In this document: positions 1 to 64,000 of the stretch, in pieces
Layout of the letters: the number at the start of each line of letters is the position of its first letter
Numbering within the stretch: the first letter of the stretch is position 1
DNA from: Octopus vulgaris
Taxonomy: Eukaryota
Length of the DNA stretch: 64,000 bases
Assembly (NCBI GenBank): GCA_951406725.2
Contig: OX597819.1
Location: 51,522,001 to 51,586,000 of the forward strand
Direction: 5' to 3'
The notes under the pieces: model-generated
The model's input: the letters and a program-made list of their open reading frames with translations, nothing else
The model's database searches: none
Told to the model about the DNA's origin: nothing
Made by a program: the position numbers and the translations under genes

Positions 1-175
1 CTTTGCAGTATTTCATCCATTTTTACGTCCTGAATTCAAATTCCGCCCAGCGTCCGACTTTACCTGTCATCTTATCGAGATCGATAAATTAAGTACCATT
101 GAAACTCTGAAGTCGATGTAATCGACAAGTCTTCTCCTGTCAAATTTCAGGCCTTGTGCCTATAGCAGAAAGGAG
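1..175 (+). mobile_element. tRNA-derived SINE family A, degenerate and partial
   Basis: TCAAATTCCGCC...GACTTTACCTGTCATC...GATCGATAAATTAAGTACC matches the body of the full copies at 8613 and 32268. Confidence 0.7.
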
Positions 176-187
176 TGTTGTTGTTGG

Positions 188-220
<33 letters not shown>

Positions 221-222
221 CA

Positions 223-253
<31 letters not shown>

Positions 254-270
254 GCTGCTGTTGTTGTTGC

Positions 271-307
<37 letters not shown>

Positions 308-365
308 GCTGTTGATGATGATGATGACAAGGAGGGAGAGGGAGGAGAAGAAGAGGAGGAGGAGG
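176..365. repeat. compound trinucleotide microsatellite (ATT)n(GTT)n(GAT)n(GAG)n
   Basis: Read directly; explains ORFs 156..425 and 220..432. Confidence 0.95.
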
Positions 366-632
366 GCCAGGTGTTCCGAGCGGAGATCAATATCTCAAAG
401 AAACGCCCGAGACCGAAATGATTAAGCAGCAATCACTTTTGATTTTTATCATACCACGCAAATATAAAAGAGACGATATGCCGTCAGCAACAGTGAGGTG
501 ACCTTAGTAAATATGACACCAGACGTGATTTTAAAAAGTGACAGGATAATGATACGTCCCGCAAATGGCTGCTAATAATGGCTATTTCAGTTTTACCATA
601 AATTTGCGTTTGCGTGTGTATTCGTATGTGCG

Positions 633-701
<69 letters not shown>

Positions 702-963
702 TGTTTGGGGGAGTGTATCATTTCATGCGTTTAGTGTGTTAGATCGTCATTCGGCGAATTGAAGTTGTTTGACAGTAGGTGTCCACGTCAGTGTGCATTT
801 CTGACTCCATTCAGATGTATTTGTTTGTACGTCTGTTTTTGTGGGAGATCGTGTAACTAATTTAATTTTGTATGTGGTTCAGGAATTATGTCTTTTTGTT
901 TTTTACTCCGATAGCTAAAACATATACACATTCATTTATACATATATGCACATATACAAACAT

Positions 964-1004
<41 letters not shown>

Positions 1005-1189
1005 CATACACACATACACACACAGAAACACACACACTCATATATATATTCATACATCTTATATATAGGCATACTCACAAATATAAGAATACATATATTT
1101 GTGTGTGTGTGTGTGTATGTATGTGTGTACACAATCAGATATTTATGTAGAGATATATATGTATATAATTTTTCTTTTCTTTGTTATGC

Positions 1190-1440
1190 GTTTCAGCCCA
1201 AAAGCTTTGGTACTGCCTGTTGCATCAAATGGCATTCTCATGTGGTGATCTTTTGATGAATGAAGGAATCTGGTATTTCTATATCGTGTGAGATTCTTGG
1301 TTCATCAGGGATTTGGAATATAGGTTCATCACTCTAGGGAGTAGAGTTGTAATTCTTTCAGTCGTTCCAGTAACTGTGGTGTTTCATCAATGCAATCTTC
1401 CTGGGGTAGTAACATTTATTGCATCAAGTTCTACCATTAA
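1190..1440 (-). mobile_element. degenerate 3' fragment of a CR1-type LINE
   Basis: Minus strand gives LMVELDAI..., YWERLKELQLYSLE-like and IPDEP peptides, homologous to the LINE C-terminus at 49405-49947 (ELEAIQ...YWERLKRLKLYS...VPDEP). Confidence 0.65.
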
Positions 1441-1774
1441 ATACCCCACAATTAAATTGATATATGTACTCCCACCCTCAGCCTAACCCATACCCCACCC
1501 TTGCTTTACCCACTCTCGCCACCCCCACCTCCCAACACCATCACACCACTACACCATACACCACCATACCACACAACACATCACAACACACCACCACACA
1601 CACGTCAAGGCCACTTCTCAGACCCATCTTTTCACACCTACACATACACACACGCATACGTCAAGATCACCAGTCCTCTTCCACATGCGCATACAAACTC
1701 TGTTATACACACGCACGCGCACCTTCATTTTGGGATCATGACTACTTTATTATCTCCCCTTCTTCCTAACTCTC

Positions 1775-1977
1775 CTGTGTGACCCTTCTGTCCGGCATTC
1801 GCCATGATAGATCGCTAGCCACTACACATTCTTTATTTTCTCTCCTTTCTTTCTGTGTTCCTTTCTCGAAATGTTAAAGACTTTTTCAGTTTCCGAGCGT
1901 TATACTAACACATCTGTTTGTTGTCTACACCACCTGTCTTCGTCTTTTGTTGTTTTTTTTGTTTTTTTGTGAATTCT

Positions 1978-2020
<43 letters not shown>

Positions 2021-2175
2021 TTTTATTTTTCATTTCTTTCTGTTTACTTTCTCTTATTCCTCTTTGTTGAAGAGCGTAGGTTTGAAACGTAAAAGACGTT
2101 TTCATTTCTTCGAGCATCAAACTATTGCTTGTTGTTCATATACCTGTCTTCGTCTTTTGATTTTCTATAAATTTC

Positions 2176-2180
<5 letters not shown>
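1775..2180 (+). repeat. two related short non-coding repeat copies, pLTR-like, each ending in (TA)n
   Basis: Both share ...GAAA(T/C)GT(T/A)AAAGAC...ACCTGTCTTCGTCTTTTG. The second carries a decayed HHR-like GAGC-GTAG-GTTT-GAAA-CGT-A at 2061-2096. Confidence 0.5.
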
Positions 2181-2258
<78 letters not shown>

Positions 2259-2735
2259 TGTATGTATGTATGTATGTATGCATTTATGTATATGTGTATA
2301 TAGCAATTAAATACGTTTTTATTATTTTTTGCAATTTACTTAATCATTGATATTTTATTGTTATATTAATTTTAATGTTTCTATTATATGTAATTTTCTA
2401 GATGGTGTAATTTAATTGTTCATTTTGAATTGATAAAAGGTGATTTTTTTCTAATTTATATATATATATATTATATTGTGTGAAATTTGATTTACTATTT
2501 CTAAATTGAATTTTTTTCCCTGTAAGTTTGGATTTATATTCCCTCAAATAATTGTTATATATGTGTGTATATATATGTATATTGATATATATTTACATAC
2601 ATATATACATATATATATATACATATATATGCATATATATATATACGCATACATATGTATATATACACACACACACATACACACATATATATATATATAT
2701 ATAAATATACATATATATATACATATATATCTATA

Positions 2736-2791
<56 letters not shown>

Positions 2792-2819
2792 TAACATTAT
2801 ACATATATATGTATGTTAA

Positions 2820-3640
2820 ATTTTACATTGAAATGTTTGACAGTAACTTCGAAGTTTCGGCTTACTAGCTGACATCAAACTCTAGGCTACGTTGGGCTTT
2901 CAGTATTTTGACTGGGTGTTCCTTTGATGAGTAGCGTAATGTAAATCAAAATCGAGTTTGATGTATGCAACCAGAATTAGTTATGTAGGAAATGGGAGAT
3001 GAAGAATAACAAGAAAAAATCTATATTTATAGGTTGTGGGTAACGAAAAAGAGATTTCTTTTTTCTTTTGTGGTGAAGATAGTTATTCTGGTATGATAAG
3101 GGAAGTTTGTTACTGTTTGGATTTAGGTGGACATATATGTAAAGAATGTTTATGTAGCAGATGTGTCGTTATTTGTACTGACTGAAGTTTTTCTTATGAT
3201 GTTTTGTCTGGGGAAGAGTCATTCTGATTTAATGCCTTCTTATGAGTAAACCAAATCCTTTGTATACATAATGGTACAGAGCTATTTTAGGCTTCACAAA
3301 AAATGTTTATTGAAAAGTACCAGTTCAAGTTTTCATAGAGCATATGCCAGATAGAGAGGCACCGCTTTTTGTGCTAATCAGTTCCTTCAGCATAAGTTGC
3401 ATTCGACGAATGTTTACAGATATCGCGATTTAAATTATATATTCGTAATTGCTGAACACTCAAGTGTTAAGGTTTCTTCTGCTAAATATTCTTCCTTTGA
3501 AATTTGTATTTCGAATACTTTTACGGCATCAGTTGTCTTTTTATGCACCAGCCCCGTCTATGTAAACGCATCTGATTCCTGCGAATATTACTGACTCATT
3601 CTGTTGATGAAGCGTACAAACGTGTGATACTTTACACGCG
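2820..3640 (-). mobile_element. highly decayed PLE 3' end (GIY-YIG C-terminus plus 3' UTR with an HHR remnant)
   Basis: Minus strand TGC AAC TTA TGC (CNLC, as in CNLCLxEK of PLE endonucleases) near 3390; HHR-like fold at 2840-2883. Confidence 0.45.
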
Positions 3641-3737
3641 TGCATATCGCAGTAGCATAACCGTATCCAGAGAAGATCTATAGGTTACATTTAAACTGTA
3701 TGGTTTAATGTGTTTCCGGATCATTTCGCTTATATTA

Positions 3738-3782
<45 letters not shown>

Positions 3783-3989
3783 ACAAACACACATATGAAC
3801 TTATATGTATATACCCACATACAAACACATACATACAAGTTCTAACTTCCTTACAGTATATCCAACTTACGTTAGATATGCATATTGCTATATACGTATT
3901 TGTATAATTTGTAATACAAGCGTGTATGTGTGTGGTGGGGTAAGTCTCTGTGTCAGTGTGTGATTACATGTATATGTTTGCATGTGTCT

Positions 3990-4037
<48 letters not shown>

Positions 4038-4070
4038 ACAGAGTGAGAGAGAGAGAGAGATGGATAGATT

Positions 4071-4140
<70 letters not shown>

Positions 4141-4413
4141 CATACTCACACATACATGCATATATACATACATGCGCAAATGTATGTATACATACATGCA
4201 TGCATGCATACATACATACATACATGCATACATACATGCATACATACATATATGCATACACATACAAAAATGCCCAGTTGATGGAGAATATCCACTGAAG
4301 TAGTCTTGGATTTAGGATAGAAACCAGCTTTTTTCTCAATTGGCAAAAAATCTTGAAATAAAACCGAATAATTAAATACATACATGTGTATATATATGCG
4401 CACGTACATACAT

Positions 4414-4478
<65 letters not shown>

Positions 4479-5004
4479 TATACATACACACAATATACAC
4501 ACACGTTTATACACGTTTATTCACAAATACATGGGTGGGCGCTTGTAGCGGTTCCGTTTGGTGTACGAGTTTGAGTGAGTGTAAAGTATAGATATCATCT
4601 CAATTTCATGGATGAATACATAACACTAACGGACACATTTAACTTGAAAAAGGAGGTTCCAGAATTCAACGAAATCTCAAATACCACACAACATATAAAT
4701 TTGATATATAATTGATATATACACACAGACAGACTCATACATACATACATAAACCTAAGGAGTCACTCACATACGTACACATGAACAGGCACGCACAAAA
4801 GAGATATAATATATCATTATATTTTTTTTTTCAAAAATTGCTGTGAAATTCAACTTAAGTTGTCATTTCCCTCTGGGAGAGATCTTGAGCAGAATGGCTA
4901 TGAATTTGTTTTGTATTTGCCAAATATATACATATAGAAACTCACATATATTTTATAATGGGCGTGTAATAGTAATAATAATAATAACAACAAAAACAAC
5001 AACA

Positions 5005-5148
<144 letters not shown>

Positions 5149-5336
5149 TAGATTATTATCATTATTATTATATGTGTATGAGTTTGTGAGTCAGTGTATG
5201 TGTGTATGCATATCACACACACACACACACGCACTCACATATACATACAAACATACACATGCATATGCGTTTATGTATACATGTATTATGCCTACATGTG
5301 TGCGTGTATATATATACATGTATATGTGCGTATATG

Positions 5337-5392
<56 letters not shown>

Positions 5393-5611
5393 TACAAACA
5401 AATATATTTATACTTATATATACATATGGGTATAGAAATTAAGTACCAGTTGTGCACTGGGGTCGATCTAATCGGTTGGCCACCCCTCCAAAAAGGCCTT
5501 GTACCTAGAGTACAAAATAATATTTTGGTTATTGTAAAAGTAAAGAAATCTTGCAAATATAAAGAAAAAATGTCTTCGTAGAAATTTCTTGGAAATTTCA
5601 GGCTTAGAGCG

Positions 5612-5674
<63 letters not shown>

Positions 5675-5698
5675 CGTGCGTGTGTGTATGTGTGTGTG

Positions 5699-5821
<123 letters not shown>

Positions 5822-5822
5822 G

Positions 5823-5866
<44 letters not shown>

Positions 5867-5889
5867 TAGATAGATAGATAGATAGATAT

Positions 5890-7207
5890 GTTTCTTTATT
5901 AGCCACACAGGGCTGCACACAGATAGAACAAATTACAAGGTAGAGCTTTTCTTTTGAAGGTTTAAAAAAAAAAAAAAAAAAGGAAGGGGAGTTTCGATCA
6001 AAAGGGATCGTAAAAGGAGAGAAAGAGGACAAAAAAAGGGGGTTAAAAAAAAGGGGGAGAGGAAAAAAAAATTGATCAATAGGGATTGTTATCACAGAAA
6101 TGTCAATATGAAGTGTAAAGGGGAGGACAGGTGAGGTTTACCCGTGGAAAGAAAAGCCTACGGAAAAGACCACGGTAACCTCGGTCAATGGAGTCACATG
6201 TTATATTTCTTTTTTTTTTTTTTTGCGAATAAGCAACTCTCTGTTTTCAATTTCTGGGTTCATAGGATCATGCTCAAGGTGGCTTCGTCATTCATACGTG
6301 CCATTCTTGCTACATTCACCCATCTTTTTTAAAACATTCGCTAGACAAAACTTGCCTCTCTACTCTCACTTTCCTTTTCAAGTGGTACTTGAAGAAGTTG
6401 ATGAGAGATTGACCAGAGAGGAAAGTGTTTGTCTCCAATCCTTTCAGACGCGTCCACCAGATACATTCTTTCGCCATAGCCACAAGGATGGTGAAAATAG
6501 CGCTTCCTTCCCGTTTGAAGGAGGGAGGCGTGACAATATTGACGATAGACTCAGCTGATAAACCGACTCGTCCCACACGTGACAGCAGTTGTTCGACATA
6601 AGCCCACAGGTCGGAAATTGCTGGACACTGCACGAGTGCATGCAGAACGGTTTCGTCGCTCTGACCGCATCTCGGGCAGGTCGGCCCCGTGTTTCTCGAG
6701 CCGTGTCTGTAGAGCTTATCCCGAACGGGTAGCGCTTCTCGGTAGCACTGCCAGGCCAGGGATCTCTGGAAGTTGTCCATGGGCCCTGGCCCGAAAGTCG
6801 TCCTGAACAGGTGGGTCAGGTACTCCTCGTCGACGTCCAGGTTCGCCCCGAGCTCGTCGTCGTACCTCCCCACCACTAAACCCCTATAGAATGCTTTGGT
6901 TGTGTTGAAGTCACTCAAGGCCGACCCAGGACGGCAGAGTTGCTTGTGAGCAACGCGACACTCGCGGTGCCATTCACCCTTCTTCGGCCTCTTTTTGATC
7001 CACGACTGCAGTTCGGTCATGGAGACGAGCTGCGGGAAAGCGTGCCTCACAAACGGCGACCACACCTGTTCACCGTCGTCTACATAGAGCCAGAGATGTC
7101 GCAGTCTCAGCGCGTGTCTGCGCATCATCAACCACGGCATGCCCAGCCCTCCTTTTAACGGGTGTTGACAGCAAATGGATCGCCTGACCATCGGGACGCA
7201 TCCTTTC
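5890..7207 (-). mobile_element. 5'-truncated Tx1/L1-clade LINE (ORF2 C-terminus plus 3' UTR)
   Basis: ORF 6316..7191 has KGGLG-P, W...EALPVRDKL and the zinc knuckle CPRCGQSDETVLHALVQC, then IWWTR. The T-rich 3' UTR ends CCCTGTGTGGCTAATAAAGAAAC followed by (ATCT)n. Confidence 0.88.
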
Positions 7208-7275
<68 letters not shown>

Positions 7276-7545
7276 GTTTCTTTATTAGCCACACAGGACA
7301 GAACACAGAGGGGAGAAATTACAAAGTAGAGCTTTTCTTTTTGGGGAGAAAAAAAGATGGGGGCAGGTTTTCGATGAAAAGGGATCGTACAAAAAAAAAT
7401 CTATAGGGATCGTGTATCACAGAAATGTCATGATGTAAAGTGGAAAGGGGGGAAAAGATAATGTTTATCAGTGGAAAGAAAAGCCTACGGAAAAGACCAC
7501 GGTAACCTCGGCCAATAATGTCACATGTTAACACATTTATTTGCA
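7276..7545 (-). mobile_element. 3' UTR-only copy of the same Tx1-type LINE
   Basis: Same terminus (GTTTCTTTATTAGCCACACAGG) and internal GAAAGAAAAGCCTACGGAAAAGACCACGGTAACCTCGG as 5890-6200. Confidence 0.85.
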
Positions 7546-7676
7546 AGACACATATATACACATACGTGCGCGCACACAACATATATGTATGTATGTACAA
7601 GTATCTATTTAGTACCAAATTAACTCAGTCCCACTTAATGTAAAACTTATTTATAGACAAAAACGATTATCTACAT

Positions 7677-8214
7677 CAGTGATTCTGAACTGGGTTCCAA
7701 ACGGCCTCTAAGGCTCCATATAAGATTTTCGGGGGTCCATGCAACAAATTGGGGAGCCACAAAAGTATTTTAAGGGTCCCTAAAAATATTTTTCTCTAGA
7801 TATATGTATTGGTATGTACTCCAAGAAAGAGTGTCGTATTTTTCTTTAACATTTTACATAGCTCAACCTACACGAGTTAATGTGTAAAAAACAAAATAGG
7901 AATTTTGAAAGAAGTTTCTTATTTCTTTATTGCCCACAAGGGGCTAAACATAGAGGAAACAAACAAGGATGACAAAGGAATTAAGTCGATTACATCGATT
8001 CCAGTGCGTAACTGGTACTTAATTTATCGACCCCGAAAGGATGAAAGGCAAAGTCGACCTCAGCGGAATACCGCTAAGCATTTCGCCTGGCGTTTCTGCC
8101 ACTTCGCCGCCTTTTAAAAGGTGGCGAGCTGGCAGAAGTTTCTATAAAACTAGTTTTTAATCCCTGAATAGTAATCAAAAGGGTCAGAAGATAAGAAATG
8201 GTTGAGAACCCTTG
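7677..8214 (+). mobile_element. hAT (Charlie-like) MITE with a nested SINE
   Basis: TIRs CAGTGATTCTGAAC / GTTGAGAACCCTTG; perfect 8-bp TSD ATCTACAT (7669-7676, 8215-8222); homologous to 62697-63537. Confidence 0.85.
7920..8133 (-). mobile_element. SINE family A nested in the hAT MITE, with an inverted 5' head fragment
   Basis: Reverse complement of the 8613 copy with internal deletions; flanked by AGAAGTTTCT at 7910-7919 and 8134-8143. Confidence 0.85.
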
Positions 8215-8612
8215 ATCTACATTGTGAGATACATATGTGAGTGTCATGAAAACTCAAAGAGGACTTGTAAGTGAGAATATCTAGTGACCTCTATTGGTTA
8301 GTTCAGGACACTTTATTAAATTCCTAAAATAGCTACAAGAAATATTCATATTTAAGTTCCCATATGGCGGAGGAGATAGTCTAGAGTCAACAGATGGTAG
8401 GCAACCTGTAGGATATGACAGTTATTACAAGTGGTGAGGTAACCGATCTGATGGTGTCAGTTACATAACAATTTGTGTGTCATGCATAGCTGTACGTGGT
8501 GTGTTTGCTATTCAATAATATTATACTTCTATGGTGGTATGTAGAATAGAAATAATTTCACTATGGTGGATTGCTCACCCTGAAATTATGCATGAACTGT
8601 ATTCGCTTAAGA

Positions 8613-8844
8613 GGCGGCGAGCTGGCAGAAACGTTAGCACGCCGGGCGAAATACGTAGCGGTATTTCGTCTGCCGTTACGTTCTGAGTTCAAATTCCGCC
8701 GAGGTCGACTTTGCCTTTCATCCTTTCGGGGTCGATAAATTAAGTACTAGTTACGCACTGGGTCGATATAATCGACTTAATCCGGTTGTCTGTCCTTGTT
8801 TGTCCTCTCTGTGTTTAGCCCCTTGTGGGTAGTAAAAAAATATA
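8613..8844 (+). mobile_element. full-length tRNA-derived SINE family A
   Basis: Head GGCGGCGAGCTGGCAGAA, B box GAGTTCAAATTCC, body GTCGACTTTGCCTTTCATCCTTTCGGGGTCGATAAA; 13-bp TSD TATTCGCTTAAGA (8600-8612, 8845-8857). Confidence 0.92.
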
Positions 8845-9532
8845 TATTCGCTTAAGATTGTCTTTCCAGAGTATCAGCATCCATTGGTTTGATGGTTATA
8901 AACTAAACTTATCTCTCGTTACAAAAACTCAATAGACCATTTTCCCTGTTGATGGTACACTGCAGCCCGAGGTTATCATATGCAGTTTTTCATTGCATCA
9001 CTATTGCTAACTGCAGCTCGGTACATACTTACATCAAAAAGATACCTACTTGGTTTGAAGGAAAAATACAGTATACTGATATAAAAGTTTAAGACACTGG
9101 GCAAGAAATTAAAACCCGTGCCCAGTGCATTCCTTTGTAAAACATCTGGGGATTTTAAAATAAGGCAATACTATATTAGCCAGATCAATATAGTACGTTG
9201 AATATCATATAGATATATCTGTGAAGATGACCATCCACACAAATCAATTGATATGACAGTGGCAGCCTCTTTCTTGCAGTAGTTTCTACATGCGTTGAAC
9301 AGCTATGGCTTACATGTCTATGCACTGCCGCACCAGCAGATTGGTATGTCATTTTATGTCATTCTATGATTTGCTTTACTTAATACACTTGAGGATTCCA
9401 CTCGATGCACTTGCAGCATGGCTCTGCTCTAAAGTGCAGCACTTTAGGAAAATGCCTTATACTATGGCACCGGGTCGACCAGTGCCTTATGAGTCAAATA
9501 AATAAACGTAAACTTTCTAGAAGCCCGTCGTA

Positions 9533-9641
<109 letters not shown>

Positions 9642-10151
9642 ACACACACGCGCACGAGACCACGTTCTAATGACTAAAACAAGTAAAAGAAGGCAAACGA
9701 ACCCAAAATAAGTCGATTCTTCTAATGACAGTGTGATCACCACAGAAAATTTGATATCAAAGAGACGATAAAAATAAAAGTAGAAGCCGTGCACGATTTG
9801 AACCGTGATTCTAAGGACAACCAGATACAGTAAAGTAATATGGAGAGGATGTATGCCTTGTGTGTTATTTCTTTCACTAGCATTAAACGATACGCACTCA
9901 CATAAAATACAAGTCGAAATAATGAAAAGACAACCAATGAAACCGCATTGGTGTATGTATGTATGTATGTATGTATGTATGTATGTATTATGTGTGTATG
10001 TGTATGTATGTACACATTATGTGTGTGTATGCATGTTTGTATGTATGTACGTATATGTTTGTATACATATATATCTGTGTATATGTGTGTGTGCTTGTAT
10101 GCATACCTGTATGTATGTATATATGCACTTGCGTGTGTATGATTGTGTACG

Positions 10152-10182
<31 letters not shown>

Positions 10183-10839
10183 ATATGTGAATGTAGGTTT
10201 CTATGTGTGAATGTATGTATGAATGTATATATGTATATATTATGCGTATGTATGTATCCTTGCGTGCGCAAGCAGGTAAATTTCTGAGCGTATGCATTTG
10301 CATATAGTTGCAAATATTTATGTATAGTTTTCAGTGTATGAGGGTCCATGCGTGCGCATGCGGTTATGAAGGAAAGAGAGAGAGGGAGAGAGAGAGAGAG
10401 GAGAGAGAGAGGGAGAGAGAGAGAGAGAGAGAGTTCAATAGATATGGTCGATAATGTATTGTAACATCAATAAAGACGAATGGAAAAAATATTTAAAGAA
10501 TATGAATGCATTAGAAACATTGTAGATAGAATTACACACTTGTATATAATGTGTGATGCAGCGCTTGTGAGAGGCGGGCGGGCACTGAGTACGTTGTACC
10601 TGGACCTGGGTATTCCCTGAGGTCGCAGAAATCGTATATACTCGCAAAAAGGGAGAGGATCCCAAAAGAAACTTTGTAACCCTTGATGAAATTCTTCTCG
10701 TGTATACTGATGTGTTTTATGTAATCATGCATAAATCTGTTATGTATATTTGTATTCGTGTGATTTTCGTGGTTCCTGGCCCCCACAAAGTGAATATGCA
10801 TGTGTGAATATGTGTGTGTATGTATATATATGAAAGTAT

Positions 10840-11355
10840 ATAAACTTAGATAAACTTAGATATGTTTCAACCAAAGATTCGTCCAGGTCATGTCTAACTT
10901 AATAGCACCACCTGATAAACAATAAACGTCGCCCTTTTCAAGCCTAGCCAGGCTCATGGGCCCGGTTTCCCGGTTTCTGTGGCGTATGTGTTTCCCCCAG
11001 CTGGACGGGACGCCAGTCCATCGCAGCGTTAATCACGGAACAGGAAGAGAGAGTGAGAGAAAGTTGTGGCGAAAGAGTACAACGGGGGTTGCCACCACCC
11101 CCTGCCGGAGCCTCGTGGAGCTTTTAGATGTTTTCGCTCAATAAACACACACAACGCCCGGTCTGGGAATCGAAACCGCGATCCTACAACTGCGAGTCCA
11201 CTAGGCCATTGCACCTCCACGCACCACCTGATAGGACATCTAAATCCTTTTTAAGTCAAGTTTTGTTTATGGTGCATTCAAGTAGTGAGTTGTATCCAGG
11301 CATAGATGGCTTGTCTGGTATTCCTTGAAGAAATTTGGCCAGACTCCGTTTAGAG
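10840..11355 (-). mobile_element. 3' end of a second CR1-type LINE family, interrupted by a SINE
   Basis: Minus strand KRSLAKFLQGIPDKPSMPGYNSLLE, compare KMELDLFLSGVPDEP at about 49820. Tail has a TATCTAAGTT duplication. Confidence 0.65.
10918..11220 (-). mobile_element. SINE with head C and a V-domain-like tail
   Basis: A box TGGCCTAGTGG, B box GGTTTCGATTCC; tail CTGCGATGGACTGGCGTCCCGTCCAG...GAAACCGGG; 13-bp TSD GCACCACCTGATA (10905-10917, 11221-11233). Confidence 0.9.
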
Positions 11356-11934
11356 GTGTGTGGTTTCCGCTTCATCGGGGAATTACCTCCCTTTGCAGGT
11401 TAAGGGCACCGTGACGGTGTCGAGCCTTTCTGGTGACATCGATGTTCGCCTGGGGCTAAATGCAACAGTAACACCCCCACCACCCTGCCCTGTCCCTAGC
11501 CATATTCAGATGGCTTTAGTCCCTTATGTTATCGAGCAGTTACTGTCTATATCCCTTTTAGAGAATTATTATTGCTTTCGAACAGATTTTCGAAATCAGC
11601 AAATGTATTTTGCTTGAAAATCTATATAAGAAAATCCTGCAGAGTGAGAATTCGTCGAGGAAGCGGAGGCCTACCACACGCCGATGATAGGCAATACACC
11701 TTGAAACCATGGTCCGTGTGTGGTTTCCGCTTCATCGGGGAATTACCTCCCTTTGCAGGTTAAGGGCACCGTGACGGTGTCGAGCCTTTCTGGTGACGTC
11801 GATGTTCGCCTGGGGCTAAATGCAACAGTAACACCCCCACCACCCTGCCCTGTCCCTAGCCATATTCAGATGGCTTTAGTCCCTTATGTTATCGAGCAGT
11901 TACTGTCTATATCCCTTTTAGAGAATTATTATTG

Positions 11935-11936
<2 letters not shown>
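11356..11936 (+). mobile_element. retrozyme-like non-coding element: 1.6 copies of a 360-bp monomer with an HHR at the monomer junction
   Basis: 221-bp direct repeats 11356-11576 and 11716-11936 with 1 mismatch; HHR core at 11675-11720; ends in (TA)n. Confidence 0.8.
11649..11744 (+). ncRNA. type I hammerhead ribozyme (U4C core, palindromic helix III, long helix I)
   Basis: CACACG-CCGATGA-tAGG(caataca)CCTt-GAAA-CCATGG-TC^CGTGTG. Helix I is extended by GAAGCGGAGGCC/GGTTTCCGCTTC and AATTC/GAATT. Confidence 0.8.
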
Positions 11937-11969
<33 letters not shown>

Positions 11970-12159
11970 CATATATATAGACATATATATATGTGTGTGT
12001 GTATATATATATATATTCATTTATATGTATATGTGTGTGTGTATATGTATATGTATATATATACATACATATATATATGCATATAAATATATTCATACAC
12101 ATATATACATGTATATACATACACATACATACAAATATATATATACATACACACCCACA

Positions 12160-12210
<51 letters not shown>

Positions 12211-12600
12211 ATTTATATTTTTGTGTTGAATCTTATTTTATTTTAGTTATTATTGTTATTTTTGTAGTTCTTGTTGATGACATTTGTACTTATTATCATT
12301 CGTTAGCAGGGTATTTAATAGTCGTCAAATGTTACTTTGTAAGTTGATACAACACTATCTGCATGCTTCGCTGCCTGTTGGTCTCCAAAGGGACGGTCCT
12401 TCTTAGAAATTCTATACCCCAAGAGGCCTTCATCTTAGATGTTTTACTGGGTTGTCTCGAATTCAGGAGTGGAGCAAGTGCTTCTTTTATGTTTTTGTTT
12501 TGTTAACTCCTCCCCTTTATTTTTTTTTTTTATTCTACTTTGTATATTTATTCCTTTAATTAATTGTTTATTTACATTCTTTCCATCTGTGTTAATAAAG

Positions 12601-12975
12601 TCGCAGGTGTGGCTGTGTGGCAGGATTTTTGCATCCCAGTCACATGGTTCCGGGTACAATCGCACTGCGCGGCACCATGGGAAAGTTTCTTATACTATGG
12701 CCTCGACCAAGGTCTTCTGAGTGGATTTGGTAGACGGGAACTGAAAGAAGCCCGTCGTACATATGTATGGGTGTGTGTGTTTGTCCTCCACCACTACCTG
12801 ACAACTGGTGTTTATATGTTTATGTCCCTGCAACTTAGTGATTCGGCAAAAGTAAGCCTTATAGAATAAGTACCAAGCTTTAAAAAAAATGAGTACTGAG
12901 TCAATTCGTGCAACTAAGCTTCTTCAAGTCGATGCCCCAGCATGGCACCAGTCCAATGTCTGAAACAAGTATAAG
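12601..12975 (+). mobile_element. SINE family B (CORE-like, CR1-type tail)
   Basis: GCAGGTGTGGCTGTGTGG head, GTGGATTTGGTAGACGG, tail CCCCAGCATGGC...CTGAAACAAG. Confidence 0.85.
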
Positions 12976-13371
12976 ATAACAGATAGGACTTTATCCAAAA
13001 TGGAAGCCTGTTATGTAGTAATTCGATCAGCTATAAACCGCAGCCAACTTACTCGGATTAAAATATACTGTCTTAAATAACAAAAAGGACACGTCGAGAA
13101 AAATAACCCTAAGACTGCACTGGTTGTAATATACTTGAACATCCTTACGAAAGATCAGGGCTTGCTTGTTTATAATTTCACCAAGATCAGTATTTTGATT
13201 CTCGTTCAAAACCAAATTTAAGAAAATGTGTTCCATATTGGAGGGAAAGCTAACCCTTGGCGGTTTGGCCTCTCATAAGTGGTTAAACTCAGAGTAGTCA
13301 CTGGGCCTGATAGAAATAGCTGCCAAATTTCCTTCGAGTTGCACTGTACCGTATTAAAAGAAGAAATGTAA

Positions 13372-13509
13372 ACAGCTTGCTTACGAACCACATGGTTCCG
13401 GGTTCAGTCCCATTGCGTGACACCTTACGCAAGTGCCTTCTATAACCTCGGGCCGACCAAAGCCTTGTGAGTGGATTTGGGAGACGGAAACTGAAAGAAG
13501 CCCGTCGTA

Positions 13510-13594
<85 letters not shown>

Positions 13595-13820
13595 GTGTGT
13601 GTGTATATATATAAGTTTGTGTGTCTGTGTTTGTCCCCCCATCCCCACATCGCTTGACAACCGATTCTGATGTGTTTACGTCCCCGTTACTTACCGGTTC
13701 CGCCAAAGAGACCGATAGAATAAGTACTAAGCTTACAAAGAATAAGTTCTAGGGTCGATTTGCTCGACTAAATGCGGTGCTCCAGCATGGCCACAGTCAA
13801 ATGACTGAAACAAATAAAAG
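13372..13820 (+). mobile_element. SINE family B with an internal (TA)n(TG)n microsatellite
   Basis: B-box-like GGGTTCAGTCCC, GAAAGAAGCCCGTCG then the microsatellite, tail GCGGTGCTCCAGCATGGCCACAGTCAAATGACTGAAAC. Confidence 0.9.
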
Positions 13821-13952
13821 AGATATAAGACAATATAATCCATAATACACAAGTCGAGAGGGTCGCGACTTGAGTATCTTTAATCATAGGTCAAATTTGA
13901 TCAGTGTTGATCGAGGGATGTACAATAACGATGCCTTTTTCTTCCTTTGAAG

Positions 13953-14225
13953 ATGTGCAGCTTAGTGGTTAGGGCATTGCATTCGCGATTTACGATCGTA
14001 AGATCGTGCTTTTCATTCTCGAACCGGGGACAGTAGGTTATGTTTTTGAGCAAAACCCTATATTTCACGTTGCTCCAATCCACTTTACTGAAAATCAGTC
14101 CCAGCAAAACCTGAGAAATTAACACTGCGACGGAATAGCGCTCTTTACAAGGCGGGCTGTAGTACATTCCTTAAATTATACCATCATGAAAAACCGGGAT
14201 AAACTCCGGCCTAATGGGTTCTAGA
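13953..14225 (+). mobile_element. degenerate SINE with head D and a V-like tail
   Basis: GCTTAGTGGTTAGGG head, TTGAGCAAAACCCTATATTTCACGTTGCTCCA, tail CTGCGACGGA...AAACCGGGATAAACTCCGGCC. Confidence 0.6.
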
Positions 14226-14677
14226 ACTAATGACAGACTTAATTCTAAGTTTCATCCCTTCCTTTATATTTTCACTTGTTTCAAAGAACAGAAACTCCAG
14301 TTAATTGTCTCTCTGTTCAGGTTTGTCTCCGATCATCACTTGACAACCGGTGTTAGTTTACCACTCCGTAACTTAGCGGCTCGACAAAAATATGCTGATA
14401 GAATAAGTAGCAGACTTCCAAAAAGTATTAAGGTCAACTTGTTCGATTAAATCCATCAAGGCGTTGCTCCAGCATGGCGTAATCTAATTACTGTAATAAG
14501 TATATCATTAAAGATATTTTACATGGAGTTTTATGGTTTTAGTTAGTGTGGTACGTCGGAGGGGTACCACAGTGTGAGTGACGAGAGAAGGAAAGGCGAA
14601 TGAATGGAGAGGATCTGAAGAGAGTGACACAGGATAAGCCTTAACCGATGAGTAGGTGCAATTTCAGACAAAATATA

Positions 14678-14710
<33 letters not shown>

Positions 14711-15194
14711 CAGACAAAAAAAATATATATATACATATTTAACCTTTTAAGAGAGAAACTAATTCGCGTGACATGTCCACACACTGGTGGGCTTTATAAT
14801 ACTTTTGTAAAGTTTTGTAAAGACTACCCTTCCTCCGACCCCCGAATACCTAAACCATTGGATCATCTGCTATCTTACCCAAAATTTTGAATATAAACCC
14901 AAATGTCATTGAATTTCTGGTCACTAAACCTGATATAGCATGTTACGTGGCAAGGTAGTCCGCATGATCCTGTATCTGTAGATAGATGGTTATCTGTTTT
15001 GCATCAAAGTTCATGTCATCGTCTGTAGAAAAGTCCACATATATGTTCTGGTGGTTGTATTTGTAAAGATTCATGAGAGCCTGGAAGAGTTTGCGTCATA
15101 TATACTCTTTATTTTGCCGACAACAATACGTGTACATTAGGTGATTACTTGTGCCATGTAAACGTTTAAAAGAATTGAGGTTGCTGAATACACT

Positions 15195-15325
15195 CAGGCG
15201 CGGTCCCAGGAATTTTTCGAAGGAAGGTTACAAGGTCAGAGACGAATATTAATTCCAGGACAAGAGTGCACTTCTTCTCTTGAGTGGGCACGTCCCCCTC
15301 AGGCTCCTCCTTGGATCCGCCTCTG
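15195..15325. mobile_element. possible short MITE
   Basis: Imperfect TIRs CAGGCGCGGTCCCAGG / CCTTGGATCCGCCTCTG; no clear TSD. Confidence 0.4.
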
Positions 15326-15647
15326 ACATTATCCTGCAGTCTGCCGACGAAGTGGGACCGGATCAGCACCCTGCTAACATCATTTCCGAACACGTAGCTC
15401 TAAAGATAAAGAAAATAGATGGTGTCGCTTTGGAAACATTAATACCACGTGATCTGAACTGACCAATAGCGGCCTAAACTCCTAGTTGTCTCAGAACTTC
15501 TACTCAGTGTCTCGCATCTGATGAGATTGACGTGTCCTATCCTCTCATGAAACTTTAGATCAAGTGGCGCTGAATCAAACAGTTATTAAAAGTATATGTA
15601 ACTCCTATCAAATCTATTGAGTGCTACTTTCTTTCACTTGTTCTCTC

Positions 15648-15800
15648 GTATGTATGTATGTATGTATGTATGTATGTATGTATGTATGTATGTATGTATG
15701 TATGTATGTATGTATGTATGTATGTATGTATGTATGTATGTATGTATGTGTGTATGTATGTATGTATGTATGTATGTATGTATGTATGTATGTATCTATG
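15648..15800. repeat. (TATG)n microsatellite
   Basis: Read directly. Confidence 0.95.
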
Positions 15801-17111
15801 TATCTATGCATGTATGCATGTATGTATACGTACATTCATTTCTGAGCCTTGTTAGTCGTGGTTTTTAGCTTTTAGATAATTCTTCGAAATCCATTCGATC
15901 ATTGCAATAACGCAACGATAGGAATAGCGTATAGCAAATACTTGGAAAGAAGAGGAAGGAGAAGAAGAAGAAGAAGAAGAAGAAGAAGAAGAAGAAGAAG
16001 AAGAAGAAGAAGAAGAAGAAGAAGAAGAAGAAGAAGAAGAAATAGACATAGCGACCTATGGGGTGATGGTCATAAACAAAGGAAGGATATTATTAAGTTT
16101 TGATGAGATTAAATGAAGACGTTCCAGCGGTGTTAGTCTGAAGCTACGGAGCCTAACTAATTCTAATCTATTGCCGAAAGATACAGGACGCTGCAAATAT
16201 CTGTTATATGGTCATTAGCATAAATGCTATCGTATTATTGTATCAGCATTGATATGGTGGGGAAGATAAAGATAAATGGTGGAGAGAAATCAAATAAACA
16301 CGTGAATTCCTTGTTTAAATGAATCTGTATCTGCCAGTCGATATTGCAACAATTTGATTATACTAAACACCTTACAGTAAGAGAGATATTTCAATGAATA
16401 ATCAATACGATGGAACTTATTTAGAACATTCTGCTAATAGACAACTAATTATTCTGAATTTCGTGCCAGGATTCCCCCTTCCATTTTCGTGGACTGCAAT
16501 ATAAGTGTAACAATAGAAACTAGCAAAACAGAGAAATCGATGCTCTCGTACGTAAAAGAAGTGAAGTGTTTCATTGTTCTTATGTTTAAACCATTCCAAG
16601 TTCTTCTCTGATAATCATCCGTTCTTAATTGGGATGTCTTTTATGGTAATACCAGTAATTATTTGCATTAATTGAAACACACCCACATGCACATACCTAG
16701 ATGCATACGCACGCACGCACACACACACACACATACATACACATATACAGATATACTGTATTCATGTGTTGCTCTGTGTTAAACGAATGAGGGGGAAAGA
16801 GAACTCAAAACATGATATGGAGTATTTCTACATCTTTTATCTCTTATAAAATCTGGCTATATAGAAACCCAAAGAAATCACCATGATCTCAACTGACTTC
16901 AGACATGTCTGTGGAGTTAGGAAATTCTCTCTGGAAGTGTATAGTTCGAGGTTCGATCCCTCTGCGAAGCAAAAGGGCCGTGTATTTTCTACAATAGCCG
17001 CAGGTTGATTAACAGTTTTTGAGTGGAATTTGATGCACAGAAATGGTGTGGAATACCTTCATTTGTGTGTGTGTGTGTATTTGTATGTGTATGTGATTGT
17101 ATGTGTGTGTA

Positions 17112-17154
<43 letters not shown>

Positions 17155-17161
17155 TGTATGT

Positions 17162-17198
<37 letters not shown>

Positions 17199-17229
17199 CA
17201 CGCTTACACACAGATATATATATATATCT

Positions 17230-17660
17230 CAAAGTTCGTTTTTCCAGCGTTCACCACTTCACATCGTCTTGGATTAACAGCCATCGCCGTTTGTTTTTAC
17301 TGTTTTATTCTCATTGTCCTGTTTTTGTTACCACTTTCACACCTTCCGCAAAAATCCCAAATTTTATTTAATTTGCTTTGCGGGAAGGACTGTTTTAGCG
17401 AAGTCGCGTCTTCTCCTTACCTTCGAAAGCGGAGTAGATAAAACTGGGGACAACTGTTGAAGAGAATGTTTTTATGTTGTATGTCGCGTTTCGCTGGTTG
17501 TTTTTCTTTTTCGTAGTTCCAAAAAAAGTTCGTTTTCTATGTTTTTGTTTTTTATGTTCTCGTTTCTCATTTTGTCTACGTTTTTTTTGATGTCCTGTAC
17601 CCATACATGCATGTATGTATATATATATATGTAGGTATGTATATATATGCATATATTTAT
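17230..17660 (+). repeat. dispersed ~400-bp non-coding repeat; other copies at 20510-20866 (-), 24570-24900 (+), 35080-35220 (+)
   Basis: Shared TTTTGTTACCA...CAAATTTTATTT...CCTTCGAAA...AGTAGAT...ACTG(A/T)NGAAG...TGTCCTGTACCCATA; mostly flanked by (TA)n. Confidence 0.75.
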
Positions 17661-17708
17661 TTATTATTTGTATTATATATATATATGCGTGTGTGTGCGT
17701 GTGTGTGT

Positions 17709-17744
<36 letters not shown>

Positions 17745-17749
<5 letters not shown>

Positions 17750-18106
17750 ACGGAACTCCGTCCGTTACGATGAGGGTTCCTGTTGATCCGATCAACGGAA
17801 CAGCCTGCTCGTGAAATTAACGTGCAAGGGGCTGAGCACTCCACAGACGCGTATACCATTAATGTAGTTCTCGGGGAGGTTCAACGTGACAAAAAGTGTG
17901 ACAAAGAGTGGCCCTTTGAAATACAGGTACAACAGAAACAAGAAGAAAGAGTGAGGGAAAATTTGTGGTGAAAGAGTACAGCAGGGTTCACCCCCACCCC
18001 CTGCCGGAGCCTCGTAGAGCTTTAAGTGTTTTCGTTCAATAAACACTCACAACACCCGGTCTATGAATCGAAACCGCTGCCCTAACCAGTTGGCCATTGC
18101 GCCTCC
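17745..18106 (-). mobile_element. SINE with head C and tail D (chimeric)
   Basis: 17935-18106 matches the head of the 10918 element; 17745-17935 matches the tails at 28240-28420 and 30950-31123. Confidence 0.85.
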
Positions 18107-18179
18107 TATATGTGTATACTATACACATATTGAAACACTCAATGAGCTTCCGTTCAGTGTCCATCTATGTATATGTATG

Positions 18180-18211
<32 letters not shown>

Positions 18212-18327
18212 CATACATACATATAGACACATCCATATACATGCATATGTACATGTATATGTATGCCTCTATATATATGTATGTGTATATATATATATTC
18301 ACACATACATATACATACATACATACA

Positions 18328-18402
<75 letters not shown>

Positions 18403-18408
<6 letters not shown>

Positions 18409-19669
18409 GTAAAAAGTGAAAAAACTATAGAAGGCTTGTTTTAAAAGGTTAAAAAATATATTTGAGTCATTATGTCAGAAGAATGTTATAAATTTTTTTC
18501 ATACAGTGACATAGTTTTTGAAGAAATTACCGGTTTCGTGTTAACTTTTCAAATTTCTCAAAACATCGTGTTATGACTTCGTTATGAAGTGTAAAGAGGA
18601 GTTCCAGGTAAGGGGGGGTAATAAGTGATTTCTTCCGGTGTAAGGGAGATAATCGCTTTATATTTCTTGCCTGTTTGACTTAATGGGGTGAGTTTCTCTG
18701 TATAAGAATATTAGAGCGGTTAAGTTTGGGCTTATGTTTTTCAATGAAGGATGTTTCCTTGTTTAGTCTAATTTGTGTTGGTGTTCCAATAGCACATTGA
18801 TAAAATGGAAAGATTAAAAATTGTGGTAGTAGTTGCTTTGCGCATTTCTCAATATGCTCACTAAAGGGTATCATTCTGTATTCTGGGAATGCAATCTGTT
18901 ATCGATGCAGTGTGCATCTACGTCTGAGTGATAGTCCCGTGGATCCCACGTAGTTTTGGTGGCAGCCCGAGCATCTTATGACATAAATTATGTTTTCAGA
19001 AGCACAAGTAAAATTAGATTTGATCTTGAATTTTTGTCCCTCTTTGAAGAGGAATTCTCATCCTTCTAGAAGGTTTGGGCATGTTGCGCAGTTTGGTCTA
19101 CCACATTTTTTACTTTTGCATCCGTAATTTCAGAAAGCAATTTTGCCTTTGTGAGAATCTTTTTAAGTGATTTAGGTTGTTTGTATCTTTTAATGATTTT
19201 ATGTATGTTTAGAATTTCCTTTAATTTGGGGTCCTTATGAAGTATTGGTAAATTCTGGGTGATGATGGTGAAGGCGTCTTTGTTTCTGGGGTTGTATGTG
19301 GATATGTAAGGCAGTATTTTCGGGAAAGGTGTGTTGTTGTGTTGAACTTTTCTCAAAGTTTCTATGTCGATTTCTGTTGCACGTCTGATCCCATCCTCTA
19401 TGAGTTGAGCTGGGTAGTGTCTGTTAATTAGGGTGTTTTTGAGTTCTTGTAGTCTAAAGTTCCTGGTATTTTGTTCTGACACTATTGTGCATATCCTTCT
19501 TGCAAGGTTGAAAGGGATGTTTGTTTTAGTGTGTCTTGGGTGGCATGAATCAAAAAGAAGGTATTGTTTGGCGTCTGTGGCTTTGTAAAAAATGTCTGTC
19601 TCTATTTTAAGGTTAAGGTTTCTATTTTCTATATATTCAACCACGTGCTTTCACACTCCAACTTTCTCA
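18403..19669 (-). mobile_element. Neptune-type PLE copy 1: 5'-truncated, with an inverted terminal fragment
   Basis: ORFs 19066..19644 and 18680..18874 are nearly identical to the thumb and GIY-YIG of copy 3. 19622-19669 is the element's 3' terminal sequence in the opposite orientation. Confidence 0.92.
18516..18563 (-). ncRNA. minimal type I HHR, U3-A8 variant, in the PLE 3' UTR
   Basis: TTTTGAGAAAT-TTGAAAA-GT(taac)AC-GAAA-CCGG-TA^ATTTCTTCAAAA; helix III is the palindrome ACCGGT. Confidence 0.72.
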
Positions 19670-19681
19670 TCTATCTATCTA

Positions 19682-19742
<61 letters not shown>

Positions 19743-19744
<2 letters not shown>

Positions 19745-20070
19745 TTGCTATTATGTTAAACTATATCGTATGTCCAACTTTGGTCAAATGCATTTTAAAT
19801 ATTTATGTTTGCAATAGCTAGAGAGGGTGTGAATCAATACCCTAACGTGTCCAGTTCGATTATTTTACACTTCTGACATTTTTTTGTTTCTTTGATCGAT
19901 TCTCAAGGGATGCAAGGCAAATGTGACCTTTGGGTCATTTAAACTCACAGCAAATAGAATCGAACCAATGACCATGAAGCATTCAATCCAAACAAAGCTC
20001 TTGCGATTCTGCCAATCTGACATGTTTTACACACACACATGTGGTTGGGAAGCAGGCTTCTTACCACTCA

Positions 20071-20136
<66 letters not shown>

Positions 20137-20460
20137 TGAGTGGTAAGAAGCCTGCTTCCCAACCACATGTGTGTGTGTAAAACATGTCAGATTGGCAGAA
20201 TCGCAAGAGCTTTGTTTGGATTGAATGCTTCATGGTCATTGGTTCGATTCTATTTGCTGTGAGTTTAAATGACCCAAAGGTCACATTTGCCTTGCATCCC
20301 TTGAGAATCGATCAAAGAAACAAAAAAATGTCAGAAGTGTAAAATAATCGAACTGGACACGTTAGGGTATTGATTCACACCCTCTCTAGCTATTGCAAAC
20401 ATAAATATTTAAAATGCATTTGACCAAAGTTGGACATACGATAGTTTAACATAATAGCAA

Positions 20461-20462
<2 letters not shown>
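19743..20462. repeat. near-perfect 720-bp palindrome with an (AT)n centre
   Basis: Arms 19743-20073 and 20134-20462 are reverse complements apart from one 2-bp indel; identical ORFs on both strands in the track. Confidence 0.95.
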
Positions 20463-20513
<51 letters not shown>

Positions 20514-21729
20514 TAAATAAAACATATACATATATATATACATATATGTACGTACCTACCTCTACATGTATATATACACGCATATATGAGTACAGGACAC
20601 CAAAAAAACGTCGAACACAATGAGAAACGAAAACATAGACACAAACCCAAGGAACTGGACATTTTTCTTAAACAACAAAAAAATAGAGTACAGGACAGAT
20701 AACACAAGGAAAAAAAACCCTTCTTCAGTCGCCATTGTTTCATCTACTATACGTTTCGAAGGTGAAGGCGAGACGTATCTTCGAAAGAAACTTTCCTTCC
20801 TGCGAAAAGCAAATCAAATAAAATTTGAGATCTTTTTGCAGAGAGGTAAAAATGGTAACAAAACCGTATGTATGTATGTATGTATGTATGTATGTATGTA
20901 TGTATGTATGTATGTATGTATGTATGTATGTATGTGTACATACATACATAATAAACAATAGTTTAAAGTTTTAAGCACAGTATTTTGATGTGATCCGTAT
21001 TTTAGAGAAAAACCAATGACCGCGTTGTTTGTTGGAAGTTTTAAAGAAAAGCGACATATTGTGGAACGGCTTTGCTAAAATTCAAACATGGTGGCTTGTA
21101 CCGCCTATAGTTTCCGGTAAGTGTAAAATAAAGGCACCAGTTTCAAAGTAACATATGATAGCTTAGGTTCCAATCTCGAAGCTTAACGTTTAATAAAGTG
21201 TACGGGTAGTTTTCTTTTAGAACGGAATTGTAGCAAACGCTGTGAAATTCTTCTTGAATGGCAGCTATTTCCTAATAACCTTCTTGTTAATTAATCTTGT
21301 ATGTAAGCGAGATAAGTGAAAGGAAACAATGGCTTATTGTGTCGGAGAATATATCCGATTGCTTTATCGTTTTTAGTACTGACTTAACGAGAACACGCTT
21401 CTATGAAACAGCAAGAGCGACATTTATATAGCAAAGACGTTGGATAGCTTGAGAGGCGTAAGTACAATCAGAGTTGAACTGGACACACATCATCAATGGT
21501 TATGAAAAGAGTGCTGTCTAGTCTGCAGGCTATATTGATTATTATAGATGGCAGGGTCGCTGTATTTAATAATGAATCATTTTAGCATAGAAAATGATTG
21601 AAAGTATCTAATTCAAGGGAAACATAGACAGCTAATATATAGATAGATATCACACTGGTGAATTGATATTAAATTAGCCACTGAGAGATACGACGTGGAT
21701 GTGTGTGAATGTGTGTGACTGTGTGTGTG

Positions 21730-21789
<60 letters not shown>

Positions 21790-22061
21790 GATTAGTACAT
21801 TATATTGTACTTGCATGAATTTGGAAATAAATGATTATACGTACGTGTGAATGAGTGTATATGTCTGGTATGTATATGTATATATATATACATATATATA
21901 TTTATACATATATATTATATATACACACACATATATACATATACATATACATATATATATAGATAGATACATACATACATACATACATAACGGCATAAAT
22001 CTACACATATACCCATTATCATTTGGAAATATATATATGCTATATAATTATGATCTGCAAC

Positions 22062-22129
<68 letters not shown>

Positions 22130-23109
22130 CAGATTCTCGCCACTTTGTATTCGGTGTATTTTGGCCATTATAGAATTATAGATAAATGTTTAACAAAAAA
22201 ATGCTAAAGAGAAGCAAGAAGATCGATGGACATGTTCGGAAATAGCGAAGTAATTCAAGAAAAAGTAAAACGGCCGGAAGGATAAACATGGTGGCTGTAA
22301 AAATAGAGAAATCATAGCCATAGAGAAGCTATGGGTTTGGTTGAAAGAAAAAGGGATAAAAACAGGGAACAAAAACCCTTATCACGGTTACACACAAGAG
22401 CAAACAATTGGAATTAAAATTATGGAAGCAAAATTGACAAAACCAACATGATAATAGCGTTGAATGTTTGGTCAAGTAGGTGGAAGTTCTGAATTATCTT
22501 TTTGTGTGAATATGCCAAGATGACAACACAAAGAATCCCAAAACTAGAATGATAGGATACGGACACAAAGACACTCGGAAGTTCTCAAGGAATTTCGTTT
22601 GGAAATATATCGAAAATTGCTACCAACAAAAGTCGGAAGCTGTTGTTGAAAAAGACTGCTTGTAGGATCTTATGGGATTTCTCGCTGGAATTTCATTGTA
22701 TAAAATGAACTGAAGAAATCTGATATGATTGTAAAAGAGGAAAATGGTATGTAATGACAGAATTTGCTTAACGAAATCCAAACTAAAGGGAAAAAATTGA
22801 AATGTATCTGGATTTCACCAGAATACTGAAAACTGGGATATGTTAGATAAAGTTGGCGGAATTCATAGGTGAATTTCACGGTAGCCATTACAAAAGTTAT
22901 CACCATTGTCATGTGTGTTGGGGGAAACAATACCAAAACGGATGCTCGAAAGATGGAAAAACATTAGAATTTTGACCCAGAAATTTGTAATCTTTTCTTC
23001 TGCGAGAATCAGTCTGAAAGGTATTTGGTTGTTGAAGAGAAATTTAAGAGTGCGCGTGTCTGTGATCGCTTTCTCGTTGCATTTCTGCAATTTAAACACA
23101 TACAGGTCA

Positions 23110-23360
23110 TTATCTTGTTTTGGCGTTTTAGACTGTCCAGTTTCCTGTTTAACTTATAAGGTGAGCTTCAAATGCGAACGAAGAATGTGGCCCAACCATT
23201 TCCATCTACTTTTTGTTATTCCTTCACTTATAATTGGTTCTTTCGTTGTGTCTCGAATGACTTCATTTCTCAAAAAAGCATATATTTGATAACCAAAATC
23301 CTTTGTTATTCGTTATTTGTAGACACTAAAACGATTGCCTATAATTTGTTTATTAATTGA
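23110..23360 (-). mobile_element. RTE-clade LINE C-terminal fragment, decayed
   Basis: Minus strand LRNEVIRDTTKEPIISEGITKSRWKWLGHILR matches the RTE NEEI...RWxWxGHxxR motif. Confidence 0.6.
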
Positions 23361-23387
23361 ATCTATTCTGAGTATATTCTATATACT

Positions 23388-23602
23388 GGTCTCAAATCTT
23401 GACATCAGGCCAGCAATTTCGGAAGAGGGCAGTAAGTTGATTACACCAGCCCCCAGTACTTGAGCGGTATTTATTTTATCGAAACCGGAAGGATGACAGG
23501 TAAGGTCAACCCTCGGTGGAATTTGATCTCAAAATGTAAAGATTGATGAAAAGCCGTTAAGCATCTGCCCTGCACAGTAACGATTCTACCGGCTCGCCAT
23601 CT
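23388..23602 (-). mobile_element. SINE family A, alternative tail, degenerate
   Basis: Reverse complement of GATGGCGAGCCGGTAGAATCG...TCATCCTTCCGGTTTCGATAAAATAA...GAAATTGCTGGCC. Confidence 0.7.
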
Positions 23603-24204
23603 TCAATTTATTCTATATATCAAAAGCAATAAAAATTAATGCTTATACACAGTAGAATTCCTATAGATTTTAGAGGATTCGCATTTTCCTATAAGTATCT
23701 ATAGACTTCCATTAAATTCAGATTTTTAAGGACCAATAACTATCCATACAAATTCGATGATATATATTTAACTATTTCAATTTTTCTCTAATCTCTGCTT
23801 ATTTTATCAAGCTGCATTTTGCTATTTCGTTACTAAAACATCAATGTTATCAGAATAATCCAAACCTGTTAAAAACTTTCCATAAATACATTCATTTCAT
23901 TATTTTCCATCTGCGATTCTTTGCCAGAACAGCAAACAAGTGGGGCTGTAGAACACATCCTTACATCATTCTAGTCCTAAATTTAAAAATGAAACACCAT
24001 GCGGATATGCAATAGCACAGTATGTTGCCACAGAAAATTCAAAGCCTAACACATCCTGCAACGGCAAATATCCTTTCCAGAAATCTATCCTACAAAAAAA
24101 AACAAAAGAGACAGTGTCCCTACGATCTTCACAATTTAGCTCATATATATATATATGTGTGTGCGTGTGGTTGTGTGTGTGTCTGTGTGTGTATTCATTA
24201 ATAT

Positions 24205-24249
<45 letters not shown>

Positions 24250-24269
24250 GTTGGAAATGGATGCGTGCC

Positions 24270-24568
24270 GATCAGTTATATGCTGAGACCCCCTTCGGCC
24301 ATGACTGACCCTGGGATTGCACCTAGAAAGTTAATCTCCCAGGCACAAGTCCGGGCAAGGTTGTTTATGGAAGGCCAGCAGTCGACCATGCATAGCAGCC
24401 TCCCCTCTCCACGCCATCTTTATCCGCGGGAAAGGCAAAGACCGATACAGCTTGGCACCTGTGACGTCGCAACTAATTTCTACAGCTGAGTGAACTGGAG
24501 CAACGTGAAATAAAGTGTCTTGCTCAAGAACACAACACGCAGCCCGGTCCGGGATTCGAACTCACAAC
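24270..24568 (-). mobile_element. SINE with head D and tail E
   Basis: B box GAGTTCGAATCCC, TTGAGCAAGACACTTTATTTCACGTTGCTCCAGTTCACTCAGCTG, then a tail not shared with the 28240 and 30800 copies. Confidence 0.75.
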
Positions 24569-25175
24569 AGTTCGTTTTCACTGTACTGTTTTTGTTACCA
24601 ACTTTGACCCTCTGCAAATCCCAAATAATATTTTGCTTTACTGGAGCAACTGTTTTCACGAAGATACATATCTGTGTGTGTATTGACATAGAAATACATT
24701 GTCGTAATTGATCGAAATGTGGAGTAGATAAACAGCCGACAACTGACGAAGGGGTGTTCTTTATGTTACTTGTCTTGTTTTCCATTTGTCTCTTTCGTTG
24801 TACGCAACAAAGTTCGTATTCCATGTATTCATATTTCGTATTTCATGTTATTTACGTTTTACGATGTCCTATACCCATATATGCATGTGTATATACATAT
24901 ATTGTAAGCATGTACATATATGTATGTATATAAGCATATATATATATATATATTATTTATATGTATATATACATAAACTTGTATACACACACATATTTAT
25001 ACATGTATATAAGGTATTGGCTTGCATAACATAATACACGACACACATCTATATGTCTGTTTGTGTGTGTATGTATGTGTATGTGTGCGTGAGTGCGTGT
25101 ATGTTCATATGTGTTAATACATAAATATCTAAACATAGGCCTATTTATGCATGCATTTATATACATATATATAAA

Positions 25176-26540
<1,365 letters not shown>

Positions 26541-26740
26541 TACATGTATGCATATACATAATTCTATATATGTATATATGTATGTTTATTTGTATGTATG
26601 TAAGAGAGAGAATAACTGGAGGAGAGTTACTGTTGATCAACTTAAGCATACATCCTTAGAAGCATGCACACAAATTATATAGATAGATAGGTAGATAGAT
26701 AGATAGCTAGATAGATAGATATACACATATCTATACAAAT

Positions 26741-26791
<51 letters not shown>

Positions 26792-27248
26792 CGCACATAT
26801 ACATGTAATGTATATATAAACACACCTACATACCCACACACATACACACATAAACACACACACACAAGACGCGCGCGCGCGCTCACACACAATACACACA
26901 GTAATGGCTTTCCTCAAATGGAGTGGAACTTGACAAAGAAATGCTCCCTGATACCAAAGAGAATCTACAAATATAGAAATACTACTCATTCTATTATATA
27001 TTTTTTTTATTTTGCTTGTTATGTTCTCTTATGTTTATATTTTTTGTTTAGTTTACTTTTATTTTTGTTTTTTTTTTCCTCCTCGCCGTTCTTTCTTTTT
27101 CCTTTTCTGCTTATTTCCCCCCCCCCCTTTTTATTTTATTTTTTGTTTTTGTTTTTTTTTTGTTTATGTCTGCCTTTTGGCAGGCGATATTCAGTATGAT
27201 TGTTTAATGAAACGATGCTTCCAGAAGATCTTTACTAAACTTATGTAA

Positions 27249-27297
<49 letters not shown>

Positions 27298-27403
27298 GGT
27301 ATTTGTGCATATACAGACCGACGAGAGTACATATAAGGTCTTGTGTTAGGTATTCGATTCCTGTGCAGACAAAACAACCAAACACATAAAGTGTATGTAA
27401 ATG

Positions 27404-27450
<47 letters not shown>

Positions 27451-27532
27451 CTGTATTCCCACACACTCGCACATATATCACTATAAATACATTTGCGCAA
27501 TATGCGTGTTTGTGTGTGTATACTACTGCTAC

Positions 27533-27563
<31 letters not shown>

Positions 27564-27725
27564 GTTGTTGTTGTCGTTGTTGTTATCATTACATATGTAT
27601 ATATGCATGTGTATGTGTGTGTGTGTTTGTGTGTGTGTATGTGGTGTGTGTGTACGTGTAAATGTATATCTATATCAATACACACACAGATATGTCTATG
27701 TATACAAGATATATATATTTTTGCG

Positions 27726-27799
<74 letters not shown>

Positions 27800-27834
27800 A
27801 CATGTATGTATATATATACGTATATATATATACG

Positions 27835-27868
<34 letters not shown>

Positions 27869-28239
27869 CATACATATGCATATGTATATGTGTGTGTATG
27901 TGTGTGTGAGTGTATATATAAATGTGTCTGTGTATATATAAATATATAATCAATACACGCACCTATATGTATATATACACGTGCCTATGAGTGTTTTGTA
28001 TGCGTTGTGTATATGTGAGTGTGTGCGCTCGCGTGTGTGTGCGTGTGTGTGTGTGTGTAAATGAGTAGGGTGTATAGTTGAGTGGTTAACGAAATTCGCC
28101 TCAAAATAATGAGGACCCAGTTTCGATCACACCGTATGGCATCTTGAGCAATTGTACAAGGTCTTTCCTAACTTTTCCTATGAAATTGGAGAGATCGAAA
28201 CCGTATATAACACCTCGTTGGTTGGACTTGACCCGCAGT

Positions 28240-28560
28240 AGCATCCGTCAGTTGGGTCGACGAGTGTCCCAATCCATTCGATCAACAGAACAGCCTGTGC
28301 TCGTGAAATTAATTTGAAAGTGGCAGAGTACTCCACAGATACGCGTAACCTTAACGTTCTTTTCAAAGAGATTCAGCATGATACAGACTGTGACAAGGCT
28401 GACCCTTAGAAATACAGGTACTACTCATTTTTGCCAGCTGAGTGGACTGAAATAATTTGAAATAAAATGTCTTGCTCAAGGACATAAATCGTTGCCGGGA
28501 ATCGAACTCACGCCCTTACGATCGTGAGCCGAATACCCTAATCACTAAGCCACGCGCTTT
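28240..28560 (-). mobile_element. SINE with head D and tail D
   Basis: Reverse complement of GCGCGTGGCTTAGTGATTAGGG...GAGTTCGATTCCCGG...CCTTGAGCAAGAC; matches 30800-31123. Confidence 0.85.
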
Positions 28561-28614
28561 TACACTATATCTGTAATTAGAGGCAGTCTTAAGTAATTAT
28601 CTTTTACTTTTTAT

Positions 28615-28897
28615 CGTTTACTTGTTTCAGTCATTGGACTGCGGCCATGCTAGAGCACCACTTTCAAGGATTTTAGTCAAACACATCAACCCCAATACAT
28701 AATATCAAATTTGGTATTTATTCTATCGGTCTTTTTTGCCGAACCCCTAAATTACAGGGACGCAAACAAATTAACACCGGTTCTCAAACGGTGGCGGACG
28801 GGTCAAACAGAGGTAACCACCCCCACAAAAAAACAAATGCACACACACACACATACATACATACATACGTACATACATACATACATACATATATACA

Positions 28898-28948
<51 letters not shown>

Positions 28949-29080
28949 ACTCAGTTTCCGTCTAGGAAATTCACAGACGAGTCATTACTCGATCCGAAGC
29001 CTAAGGAGCAGTAGGACTGAACCTGTAACCACATAGATACAAAACGGGCTTCTTACCCATAACGGTCATGCCTGAGCCTA
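28615..29080 (-). mobile_element. SINE family B, degenerate
   Basis: GTTTCAGTCATTGGACTGCGGCCATGCT, TTCTATCGGTCTTTTTTGCCGAAC and an internal microsatellite. Confidence 0.75.
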
Positions 29081-29739
29081 TAGCTTTAGCCACATACGTC
29101 ATGATTCAATGAGAAAGTAAATTAAGTATATCAAACAACTGGAATAGTCATCGTCGACGAAGACGGAGATCCGCATAATGTGTATAAAAAGCAAATAATA
29201 CCAAAATAAATAGTTAAACAAATGAATGCAACGAAAAAAAAAACCATAAAAATTCAGATGTAAGTTCTTGGGGGAAAAAAAAAAAAAAAACCTTCTCAAT
29301 TGGAATAAAATGCAAGTAGAAAGCTTGCAGGCCAGAATTAGTTCCCTCAATAACTTTCTAAACCATCAAGTAAATGGTCTCTTCTAGTTTTGGTCTTTCA
29401 TTCCACATGTTTTATTTCGTTTTATTTCTTTGGTTCAATTTTTTTTTCTTTCCCTTTCGCTGTCATACTATCCAACCTACCCAAAACCGCTACGTTTTTT
29501 GGAACATTTCTTCTTTGTTCAATGTTTGCTGTTGATGTGTGTATATGGTGGTGGTGGTGGTGGTGGTGGTGGTGGTGGTGGTCGTGGTCGTCGTGGTCGT
29601 GGTGGTGGTGTTAGTTTTTCTGTTATTGTTTCTTTTTTGTTGTTTGGGTTTATTTTTTTGTTTCACCTAAGTGAAATTATTTTTGTCAACTCTTTTTCAC
29701 TGACATTAGAAAAACACAAACTTTCTCCCTCTTTCACAC

Positions 29740-29796
<57 letters not shown>

Positions 29797-29884
29797 AGTA
29801 TAGGCATACATACGGACAAGACTGCACATTCGCATAGACACATCACCTGTTTTTATGTACACAGCATACAAATACAACTATATT

Positions 29885-29984
<100 letters not shown>

Positions 29985-30065
29985 GGCATATACATGTGTT
30001 GGTAAATGTATATTCACACATACATATACGCATGTGTATATATTATATATATATATTATATGCAT

Positions 30066-30135
<70 letters not shown>

Positions 30136-30429
30136 CACACACATACACATACATACCTAAATAAGTACTTTATACTACACTATATTACATATGCAGAGAG
30201 AAATGAGTTTAACATTTACAAAACACCAAAAATATCCAAAACCAGATTGGTTAACTTTAATGTGATACAGTCAGTAGTCGAGATCACATGCATTATGTAA
30301 CTATTGCACTACCACATGAAACAGCCTGTAGCCACATGAGATCTTAAATATCTTCTATATTACACAATAATATATTGCATTCTATCATATGTGAATACAT
30401 ATACATATATACACATATATACAGGCACA

Positions 30430-30516
<87 letters not shown>

Positions 30517-30799
30517 GAAAGCTCACACTCTTATCGTGCATCATTATCAGCACGGTCGAGTCAGCGAAGACCAGATTTTTCGATTTGTTTGTGTCACATT
30601 CATGCCAAATATATTGCATTATTTTTTTTTTTGCACTGGTTCTTCGATTGAAGTTTTCTACTGTAATCGAAGTAAAATATATATATGGCGTATATCTACT
30701 TATATATAAATAGATGTACGCTTGGCTGCATATGGTTGTTCAACGAATTATAACATAGCAAAAATCTCTATGAACTGTGGACCTTCATATCCAAATCGT

Positions 30800-31123
30800 G
30801 AAGGCGCGTGACTTAGTGGTTGGGGTAATCGTCTCACGAACGCAAGGTTGTGAGTTCAATTCCTGGCGACACGTTGTGGCCTTGAGCAAGAAACTTTATT
30901 TCACTTTGATCCAGCTCATTCAGTTAGCAAATTTTCTATTAGTACTTGCATTTCAAATGGCCAGCCTTGTCACACTTTGTGTCACGCTGAATCTCCCTGT
31001 GAACTACGTTAAGAGCACACATGTCTGTGGTGTGCTCAGCCACATGCACGTTAATTTCAGAAGCAAGCTGTTTCATTGATCAGATCAACTGGAACCATCA
31101 CCGTCGCAACCGACGGAGTGCCA
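30800..31123 (+). mobile_element. SINE with head D and tail D
   Basis: GGCGCGTGACTTAGTGGTT, GAGTTCAATTCC, CCTTGAGCAAGAAACTTTATTTCAC, tail CAGCCTTGTCACAC...GACGGAGTGCC. Confidence 0.85.
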
Positions 31124-31168
31124 TTAGTATATCCAAATTTCTCTTCGCCTTTAAATTCTTTTAAAATT

Positions 31169-31375
31169 CTTTTATTTGTTTCAGTCATTTAACTGCGGCC
31201 ATGCTGGAGCACCACCTTTAGTCGAGCAAATCGACCCCAGGACTTATTCTTTGGACGCCTAGTACTTATTCTATCGGTCTCTTTTGCCGAACCGCTAAGC
31301 TACGGAAACGTAAGAACACCAGCATCGGTTGTCAAGCGTAGTTGGGGGAGGGGGCAAACACAGACACACAAACAT

Positions 31376-31457
<82 letters not shown>

Positions 31458-31619
31458 GACGGGCTTCTTTGAGATTCCGTCTTCCAAATCCACTGACAAG
31501 GCTTTGGTCGGCCACGGCTATAGTAGAAGACACTTGCCCAAGGTGCAACGCAGTGGGAATGAACCAGGAACCATGTAGTTGGTAAGCAAGCTACTTACCA
31601 CACATCCACTCCTGCGCCT
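31169..31619 (-). mobile_element. full-length SINE family B
   Basis: Reverse complement of AGGCGCAGGAGTGG...GCACCTTGGGCAAGTGTCTTCT (CORE-like)...(TA)n...CAGCATGGCCGCAGTTAAATGACTGAAAC. Confidence 0.92.
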
Positions 31620-32267
31620 TTGATTACTATACACCTTAAAACATTGCAGTATCGGAGAATGCAAGTTTCGTCTTTCTGTGCTCACCCTTAAGACAGCAGG
31701 GCAGTGCAGATAGGTTGCTCTCACCACATTTTAAAAAAACATATGTCTTTCCCAGATGTACGTTTTGACTAAAAACTAGAGGACCAAACCTCAGAAGAAG
31801 TCGTCCTGTGTGCTCGTTCATCATACCGATTATTTTTATTTTCCCGAGTACTCGACAGTATTGAAAGTGGAGAGTTGACCCTCTTTTTGATATTTGTTCT
31901 GTTGGGTTTCTACTTACCCCCATATTTTGTCTTGTGATGGGATACCGTGTTTATCATCAACTATCCGAATATGTCACAAGTCGTACTATTAGCAGTAGCA
32001 CACAAAGCAACCTGGCAATCTATCTATCTATCTGTGAATTGTGTGTGTGTGTATTAGATTGGGTTGCGCATGTTCAGGTCCACAGCAGGACCAGAAATTT
32101 AAATTTTTCTTTATATGTATTAATATTTTATTAAATTTCTAAATATTTTTTGTTGTTGTTGTTGTTTATGACTGCCATTATTAATAATTTTGATACCAAT
32201 TTTAAAGTTTTTCGCATTAGTAAATTCATCTTTAATACCTTCTTTTTAATAGTTACACCTGCACATA

Positions 32268-32668
32268 AGGCGGAGGAGAGCTGGCAGAACCGTTAGCACG
32301 CCGGGCGAGATGCATAGCCGTTGTTCGTCTGTCGATACGTTCTGAGTTCAAATTCCGCCGAGGTCGACTTTGCCTTTCATTCTTTCGGGGTCGATTAAAT
32401 AAGTACCAGTTACGCACCAGGGTCGATATAATCGACTTAATACGTTTTTCTGTCCTTGTTTGTCCTCTCTGTGTTTAGCCCCTTGTGGGTAGTAAAGAAA
32501 TAGGTAATTCGTCTGCCGTTACGTTCTGAGATCAAATTCCGCCGAGGTCGACTTTGCCTTTCATCCTTTCGCAGTCGATAAAATAAGTACCAGTTATGCA
32601 CTGGGGTCGATGCAATCGATTTATCCCTTCCCTCAAAATTGCTGGCCTTGTGCCAAAATTTGAAATCA
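32268..32668 (+). mobile_element. tandem SINE family A dimer: full copy plus a headless copy with a different tail
   Basis: 32268-32502 ends GCCCCTTGTGGGTAGTAAAGAAAT. 32503-32668 repeats the body and ends AAATTGCTGGCCTTGTGCCAAAATTTGAAATC. Confidence 0.88.
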
Positions 32669-33083
32669 CTATTTATACTTAAGCAGTGTTTTGAACGATT
32701 GTAGTGAATTGTTCGAAATAGGAGGCGTTATTTTCGAATTAAAGGGTCGGAACTCTTTTTACTCCCTACATAACTGTCGTATATAACGGTATATTCTTAG
32801 GTTATTTGAATTAAATTTGCACCAAAGCAGCCATATTATGCGAATGTCAGCGCGTGGTTTACTGATTGGGGTCTCAGGAAACATAATATGTTCTGCCTCT
32901 TTTATATTTCTTTTACTATGGTTTCCCTGAAATATAGAAATTTCTTTCCCTATCTCTATTTTCATTTCCATTTTGGTACTAACTGTATGCATACATACAT
33001 ACATATATATGTGTGTGTTTGTATGCATGCATGCATGTATGTAAGTGTGTTTGTTTGCATGTATGTATGTATGTATATACACG

Positions 33084-33118
<35 letters not shown>

Positions 33119-33269
33119 TCGTGCATTCCTTTATTTTGATTTAAACTTTTCGATGTTTGCCCTATTTTGACCTCTTAGGTGTCACCTAGTTTCTCTTTAT
33201 AAGACTTTCACATTCATGCGGTGTTATAGATGTAGTTCCTATGTTCTACTGTTCTTGTGTAAGTTTAAC

Positions 33270-33991
33270 TTTAGCGAGGAATCTACAAAGTATAATAAAT
33301 CAGGAGTCCCTATAAGACATATCGTCAGTTGTAGACTCGGCATGCCATCTACTAAACTGATTTCTGGTTGGCATTATTATCTTGCTTTCCATGGAAAAAA
33401 ATTCATATATGCACAATCCAACGCATCCCAGAATGGCATGACAAATATCTCCTTTTAAATTACCATCCATTATAGTGGTGAGCTTGTTTACATTAGTTGG
33501 CAGGCGAGGCAATGTCGATTGTAGAATCAAAGCAGAAAAATTCTCAAATCTTCATTGAAAGCATTAAAAACGGTTCATAATACAATAGCATTATGGTAAA
33601 GACTGGCTAATTTCAAAATCGATAAAGCAGTTTGCCATAAATAGAAGTGATAACTATGGGCTTACCATTATCACTAATAATTGCATGGCTTACCAAGAAA
33701 ACTAATCGCTGAAAGACGTAGCTTGGTTAAGATACGTGGAAGACATTTTCGCACTCAAACAACACGAAGAGAACGTCCACGTTCTTGTAGACTATATGGA
33801 ATCACAACATATATCAATTCAGTAGACCACGGGAAAGGAAATCAATAGCCAAATGTCATTTTGATGTACAGTTGAAGACGTCAAAAGCAGGAGTCAAAAC
33901 ATCTGTTTATCACATACTTGATACAAATCTTGTGATTATCAGTGTACATACAGCGTTCAAAAAGAATTGAGAAATGTGTACATTTCAAACA

Positions 33992-34079
<88 letters not shown>

Positions 34080-34650
34080 GTATGTGTATGTGTATGTGTG
34101 TATTGGATTGGGTTGCCCATGTTCAGTCCACAGGAGAACGAAGTTGTGAATTTGAGCTTGAGATTAAATTGGATTAATGAGTCTACACACACAAAAAGCA
34201 AAAACTGAAAAAAGTGTTGATGAATAACAAATACTAAATTTATCATATAAAACCCACAGTCAGTCAGAAGTACAAAGTAGAGGTCGAACCTTATTTCAAG
34301 AGATTGACTGTAAGCATTCAGAGAATCGGCAACCCTTGCAATATCAAAACTTGTTATAAACGTGACACTAAGCATCCCACAGTTTGTCTCTGTCCATCTG
34401 AACTTAGCCAATAATGACTAGAGCAGAGGAACAGTACCGATAAGATCCCCATGAATTTATGACATGTCTTATACAGGAGAAACTGAAAAGCTCTTTAAGG
34501 AATATTGGAAAATCATAGTGAGAACAGGTTGAACATTAATGGTGAGAATCCAAGAAGCATAAAATTTTAATGAAAGCCCAATCAAGGAGTACTGTGACAG
34601 CAATAATTAATTTTTGTGCTGCGACGGTGAACTGGAATACCTGTATTCTT
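33270..34650 (+). pseudogene. old decayed PLE (RT plus GIY-YIG), a different family from copies 1-3
   Basis: Broken frames give KSGVPIRHIVS, SLFTLV, TMGLPLS, WLRYVEDIF (RYVDD site) and DKIP..YTGETE. Confidence 0.72.
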
Positions 34651-34887
34651 GTGGATTACTTATAGACCAGGATTACCAGAGTGGCGGAATTGTGTTGCCG
34701 TGAATTGAACTGTCTTCCTTCGTTCTTTTTCTCTGCTCTGTTTTTCTGGTTCTTTTTTTTTTTGTGTGTGTTTTTTATTGAACTTTTATATGGAATATTT
34801 GAACTTTGTGTTGAACCTTTTTCTTTCTTTATTTTTGCAAGCATGGCAACAAAGAAAAACACTGTACAGGAGTGGAAAATATTACAT

Positions 34888-35075
34888 CCAGCATCGCTTG
34901 ACAACCGATGCTGGTCGTGTTTACGTCCCCGTAACTTAGCGGTTCGGCAAAAGGGACCCGATAGAATAGATACCAGGCTTACAAAGACTAAGTCCCGGGG
35001 TCGATTTGCTCGACTAAAGGCGATACCCCAGCATGGCCGCAGTCAAATGACTGAAACAAGTTAAAGAATAAAAGA
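34888..35075 (+). mobile_element. SINE family B, 3' half
   Basis: CATCGCTTGACAACCGATGCTGG...AACTTAGCGGTTCGGCAAAAG...CAGCATGGCCGCAGTCAAATGACTGAAAC. Confidence 0.85.
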
Positions 35076-35290
35076 ATATAGACAGCCGACAACTGATGAA
35101 GGGTCATTCTTTGTGTTATTTGTCCTGCATTCTGTTTGGTTCTCTCGTTGTTTGCGTATTGAACTCATTTATTTCTGTATTTCATGTTGTTCACTGTTGG
35201 TGACGCCCTGTACCCATATATGCATATGTATGTGTGTGTGTGCGTGTGTGTGAGTGTGTGTATGTGTACATATATGATGCAGCACGGAAT

Positions 35291-35341
35291 TTTGTCAGTG
35301 AACAGGTCGCGGTCTCAAAGCGACGAAAATATTTTGACAAA
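35291..35341 (+). ncRNA. type I HHR, G3-C8 swapped core, in a ~200-bp solo pLTR-like repeat (about 35277-35480)
   Basis: TTTGTCA-GTGAACA-g-GTCGC(ggtctcaaa)GCGAC-GAAA-ATAT-TT^TGACAAA; 7-bp helix I, 5-bp helix II, palindromic AATATT helix III. Confidence 0.75.
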
Positions 35342-35479
35342 TTAAATTGAAATGTTGAAGTGAATCTAACGGATTTTGTTTTTCTTAAATGGCTTATAAA
35401 CACCTTCCACGCTGCAATTGTTTTCGTTCCAGCATACGAACTCAGATCAGGTCAATTGCTATGCAAGTACATCTCCGTA

Positions 35480-35554
<75 letters not shown>

Positions 35555-36424
35555 CATACATATATATATATAATATGTGTACGTGCGCATACGGATACAT
35601 ATATAATAGATTATCTCTCTCGCCATCTCTATCTTTCCTCTGATCTCTCTCTCACTCATTAACTCTCTCTCCCTCTCTCTCTCTCTCGCTCTCTCTTTCT
35701 GTACCTCTCGCTCTGACACACACTTTTTAATTCCTGTTGCCATACACATATGAATAGATCAGTGTACGCACGATTTTCTAGATAATCTGAGATATCGACG
35801 TAGTGATGCTGACTTTGATGCTGTTGGTATTTTTTGTGTTCTCGTGCTTGTTGTTGTTGTTGTTGATTATGAGATGGTGATGGTAATGATGATGATGGCA
35901 GCTATTGTGTTTGCTCTTGTTCCTGGGGACAATAGTGCGGTCAGTTGTGGTGGTTGTCTTGGTGGTTTAGTGATTGTAAAGGCGGTGGTGGTAAAGGTGT
36001 TGATAATGATGGTGGTGGTGGTGGTGGTGGAGGTGGTGGTGACGTTACTGTTAGCCGACATGATGGTTTTGTTCCGTGTCTGATAATGTATGTAAAATTG
36101 TGAATGTGTATGTTTATATAAGTACCACGTATTTGCATCTCTGTCACTGATTGTGGTAATGGTTTGTCTCTCCACAAAAGTGTGTGTGTGTGTGTGTTTT
36201 TGCATGTTTATGTGTATGTGTGTGTGTGTATTTGTGTCTCCGTGCGTGTGTTTGTCAGGCGATAGCGGCGATGGTGGCGATCGGACTGGCGACCGAACGG
36301 ATTCGGACAAGATAAAATATTCATATTTATGTACTAATATAACAAATGTCGAGCGTATTTGTGAATATTGCACACTTACAAACGCACCACACGTAACAAC
36401 GTATACAATTCTGAATCAGATATG

Positions 36425-36499
<75 letters not shown>

Positions 36500-36509
36500 C
36501 ACACACACA

Positions 36510-36588
<79 letters not shown>

Positions 36589-36612
36589 TATATATACATA
36601 CACACACACAAA

Positions 36613-36677
<65 letters not shown>

Positions 36678-36896
36678 TATATAAATGCATATACACACAC
36701 ATATATATATATACATATACACAGATATATGTATATATATATGTGCGCGTGTGTGTGTATGTATATATGTGTGTGTGAGTGTGCGTGTGTGTGTGTGTAT
36801 GTGCGGGGTGTGTGTGTATCAGTATATCAATATGTTTTTAAGCACCTATGTTTGTATGAAATATATGTAAGTGTATGTAACTATACATACATACCC

Positions 36897-36958
<62 letters not shown>

Positions 36959-37491
36959 ACATATATATATATATATGTATATATATGTATGTATACATAT
37001 ATGTATACGTATATATATATTTATGTATATATGTATATGTATATATATATGCATGTATATTTATTTATATATATATATATATACATATATGTGTGTGTGT
37101 GTGTGTGTGTATACATATATACTAACATGCAATGAGAAATTTACTTACATAAATACATGCATATATGCGTATGTTCATACATGTGTGCTTCTGTGTGTGT
37201 GTCTATGCATCTGTGTCCGTGTGTACGTGTGTGTACTGTGTGCTTAAATCACACAACATTATCTTTAAAATTTTATTGTATAATATAGCTTAATTGCCTG
37301 GAAAACAATACTGGACGTTCACGCTTGGAGAGACCTTGAACACAAATCTGCTCAATCAGGATGGGCTACGGGTGACACGCCAGTATCAACTTGTTTGCAT
37401 GGGTGCGAGTTCCTGCATGAGCTTGTGTGTATGTATCTGTGTGTGAGAGTGTATATTTAAACTTCCACAGAAAAACACGCTCGCGAACACA

Positions 37492-37551
<60 letters not shown>

Positions 37552-37702
37552 GGTATGTAGGTATGTATGTATGTGTATGTATCTACAATATATATAGAAA
37601 GAAATAGATACGTAGATAGATAGATACATAAATAGACAGATAGATAGATAATATACACGTATAGATCTGCATATAAATATACATGTACATATATATGACC
37701 AC

Positions 37703-37748
<46 letters not shown>

Positions 37749-37857
37749 CACTCATATATATATATGTAAAATACATGTAAATATAAATATATATTATATA
37801 TTTGTATATATATGCATACATACACACGTACATATAAATAAATATATACATACCTAT

Positions 37858-37905
<48 letters not shown>

Positions 37906-38217
37906 GCACACACATTATATACATATATACATATATAATTCATGTCTGTTTGGAAAAGTCATTGTCAGAGTAACAATATATGTAAGTGTCGGCATGCCAT
38001 ACATCCGATTCAGAACACAACCTCGTCTTGTTGTCTACAGAATTTGGTTGGCTGTCAAAATCAGGAATCACTGAAGATATTACATTTTCTGCAGAACAAC
38101 TAGAACGTTCGGTTTGCAGCTACGAATGTGCGACGAATGAACGTTTGTATAAACAGATTGTGAGATACGAATGTATGTATGTATGTATGTATGTATGTAT
38201 GTATGTATGTATGTATG

Positions 38218-38251
<34 letters not shown>

Positions 38252-38467
38252 CGTACGCATGTATGTATGTATTTACGTATGTAAGAATAGATGCATAGAT
38301 GTATGTATGAATGTGTACTTTCCTGCGTGTGTGTGTGTATATATATATAGATATATATGCATACATATATATGTATGTGTGTGTGTGCGTATGTGCATGT
38401 AAATATATGTATGTATATATGTGTATATATATATATAAATATATGCATTTATATATCCATATAGATA

Positions 38468-38539
<72 letters not shown>

Positions 38540-38861
38540 CGGTACGTGTATGTATATGTAAACATGTATATAACTATATATGTATATATATATAAATATA
38601 TATATATATATACACATATATATACACACTAGATATGCATTAGTGTGTGAATATACATATAAAGATATATACACTCTTCTTTATATATATGTATACATAT
38701 ATATATATATATATAACATTTGTTTCATAAATAAATACGCGTGTATATATATGCATGTGTGTGTGTGTATGTATCTACGTATGTATATACATATATGCAC
38801 GTATGCTTATATATATATGTCTGTATCTCTGTTCGAGTTTTTTTTTTGGCGTGTATGTATG

Positions 38862-38922
<61 letters not shown>

Positions 38923-39189
38923 ATGTGTGTGAGCATGGGTGTAAAGTTACACATGTGTGTATATGCACGTGCGTTAATATGTATGCGTTGAGACAAATAG
39001 AGTGGAAGAGAGGTAGCAGAGACAGATAAAAAAAAATGGTGAGTCTTGGAGAGAAAAAGTAAAGAAGCTGGAAAATAGAAGAAAAAAAAAGAACAGAATT
39101 TAACTGAGAACGATGGATATTATATTGGTTGCACGGATATTTAGCTTTCATCTTTTGTCTGGTCGCGAGGAAAATATATGAAGAAGATG

Positions 39190-39203
39190 GTAATAATAAT
39201 AAC

Positions 39204-39256
<53 letters not shown>

Positions 39257-39326
39257 CAACAACGACAACAACAACAACATTAACAACACCGGCAAAATAA
39301 TAATAGTAATAATAATGATGATGACA

Positions 39327-39397
<71 letters not shown>

Positions 39398-39423
39398 GGT
39401 GATGATGATGATGATGATGAAGA

Positions 39424-39501
<78 letters not shown>

Positions 39502-39510
39502 GGATGATGT
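39190..39510. repeat. compound (AAT)n(AAC)n(ATG)n(GTG)n microsatellite
   Basis: Read directly; explains the poly-N/M/H/S ORFs. Confidence 0.95.
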
Positions 39511-39885
39511 ATTTTTTTTTTTTTTTTGTATATTATAATATAGATATCTGTTATCTGAAAACAAGATATAACAAAATTGAGCCGAAACCTCACTTGGAAC
39601 AAATATGAGAAGAAAGCAGAAGGCGAAGTTGGTAAGAACAACGCTATACTTGCAGCAATAGTGACCATAATAATCCTGAAACAGCATGAAACAACAGCCA
39701 AATCACCCTCGAAATTACACTACATTGTTTGACAAGAAGGAGGCTTTGACTGTGTTGTTTGTGACGACGTTAGTGGTAGAATTGCATCGCATTACCTGCA
39801 ATTAGCAGGTATTATAAGTCTTGTGTGTTCTTGGGTTTATGGCGATAGGATGTTTGAACTTAAATCTGCAATTTATTACCTCATT

Positions 39886-40283
39886 GGCGCAGGTGTGGCT
39901 CTGTAGTAGCAAATTTGTTTCCTAATTGCATGGTCCCGGTTTCAGTCCCACCAGGTTGTACCTTGAGCAAGTGTGTTCTGTTATAGTTACAGATCAGCCA
40001 AAACCATACGAATTGATTTAGTAGACGCAAACTGTGTGGAAATCCGTTGCAAATATGTATGTGTCTGTCTGTCTGTCTGTGTGTTTGCATTTGGGCTTTC
40101 CTCCCATCACTTCTTGACAACCGGTGTTAGTTTATTTGTGTCTCCGTCACTTTACGGTTCGACAAAAAGAGACCGATAGTATAAGTACCAGGCTTTAAAA
40201 ATAAGCACTAGAATGGATCTGTTCAACTAAACCGTACAAGGTGTTGCCCCAGCATGGCCGCAGTTCAGTAACTGAAACATGAA
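39886..40283 (+). mobile_element. SINE family B, diverged
   Basis: GGCGCAGGTGTGGCTCTG head, CCTTGAGCAAGTG, GGTTCGACAAAAAGAGACCGATAG, tail CCCCAGCATGGCCGCAGTTCAGTAACTGAAAC. Confidence 0.82.
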
Positions 40284-42800
40284 AAAGATAATAGATAAAC
40301 TCATAAAACTTATAAAACACTCGACAGTTATGCAGTGCTGCCGCTGTTTTATCTCTTTGCAGACAAGTAAATATCAACGTTATAGAGAGAGAAAATTTCA
40401 TTGATAGAATCCGAAATCGTGAATTTTCACTTAGTAATTTAAACATCCTACTGATTCGATCAGAAGGGACTCAACAAAATTATATTCTCTTATAATTGTG
40501 ACATGTTTTATGTCGATGGCAAACACGCTTCAGTTGATATCAAGTCTTCTCATAGTCCCTTACTCCTTTCTCAGTAAATTAATCTCAGGATGGCTACAAT
40601 GGATTCACTAACAAATCAAAGTGGAATGGAGTGGCTGTAATAGAGAAGTTAAAAGCTCGGCGATTTGATTTATATTGCAAGGCTGAGCAGTGAAGATGAA
40701 ACATGTATTTGCTAGAGTTAATCAAAGGGTTAGTTAATATTGCTGCTGCAGCGATATATTGGTTTGCTCTTAGTCTTCTCATCTTTATCTTGGCATTTGA
40801 ATTCGACAGAAAAAAAGTTCCAGACTGACAGCACATACACACACACGCACACACGCACACACGCACACACACTCATATATATATATAAGCTTCTTTTTAA
40901 TGATAACGAACTGTTTCACTCCTTGGTAGTGATATCATCGTGAAAAACAGTTTGAAACTTGTAAGATTAGCTTGAATCAAAGGACTTATATATTTCACAT
41001 ATCAAAGATAGTCAAAATTGAAATATCTGTTAATAGTCAATCCACAAATGTCAAAGGGTACGGGAAATTGCATTGCTTAATAGACTGAATTATAGTTACA
41101 AGTGATTTACCATTATGCATTCGGTGCAAATAATCGGTGCGCAAAAGGTGAATTGAAATTGAAATTTCTTTCTTTCAGATATAAAGACATAATTGATGAG
41201 CTCAGAGCGATGTTATGTTGCATATCCGTCCAACGCATGCTAAGCATAATGAAACGGACATAAATGCGATGATATATGTTGCAATGATTTCAGGAAGAGT
41301 GATAACACTACCAGTAACACAATTACATTAGCAATTATAATCATTAGCAACCATCGCCATAAGAACGTTAGCAACACTTCGGTCACAGCAACACCAGCAG
41401 CAAGGACACTGACAGAGAACACTAATCAAAAATTACAAACTTTCAGGAAAAAAAATAACAAGAAGAAAGCTACTTCCCAAAAGAAAACTCTGTGAAAACA
41501 CTTTCTACCGGCTCCTAACTGATCGTGTTCAACTCTCAAACATGTCTGCGAAACTAAATTTTCATTACTTTTTTCCACCATAACGTGAACATATATAGTG
41601 ATGTTTATTCAACACTGATGTAGTCAGAATGAAACCGAAACACACTCGGAATTGTTCGCTGTTATTGCTTAAAATATTATTATTACTCGTTGATTAACGT
41701 TGTTTTTATCTCACCTTGTATCTTTTCTAGTTAACTTTCTAAAATACTCCTTGCGTTAAATATATTAATGCTAACGTAAGTTAACTGTTGTGAAGCATTT
41801 ATTTTGGTGTTCCTATTGTCCCTGTTGATCCCAACTACTTATAACCAGTAGTATATAGTGGTTGTAGCACCTCTCTTCGGCAGTTGGAGTTGACACCACC
41901 CAGCCTCGACAGAATTACTTCCTTTATGTTGGTTGTTACAATAAAACAATTTCAAATTGATATATTTAAGGCTTTTAATGAAAACACTGTTTCTGTATTA
42001 CAATACTTAAGTGAAAGCGTCGCCATAAGGAATACAAGTTATCGTTAAGAAAACTGACACAAAATAGAATTCAAACAGTCGTATGTAACGAGACAGTGCA
42101 AATAATAACTGGAAATATTCTCATATTGCTGACATCGTAATACTCTATAACATGTCTATGGACAGGTGTACAGAGCATCACCATGTCTGCCTGTCTCTTT
42201 CGCCTGATTCTCAGTTTTAAAACCCAGACACTTGTTTCCGTAAGCCCTACCGCGGTCGAAAGAGCATACATCTTGTTCCTCTTCAGACAATGTTCATTAC
42301 AACTCTTCTTTTCCGAGCATATTGAAAACTCTTCCGTTATTCATAAAACAGCGGAATATTATCTTGCTCCTCGATCTTTCCTTCGTAAATTCTTCAAGGA
42401 AGGACAAGTTGTCTCTCGAAATATATCTCAAACATACTTTTCTTTGAACTTGCTCATATCAAGCAGCTCCTTATGACACACGACGCTTGTAAAAGTTGGA
42501 TAGTTATTGATGCAACTGGTTGTTATATTGTTAGCCTCTTTATGTGTGGTTTCTATTGTGTAACTGTAAGGTCACTGCTTGGTTCTTTTTTCTTTTATTT
42601 TTTATTCTTTTATTTGCTAATGTCATTGGACTGTGGTTATGCTGAAGCACTTTTCTGAATGGTTTAATCGAATTAATTCAGACCAATACCTATTTTCTGT
42701 CTCCAACGTTTTGCTGGAATGCTAAATTACGAGGGAGTAAATAAGCCAACGCCAGTTGTCAAGCGGTATGGGAACAAACCACAAACACACTTACACATAT

Positions 42801-42886
<86 letters not shown>

Positions 42887-43229
42887 ACACACACACACAT
42901 GTACGATGAGCTTCAGCTTTCCTGACGAAAGGAAACCATTGGGGTGGTACTTACAATATATTCGACTCATAGCGGGACTATCCTAATTGCAAAAATAGTT
43001 GGAAGCGATCGGATATTGAACGAATACGTGCAAAACAGTTTTACCGCACTGCGAGCATCTCGATCAGATCCAATTCATGACGTCTCCGCTCCTGTAGAGT
43101 TTATCCCGTACCTACAGTATTCCCAGGCAGCTTATGGCTCGGTTCTTGTCAACCAATAATCCTCTATAGTTTACAATGGTTGGTACTCTACTGGTTGCAT
43201 TGCTTCATTGCTAGAAATATGCCAATGCC

Positions 43230-43750
43230 CGACAACATTCTAGATAGCAGACCCAAATCGTCAGCGCTGACAGACTGACAAGATTAAAGATGGAAACAAG
43301 TGATTATATTAAGCGTCGGGGCTGACGTATCAAAATGCGAAAAAAATGGCGTTCAACTATATTTCTTCATCGCGAAATACAAAGACAGCGCTGTAAGATC
43401 TAAAGTGCTTATTCTTAAATCGACTTCGCAAAACCCATTTGAAGATTCAGGTAATGAAGTCGCGACAAGATAACGATTTCACAAATAGGTCTTTGATGAT
43501 TCGCGATATGTGCTGCCTATTCGATTCCTGGCAGTTGTGTGCAATATTTTGGAAGCAGTAGGTCAGCTGTGTGTGGGTAGTACAGGCGGGAAAAGATGTC
43601 TGCTTCGACTATTTACAGCATTTCTCAAGAGAAAAGCAGAGTAGTGCGAATAACCGCTAATGGTAGCTGTGACATTGTTGGTGCTGACTGAGTGTGTGAA
43701 GGCCAATTTATCTAACTTGGAGGACCTGCACTACGAAATTTTTTGATGCA
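43230..43750 (+). pseudogene. possible very old LINE RT remnant
   Basis: Scattered DRLTR and IDFAKP (DFAKAFD-like) peptides only. Confidence 0.3.
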
Positions 43751-43859
43751 AACCAGATTTATTCGCATCTTTCCTGACAGATGTTTATTATAACTGCTAA
43801 CATATTGGGAACATTCTTAACTACAATAATCAGGACCGAGCAGTGATACAAGAAGAACA

Positions 43860-45880
43860 CCTACACCCCGCAAAAAATAAAGAAAACTCTATTCTCACTA
43901 ATTAAAACCCATGGAAAGGAACTGACAACCTTGACTTTCTAACAAACTTTAAATGCAAACCTAGCCTCTTCTCATGGTCTGCCAAAAATACACAAAAGCC
44001 AAATTATAAATGAAACCATTAAAAAATTACCAAAGACATACATACATACATACACCTAACCCGGGGGACCTAAAACTACGACCCATTGTACCTGGCCCAG
44101 CCTGTGAAACACACAGACTAAATCTACTTATGGACATCCTCCTGAAACCCTTCCTTAAACACATCGATAGCCATATCAGAGATGACTTGGATATGTTAAA
44201 TCACCTTCCAAAAAAGTCAAGTATACCTCATAATTATGGACTAGAGGCAATTCAGTTCTGGCTGGATCAATTTCCGGAAGAAATGCCAAAAAGGATCAGC
44301 AAAGAATTCATTACTAAATCCGTTGAATTCATCCTACATAATAACCACTTCTTGTTTGACAATACGTTTTACCGTCAAAAGTCCGGAATTGCTATGGGTA
44401 CAAGGGCAGCACCAGTAATTGCGAACCTAACAATGGGCTACCTGGAGGTAATAATATACCAGGAATCTTCATCGACCCTTGAAAACCCCCTTTCCCAATA
44501 CATAAAAGAGAATTGGAAAAGATTCCTAGACGACTGTTTTATACACTGGAATGAAAACACAGGTAAAACGTCTTCCTAAAATTCAAAAACCTATTGAACA
44601 GCGTCAACCCAAACATACAGTTCACAATGGAGTACAACCAAAAGGAGCTTCTATTCTTAGATATACTAATTTAAAAAATTAACCTAAAAATAGAAACAGA
44701 CATATTTTACAAAACCAGACGCCAAACGATACCTGCTTTTTGATTCATGCCACCCAAGACACACTAAAGCAAACATCCCTGTCAACCTTGCAAGAAGGAT
44801 ATGCACAATAGTGTCAGAACAAAATACCAGAAACTTTAGACTACAAGAACTCAAAAACACCCTAATTGACAGACACTACCCAGTTCAACTCATAGAGGAT
44901 GGAATCAGACGTGCAACAGAAATCGACATAGAAACTTTAAGAAAAGTTCAACACAGCAACACACCTTCCCCGAAAATACTGCCTTACATATCCACATACA
45001 ACCCCAGAAACAAAGAAGCCTTCACCATCATCACCCAGAATTTACCAATGCTTCAAAAGGACCCAAAATTAAAGGAAATTCTAAACACACTTAAATCATT
45101 AAAAGCTACAAACAACCTAAATCACTAAAAAAGGCAACGTTATTTTCTGAAATAACGGATGCAAAAGTTTAAAATGTGGTAGACCAAACTGCGCAATATG
45201 CCCAAACCTTCTAGAAGGATGAGAATTCCTCTTCAAAGAGGGACAAAAATTCAAGATCAGATCTAATTTTACTTGTACTTCAGAAAACCTAATTTATGTC
45301 ATAAGATGCTCGGAATTGTTCGCTGCTACATAGGGTCCACGGGATTATCGCTCAGACGTAGATGCACTCTGCATCGACAACAGATTGCATTCTCAGAATA
45401 CAGAATGATACCCTTTAGTGAACATATTGAGAAATGTGCAAAGCAACTACTACCACAATTTTTAATCTTTCCATTCTATCAATGTGCTATTGGAACACCA
45501 ACACAAATTAGATTAAATCAGGAAACATTCTTCATTGAAAAAATATAAACCAAAACTTAACCATTCTAACATTTTTATACAAAGAAACTCATCTCATTGA
45601 AAAAAAAAAGAAAAAGTATAAAGCGATTATCTCCCTTATACTGGAAGAAATTCCTGATTACCTTCCCCTGCCTGGAAATCTTGACTTCATAGCGAAGACA
45701 TGGCCCAATGTAGGTAAAGAAATTTGCGAAATTTGAAAAGAATACACGAAACCGGTTATTTCTCCAAAAACTATGTTGCTATAATCAAAATTTGATAACA
45801 TTTTTCTAACATAACGACTTAAATATATTCTTTAACCTTATAACACAAGCCTTTCGTAGTTTTTTCACTCTTTTTCATTT
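43860..45880 (+). mobile_element. Neptune-type PLE copy 2, frameshifted, with a diverged 3' UTR
   Basis: ORFs 44010..44579, 44811..45128 and 45273..45548 align to copy 3 (LRPIV, GIAMGTRAAP, WKRFLDDCF, YIGST); ends in (TA)n. Confidence 0.93.
45723..45768 (+). ncRNA. minimal type I HHR, U3-A8 variant
   Basis: TTTGCGAAAT-TTGAAAA-G(aataca)C-GAAA-CCGG-TT^ATTTCTCCAAA. Confidence 0.6.
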
Positions 45881-46754
45881 TATATATATATATTATTATC
45901 ATTATTATTATTATATTATATATATATATTATATATATATGTGTGTGTATATATATATTATATATCTATTTATATTATATGTATACATTATATTATATTA
46001 TATTATATGTATACATTATACTATATATATTATATATATTATATTATATATATACATATATGTATATATATTATATATAAGTATATATATATCATATTAT
46101 ATATATGTACATGCATATCTGTATGCATCCATCTATCCATCCCCCTACCCCTCGATCCATTTATACATTCATTGTGACAGACAGACAGACACACATGTGC
46201 GCAAACAATATATACACCCATATATATATACGTGAGTGAGCGCGCGCATGCATATGCATGTATGTATGCGTATATGTATACTTGTCTTCATTGTTTGCTT
46301 GTTAGTTGCATTTCTTAATCTTATATTTCATATTTATTTTCATTTTATTTTTGTGGTTTTCTTCATATCTTCCTCCTATTTTTCTCACAAACAGAATTGT
46401 TTACGTGCGAAAAAAATGCCTACAGCTGCAAAGCTTTCTTGCTTTTCTTTTTTCGCCTTTTATTATTATTATTATTATTATTATAATTATTGTTGTTATT
46501 GTTGTTATTGTTGTTGTTGCTGGCGGTGGTGATGATGCTGCACTTGTTGTTGACGATGATGATGATGATAATAATGATGATGATGAAGGTGGTGGCGGTG
46601 ATGTATTATTGTATTTATTGTTTAGTGTAGAATATCTTCATTTGCATGTGTGCATGTGTAAGTGTATGTATTCGTGTGCCTGTTTCCTTTGCTGATATAC
46701 ATACACATAAACATACACTCTTACATACATATTTGCCTATATTATATAAATATA

Positions 46755-46784
<30 letters not shown>

Positions 46785-46791
<7 letters not shown>

Positions 46792-47113
46792 GAGAATGTG
46801 TGTTTGTCTGTCTGTGTGTTTCCCTAAAACTTGAGAACTACACAAACAATTTCATTTAAATTTTACACATGCCTTACTTAGGGTCCGGGGAGTGTCATCG
46901 GCAAAACAATTTTCAACTTTTTGCTTAGGGCGAGCCCTCAGCAATATCATATCTTCTCCACTACGATTCCCTAAAACTTGAGAACTACACAATCAATTTC
47001 ATTCAAGTTTTACACATGCCTTACTTAGGGTCCATATAGATTCATGGGCAAAATAAAATGTTCAACTTCTAGCCAAGAGCGAGCCAATAGCAATATCATA
47101 TCTTCTCCACTAT
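46785..47113 (+). repeat. two tandem 147-bp units in a probable non-autonomous Helitron/HINE-like element
   Basis: Units start at 46820 and 46967 (TTCCCTAAAACTTGAGAACTACAC...GCAATATCATATCTTCTCCACTA), preceded by (TA)n and GTCTGTCTG. The Helitron call is inferred from layout only. Confidence 0.6.
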
Positions 47114-47848
47114 TTCAGTATTACGTGTTAATTCTATATTTTATGTCAGATACTTTCACTTTAACAATAAAAATTGGACATAATAATAACAATTGAATTA
47201 TAGTAGTAAGTAATAATTAAAATCAAACTAAAGTATAATATAATCGTAACATAACAAAAGTAAAAATAGCAATTGGTATAAAATTGCATCAATGACTTGA
47301 ACTTGAATAAGTGGTTTCACATGAATGGGAATAAATTTAAAATAAAATTAGTGTGCAGAAATGGAATAGTCTAGATGGAGCTGTGCACATACCGTTTACT
47401 ACGGCTTTTACATTAGATTATCTGCTAATTAGCTAGCATTAAGTATCTATATGAAGTTTGGCTGTATGTAATGTCTGTTTTCTCGAACAGTCGTTTCTAC
47501 TGAGTACTGCTGTTGGTTTATATCTTATACATAAAGACTATAGCTTCAACTGCGTACTACCTTTTAATTCACCGTAAGGTTTGTTGTTATTATTATTACT
47601 GTTTAACTATTGTTATCACGTTTGTTGGTTCCTCGTAAGGGAAAAGTTGTTGTATTGCATTTTTTAAATAATAGTAAACTGTAACCACCCACCCCCTTTG
47701 GGAGAAGGAGCTTTGGTTATTGTTTAAAATTTTAATTGTGTCCCTGTTTGGGGAAATTGGCGATTGACAATACGGAAGCATTTTTGTTAGAATGCCTTCG
47801 ATAGAAGAAAGTCCAAAATTGAATTTCCATATATATATATATATATAT

Positions 47849-50028
47849 GCTACAAATGTGTCCCAGAGAGAAAGGCCACTGTACACAAGAACAAAATCCC
47901 CAGAGAGAGGAAAATTTTAATGAGACGGCGTACAAAAATTTCAAATCGCCTAAACAAACAAATTGAAAGCAGTGAAAAGTCCCGCCTGAAAATAAAACTG
48001 TTGGAAATTGAAAATTGTCTGCAACTCTCCCATGAGAAGGAAAGAGCAGACAAAGAAGCCTGGGCTATAGACAACATAAAAACTAACCCCAGAGCTTTCT
48101 ACAGGTATGCCAAAGAAACAGCTACGGTGCACTGTAGGATAGGGCCACTCCTTGAAAAGGATGGCACACTCACAGGAAAACCAATGAGGGTAAGTGAAAT
48201 ACTGAATGAACAATTCAAGAGTGTTTTCACTCCACCCCTTGGGCATTTCCAAATCAGCAATCCAACTGACTTCTTTACCACTGCAGATATAGAATCAGAG
48301 GCGGCGACGATAAATTACATCGATATAAAGGAAGACGATGTAATAAAGGCTATAGATGAAATGAAAACAGACTCAGCTATTGGCCCCGATGGATTCCCGG
48401 CAATCCTCCTAAAAGTATGTAAGAGAGTCTTAGCAAGACCACTGCAGTTCCTCTTTCAGAGCTTCCTTGCAGCTGGCAAACTTCCAAGAAAACTGAAGGA
48501 AGGTAAAATATGCCCTATTCATAAAGGAGGTAGCAGAGCGGAGGCCAAGAACTACAGACCTATCTCTCTGACCTCACACATCAGCAAGGTCATGGAACGA
48601 ATAGTCAGAAGGAAACTAATCACCTTCCTTGAAGAAAATTACTTGCTGCCTGACACCCAACATGGTTTCCAACCAGGAAGAAGCTGCTTAACTCAGCTCC
48701 TGCAGCACTATGACTGGGTGCTGAAACAACTGCTCAACCACTCAAATGTGGAAGTCATATATCTCGACTTCGCAAAGGCCTTCGATAAAGTCGATCATGG
48801 AATGATATGTCACTGCGTGATCAACTGCGTGATCTTGGCATAGTTGGAAAACTAGGAGAATGGCTTCACGACTTTCTGAAGAATAGAAGTCAGGTGGTAG
48901 TAGCCAATGGGGCCACTTCCATTAGCACGCAAATAGTGAGCGGTGTTCCACAGGGCACTGTTCTGGGACCACTACTGTTCATAATGGCCCTCTCAGACAT
49001 GCCCTCAGCCACGCGGAGAGCCACGATCACAAGTTATGCAGATGATACAAAAGTTTCACAGGCAATACAGAACCCTGAAGACACTAGGCACCTGCAATAT
49101 GAGCTGGACGAAATATACAAGTGGGCTGAAAAGAATAGCATGCAGTTCAATGCTGAAAAGTTTCAAGCTTTATACTATCAGCATGCAAAACTGAATGCAA
49201 TACCCAAGGAATACACTGGACCCGGAGGGATTGCAATCCCAGAGGCACAATCAGTGCGTGACCTGGGTATTCACATGAGTGATGACGCGACCTTTCATGT
49301 ACATGTTGCTAAACTGACAATGAAATGCAGACGGCTGGCTGGATGGATTCTTAGAACCTTTAGAACAAGAGAACAAGAAACCATGATGGTGCTCTGGAAG
49401 ACACTTGTCCTTTAGCCACTTTGACTATTGCTCTCAGCTATGGTCACCATCCAGTGTCAAGTTGATCACAGAACTTGAGGCGATCCAACGAAGCTACACG
49501 AAGAAGATAGCCTCTATGCAGAATGTAAGCTACTGGGAAAGACTCAAGAGATTAAAATTATATTCCCCGGAGCGTAGGCGGGAAAGATATGCCATAATAT
49601 ACATCTGGAAGATCCTGGAGGGAAGTGTCCTGAACTTTGGCATCGAGAGTTACGCAAATGCCAGAACTGGGCGCCACTGCGTAGTGCCTAGGACTCCAAA
49701 CTTGCCATCAAGATGTAGGACAAGATTCTGTGATAGCCTGGGCTTCCGAGGCCCACAGCTCTTCAATATCCTCCCGAAGAACCTGAGAGACCTGCATGGG
49801 GTGGATACAGATGTCTTTAAAATGGAGCTGGATCTCTTCCTGTCAGGTGTCCCAGATGAACCAACTTCACGGCAGGAGGGGCAGATGAGGGCAGCTGCAT
49901 CGAACTCTCTCATGCACCAAATAGCAGTTGCTAGAAAGCCTCCATGAAGTGAAACCAAGTAGCAACACCAAATGGCGGTGCCCCAGCATGGCCACAGCTC
50001 ATAAGCTGAAACTAGAATCAATCAATCA
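47849..50028 (+). mobile_element. 5'-truncated CR1-group LINE: RT pseudogene with two frameshifts and an (ATCA)n tail
   Basis: GPDG, NYRPISL, QHGF, YLDFAKAFD, GVPQGTVLGP, YADD (49035-49046), YWERLKRLKLYS.ERRRER across ORFs 47920..48843, 48807..49415 and 49405..49947. Confidence 0.95.
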
Positions 50029-50104
50029 TATATATATATATATAGATAGATAGATAGAAAGATAGATAGATATAGATATATAGATATATATTATATATAT
50101 ATAT

Positions 50105-50195
<91 letters not shown>

Positions 50196-50825
50196 TAGAT
50201 ATAGATATAGATATATAGAGTGAGAGATATATAGATATAGATATGTATAGATATATATGTATAGATATATAGATATATAGATATATAGATAATGTGTGCA
50301 GTGGCTAACGATGTATCATGGCGACAAGTAATATATATATATATATGTATATATATATAAATATATATACACATGTATATACATATAAATATATATATAT
50401 ATATATATACATATTTATATACAGATGTATATATATAGCTGTATATGTATATATGTATTTCTATAGATATACATGTATATATAAACATGTATATCTAGAT
50501 GTATATATAGATATACATGTAATATGTACACATATACATTATATTATATATATTATATATATATCATATATAAGTATATATATTATATAATATATATGTT
50601 CATGTATATCTGTATGCATCCATCTATCCATGCCCCTACTCCTCCATCCATTTATACATTCATTGTGACAGAGAGACACACATGCATACATATATACACC
50701 CACCCACCCACACAGGTGTAGCAACAAACTTGGTTCCAAAACACTTAGTCCTCACTTCAGTCCCACTGAACTTGGCATGTGTCTTCTGCTATAGCCTCAG
50801 ACCAGCCACAGCTAACAGTCGACGT

Positions 50826-50894
50826 TGGGTTGGGTTGGTTTGGGTTGGGTTCGGTTGGGTTGGGTTGGTTTGGATTGGGTTGGGTTGGGTTGGT
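50826..50894 (+). repeat. (TTGGG)n pentamer tract
   Basis: Read directly; imperfect G3 runs. Confidence 0.9.
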
Positions 50895-51571
50895 GGTTCG
50901 GCAAACGAGATCGATAAAATGACTCAGCGGTTCGCCAAAAGATATCGATAAAATGACTTTGCGGTTCGCAAAACGAGATCGATAAAATAACTTAGCGGTT
51001 CGCAACACGAGACCGATAAAATGACTTATTGGTTCGATAAACAACATCGATAAAATGACTTAGCGGTTCGCCAAACAAGATCGATAACATGACGTAGCGG
51101 TTCGAAGAAAAAGATCGATAAATTGGATTAGCGGTTCGCTAAAGGAGAGCGATAAAATGACTAGGCGGTTCGCAAAACGAGATCGATAAACTGACTTAGC
51201 GTTTCGACGAACATGATCGAACAAGCGGTTCGCCAAACGTGATCGATATAATGACATGGCGGTTCGGCAAACGAGATCGATAAAATGACTTAGCGGTTCG
51301 CAAACAGTGATCGATAAAATGACTTGGCGGTTCGCGAAACGCGATCGATTAAATGGCATAGCGGTTCACCAAACTAGATCCATAGAATGACTTAACGGTT
51401 CGCCAAACGATATCGATAAAATGACGTAGCGGTTCGCCAAAAATGATCGATAAAATTATCTAGCTTTTCGACAAACATGATCGACTAAGCGGTTCGCAAA
51501 ACTAGATCGATAAAATGACACAGCGGTTCACCAAACGAGCTCGATAAAATGACCTAGCGGTTCGCCAAACG
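50895..51571 (+). repeat. 34-bp minisatellite (about 20.5 units) derived from the SINE B body
   Basis: Consensus GCGGTTCGCCAAACGAGATCGATAAAATGACTTA versus SINE B ACTTAGCGGTTCGGCAAAAGAGACCGATAGAATAAG. Confidence 0.9.
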
Positions 51572-53767
51572 TGCAGTTGTAATAATGGATACATCATACT
51601 ATAGAAATCTTGTAATTTCCTTGCTTGATGACAATCAACATTATGAAAAAATCACCAACTACATCCCACAAAAAATAATGAAAACTCTATCTTCGCTAAT
51701 TAAAACCCATGAAAAGGAACTAACAACCAAAGAGATTGACTTTCTAACAAACTTTAAATGCAAGCCTAGCTTCTTCTATGGTCTGCCAAAAATTCATAAA
51801 AGCCAAATTATAAATGAAACCATTAAAAAATCACCAAAGACATACATACACACACCTAACCCGGGGGACCTAAAACTACGACCCATTGTAGCTGGCCCAA
51901 CCTGTGAAACACACAGATTAAGTCTATTTATGGACATCCTTCTCAAACCCTTCCTTAAACATATCGATAGCCATATCAGAGATGACTTGGATATGTTAAA
52001 CCACCTTCCAAAAAAAGTCAAGGAAGAAACAATCATGGTTTCATTTGATGTAGTTAATTTATATACCAGTATACCTCATAATTATGGACTAGAGGCAATA
52101 CAGTTCTGGCTGGACCAATTTCCGGCAGAAATACCAAAAAGAATCAGTAAAGAATTCATTACTAAATCGGTTGAATTCATCCTACATAATAACCACTTCA
52201 TGTTTGACAATACGTTTTACCGTAAAAAATCCGGAATTGCTATGGGTACAAGGGCAGCACCAGTAATTGCGAACCTAACAATGAGCTACCTGGAAATAAT
52301 TATTAACCAGGAATCTTTATCAACCTTTGGAAAGCCCCTCTCTCAATACATAAAAGAGAATTGGAAACGATTCCTGGACGATTGTTTTATACTCTGGAAT
52401 GAAAACACAGATAAACTCCTAAAATTCAAAAACCTATTGAACAGCATCAACCCAAACATACAGTTCACAATGGAATACAACCAAAAGGAGCTCCCATTCT
52501 TAGATATACTAATTAAAAAAATTAACCTTAAAATAGAAACAGACATTTTTTACAAAGCCACAGACGCCAAACAATACCTACTTTTTGATTCATGCCACCC
52601 AAGACACACTAAAACAAACATCCCTTTCAACCTTGCAAGAAGGATATGCACAATAGTGTCAGAACAAAATACCGGGAACTTTAGACTACAAGAACTCAAA
52701 AACACCCTAATTGACAGACACTACCCAGCTCAACTCATAGAGGATGGGATCAGACGTGCAACAGAAATCGACATAGAAACTCTGAGAAAAGTTCAACACA
52801 ACAACACACCTTCCCCGAAAATACTACCTTATATATCCACATACAACCCCATAAACAAAGAAGCCTTCACCATCATCACCCAAAATTTACCAATACTTCA
52901 TAAGGACCGCAAATTAAAGGAAATTCTAAACATACATAAAATCATTAAAAGCTACAAACAACCTAAATCACTTAAAAAGATTCTCACTAAAGCAAAATTG
53001 CTTTCTGAAATTACGGATGCAAAAGTAAAAAAATGAGGTAGATCAAACTGTGCAACATGCCCAAACCTTCTAGAAGGATCAGAATTCCTCTTCAAAGAGG
53101 GACAAAAATTCAAGATCAAATCTAATTTTACTTGTGCCTCTGAAAACATAATTTATGTCATAAGATGCTCGGGCTGCCACCAAAACTACGTGGGGTCCAC
53201 GGGACTATCACTCAGACGTAGATGCACACTGCATCGACAACAGATTGCATTCCCAGAATACAGAATGTTACCCTTTAGTGAGCATGTTGAGAAATGTGCA
53301 AAGCAACTACTACCACAATTTTTAATCTTTCCATTTTACCAATGTGCTATTGGAACACCAACACAAATTAGACTAAACAAGGAAACATTCTTCATTGAAA
53401 AATATAAGCCCAAACTTAACCATTCTAACATTCTTATACAGAGAAACTCACCCCATTAAAAAAAGGCAAGAAATATAAAGCGATTATCTCCCTTACACCG
53501 GAAGAAATCACTTATTACCTCCCCTTACCTGGAACTCCTCTTTACACTTCTTAACGAAATCATAACGATGTTTTGAGAAATTTGAAAAGTTAAACACGAA
53601 ATCGGTAATTTCTTCAAAAACTATGTCACTGTATGAAAAATATTTATTACATTCTTCTGACATAATGACTCAATTTTTAACCTTTCAAAACAAGCCTTCT
53701 GTAGTTTTTTCACTTTTTACTATCTTCTATATATTCAACCACGTGCTTTCACACACCAACTTTCTCA

Positions 53768-53768
<1 letters not shown>
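51571..53768 (+). mobile_element. Neptune-type PLE copy 3, the best preserved: RT, Cys-rich linker, GIY-YIG endonuclease, 3' UTR
   Basis: One frame 51585-53459 with a single TGA (53034-53036). Motifs AVVIMD, FYGLPKIHK, SFDVVNLY, GIAMG, RFLDD, LPFLDI, SCHP, NCATC, FTCASENIIYVIRCSGCHQNYVGST. Confidence 0.96.
53571..53619 (+). ncRNA. minimal type I HHR, U3-A8 variant
   Basis: TTTTGAGAAAT-TTGAAAA-GT(taaac)AC-GAAA-TCGG-TA^ATTTCTTCAAAA. Confidence 0.65.
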
Positions 53769-53806
<38 letters not shown>

Positions 53807-54743
53807 GAATATACACGCGCGTGCACACTCATACTTATTTATACACATATAGCTATTTATGTATATGGCTAGCTAGGTTATTGTATTGTACTCACATTAC
53901 GTCACGTTATTTGACATTGCACTAATTGCACTGTGCTGTTAACCTTTACCTTCCATTGTTATTGTTGTTATAATTCTTCAATTATTGTTATATCTGGAAT
54001 GTGGGGGCAGATGAGGAATAAGTAATTTATACCAGCGATGTACTGGTGATCGTGGTGGTGGTCGCCGTTGTGGTGGTAAGAGCCGTGGTGGTCGTTATGC
54101 TGGTTGTGGTGGTGGTAGTGGTGGTGGTGGTGGTGGTGGTGGTGGTGGTGGTGGTGGTGGTGATGGCGGTGGTGGCGGTGAGTTGTACTCTTGGAAGCTG
54201 TGGGGTCATCCGAGCATAGAAGATGAGCATTATTTGTAATTCAATGGTACAGCAGTGTAGGAGTTTGCTTTGACATACACATAGATTGTGATTTCTGCAA
54301 TGTGCTGCATAAATTGTCAAGTAAATGAGAGGCATCTTTGCCTCCACTGATTCAGTTGCAACATGTTGAGTAAAGTTATTTGATTGCAGATCTCCTTTTT
54401 ATTATCACTCGGTCACAAATAGTCCCCACATGGTAACATTGATTTCAAGGCCTTCCCAGATGAGTGACTGGTTATTCAAAGACATTTACAGATTGTATAT
54501 TTATTCTGTCCAGTTACCTATCAGTATAGTTGTCATTTGCAAACTCCAACTTTCATTTCTCCTTAGCCCTCACGTCACACAGTTGTTAATGTTAATTTCA
54601 TTTAGGTCAAGCCCTTCCAATTGCTATAGATTCGTAATGCATCTTACGACTGTGCCTGTCACCTGCATGGTGAAGAATACTACATTGGGAGTGGGAACTA
54701 CTAGGGTACTATAGCTGACTGCTTATTGTGCGTACATACACAC

Positions 54744-54921
<178 letters not shown>

Positions 54922-55701
54922 GTGCGTACATACATACATACATGCATATATATATATAGTTGACTTTATAAAATTAAGATTTACAAACTTCGAGAGAACG
55001 TGAAGTGAAATAATTCACTTATTGGTGCGGTGGTGCTTAATTAAGATAAAGCTATAAATAAAAGCGCGTAAATATTGGGCGAAAATTTTTGGGATAAAAA
55101 AAAGATGAGACCTGCCTACATCTATAAACATGACAGACGTTCTAGTATTGGGTCAAAGCAGACGTTCTAACATTGGATCAAAGCAATCCTTCAAATTTCT
55201 CTAAACTGTTTGGAAAGCTTATTGAATATTGTTGACGTTATAAGAATTTAGAAACTTCGAGAGAACGTAAAATAGCTTTTTGTCTTGGCACCTCTAAAAA
55301 TATATGTTGTAAGTATTGGCTCCGAATTCCTAAATTCCTTTACATTTTTGCTCTCCATTTTTGACCAGGCCAAACCGACTGATACAGCTTTCACGGTGTA
55401 GTTTTCTTGCTATATCTCACTTTCAAGCATACCTTTCTCGATAATGTACTTGATCAGTGATTTCGTTATCAAAGATATTATTTCTACTTTAAAAAAGACA
55501 ATACTTACTCGTACCATTTAACGAGCAAAATACGAAACGATTATTGTGACTTTTATTACTGTTCATAAATCATTTATATTGTAGATGATATGACGAGAAA
55601 TTTTCCTCGGAGTTTTCACAAAATAGTTACTGACAAAATTCTTGAAAGCGTAATAACAGGAGCTAAATTCTTTGATGAGAATACAGGTTGGGGACAATAT
55701 A

Positions 55702-56582
55702 CGAGATCTGATCAATAAGTATTCGGACTGTGGCCACAGTAACGAATCTAATGCACGCAGTGTAAAGCCACTTGGTACAGATTGACCTTGAGCTCTGCTG
55801 TGTATGCGCACTGAGTTTTAACGTCCTTGCTCACTTCCGCTGTTTACTGCGGTGTTTTTGGAAGGAAGGTGTGTAGAGTGTGAACGTCACATTGACCAGG
55901 ATAGAAAAAGTTGTCATGGCGATACCTGCTCAGAGATCAACCGAAAGTTGCAGAAAGTGTATGGATAGGAATGTATCAGCCGCACATAAGTGTGTGAGTG
56001 GTTCAGATGTTTCCAAGATGGCCGAAAAATGCGGATATTGACGAACGTTCTGGGAGACCTGCAACCATTAGAACTGAGAAAAACATTCCAGATGTGCATG
56101 TAGCTGTGAGGGGAAATCGTCGAGTCACCATCCATGAGTTATCAGAGGATGTGCAGTTAGTTACGGTTCAGTTCAGTCCATTATCACTGAAGATTTGTAT
56201 ATGAGATGCTTGTCTGCTAAGTTTGTGCCAAAACTTCTTTCGGCTAACCGGAAAAACGCTCGAGTTTCACTTGCACAAGATCTCCTTGATTGTGTCAAGA
56301 ACGATAAACACTTTTTGAAAACTTTGCAGGTATTGCCAAGCTTTTGGCAAAATTTGATGCAGATTCTCTGCTCAACTTTCTCTCTCATGGTCAATACGAT
56401 GATCACACTCTACACACCTTCCTTCCAAGCACTGCTGTAAATAGCAGCAGTGAGCTAGGACGTTAAAACTTAGAGCACATGCACAGCAATGTTCACAGTC
56501 AATCTATGCCAAGCGGCTTTACTCTGCGTGCTTTAGCTTCGTTACTATGTCAACAGTCCTGATACTTATTGATCAGACCTCG
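55702..56582 (+). mobile_element. mariner-derived non-autonomous element with two left ends (inverted arms over 200 bp)
   Basis: Ends CGAG(A/G)TCTGATCAATAAGTAT. Interior gives the transposase N-terminus (EWFRCF, ERSGRP, NRRVT, SAKFVPKLL). The right arm encodes EQRICIKFC on the minus strand. Confidence 0.88.
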
Positions 56583-57319
56583 CATTTGTGTGGACAATAT
56601 AGTTGCATATCTCGACCCCAATTATTCATTGATATTTGATTTTACGATTCCGTAAAGATTAAAAGAAAATAGTTGATCTTATTCAAAATCTGAGCGGAAA
56701 CAGATGCAAATAAATACAGTAGTACATTATGTCTGGCTCCACCAATTTTGCCAGATGAAGGAATTCATATTCATCGCATACATTTTATCAATCTGTAATG
56801 GAAAAAGAAATATATATCATGACACATTTGCCCTAAACAATCAAACTATGAACTAGAGTCCATAAGCGGTATTTATCCAAATCTTTTTCCAAATTTGCTC
56901 AATATTCTAGGATAGTACTCGGCAAATTTCAGATTCTTTTGAGATTTACATGTTTTATAAAGTAAAGCTGTACGGCTAGCTATCATAGACAAATGTATTT
57001 ATCTTAGTAACATGTACCATGCTTCACTAAATGGTTTCGATCGGTGCCTATGTAATAGTTAGCAGCAAGAGATGTATTTTCGGTCCTTCATCCTTGATCC
57101 AGCAGATGAAGAGAGGGAGTGCTGAAACAGTACTCGACAAGTACTCATTACAACTGAGCAAGGAGGAATGTTGGCGCGATCACCTAGCCGGAGTAGTGGT
57201 TTCATTCGAAAGCTTAAACGATGCATTGTGACAAGCGATGTGTAACAACATCGGATACTCTGGTCTGTCAAATGTCTGGTATGTTGATTTTTTCATTCAT
57301 TATAAATCTTGAATTATGC

Positions 57320-57382
57320 TTGCACTGATGAGTAGAGAGTGCAAACCACTGCACTGATTACGAAATCCCAGGTGATCTGCAG
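57320..57382 (+). ncRNA. type I HHR with a canonical core
   Basis: TTGCA-CTGATGA-GTAG..AGTGCA(aaccac)TGCACT..TTAC-GAAA-TC(ccaggt)GA-TC^TGCAG. Confidence 0.78.
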
Positions 57383-57735
57383 CTGAATTCTGTTTTTAAA
57401 TGGCTTGCTTCGAGAGTTGCATTCGGTACGACATGTTTATTTATTTTAGTAGTTTTTACTTTAAGAGTCCTTCCTAGCGTGTGGCATTTATGTGTAATAA
57501 TTCCCTCTATATGCCCTCTAAATAATATAAATAAATATATTTAAGTGAAAAAATTGGTGGATTCTTTCTCTTATGGGGATTTACCAACCACACAAACACA
57601 CAAACACACACATATATATATGTGTATGTATGTATCTATGTATGTCTGTATATATATATACATTTATATACATATAACTAAATATATATATATGTACATA
57701 CGTACATATAAAAACATACGCACACACACTAACGT

Positions 57736-57774
<39 letters not shown>

Positions 57775-57927
57775 AGGAAATGTTTTATCATCACTGAAAG
57801 TGGCTGAGCGTGCTATAGCACCTATATTCCTAGAAATATAAGTTAAAAAAGCTTAATGCTTTCAGAAGAGCGCAATATATATATACTGGCAGATAGATTT
57901 AACCAAGCCATCGACTATTTGAATAGT

Positions 57928-57975
57928 CACTACTGATGAGGCCAACGAGATAAACGAAACTGGTTTAGTCTTGCA
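57928..57975 (+). ncRNA. decayed HHR in a pLTR-like fragment
   Basis: CTGATGA-G...C-GAAA-CTG(gtt)TAG-TC; helices I and II are mismatched. Downstream GCGATTATCTCCC is shared with the PLE 3' UTRs. Confidence 0.45.
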
Positions 57976-58014
57976 ATTTTAGAGACAATCATAGGGCGAT
58001 TATCTCCCCTGTCC

Positions 58015-58111
<97 letters not shown>

Positions 58112-58271
58112 TATTGCGTTCTTTTTACAGAATTAAGAGTGTTTAACTCTTAAGTTTAGCAATATAAGTGCTTCAGCCCATTCAGTCACATTTACTGGTG
58201 ATAAAATTTTGCCTTTATTATATTATATTGCACCTAGCTGTTTATGATAATTTATATAAAGATATATATAT

Positions 58272-58324
<53 letters not shown>

Positions 58325-58542
58325 ATACATATATACAATGGTATGTGTATATATGTATATGTAGTTGCGTATATGCATATATGTAAATGTGGTTACACGT
58401 ATACATATATATATACGTTAGTATACATATACAGAGAGGGAAAAAGAGAGTGAGAGAGACGGAGAGAGAAACACAGAGAATGAAGACAACGGATTTAGGA
58501 ATGTCATTGTTGAATAACATATATTCATATAGGTATATATGC

Positions 58543-58636
<94 letters not shown>

Positions 58637-59218
58637 ATGTGTATGCATACAAGTATATATGCAAATAAATATATATATATGTGTATATATGCATATATAT
58701 GTGTGTATATATATGTGTGTGTATATATATGTGTGTGTATGTATGTATGTATGTATGTATGTATGTATGTATGTATGTATGCATGCATGCATGAATGTAT
58801 GTATGTATGTATGTATGTATGTATATGTGTATGTATGCATGTATATTATCGAATTATTGATTTATCTGTCAAGCTATGTCTTTACAAACGCACGCAAATA
58901 TACGCACGCAGACTCACACATACACACACATGCACCCGTGGATACACGTACACACGCACACACACAAACGTACACACGCATGCGCACGCACTTATACATG
59001 CATACACATATTTACACCATTTAGCAACCCATACAATGGCGTATGGATTGAGTATTCTTTCTCTCGTTTACACACTTAAAAACGATGCCTATGTGTATGT
59101 GTTAGTATGTGCGTGTGAGCATGCGCTGCGTGAATGTGCGTGTTTGTGTGCATGTGCGTGTGCATGAGTGCGTGTGTGTATGTGTGTGTGTGTATATATA
59201 TATATATATGTATATACA

Positions 59219-59270
<52 letters not shown>

Positions 59271-59285
59271 TAAGTTGTGTGCGTT

Positions 59286-59318
<33 letters not shown>

Positions 59319-59336
59319 ATATTTGTGTGTTTGTAT

Positions 59337-59633
59337 GGAGGCACAATGCCCAGTGGTTAGGGCCGCGGACGCGCGGTTGTAGGATCGCGGTTTCGATTCC
59401 CAGACCAGGCGTTGTGAGTGTTTATTGACCAAAAACACCTAAAGCTCCACGAGCTCCGGTTGGTGGCGATCCCTGCTGTACTCTTTCGCCGCAACTTTCT
59501 CTCGCTCTTTCTTCTGTTGGCCTGCTCGCTTAGCCACGGGGTGGCGTCATTTCCAAGCTAAAACAATGCGCATTGTGACCAGGGATGTGTAGCAACATCT
59601 GATACCCTGGTCAATCACGGTGATCACGGTGAT
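59337..59633 (+). mobile_element. SINE with head C and tail F
   Basis: GGAGGCACAATGCCCAGTGGTTAGGG, GGTTTCGATTCCC; tail GCATTGTGACCAGGGATGTGTAGCAACATC...(CACGGTGAT)2. The tail alone also occurs at about 57200-57270. Confidence 0.88.
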
Positions 59634-59826
59634 ATATATATATAAATATATACGTACGTATATACACGCACACGGACATACGCGCGTGCACAAACACACG
59701 CGCGTGCACAAACACACACGTATATATATATATATATATTTATACGTGTGTATATACAGATATATATTTACGTACATACATGTACCAATATATCTGTAGA
59801 AAGCCAAATAGATAGATAGATAGATC

Positions 59827-59862
<36 letters not shown>

Positions 59863-59865
59863 TGC

Positions 59866-59897
<32 letters not shown>

Positions 59898-59920
59898 GTT
59901 TGTGTGTGTATGTATGCATG

Positions 59921-59993
<73 letters not shown>

Positions 59994-60312
59994 CATAGAT
60001 ATACGTATATGCATAAGACTAGTTGCAAACACAAATGCAAAAACTGAGAAAGAGGGGTGTGAATGAAAGTTAGGGGAGATGAAGAAGAGAGGAGTGTACA
60101 GGCGAGAAAGAAAACAAACAAACAAATATATGACTGTAAATAAATATAGATATACATAAATATTTAGGAATTCTTAAGAATATTCTCGTAAGTGAGAATA
60201 ATATATTTGAGTTTTTTATTTTTTAAATTGATTTAGCTGCTCATATTGACACATTTTATATAGATGCATGCATATACAATACACAAAAAGACCAGAACAC
60301 ATCGCCACAATG

Positions 60313-60366
<54 letters not shown>

Positions 60367-60392
60367 CATATATATATAGATAGATAGATACA

Positions 60393-60426
<34 letters not shown>

Positions 60427-60553
60427 AGTCAATGTATGTTTATACATATGTTGCATAAATGTGCTTATATATATACATTTATATTTATATATGAACATAT
60501 GCAAGTTAATGTATATGTATAAGTTTATATATATACATACATACATGCATATA

Positions 60554-60611
<58 letters not shown>

Positions 60612-60721
60612 TAGATATATATATATATATATATACATGTTTTATGAATTGATATATATGCGCACGTACAAATTCATATGCAAAAATTTTCATATAGCTA
60701 TATACATATACACTTACATTT

Positions 60722-60765
<44 letters not shown>

Positions 60766-60784
60766 CGTGTGTGTATACACTTAC

Positions 60785-60835
<51 letters not shown>

Positions 60836-61224
60836 CATATATATACGTGTCTGTATGTAAGTACGTATGCATATAAATCATACATACATACGTACGAAGC
60901 AAACAAATGGTAGCTGTTCGCATATAGATGATATATTTTAAAAGATATAAGATATGTGAGAAGAAGGCATTTTACGAAAGACAGATGCCAACCACCATTC
61001 ACACCTTCATCAAATCTACGCATTATATCTACACATCAAACAGATACTAAGAATACACTCAAGTACAGACACACTCATATTTTCTTGCACATCTATATAT
61101 TCGCGAATTCATTTCGCTAATGGAAAATACATTTTTTATGAATCTCTAGAAGATAGATGCACATACATATAATATAGATTCGCAAATACAATAATGCAAT
61201 ATACGGAAATATTCTTCTGATATA

Positions 61225-61343
<119 letters not shown>

Positions 61344-61545
61344 CATATATGTATGTATGTATATATATATGTATGTATATGAGAGTCGAGCGAAATTTCC
61401 CCTGCCATCCAGCATATAGACATATTGAGATAATGCAAAAAGTGAAGTTTATTTTCGCATCTTTATTCAACGGTATCCGTTTTAACCAATATTATATTCC
61501 GTGGTCGATCAATGCGCAGGTTTGTCGTTATGTGTATATGTATAT

Positions 61546-61620
<75 letters not shown>

Positions 61621-61632
61621 TATATATATATG

Positions 61633-61679
<47 letters not shown>

Positions 61680-62014
61680 CGATATATATTATGTTCATAT
61701 ATAGTTATAATATATATATATTATATGTGTATATATATATATATATATTTATATTCACACATACATATATGGATAGATAGATAAATACGTATATACATAC
61801 ATGTATATAAATACATTCATAGATACATATATATACATATGTATGTGATGTAAGTATGTATGGCGACGGAGTGAAGCGCCAGCTGCGCATAAATATATAA
61901 TTATACTCTACAATATGCATTGAAGACTTTTTCTCTCAGTTAACAAAAAAAATATTCAGAAAGAAGAATAGATATTTGTGTATCCATTTGTGTTCGTGTA
62001 CATATATTTATGTC

Positions 62015-62067
<53 letters not shown>

Positions 62068-62080
62068 GCGTGATTCTGTA

Positions 62081-62136
<56 letters not shown>

Positions 62137-62696
62137 CGTGCGTGTAGTGTGTAGTGTATGCGCTTGTCTATAATAAAATCATATTTATTGTTATTTAACC
62201 TGTCACTGAATGCTGAATGCGTATTTACTCTTTTCAAATGAAAAAAAATAATAATAATAATGATAACTTGTCAATATAAAACATTTCGTATACAAGATGG
62301 CACCAACATGAGCTTAGCAATTATGGTGGAAATTCACTAAAGATCGAACGAGAATAAAAGATATGAGTAACGTGTATGATTTGAACCCATACTCCAGTGC
62401 TGAACTCTTTTAGCGTACTGCTCTATACTACCGGCTGATTCGATAAATTCAACCTGAACTCAGTACTGCTGGGTAAAATTTAAAATAATATCTTGTGGTA
62501 TAATTGTTTCAAATCTCGACTCAGGGGCACCAAATTCTAAGGAAGGAGGGTTAATCAACAACATTTACCCCCTGGTAAGTTGTTTTATCCATCCACAAAA
62601 CTATGCTAAACAAAGCTGACTTAGGTGGGAACTAAATTCAGAACACAAAAAACCGGAACGAATATTGCCACGCAATACTATTCCAACACTCTAATA

Positions 62697-63537
62697 CAGG
62701 GATGCCCAACCTTTTTTTTTTATCTATGAACCCCTTTGATTACAATTTTATTCTGGTGCACCCTCATAGGCATTCCATATTTAAAAACTAGCTTTATTGA
62801 ATCTTTTTTCAAAATTTTTACACATTAACTTGTGTAGGTTGAACTATGTAAAATGTTGGAGAAAAGAAACCAAGCTGTTTCTTGCAATTCATATTAATAC
62901 ATATATTTAGAGCAAAATATTTTTAGGCACCCTTAAAATACATTTTTAGTAGCTTTAAGATTTCAGTGATGTAATACTCTCTCTCTCTCTTTAACTAATT
63001 TCAGTCATCTGACTGCTGTCATGCTGGAGCACCACCTTTAATCGAACAAATCGACCCCAGGATTTATACTTTGTAAGCCTAGTACTTATTCTATCGGTCT
63101 CTTTTGCCGAACCGCTCAATTACGGGGACGTAAACACACCACCATCGGTTGTAAGGCGATGGTGGGAGAACAAACAGAGACACACAAACATATACACACA
63201 TACATATTTATACATATATACGACGGGCTTCCTTCAGTTTCCGTCTCCCAAATCCACTCACACGTCTTTGGTCGGCCTGAGGCTATAGTAGAAGGCACAT
63301 GCCCAAGGTGCCACGCAGTGGGAATGAACCCAGAACCATGTGGTTGGTAAGCAAGGTACTTATCACACAGCCACTCCTGCGCCTTTGAAAATGATATTGT
63401 AGGGTAAGTGTGAGAGGCTGGATTTGGCTGGTTTAAATAGAGGGTTGAGAGACTACAATTTACTATTTTGTTGTACGGACCCTCAAAATCTTATATGGGC
63501 CCTCAGGGGTCATATGGGTCCCGGTCGAGAACAACTG
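62697..63537 (-). mobile_element. second hAT MITE copy with a nested SINE B
   Basis: TIRs CAGGGATGCCCAACC / GGTCGAGAACAACTG; TSD CTCTAATA/CTCTAATG; internal homology to 7677-8214. Confidence 0.8.
62990..63384 (-). mobile_element. full-length SINE family B
   Basis: Closely matches 31169-31619. Confidence 0.9.
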
Positions 63538-63614
63538 CTCTAATGATATGATTCTGCGAGCTCACCGCTATGCTTCATGGCATAATCATTTCTTCTATGA
63601 GTACAAACCCTGAC

Positions 63615-64000
63615 ATTTTTGTAGGAGTGGGGCAGTTGATCACAATACTCAACTGGTACTTGATTTATCGACTCCGAAAGTATGAAAGTTAAAGTTGACC
63701 TCGGCGAAATTTGAACTAAGAATCGTAAAAGCAGACTAAATGCCGCTAAGCTTTTTTATTCGGTGTGCTAACGATTCCGCCAGATCGTCGCATTGGTTTC
63801 AAATTTTGGCACAAGACCACCAAGTGCTGCTGAGGGTGTAAGTCGATTACATCGACCCCGGTGATCAACTGGTACTTATTTTATCGACCCCGAAAGTATA
63901 AAAGGTAAAGTGGACCTCGGTGGCATTTGAATTCAGGAGTTCAAGTCGGAAGAAATGCCGCTAAGCGTTTTAGTCCGGTGTAGTAACGATTTTGCCAGCT
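63615..64000 (-). mobile_element. two adjacent degenerate SINE family A copies
   Basis: ACTGGTACTT..TTTATCGAC.CCGAAAG...GACCTCGG...ATTTGAA..CCGCTAAGC occurs twice. Confidence 0.8.

What the first reader, a model, noticed from the sequence alone, without database searches (positions are those of the whole stretch)
11356..11936. Candidate cephalopod retrozyme: 360-nt monomer whose insertion starts at its own hammerhead cleavage site
Seen: two 221-bp direct repeats exactly 360 bp apart with 1 mismatch and no credible ORF. A type I HHR straddles the start of the second repeat (CACACG/CGTGTG helix I extended to about 30 bp, CCGATGA...GAAA core, palindromic ACCATGGT helix III, GTC cleavage after 11714). 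The predicted 3' product begins at 11715; the equivalent position one period back is 11355, and the element begins at 11356. The 3' end runs into (TA)n, as the PLE copies here do. Known: metazoan non-LTR retrozymes are short HHR-containing tandem repeats that give monomeric and circular RNAs and are thought to use PLE machinery. Inference: a young 1.6-mer reverse-transcribed from an HHR-processed RNA.
Basis: partly seen in the sequence, partly recalled or inferred. Interest (0 to 1): 0.9.

Follow-up and report, generated by a model that had tools for sequence, protein, structure and literature searches.

The report
Penelope-mobilised hammerhead retrozyme family
A 360-base non-coding repeat with a predicted self-cutting RNA motif sits at hundreds of places in this genome, mostly as two back-to-back arms with two fixed ends, the footprint of Penelope-type jumping genes, which likely copy it, possibly from a circular RNA.

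Summary
The repeat and the hammerhead fold are real. The locus is one arm of a young, dispersed, non-coding 360-nt tandem family (1,492 exact ribozyme junctions genome-wide). The headline claim fails: 5' ends are scattered. Six lie at the cut against 5.1 expected, and the window junction is a 3-nt microhomology.

The 3' ends are the fixed ones: unit position 221 or about 177, both running into (TA)n. Of 97 head-to-head insertions, 94 pair one long with one short end and none pairs like with like. Both arms share one haplotype, and arrays of up to 23 ribozyme-bearing units are uniform. This is the Penelope-like element (PLE) 'tail plus inverted copy' signature, read here from a retrozyme.

Likely mechanism: a PLE enzyme primes twice on one RNA source, probably often a circle. 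The core is non-canonical (U4C). Cleavage, circles and the helper PLE are unshown; a young intact PLE is a weak candidate. The scan noted similar PLE marks on ribozyme-free repeats in other genomes, not on this sequence. Verdict: new member of a known kind with unusually clear mechanistic evidence.

The parts
11356..11715 (+). Full 360-nt unit (unit positions 1-360), non-coding, 47% GC
11716..11936 (+). Terminal partial unit (positions 1-221) ending at the family's 'long' 3' end
   Evidence: 197 exact genome-wide matches of this end plus TATA; 92 of 222 arms end at 221
11675..11720 (+). Type I hammerhead motif: helix I 11675-80 with 11715-20, core CCGATGA (U4C), helix II 11689-91 with 11699-701, palindromic helix III 11706-13, predicted cut after 11714
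   Evidence: activity untested
11640..11755 (+). Long stem extending helix I (unit 281-313 pairing with 10-44)
11893..11936 (+). 44-nt 'tail' between the short (about 175-177) and long (220-221) 3' ends; predicted hairpin; inferred binding and start region for the PLE enzyme
   Evidence: PMC11167929
11356..11358 (+). GTG microhomology at the 5' junction
   Evidence: 8 of 11 relatives of the flanking repeat continue with GTG at this point
11225..11355 (.). Older unrelated repeat, cut off at the insertion's 5' junction
   Evidence: 1,593 candidates, best relatives 82-91%; continuation
11937..12206 (.). (TA)n-rich target microsatellite
   Evidence: 211 of 218 family 3' ends run into TA

Best explanation
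This is one arm of a young, dispersed family of 360-nt non-coding tandem repeats with a predicted hammerhead ribozyme (a non-LTR retrozyme), likely copied into (TA)n microsatellites by the enzyme of a Penelope-like element. Shown: two fixed 3' ends 44 nt apart, scattered 5' ends, head-to-head arms that pair one long with one short end, one haplotype in both arms, uniform arrays. Inferred: an asymmetric PLE complex binds the tail hairpin, nicks both target strands and primes one cDNA at 221 and one at about 177 on the same RNA source. The two cDNA ends are then joined by short homology, giving a palindrome. Long uniform arrays would come from going round a circular monomer made by the attenuated, probably dimer-dependent hammerhead (about 55%); some insertions copy linear multimers. 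The window copy kept only the long arm and was joined to the flank through GTG.
For: 3' ends: 110 at 177 and 92 at 221 of 222 arms; 211 of 218 followed by TA; exact-end counts 530 and 197. Pairing: 94 of 97 long+short, 0 alike, 3 unresolved. Junctions: 52 overlap by 1 nt or more, 32 blunt, 13 with inserts. Common variants shared by both arms in 227 of 240 cases over 87 pairs, after dropping 8 rearranged or noisy loci. Arm lengths correlate, rho 0.61. L257: 14+7 full units of one haplotype; L260: a further variant in all 6 full units of both arms. Locus-private variants fixed in 6 units (L037) and 8 units (L105). Hammerhead pairs covary over 20 related motifs: 95% paired, 8 of 12 pairs with double changes, slid controls 18-38%. 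A PLE initiates at two adjacent internal sites and extends both target strands in vitro (PMC11167929, parts 1-2 read). Tail at one end plus inverted copy is typical of PLEs (PMC8557442, passages). Coding PLEs in this genome show two ends about 40 nt apart in (TA)n. Two runs guessed to be RNA each hold one closed 360-nt contig of a single haplotype (weak).
Against: The core has U4C, reported to cut activity considerably in vitro while still allowing viroid infectivity (PMC3088659, passage); older subfamilies have C3U instead. Eight of nine predicted Xenopus retrozyme dimers did not cleave (10.64898/2026.07.22.740005, part 3). Hammerhead cleavage was not needed for PLE insertion in vitro (PMC11167929). 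No helper PLE with a matching pLTR was found: the best candidate has no detectable hammerhead, and its tail resemblance is weak (p 0.011 for an older subfamily, 0.14 for this copy, post hoc). L116 carries the same mosaic of units in register in both arms, which needs a linear multimer template. Only 10 of 90 locus-private variants are shared between arms. Haplotype sharing would also arise from two RNAs of one dominant source locus. A closed contig arises from tandem DNA or tandem transcripts as well as from circles.
Confidence: 0.8

Rival explanations
1. Same family and PLE machinery, but the ribozyme is now vestigial and templates are uncut linear multimer transcripts; arrays persist by copying long source arrays and by insertion into existing copies.
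For: U4C or C3U core in all young subfamilies; no excess of 5' ends at the cut; in-register mosaics at L116 and L106; the L116 haplotype switch lies between positions 198 and 250, near the AT-rich long end; unprocessed RNA was the main substrate in vitro (PMC11167929).
Against: New variants become fixed in every unit of an array (L037, L105, L260), which needs a single-unit bottleneck. 5' truncation shortens arrays each round, yet several haplotypes have arrays of 8 or more units. Changes among subfamilies keep the pairing and fall at the free position 7.
Confidence: 0.3
2. The unit is only the pseudo-LTR of an unseen autonomous PLE, and the copies are truncated by-products.
For: PLE pLTRs carry type I hammerheads (PMC4209133, passages); only a minority of family loci were fetched; one locus (L217) joins a family copy to the 3' UTR of a coding PLE.
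Against: 126 arms that pass the first cut continue in unit sequence; arms reach 15 units. PLE protein hits in the fetched family loci lie outside the units, and only L217 abuts a 5' end. The 5' flanks of 17 single arms and the window share nothing beyond three hits among L064, L125 and L130. None of the PLE 3' regions inspected (30 loci, 30) resembles the unit, except that one junction.
Confidence: 0.07
3. One reading: insertions are run-off cDNAs of hammerhead-cut RNA, so they start at the cut.
For: The window copy and 5 others start at positions 360 or 1. At the second passage of the cut 8 of 69 arms stop within about 12 nt, roughly twice background, post hoc. First-pass stops at positions 13-80 are in excess: 70 of 202 against 17 of 119 in later passes.
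Against: 6 observed against 5.1 expected; 1,492 junctions read through. At the first passage only 1 of 131 arms stops at the cut. The first-pass excess fits the long stem blocking the enzyme, or joining at the palindrome at positions 52-64, equally well.
Confidence: 0.1
4. A DNA-based satellite or Helitron-like repeat, with palindromes formed by fold-back.
For: Tandem uniform arrays also come from DNA rolling circles (recalled).
Against: Fixed sense-strand 3' ends, variable 5' ends and strict long+short pairing; either arm can be the longer one (Wilcoxon p 0.18), which fold-back of one arm cannot give; covarying ribozyme.
Confidence: 0.03

Closest known systems
Metazoan non-LTR retrozymes (Cervera and de la Pena 2020, PMC7229834; Li, Clavereau and Pollet 2026, 10.64898/2026.07.22.740005)
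   Same: Non-coding tandem unit within 150-450 nt (mussel 350-390, axolotl 330-350), one type I hammerhead per unit, highly self-paired predicted circle (z -5.8 against 60 shuffles), co-existing PLEs. The U-U base of helix II and short helix III resemble axolotl HHR_Amex2.
   Different: U4C core; strict head-to-head long+short insertions into (TA)n, not described in the parts of those papers that I read (their supplements were not seen); RNA circles and cleavage not shown here.
Endonuclease-bearing Penelope-like elements with 'tail' and inverted 5'-truncated copy (PMC8557442; Poseidon of Anolis, PMC11167929)
   Same: Two 3' ends about 40 nt apart, tail at one end only, inverted truncated copy at the 5' side, partial tandems, AT-rich or (TA)n targets.
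   Different: No coding capacity; tail 44 nt rather than 30-40; many uniform units per arm; hammerhead has a full helix II and extended helix I rather than the minimal pLTR form.
L1 twin priming (recalled; no call beyond a search listing)
   Same: Both target strands prime on the RNA and give an inversion joined by microhomology.
   Different: In twin priming the two cDNAs copy different parts of the RNA; here both start 44 nt apart and copy the same sequence, often for several units.

Membership tests
Non-LTR retrozyme | Tandem repeats of a 150-450-nt unit | tested here: met
   360-nt units, arms of up to 15 ribozyme junctions
Non-LTR retrozyme | Type I hammerhead motif in every unit | tested here: met
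   820 exact cores and 1,492 exact junctions; covariation; core deviates at position 4; no Rfam hit, also none for canonical relatives
Non-LTR retrozyme | No protein coding | tested here: met
   ATG ORFs of at most 50 aa inside the window element, at most 133 aa in an array; no PLE protein similarity in the unit
Non-LTR retrozyme | Dispersed, mobile, non-autonomous, no LTRs | tested here: met
   Hundreds of loci on many contigs at 97-100% identity; primer-binding site and polypurine tract not searched
Non-LTR retrozyme | Self-cleavage of the RNA as monomer or dimer | not testable with these tools
   Needs an assay; U4C predicts weak activity
Non-LTR retrozyme | Expressed as monomeric linear and circular RNA | tested here: inconclusive
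   Closed 390-nt contigs in X1, X5 (RNA only guessed) and X16; contigs cannot tell circles from tandems
Non-LTR retrozyme | Large target-site duplications when present | tested here: inconclusive
   Both outer ends lie in (TA)n, which masks duplications
PLE-type insertion | Two 3' ends defining an optional tail, present at one end only | tested here: met
   177 and 221; 94 of 97 pairs long+short
PLE-type insertion | Inverted 5'-truncated copy and microsatellite target | tested here: met
   97 head-to-head pairs in 120 loci; 211 of 218 ends in TA
Autonomous PLE or its pLTR | RT and GIY-YIG ORF contiguous with the repeat | tested here: not met
   None in the fetched family loci except one chimeric junction, L217; unfetched loci untested

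The most novel reading that the evidence does not exclude
A recently active retrozyme whose insertions record the PLE reaction itself: one PLE dimer grips a 44-nt hairpin on a single 360-nt RNA circle and launches two rolling-circle cDNAs from opposite target strands, always one from each side of the hairpin. The young intact 781-aa PLE of the same genome drives it, so the first retrozyme-helper pair could be rebuilt in vitro, with a ribozyme tuned down by alternative core changes (C3U, then U4C) so that circles survive.
Probability: 0.3. Interest if true: 0.85.

Novelty: new member of a known kind. Interest (0 to 1): 0.62.

Why it matters
The papers read here propose, from co-occurrence and pLTR similarity, that PLEs move animal retrozymes, and leave the mechanism open (PMC7229834; 10.64898/2026.07.22.740005). 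How PLE tails and inverted copies form is also unresolved (PMC8557442, PMC11167929). This family is young, short and variant-rich, so each insertion can be read as a single event. The long+short rule (94 of 97, none alike) argues for an asymmetric double priming and against random use of two start sites. Uniform arrays give a genomic argument for a single-unit template. An intact young PLE in the same genome makes both questions testable. Searches for a cephalopod retrozyme or for this insertion anatomy listed no paper whose title or abstract start describes them (open-licence library only).

Tried and rejected
Rfam: no hammerhead hit in the element or in 8 relative loci; the whole-window scan listed only microsatellite-driven miRNA hits among its top 150 of 439. 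ARAGORN: no tRNA in 10900-12300. The window's own PLE family as parent: different 3' region and tail. A fancied likeness of window 43540-43600 to older retrozymes: single-copy, no BLAST support. Two same-strand ends 4-5 kb apart (L096, L120) as pLTRs of a full PLE: they are separate insertions. Hammerhead in the 781-aa PLE: none by a simple pattern scan. Sequencing runs: no RNA holder listed on record; only contigs could be laid, so starts, ends, strand and level are unknown. Empty-site allele of the window locus not seen. Enrichment of 5' ends at the cut: rejected. Earlier scan notes on this sequence: none. An odd spread of variants across non-adjacent units in L094 remains unexplained.

Full report
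Observation. The two 221-nt repeats lie at 11356-11576 and 11716-11936, 360 apart, with one mismatch at 11438/11798. A type I hammerhead layout spans 11675-11720 with the predicted cut after 11714. Its closing stem extends by 29 pairs (z -4.11). The core reads CCGATGA, so position 4 is C instead of U, and helix II opens with U-U. The free fold does not form the core; forcing it costs about 7 kcal/mol. Rfam finds no hammerhead here, but also none in 8 relative loci that include canonical cores. There is no tRNA and no ATG ORF over 50 aa inside the element.

Family. Searching G000 with the unit gave 232 matches from 40 of 716 candidates, mostly 99-100% identical, in tandem arrays on many contigs. 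Exact patterns count 820 U4C cores and 1,492 ribozyme junctions. Subfamilies reach down to about 85% identity. Older relatives with a canonical CUGAUGA core share helix III and two internal motifs, and one shows a 351-nt period. Over 20 chosen hammerhead variants 95% of cells pair, 8 of 12 pairs show double changes, and slid controls pair 18-38%; relatedness inflates the shuffle control. Subfamilies near 85-95% have U3-U4 and the youngest have C3-C4, each one step from consensus. U4C is reported to reduce activity considerably in vitro yet allow viroid infectivity (PMC3088659, passage).

Ends. I took the listed exact 3' ends (197 long; 530 short) and fetched 120 stretches covering 122 of 145 intervals, including all listed on C1 and C2. 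Among 222 arms, 110 end at unit position 177 and 92 at 221; 211 of 218 such ends run into TA. Both ends are ambiguous by 1-3 nt because of TA. There are 97 head-to-head pairs: 94 long+short, none alike, 3 unresolved (one ends at 165, one was split by my merging, one ran off the stretch). A further 28 arms were unpaired, 5 of them cut by the stretch end. Independent choice of ends would give about half alike. Junctions overlap by 1 nt or more in 52 pairs, are blunt in 32 and carry inserts in 13.

The cut site. In the sample 3 of 213 5' ends lie at position 1 and none at 360. Genome-wide, 15 pattern hits at position 1 hold 5 true ends, and 4 hits at 360 hold 1; the rest are point changes or GT slippage. 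The background stop rate, 126 ends in 73,533 nt, predicts 5.1 for the two positions. In the window the flank is an older repeat whose relatives continue with GTG in 8 of 11 cases, so the junction is a microhomology. Results leaning the other way: 8 of 69 arms stop within about 12 nt of the cut at the second passage, though only 1 of 131 at the first, and first-pass stops at positions 13-80 are in excess (70 of 202 against 17 of 119). These may mean a share of cut templates, a structural block, or joining at a palindrome.

Template. After dropping 8 rearranged or noisy loci, the two arms of 87 pairs share 227 of 240 common variants and 10 of 90 locus-private ones; arm lengths correlate (rho 0.61). 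L257 has 14+7 full units of one haplotype, and L260 adds one variant to that haplotype in all 6 full units of both arms. Private variants are fixed over 6 and 8 units in L037 and L105. This needs a single-unit bottleneck, most simply a circle (inference). L116, however, shows the same unit mosaic in register in both arms, so linear multimers are also copied. Runs X1 and X5, only guessed to be RNA, and X16 each hold one closed 390-nt contig of a single haplotype; this is compatible with circles and with tandems.

Comparison. PLE insertions typically carry an inverted 5'-truncated copy and a 30-40-nt tail at one end (PMC8557442, passages). A purified PLE protein nicks AT-rich DNA, extends both strands, starts at two adjacent internal sites that bound the tail, is predicted to be a dimer and does not need hammerhead cleavage (PMC11167929, parts 1-2 of 4). 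Non-LTR retrozymes are 150-450-nt tandem units expressed as linear and circular RNA, with PLEs named as candidate helpers (PMC7229834, parts 2-4 of 6). A 2026 preprint adds co-occurrence and pLTR phylogeny in vertebrates, leaves the mechanism open, and found 8 of 9 dimers inactive (parts 1-3 of 5; its supplements were not seen). Dimer-dependent palindromic helix III is described in PMC4209133 (passages). An octopus repeat annotation has no occurrence of 'ribozyme' (PMC13282606, term search).

Helper. The window's PLE family has its own two ends about 41 nt apart, and its copy near 18410-19680 has a short end plus an inverted long stub; its sequence is unrelated to the unit. A GIY-YIG search listed 16 open frames of 781 aa among 150 matches. 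Seven fetched copies are 98.6-99.7% identical, end in (TA)n, and two of eight loci show head-to-head arms with the tail on one side; end counts were 14 short, 6 long, 5 other. Its 38-nt tail aligns better with the retrozyme tail than three other PLE tails do, but weakly (p 0.011 and 0.14), and no hammerhead was found in it. It is a candidate by age and behaviour only. The unit is not contiguous with PLE coding sequence in the fetched family loci except one chimeric junction, L217.

Verdict. A real, young non-LTR retrozyme family with a full PLE insertion signature; the window copy is a single long arm, and its start near the cut is within chance. Shown: anatomy, copy numbers, end rules, haplotype sharing, covariation. 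Inferred: double priming by a PLE complex, circular template, ribozyme activity, identity of the helper. Earlier scan notes, read after this reading was formed, report similar PLE marks on tRNA-bearing, ribozyme-free tandem repeats in other genomes (unchecked). Interest 0.62.

Noticed in passing
window 51558-53770 (+), 43787-45880 (+), 18410-19680 (-): Three broken copies of an abundant RT + GIY-YIG Penelope-like family (17,945 endonuclease candidates), ending in (TA)n at two ends about 41 nt apart; the minus-strand copy has a short end plus an inverted long stub.
   Followed up: partly
window 50895-51571: About 20 copies of a 34-nt tandem repeat directly upstream of the PLE reading frame.
   Followed up: no
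window about 19907-20300: Near-perfect palindrome with (TA)30 at its centre; origin unknown.
   Followed up: no
L249-L256, L225, L230: Young intact PLE with a 479-aa frame upstream of a 781-aa RT-endonuclease frame and a 3' region of short repeated motifs; 98.6-99.7% identity between copies.
   Followed up: partly
L151-L167, L092:1390-1590, L096:7553-7660: Several older retrozyme-like families with canonical hammerhead cores, some head-to-head, one with a 351-nt period, not detected by Rfam.
   Followed up: partly
L217:2712-3022: A diverged family copy joined at its 5' side, through a short inverted piece, to the 3' UTR of a coding PLE; template switch or later deletion.
   Followed up: partly
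L094: The same three-change cluster in units 4 and 7 of one arm and unit 7 of the other; conversion, a trimer template or assembly error.
   Followed up: no
run X18 on window 11422-11540 and 11681-11682: Far higher summed depth over unit positions about 67-185, and the U3-U4 core dominates, suggesting many more short or older copies, or a different dominant subfamily in that sample.
   Followed up: no
window 10929-11199: Very abundant SINE-like repeat just upstream of the insertion; the SINE label is recalled, not tested.
   Followed up: no

Follow-up and report, generated by a model that had tools for sequence, protein, structure and literature searches.

A minimal type I hammerhead motif with a U3-A8 pair in truncated Penelope-like elements of probable Neptune type

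Three truncated copies of a Penelope-like element (PLE) lie in the window, the whole 64-kb stretch of DNA analysed here, and each carries in its 3' UTR a short motif with the layout of a minimal type I hammerhead in which the 3-8 pair reads U-A. A preliminary description had proposed such U3-A8 motifs at 18516–18563, 45723–45768 and 53571–53619, and all three were found there, each with the core UUGAAAA. Sequence comparison supports classifying them as PLE hammerheads of the minimal type I, their U3-A8 pair being compensatory; the copies bear a real hammerhead-like motif, whose cleavage is putative. With a probability of roughly 0.75, this motif would be the pLTR hammerhead of a Neptune-type PLE family, which would serve dimer cleavage of RNA that contains tandem copies.

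The host element and its copies

The copies were delimited by masked self-BLAST; a generic repeat finder was swamped by microsatellites. Their layout comprises a reverse transcriptase (RT), a Cys linker, a GIY-YIG endonuclease (EN) at the C terminus, a 3' pLTR with the hammerhead, a tail and (TA)n flanks. Copy 1 (18406–19634, minus strand) reaches from the RT thumb to the 3' UTR and contains a frameshift and stops, copy 2 (43858–45873, plus strand) has several frameshifts and stops, and copy 3 occupies 51656–53718 on the plus strand, with an RT frame that extends back to about 51558–51570. All three are 5'-truncated, with coding frames broken by stops or frameshifts, and every copy is followed by (TA)n; self-BLAST identity amounts to 95% between copies 1 and 3 and to 85.5% between copies 2 and 3. 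In copy 3, the 5'-truncated RT frame (51558–53036, plus strand; RVT_1, E = 8e-8), with an in-frame stop inside the RT-EN linker, precedes the remaining Cys-rich linker and the GIY-YIG endonuclease (53037–53459, plus strand; E = 5e-4, below the Pfam cut-off), which includes an internal CxxC and two His. An RT followed by a C-terminal GIY-YIG domain with CCHH characterizes an EN+ PLE. Self-BLAST and UTR alignment then define the 3' UTR/pLTR (53460–53716, plus strand), in which the hammerhead is located ~120 nt past the endonuclease stop, at a site equivalent to that in the homologous locus L001 and other relatives, and self-BLAST also delimits the AC-rich tail of ~50 nt (53717–53766, plus strand) that leads into (TA)n. 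An inverted copy of this tail, 94% identical to 53717–53766, sits at the truncated 5' end of copy 1 (19619–19668, plus strand), again next to (TA)n; the concept of a PLE tail is found in passages of PMC11167929 and PMC8557442.

Two further structures adjoin the truncated ends. A 34-bp minisatellite of about 20 units (50895–51570, plus strand) is fused straight to the 5' end of copy 3, and the truncated end of copy 1 borders on a near-perfect 340-bp inverted repeat around a (TA)n run (19743–20462), which is either a foldback element or an assembly artefact.

The elements had initially been labelled Neptune. Likeness to the Neptune/Nematis EN+ PLEs extends to the RT, the CX2-5CxxC linker, the C-terminal GIY-YIG with CCHH, (TA)n targets, the tail and the inverted 5' piece, whereas the window differs in holding truncated copies only, without a full pLTR-ORF-pLTR unit: tail and inverted 5' piece are seen, but a tandem pLTR pair, as present in L001, is absent from the 64 kb. 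The linker reads C-x4-C-x2-C in copies 1 and 2 and in homologues, and the clade descriptions in PMC8557442 give CX2-5CxxC for both Neptune and Nematis, with Neptune being paraphyletic. The label thus agrees with the linker and target features, although Nematis shares the linker; judged by these features, the element is a probable Neptune-type PLE. The nearest named proteins in the RT tree are from Octopus bimaculoides, which makes an octopus the probable host. Identity with Naiad was ruled out, as the Naiad endonuclease is N-terminal according to the domain layout given in PMC8557442.

The motif and its predicted fold

Hammerhead positions are numbered here by the standard scheme. In copy 3, the minimal type I hammerhead lies at 53571–53619 on the plus strand: helix I is built from 53571–53581 and 53608–53619, the core runs from U3 (53582) to A8 (53587) and on to A9, a 2-bp helix II lies within 53589–53597, and GAA precedes AUCGGU at 53601–53606 (C15.2U), followed by A17 at 53607, so that cleavage is predicted at 53607/53608. 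The copy 1 motif (18516–18563, minus strand) has U3 at 18552, ACCGGU and A17 at 18528; that of copy 2 (45723–45768, plus strand), the most decayed one, has U3 at 45733, ACCGGU and U17 at 45757, corresponding to a GUU site. The core UUGAAAA (U3 U4 G5 A6 A7 A8 A9) is common to copies 1, 2 and 3, with G10.1 immediately after it. Helix II consists of GU/AC in copies 1 and 3 (2 bp) and of G/C alone in copy 2 (1 bp), GAAA follows it in all copies, and the helix III hexamer is ACCGGU in copies 1 and 2 and AUCGGU in copy 3, in agreement with the short helix II, GAAA and ACCGGT (ATCGGT in copy 3) reported previously. Contiguous helix I measures 7, 5 and 7 bp and N17 is A, U and A in copies 1, 2 and 3, respectively; the hammerhead core N3-U-G-A-N-N8-A ... 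G-A-A-A15.1 ... U16.1-H17 is present in each. This numbering is consistent with the legend of Fig. 1 in PMC4209133.

A palindrome spanning 15.1–16.1 replaces a stable helix III. The self-duplex of ACCGGU was calculated at -8.3 kcal/mol and that of the copy 3 palindrome AUCGGU, which self-pairs via G-U, at -3.1 kcal/mol. Monomer folding assigned a pair probability of at most 0.02 to helix I of copy 2, and when dimers of copies 1 and 3 were folded without constraints, duplexes formed by swapped helix I were favoured over pairing through the helix III palindrome. The hammerhead junction was absent from the minimum-free-energy folds of monomers and dimers alike, a failure that carries little weight for motifs so minimal.

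The exact pattern has 3 matches in the 64-kb window and any match in 0 of 100 dinucleotide shuffles. The relaxed search for a paired 3-8 position that had been suggested earlier was carried out with a generic descriptor for type I that accepts every Watson-Crick 3-8 pair and demands at least 5 bp of helix I and a palindromic helix III; it returned four sites in the window, namely the three PLE copies and 35298, versus a mean of 0.05 and a maximum of 1 in 100 block shuffles, and when shuffling was confined to the UTR, the descriptor was matched in 1 of 5000 cases. In viral contigs, the exact core pattern occurs 33 times, and these matches were taken as chance because a helix I of even 3 bp accompanies 0/33 of them; 97 pattern matches in viral contigs yielded no RT relative. 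A local Rfam scan of 53470–53720 produced 6 matches at E ≤ 10, a hammerhead not being among them, and among the 150 listed of 664 matches from the whole-window scan there were microsatellite-driven miRNA matches and no hammerhead, as would be expected for minimal hammerhead variants. A chance origin of the motif is unlikely.

The three copies by themselves are less informative on conservation. The UTR of copy 2 had been regarded as strongly diverged, which overstated the case: it is 74–75% identical to that of copy 3, compared with 90% in the endonuclease coding part, and at a UTR identity of ~75% little extra conservation of the motif can be seen from three copies alone. That the motif is better kept than its surroundings holds for the core, with 14 of 14 columns identical (p ~ 0.012 at the flank rate, calculated post hoc), but the excess is weak for the whole span, where 41 of 60 columns are identical in the three copies when an 11-nt gap is counted (68%) and 41 of 49 when it is not (84%), versus 72–73% in the flanks; moreover, an unrelated 22-nt run elsewhere in the UTR (53474–53495) is identical as well. 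With 95% identity between copies 1 and 3, the set of three is worth about two independent samples.

Relatives and variation of the 3-8 pair

Outside the window, 86 loci with related RTs were considered, comprising the best 80 of 363 from metagenome contigs and all 6 of 6 from genome contigs. The descriptor scan identified a hammerhead in 35 of the 86 (27 C3-G8, 6 U3-A8, 1 G3-C8 and 1 A3-U8), and looser inspection of 19 closer loci contributed 7 more by visual assignment, of which six are C3-G8 and one is U3-A8. Watson-Crick 3-8 pairing and the core letters are thus kept, in all four pair types, in 42/86 homologous loci, and N17 was never G among the motifs seen (A, U, C).

Two relatives, L001 and L009 (47–49% RT identity), share the layout of the window family (GU-4nt-AC, GAA, ACCGGU and a helix I of 8–10 bp) but have C3-G8 and a different yet paired helix I; L001 carries the motif twice (positions 58 and 3757), flanking a full ORF, and L009 once. 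With U-A in the window copies and C-G in L001/L009, the 3-8 position is Watson-Crick paired throughout, consistent with the earlier proposal that U3-A8 is compensatory. In an alignment of the five motifs (three copies, L001, L009), pairing holds in 58 of 60 cells, and both sides change in 6 of the 12 pairs, 3-8 included; for helix I this applies to 5 of 6 pairs relative to L001/L009, while the helix II closing pair G10.1-C11.1 is present in 5/5. The covariation score was reached by 0 of 500 shuffles, and control structures slid along the alignment pair to 37–56%. Because the structure was drawn from the very sequences tested and the five rows stand for about two lineages, covariation supports rather than proves the fold. 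At the level of sequence, these comparisons show the fold, the 3-8 swap versus C3-G8 relatives and the covariation in helices I and II.

An RT tree was computed for copy 3 together with 35 loci and five proteins without DNA. It left out the 44 motif-free loci, L008 and L009 with their short matches, and L014, L035, L040, L054 and L086 (duplicate, opposite strand or far upstream), and its reading assumes that each motif belongs to the adjacent RT. On this tree, 7 changes are required to explain the 7 U3-A8 rows, and well-supported branches make at least 6 of them unavoidable; the rows do not cluster more than labels assigned by shuffling do, and C3-G8 is the pair in the six nearest loci with DNA. 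Judged from this 36-element sample, the U3-A8 swap is recurrent in PLEs, with at least six origins. U3-A8 as a clade hallmark was rejected, the nearest relatives with DNA being C3-G8.

Some observations on these loci stand apart. Sister PLE lineages display A3-U8 (L065:1969), the fourth Watson-Crick option, and U3-A8 (L020:2216). In the 3' UTRs of L003, L004, L005, L081, L084 and L011, a U-U mismatch takes the place of G10.1-C11.1 as the closing pair of helix II; stems II that begin with U-U are mentioned in a passage of PMC3088659. Animal-type PLE proteins encoded by L081–L086 and several named protein matches occur on contigs deposited as bacterial genomes or as assemblies of symbionts, which probably reflects host contamination.

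Variation within the family was assessed on contigs of sequencing runs. Family contigs from 4 of 24 runs were placed on 53330–53730, namely X15, X16 and X17 (DNA-type; organisms A, C and D) and X1 (RNA presumed); contig depth was used neither as copy number nor as a conservation measure. Among the 24 runs listed, none that carries the family is recorded as RNA. Among the 40 variant rows listed of 80, the motif varies at 53575 (G>A, minor), 53590 (T>C), 53596 (A>G), 53602 (T>C) and 53607 (A>C), and the rows listed also include deletions of 1 nt and 3 nt affecting loop 2 and the outer part of helix I, whereas positions 3–9, 10.1, 11.1 and 12–15.1 are variant in 0 of these 40 rows. Positions 53590 and 53596 form the two sides of the helix II pair 10.2-11.2, so that the two changes, each of them common in all four runs, turn U-A into C-G. 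Their depth shares (U10.2>C/A11.2>G) are 85/96% in X15, 80/48% in X16 and 53/74% in X17, and equal contig counts at offsets 6 apart in X16 and X1 indicate that both changes apparently reside on the same contigs. Hence, the 2-bp helix II has apparently undergone a compensatory U-A/C-G change within the family. As 53602 is C in ~99% of contig depth in the three DNA-type runs, AUCGGU is private to copy 3. One loose-end consensus of X17 likewise reads TTGAAAAG. N17 is C in 31–65% of depth in X15, X16 and X17; the single GUA cleavage site named in the preliminary description is not fixed, because copy 2 has GUU and many family contigs have GUC. As to the further proposal that U3-A8 is fixed in the family, no variant of position 3 or 8 occurs in the 40 rows listed of 80, which makes fixation likely, not proven; C3/G8 copies could exist among the further variant rows.

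Within the window, three of the four Watson-Crick options at 3-8 are indeed represented, as noted previously: U-A in the PLE copies, G3-C8 at 35298, and C3-G8 at 57325 and 11681. The G3-C8 minimal hammerhead (35291–35345, plus strand; core GUGAACA at 35298) has an extra G, a 5-bp helix II, AAUAUU, U17 and a 7-bp helix I, and its core is also found beside an RT in L030. The hammerhead-like C3-G8 motif at 57321–57383 (plus strand, core 57325) combines a long interrupted helix II with a 3-bp helix III and an AUC site. A third case involves a 360-bp unit repeated in tandem about 1.6 times, with a (TA)n end (11356–11935, plus strand; 11356–11575 equals 11716–11935 at 99.5%), with one type I hammerhead between the copies (core CCGAUGA at 11681, C3-G8 with U4C, palindrome ACCAUGGU, C17 at 11714). 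The first base of the upstream copy corresponds to the second base past the predicted cut, placing the 5' end of the insertion within 1 nt of the cleavage site; judged from its sequence, this single-copy structure resembles a retrozyme or a non-autonomous PLE, with the end of its template presumably made by self-cleavage. A dispersed short repeat, probably a SINE, is present in many copies of 65–89% identity (12593–12985, 13368–13839, 28596–28812, 31175–31626, 34888–35062, 39886–40296, 62986–63388 and others).

Proposed function, competing explanations and known systems

We propose that U3-A8 keeps the Watson-Crick 3-8 pair that would position nucleotide 8, which would make the swap near-neutral. 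Helix III, presumably unable to close alone, would be supplied by the ACCGGU palindromes of two hammerheads pairing on a tandem-copy transcript, perhaps assisted by the element's own protein, and a slow cut after N17 would convert multi-copy precursor RNA into unit lengths. Selection would have acted on source elements and not on the window copies, which are probably inactive relics, as they are solo, 5'-truncated and coding-broken and have one hammerhead each.

The most serious competitor, which we nevertheless consider unlikely, is a motif that has the hammerhead fold but is retained chiefly as a non-catalytic structure, such as a pLTR site for dimerisation or for binding a protein, or is a mere hitchhiker, any cleavage being irrelevant to transposition. 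It would be in line with a helix II of just 1–2 bp and the lack of an obvious loop-loop partner. The experiments of Frangieh 2024 (PMC11167929), as reported in its relevant sections, also point in this direction: a PLE hammerhead cleaved only with the element's protein, its cleavage was dispensable for insertion in vitro, where hammerhead mutants were without effect, and public reads had no RNA ends at the site. Naiad PLEs, in turn, thrive without canonical hammerheads, and a passage of PMC8557442 suggests hammerheads as possible parasites of PLEs. Yet the conservation of the catalytic-core letters and of 3-8 pairing across four pair types in 42/86 homologous loci, together with an N17 that is never G among the motifs seen, forms a pattern that fits selection for catalysis.

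Quite improbable, in our estimate, is an origin of U3-A8 by decay, that is, by AT-biased mutation of C3 and G8 in a family already devoid of ribozyme function. No mutations are more common than C>T and G>A, the UTR is AT-rich and the coding frames of all three copies are broken, but both changes are common to all copies with the remaining core intact (14/14), helix II shows the compensatory U-A/C-G switch inside the family, and U3-A8 arose independently in at least 6 PLE lineages, with G3-C8 and A3-U8 occurring too. A mere chance match of a short A/U-rich pattern, repeated through copy homology only, could invoke the missing Rfam match (local scan and 150 listed of 664 whole-window matches) and the bare core pattern at 33 viral-contig places, but is contradicted by the 0/33 viral matches with a 3-bp helix I and the 1/5000 UTR shuffles, and is already refuted by the covarying C3-G8 homologues at the equivalent place behind related ORFs.

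If the pLTR hammerhead reading is taken further, the family might be the U3-A8 form of a mollusc-associated Neptune-type PLE subgroup with an unreported, extremely compact active hammerhead, the 3-8 pair flipping freely in PLE evolution; we advance this extension tentatively, with rather more doubt than confidence. The compact layout combines a long helix I with a helix II of 2 bp closed by a loop of 4–5 nt, lacks an extra nucleotide and has the ACCGGU palindrome. Short-stem-III, dimeric PLE hammerhead variants were reportedly described by Lunse et al. in 2017, and the 2-bp helix II layout may already be within that set. If true, hammerhead counts in such genomes would be too low, since the layout falls outside the published descriptor for minimal hammerheads. 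The present case shows that real families are missed by descriptor searches that demand CUGANGA and no fewer than 3 bp in helix II. L001/L009 and the window family offer a natural C3-G8/U3-A8 pair on one compact scaffold and thereby a clean test of the cost of the swap. Known hammerhead chemistry and PLE biology are left unchanged.

The U3-A8 core as such is already published for PLEs, and the window family is not the first to show it. The novelty implied for U3-A8 in the preliminary description is therefore not upheld: the pertinent text of Cervera and De la Pena 2014 (PMC4209133) describes U3-A8 minimal hammerheads in Schistosoma Cercyon PLEs with ~1,300 matches, and the swap recurs in the homologues analysed here. 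The present data extend U3-A8 PLE hammerheads to a probable cephalopod family, and the 2-bp helix II may be the sole feature not reported before; a literature search, which covered few subscription papers, found no paper on octopus hammerhead ribozymes. Passages of the further hammerhead/PLE literature (PMC6765202, PMC7229834, PMC6155905, bioRxiv 10.64898/2026.07.22.740005) provide additional background. The descriptor printed in PMC4209133 (cuganga, stem II of 3–7 bp, gaaannuh, an extra nucleotide after A9 being usual) does not fit the window motif in three respects, namely the letters of the core and the lengths of stem II and of the palindrome; a second descriptor, for U3-A8, was also used in that study, and its dimers of minimal hammerheads are described there as weakly cleaving. 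In its Fig. S3, helix II has 3 bp or more in all 56 rows, and cephalopods are not represented among them.

Closest in the core are the Schistosoma mansoni Cercyon PLEs (Sm3/Sm4), likewise type I, located in the pLTR and with a U3-A8 core, S. mansoni(4) reading UUGAAAA plus one A and S. mansoni(3) UUGAUAA plus one A in Fig. S3 of PMC4209133. These hammerheads differ in having an extra nucleotide after A9, a helix II of 4–6 bp and the 4-nt palindrome ACGU, whereas the window family has no extra nucleotide, a 2-bp helix II, a 6-nt palindrome and a helix I of up to about 11 bp with a bulge. The PLE minimal hammerheads of Marsupenaeus, Drosophila, Aedes and Saccoglossus in the same figure resemble it in the palindromic hexamer, or longer palindrome, for helix III and in the dimer model, but their helix II has at least 3 bp instead of 2 bp. 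For helix II, the nearest precedents are those of Perreault et al. 2011 (PMC3088659), whose relevant sections report natural U3-A8 covariation, in vitro activity of naturally occurring U3-A8 ribozymes, frequent 2-bp stems II and known 1-bp ones; the tested example with a 1-bp stem II differs in relying on a pseudoknot, and these sections contain no PLE example.
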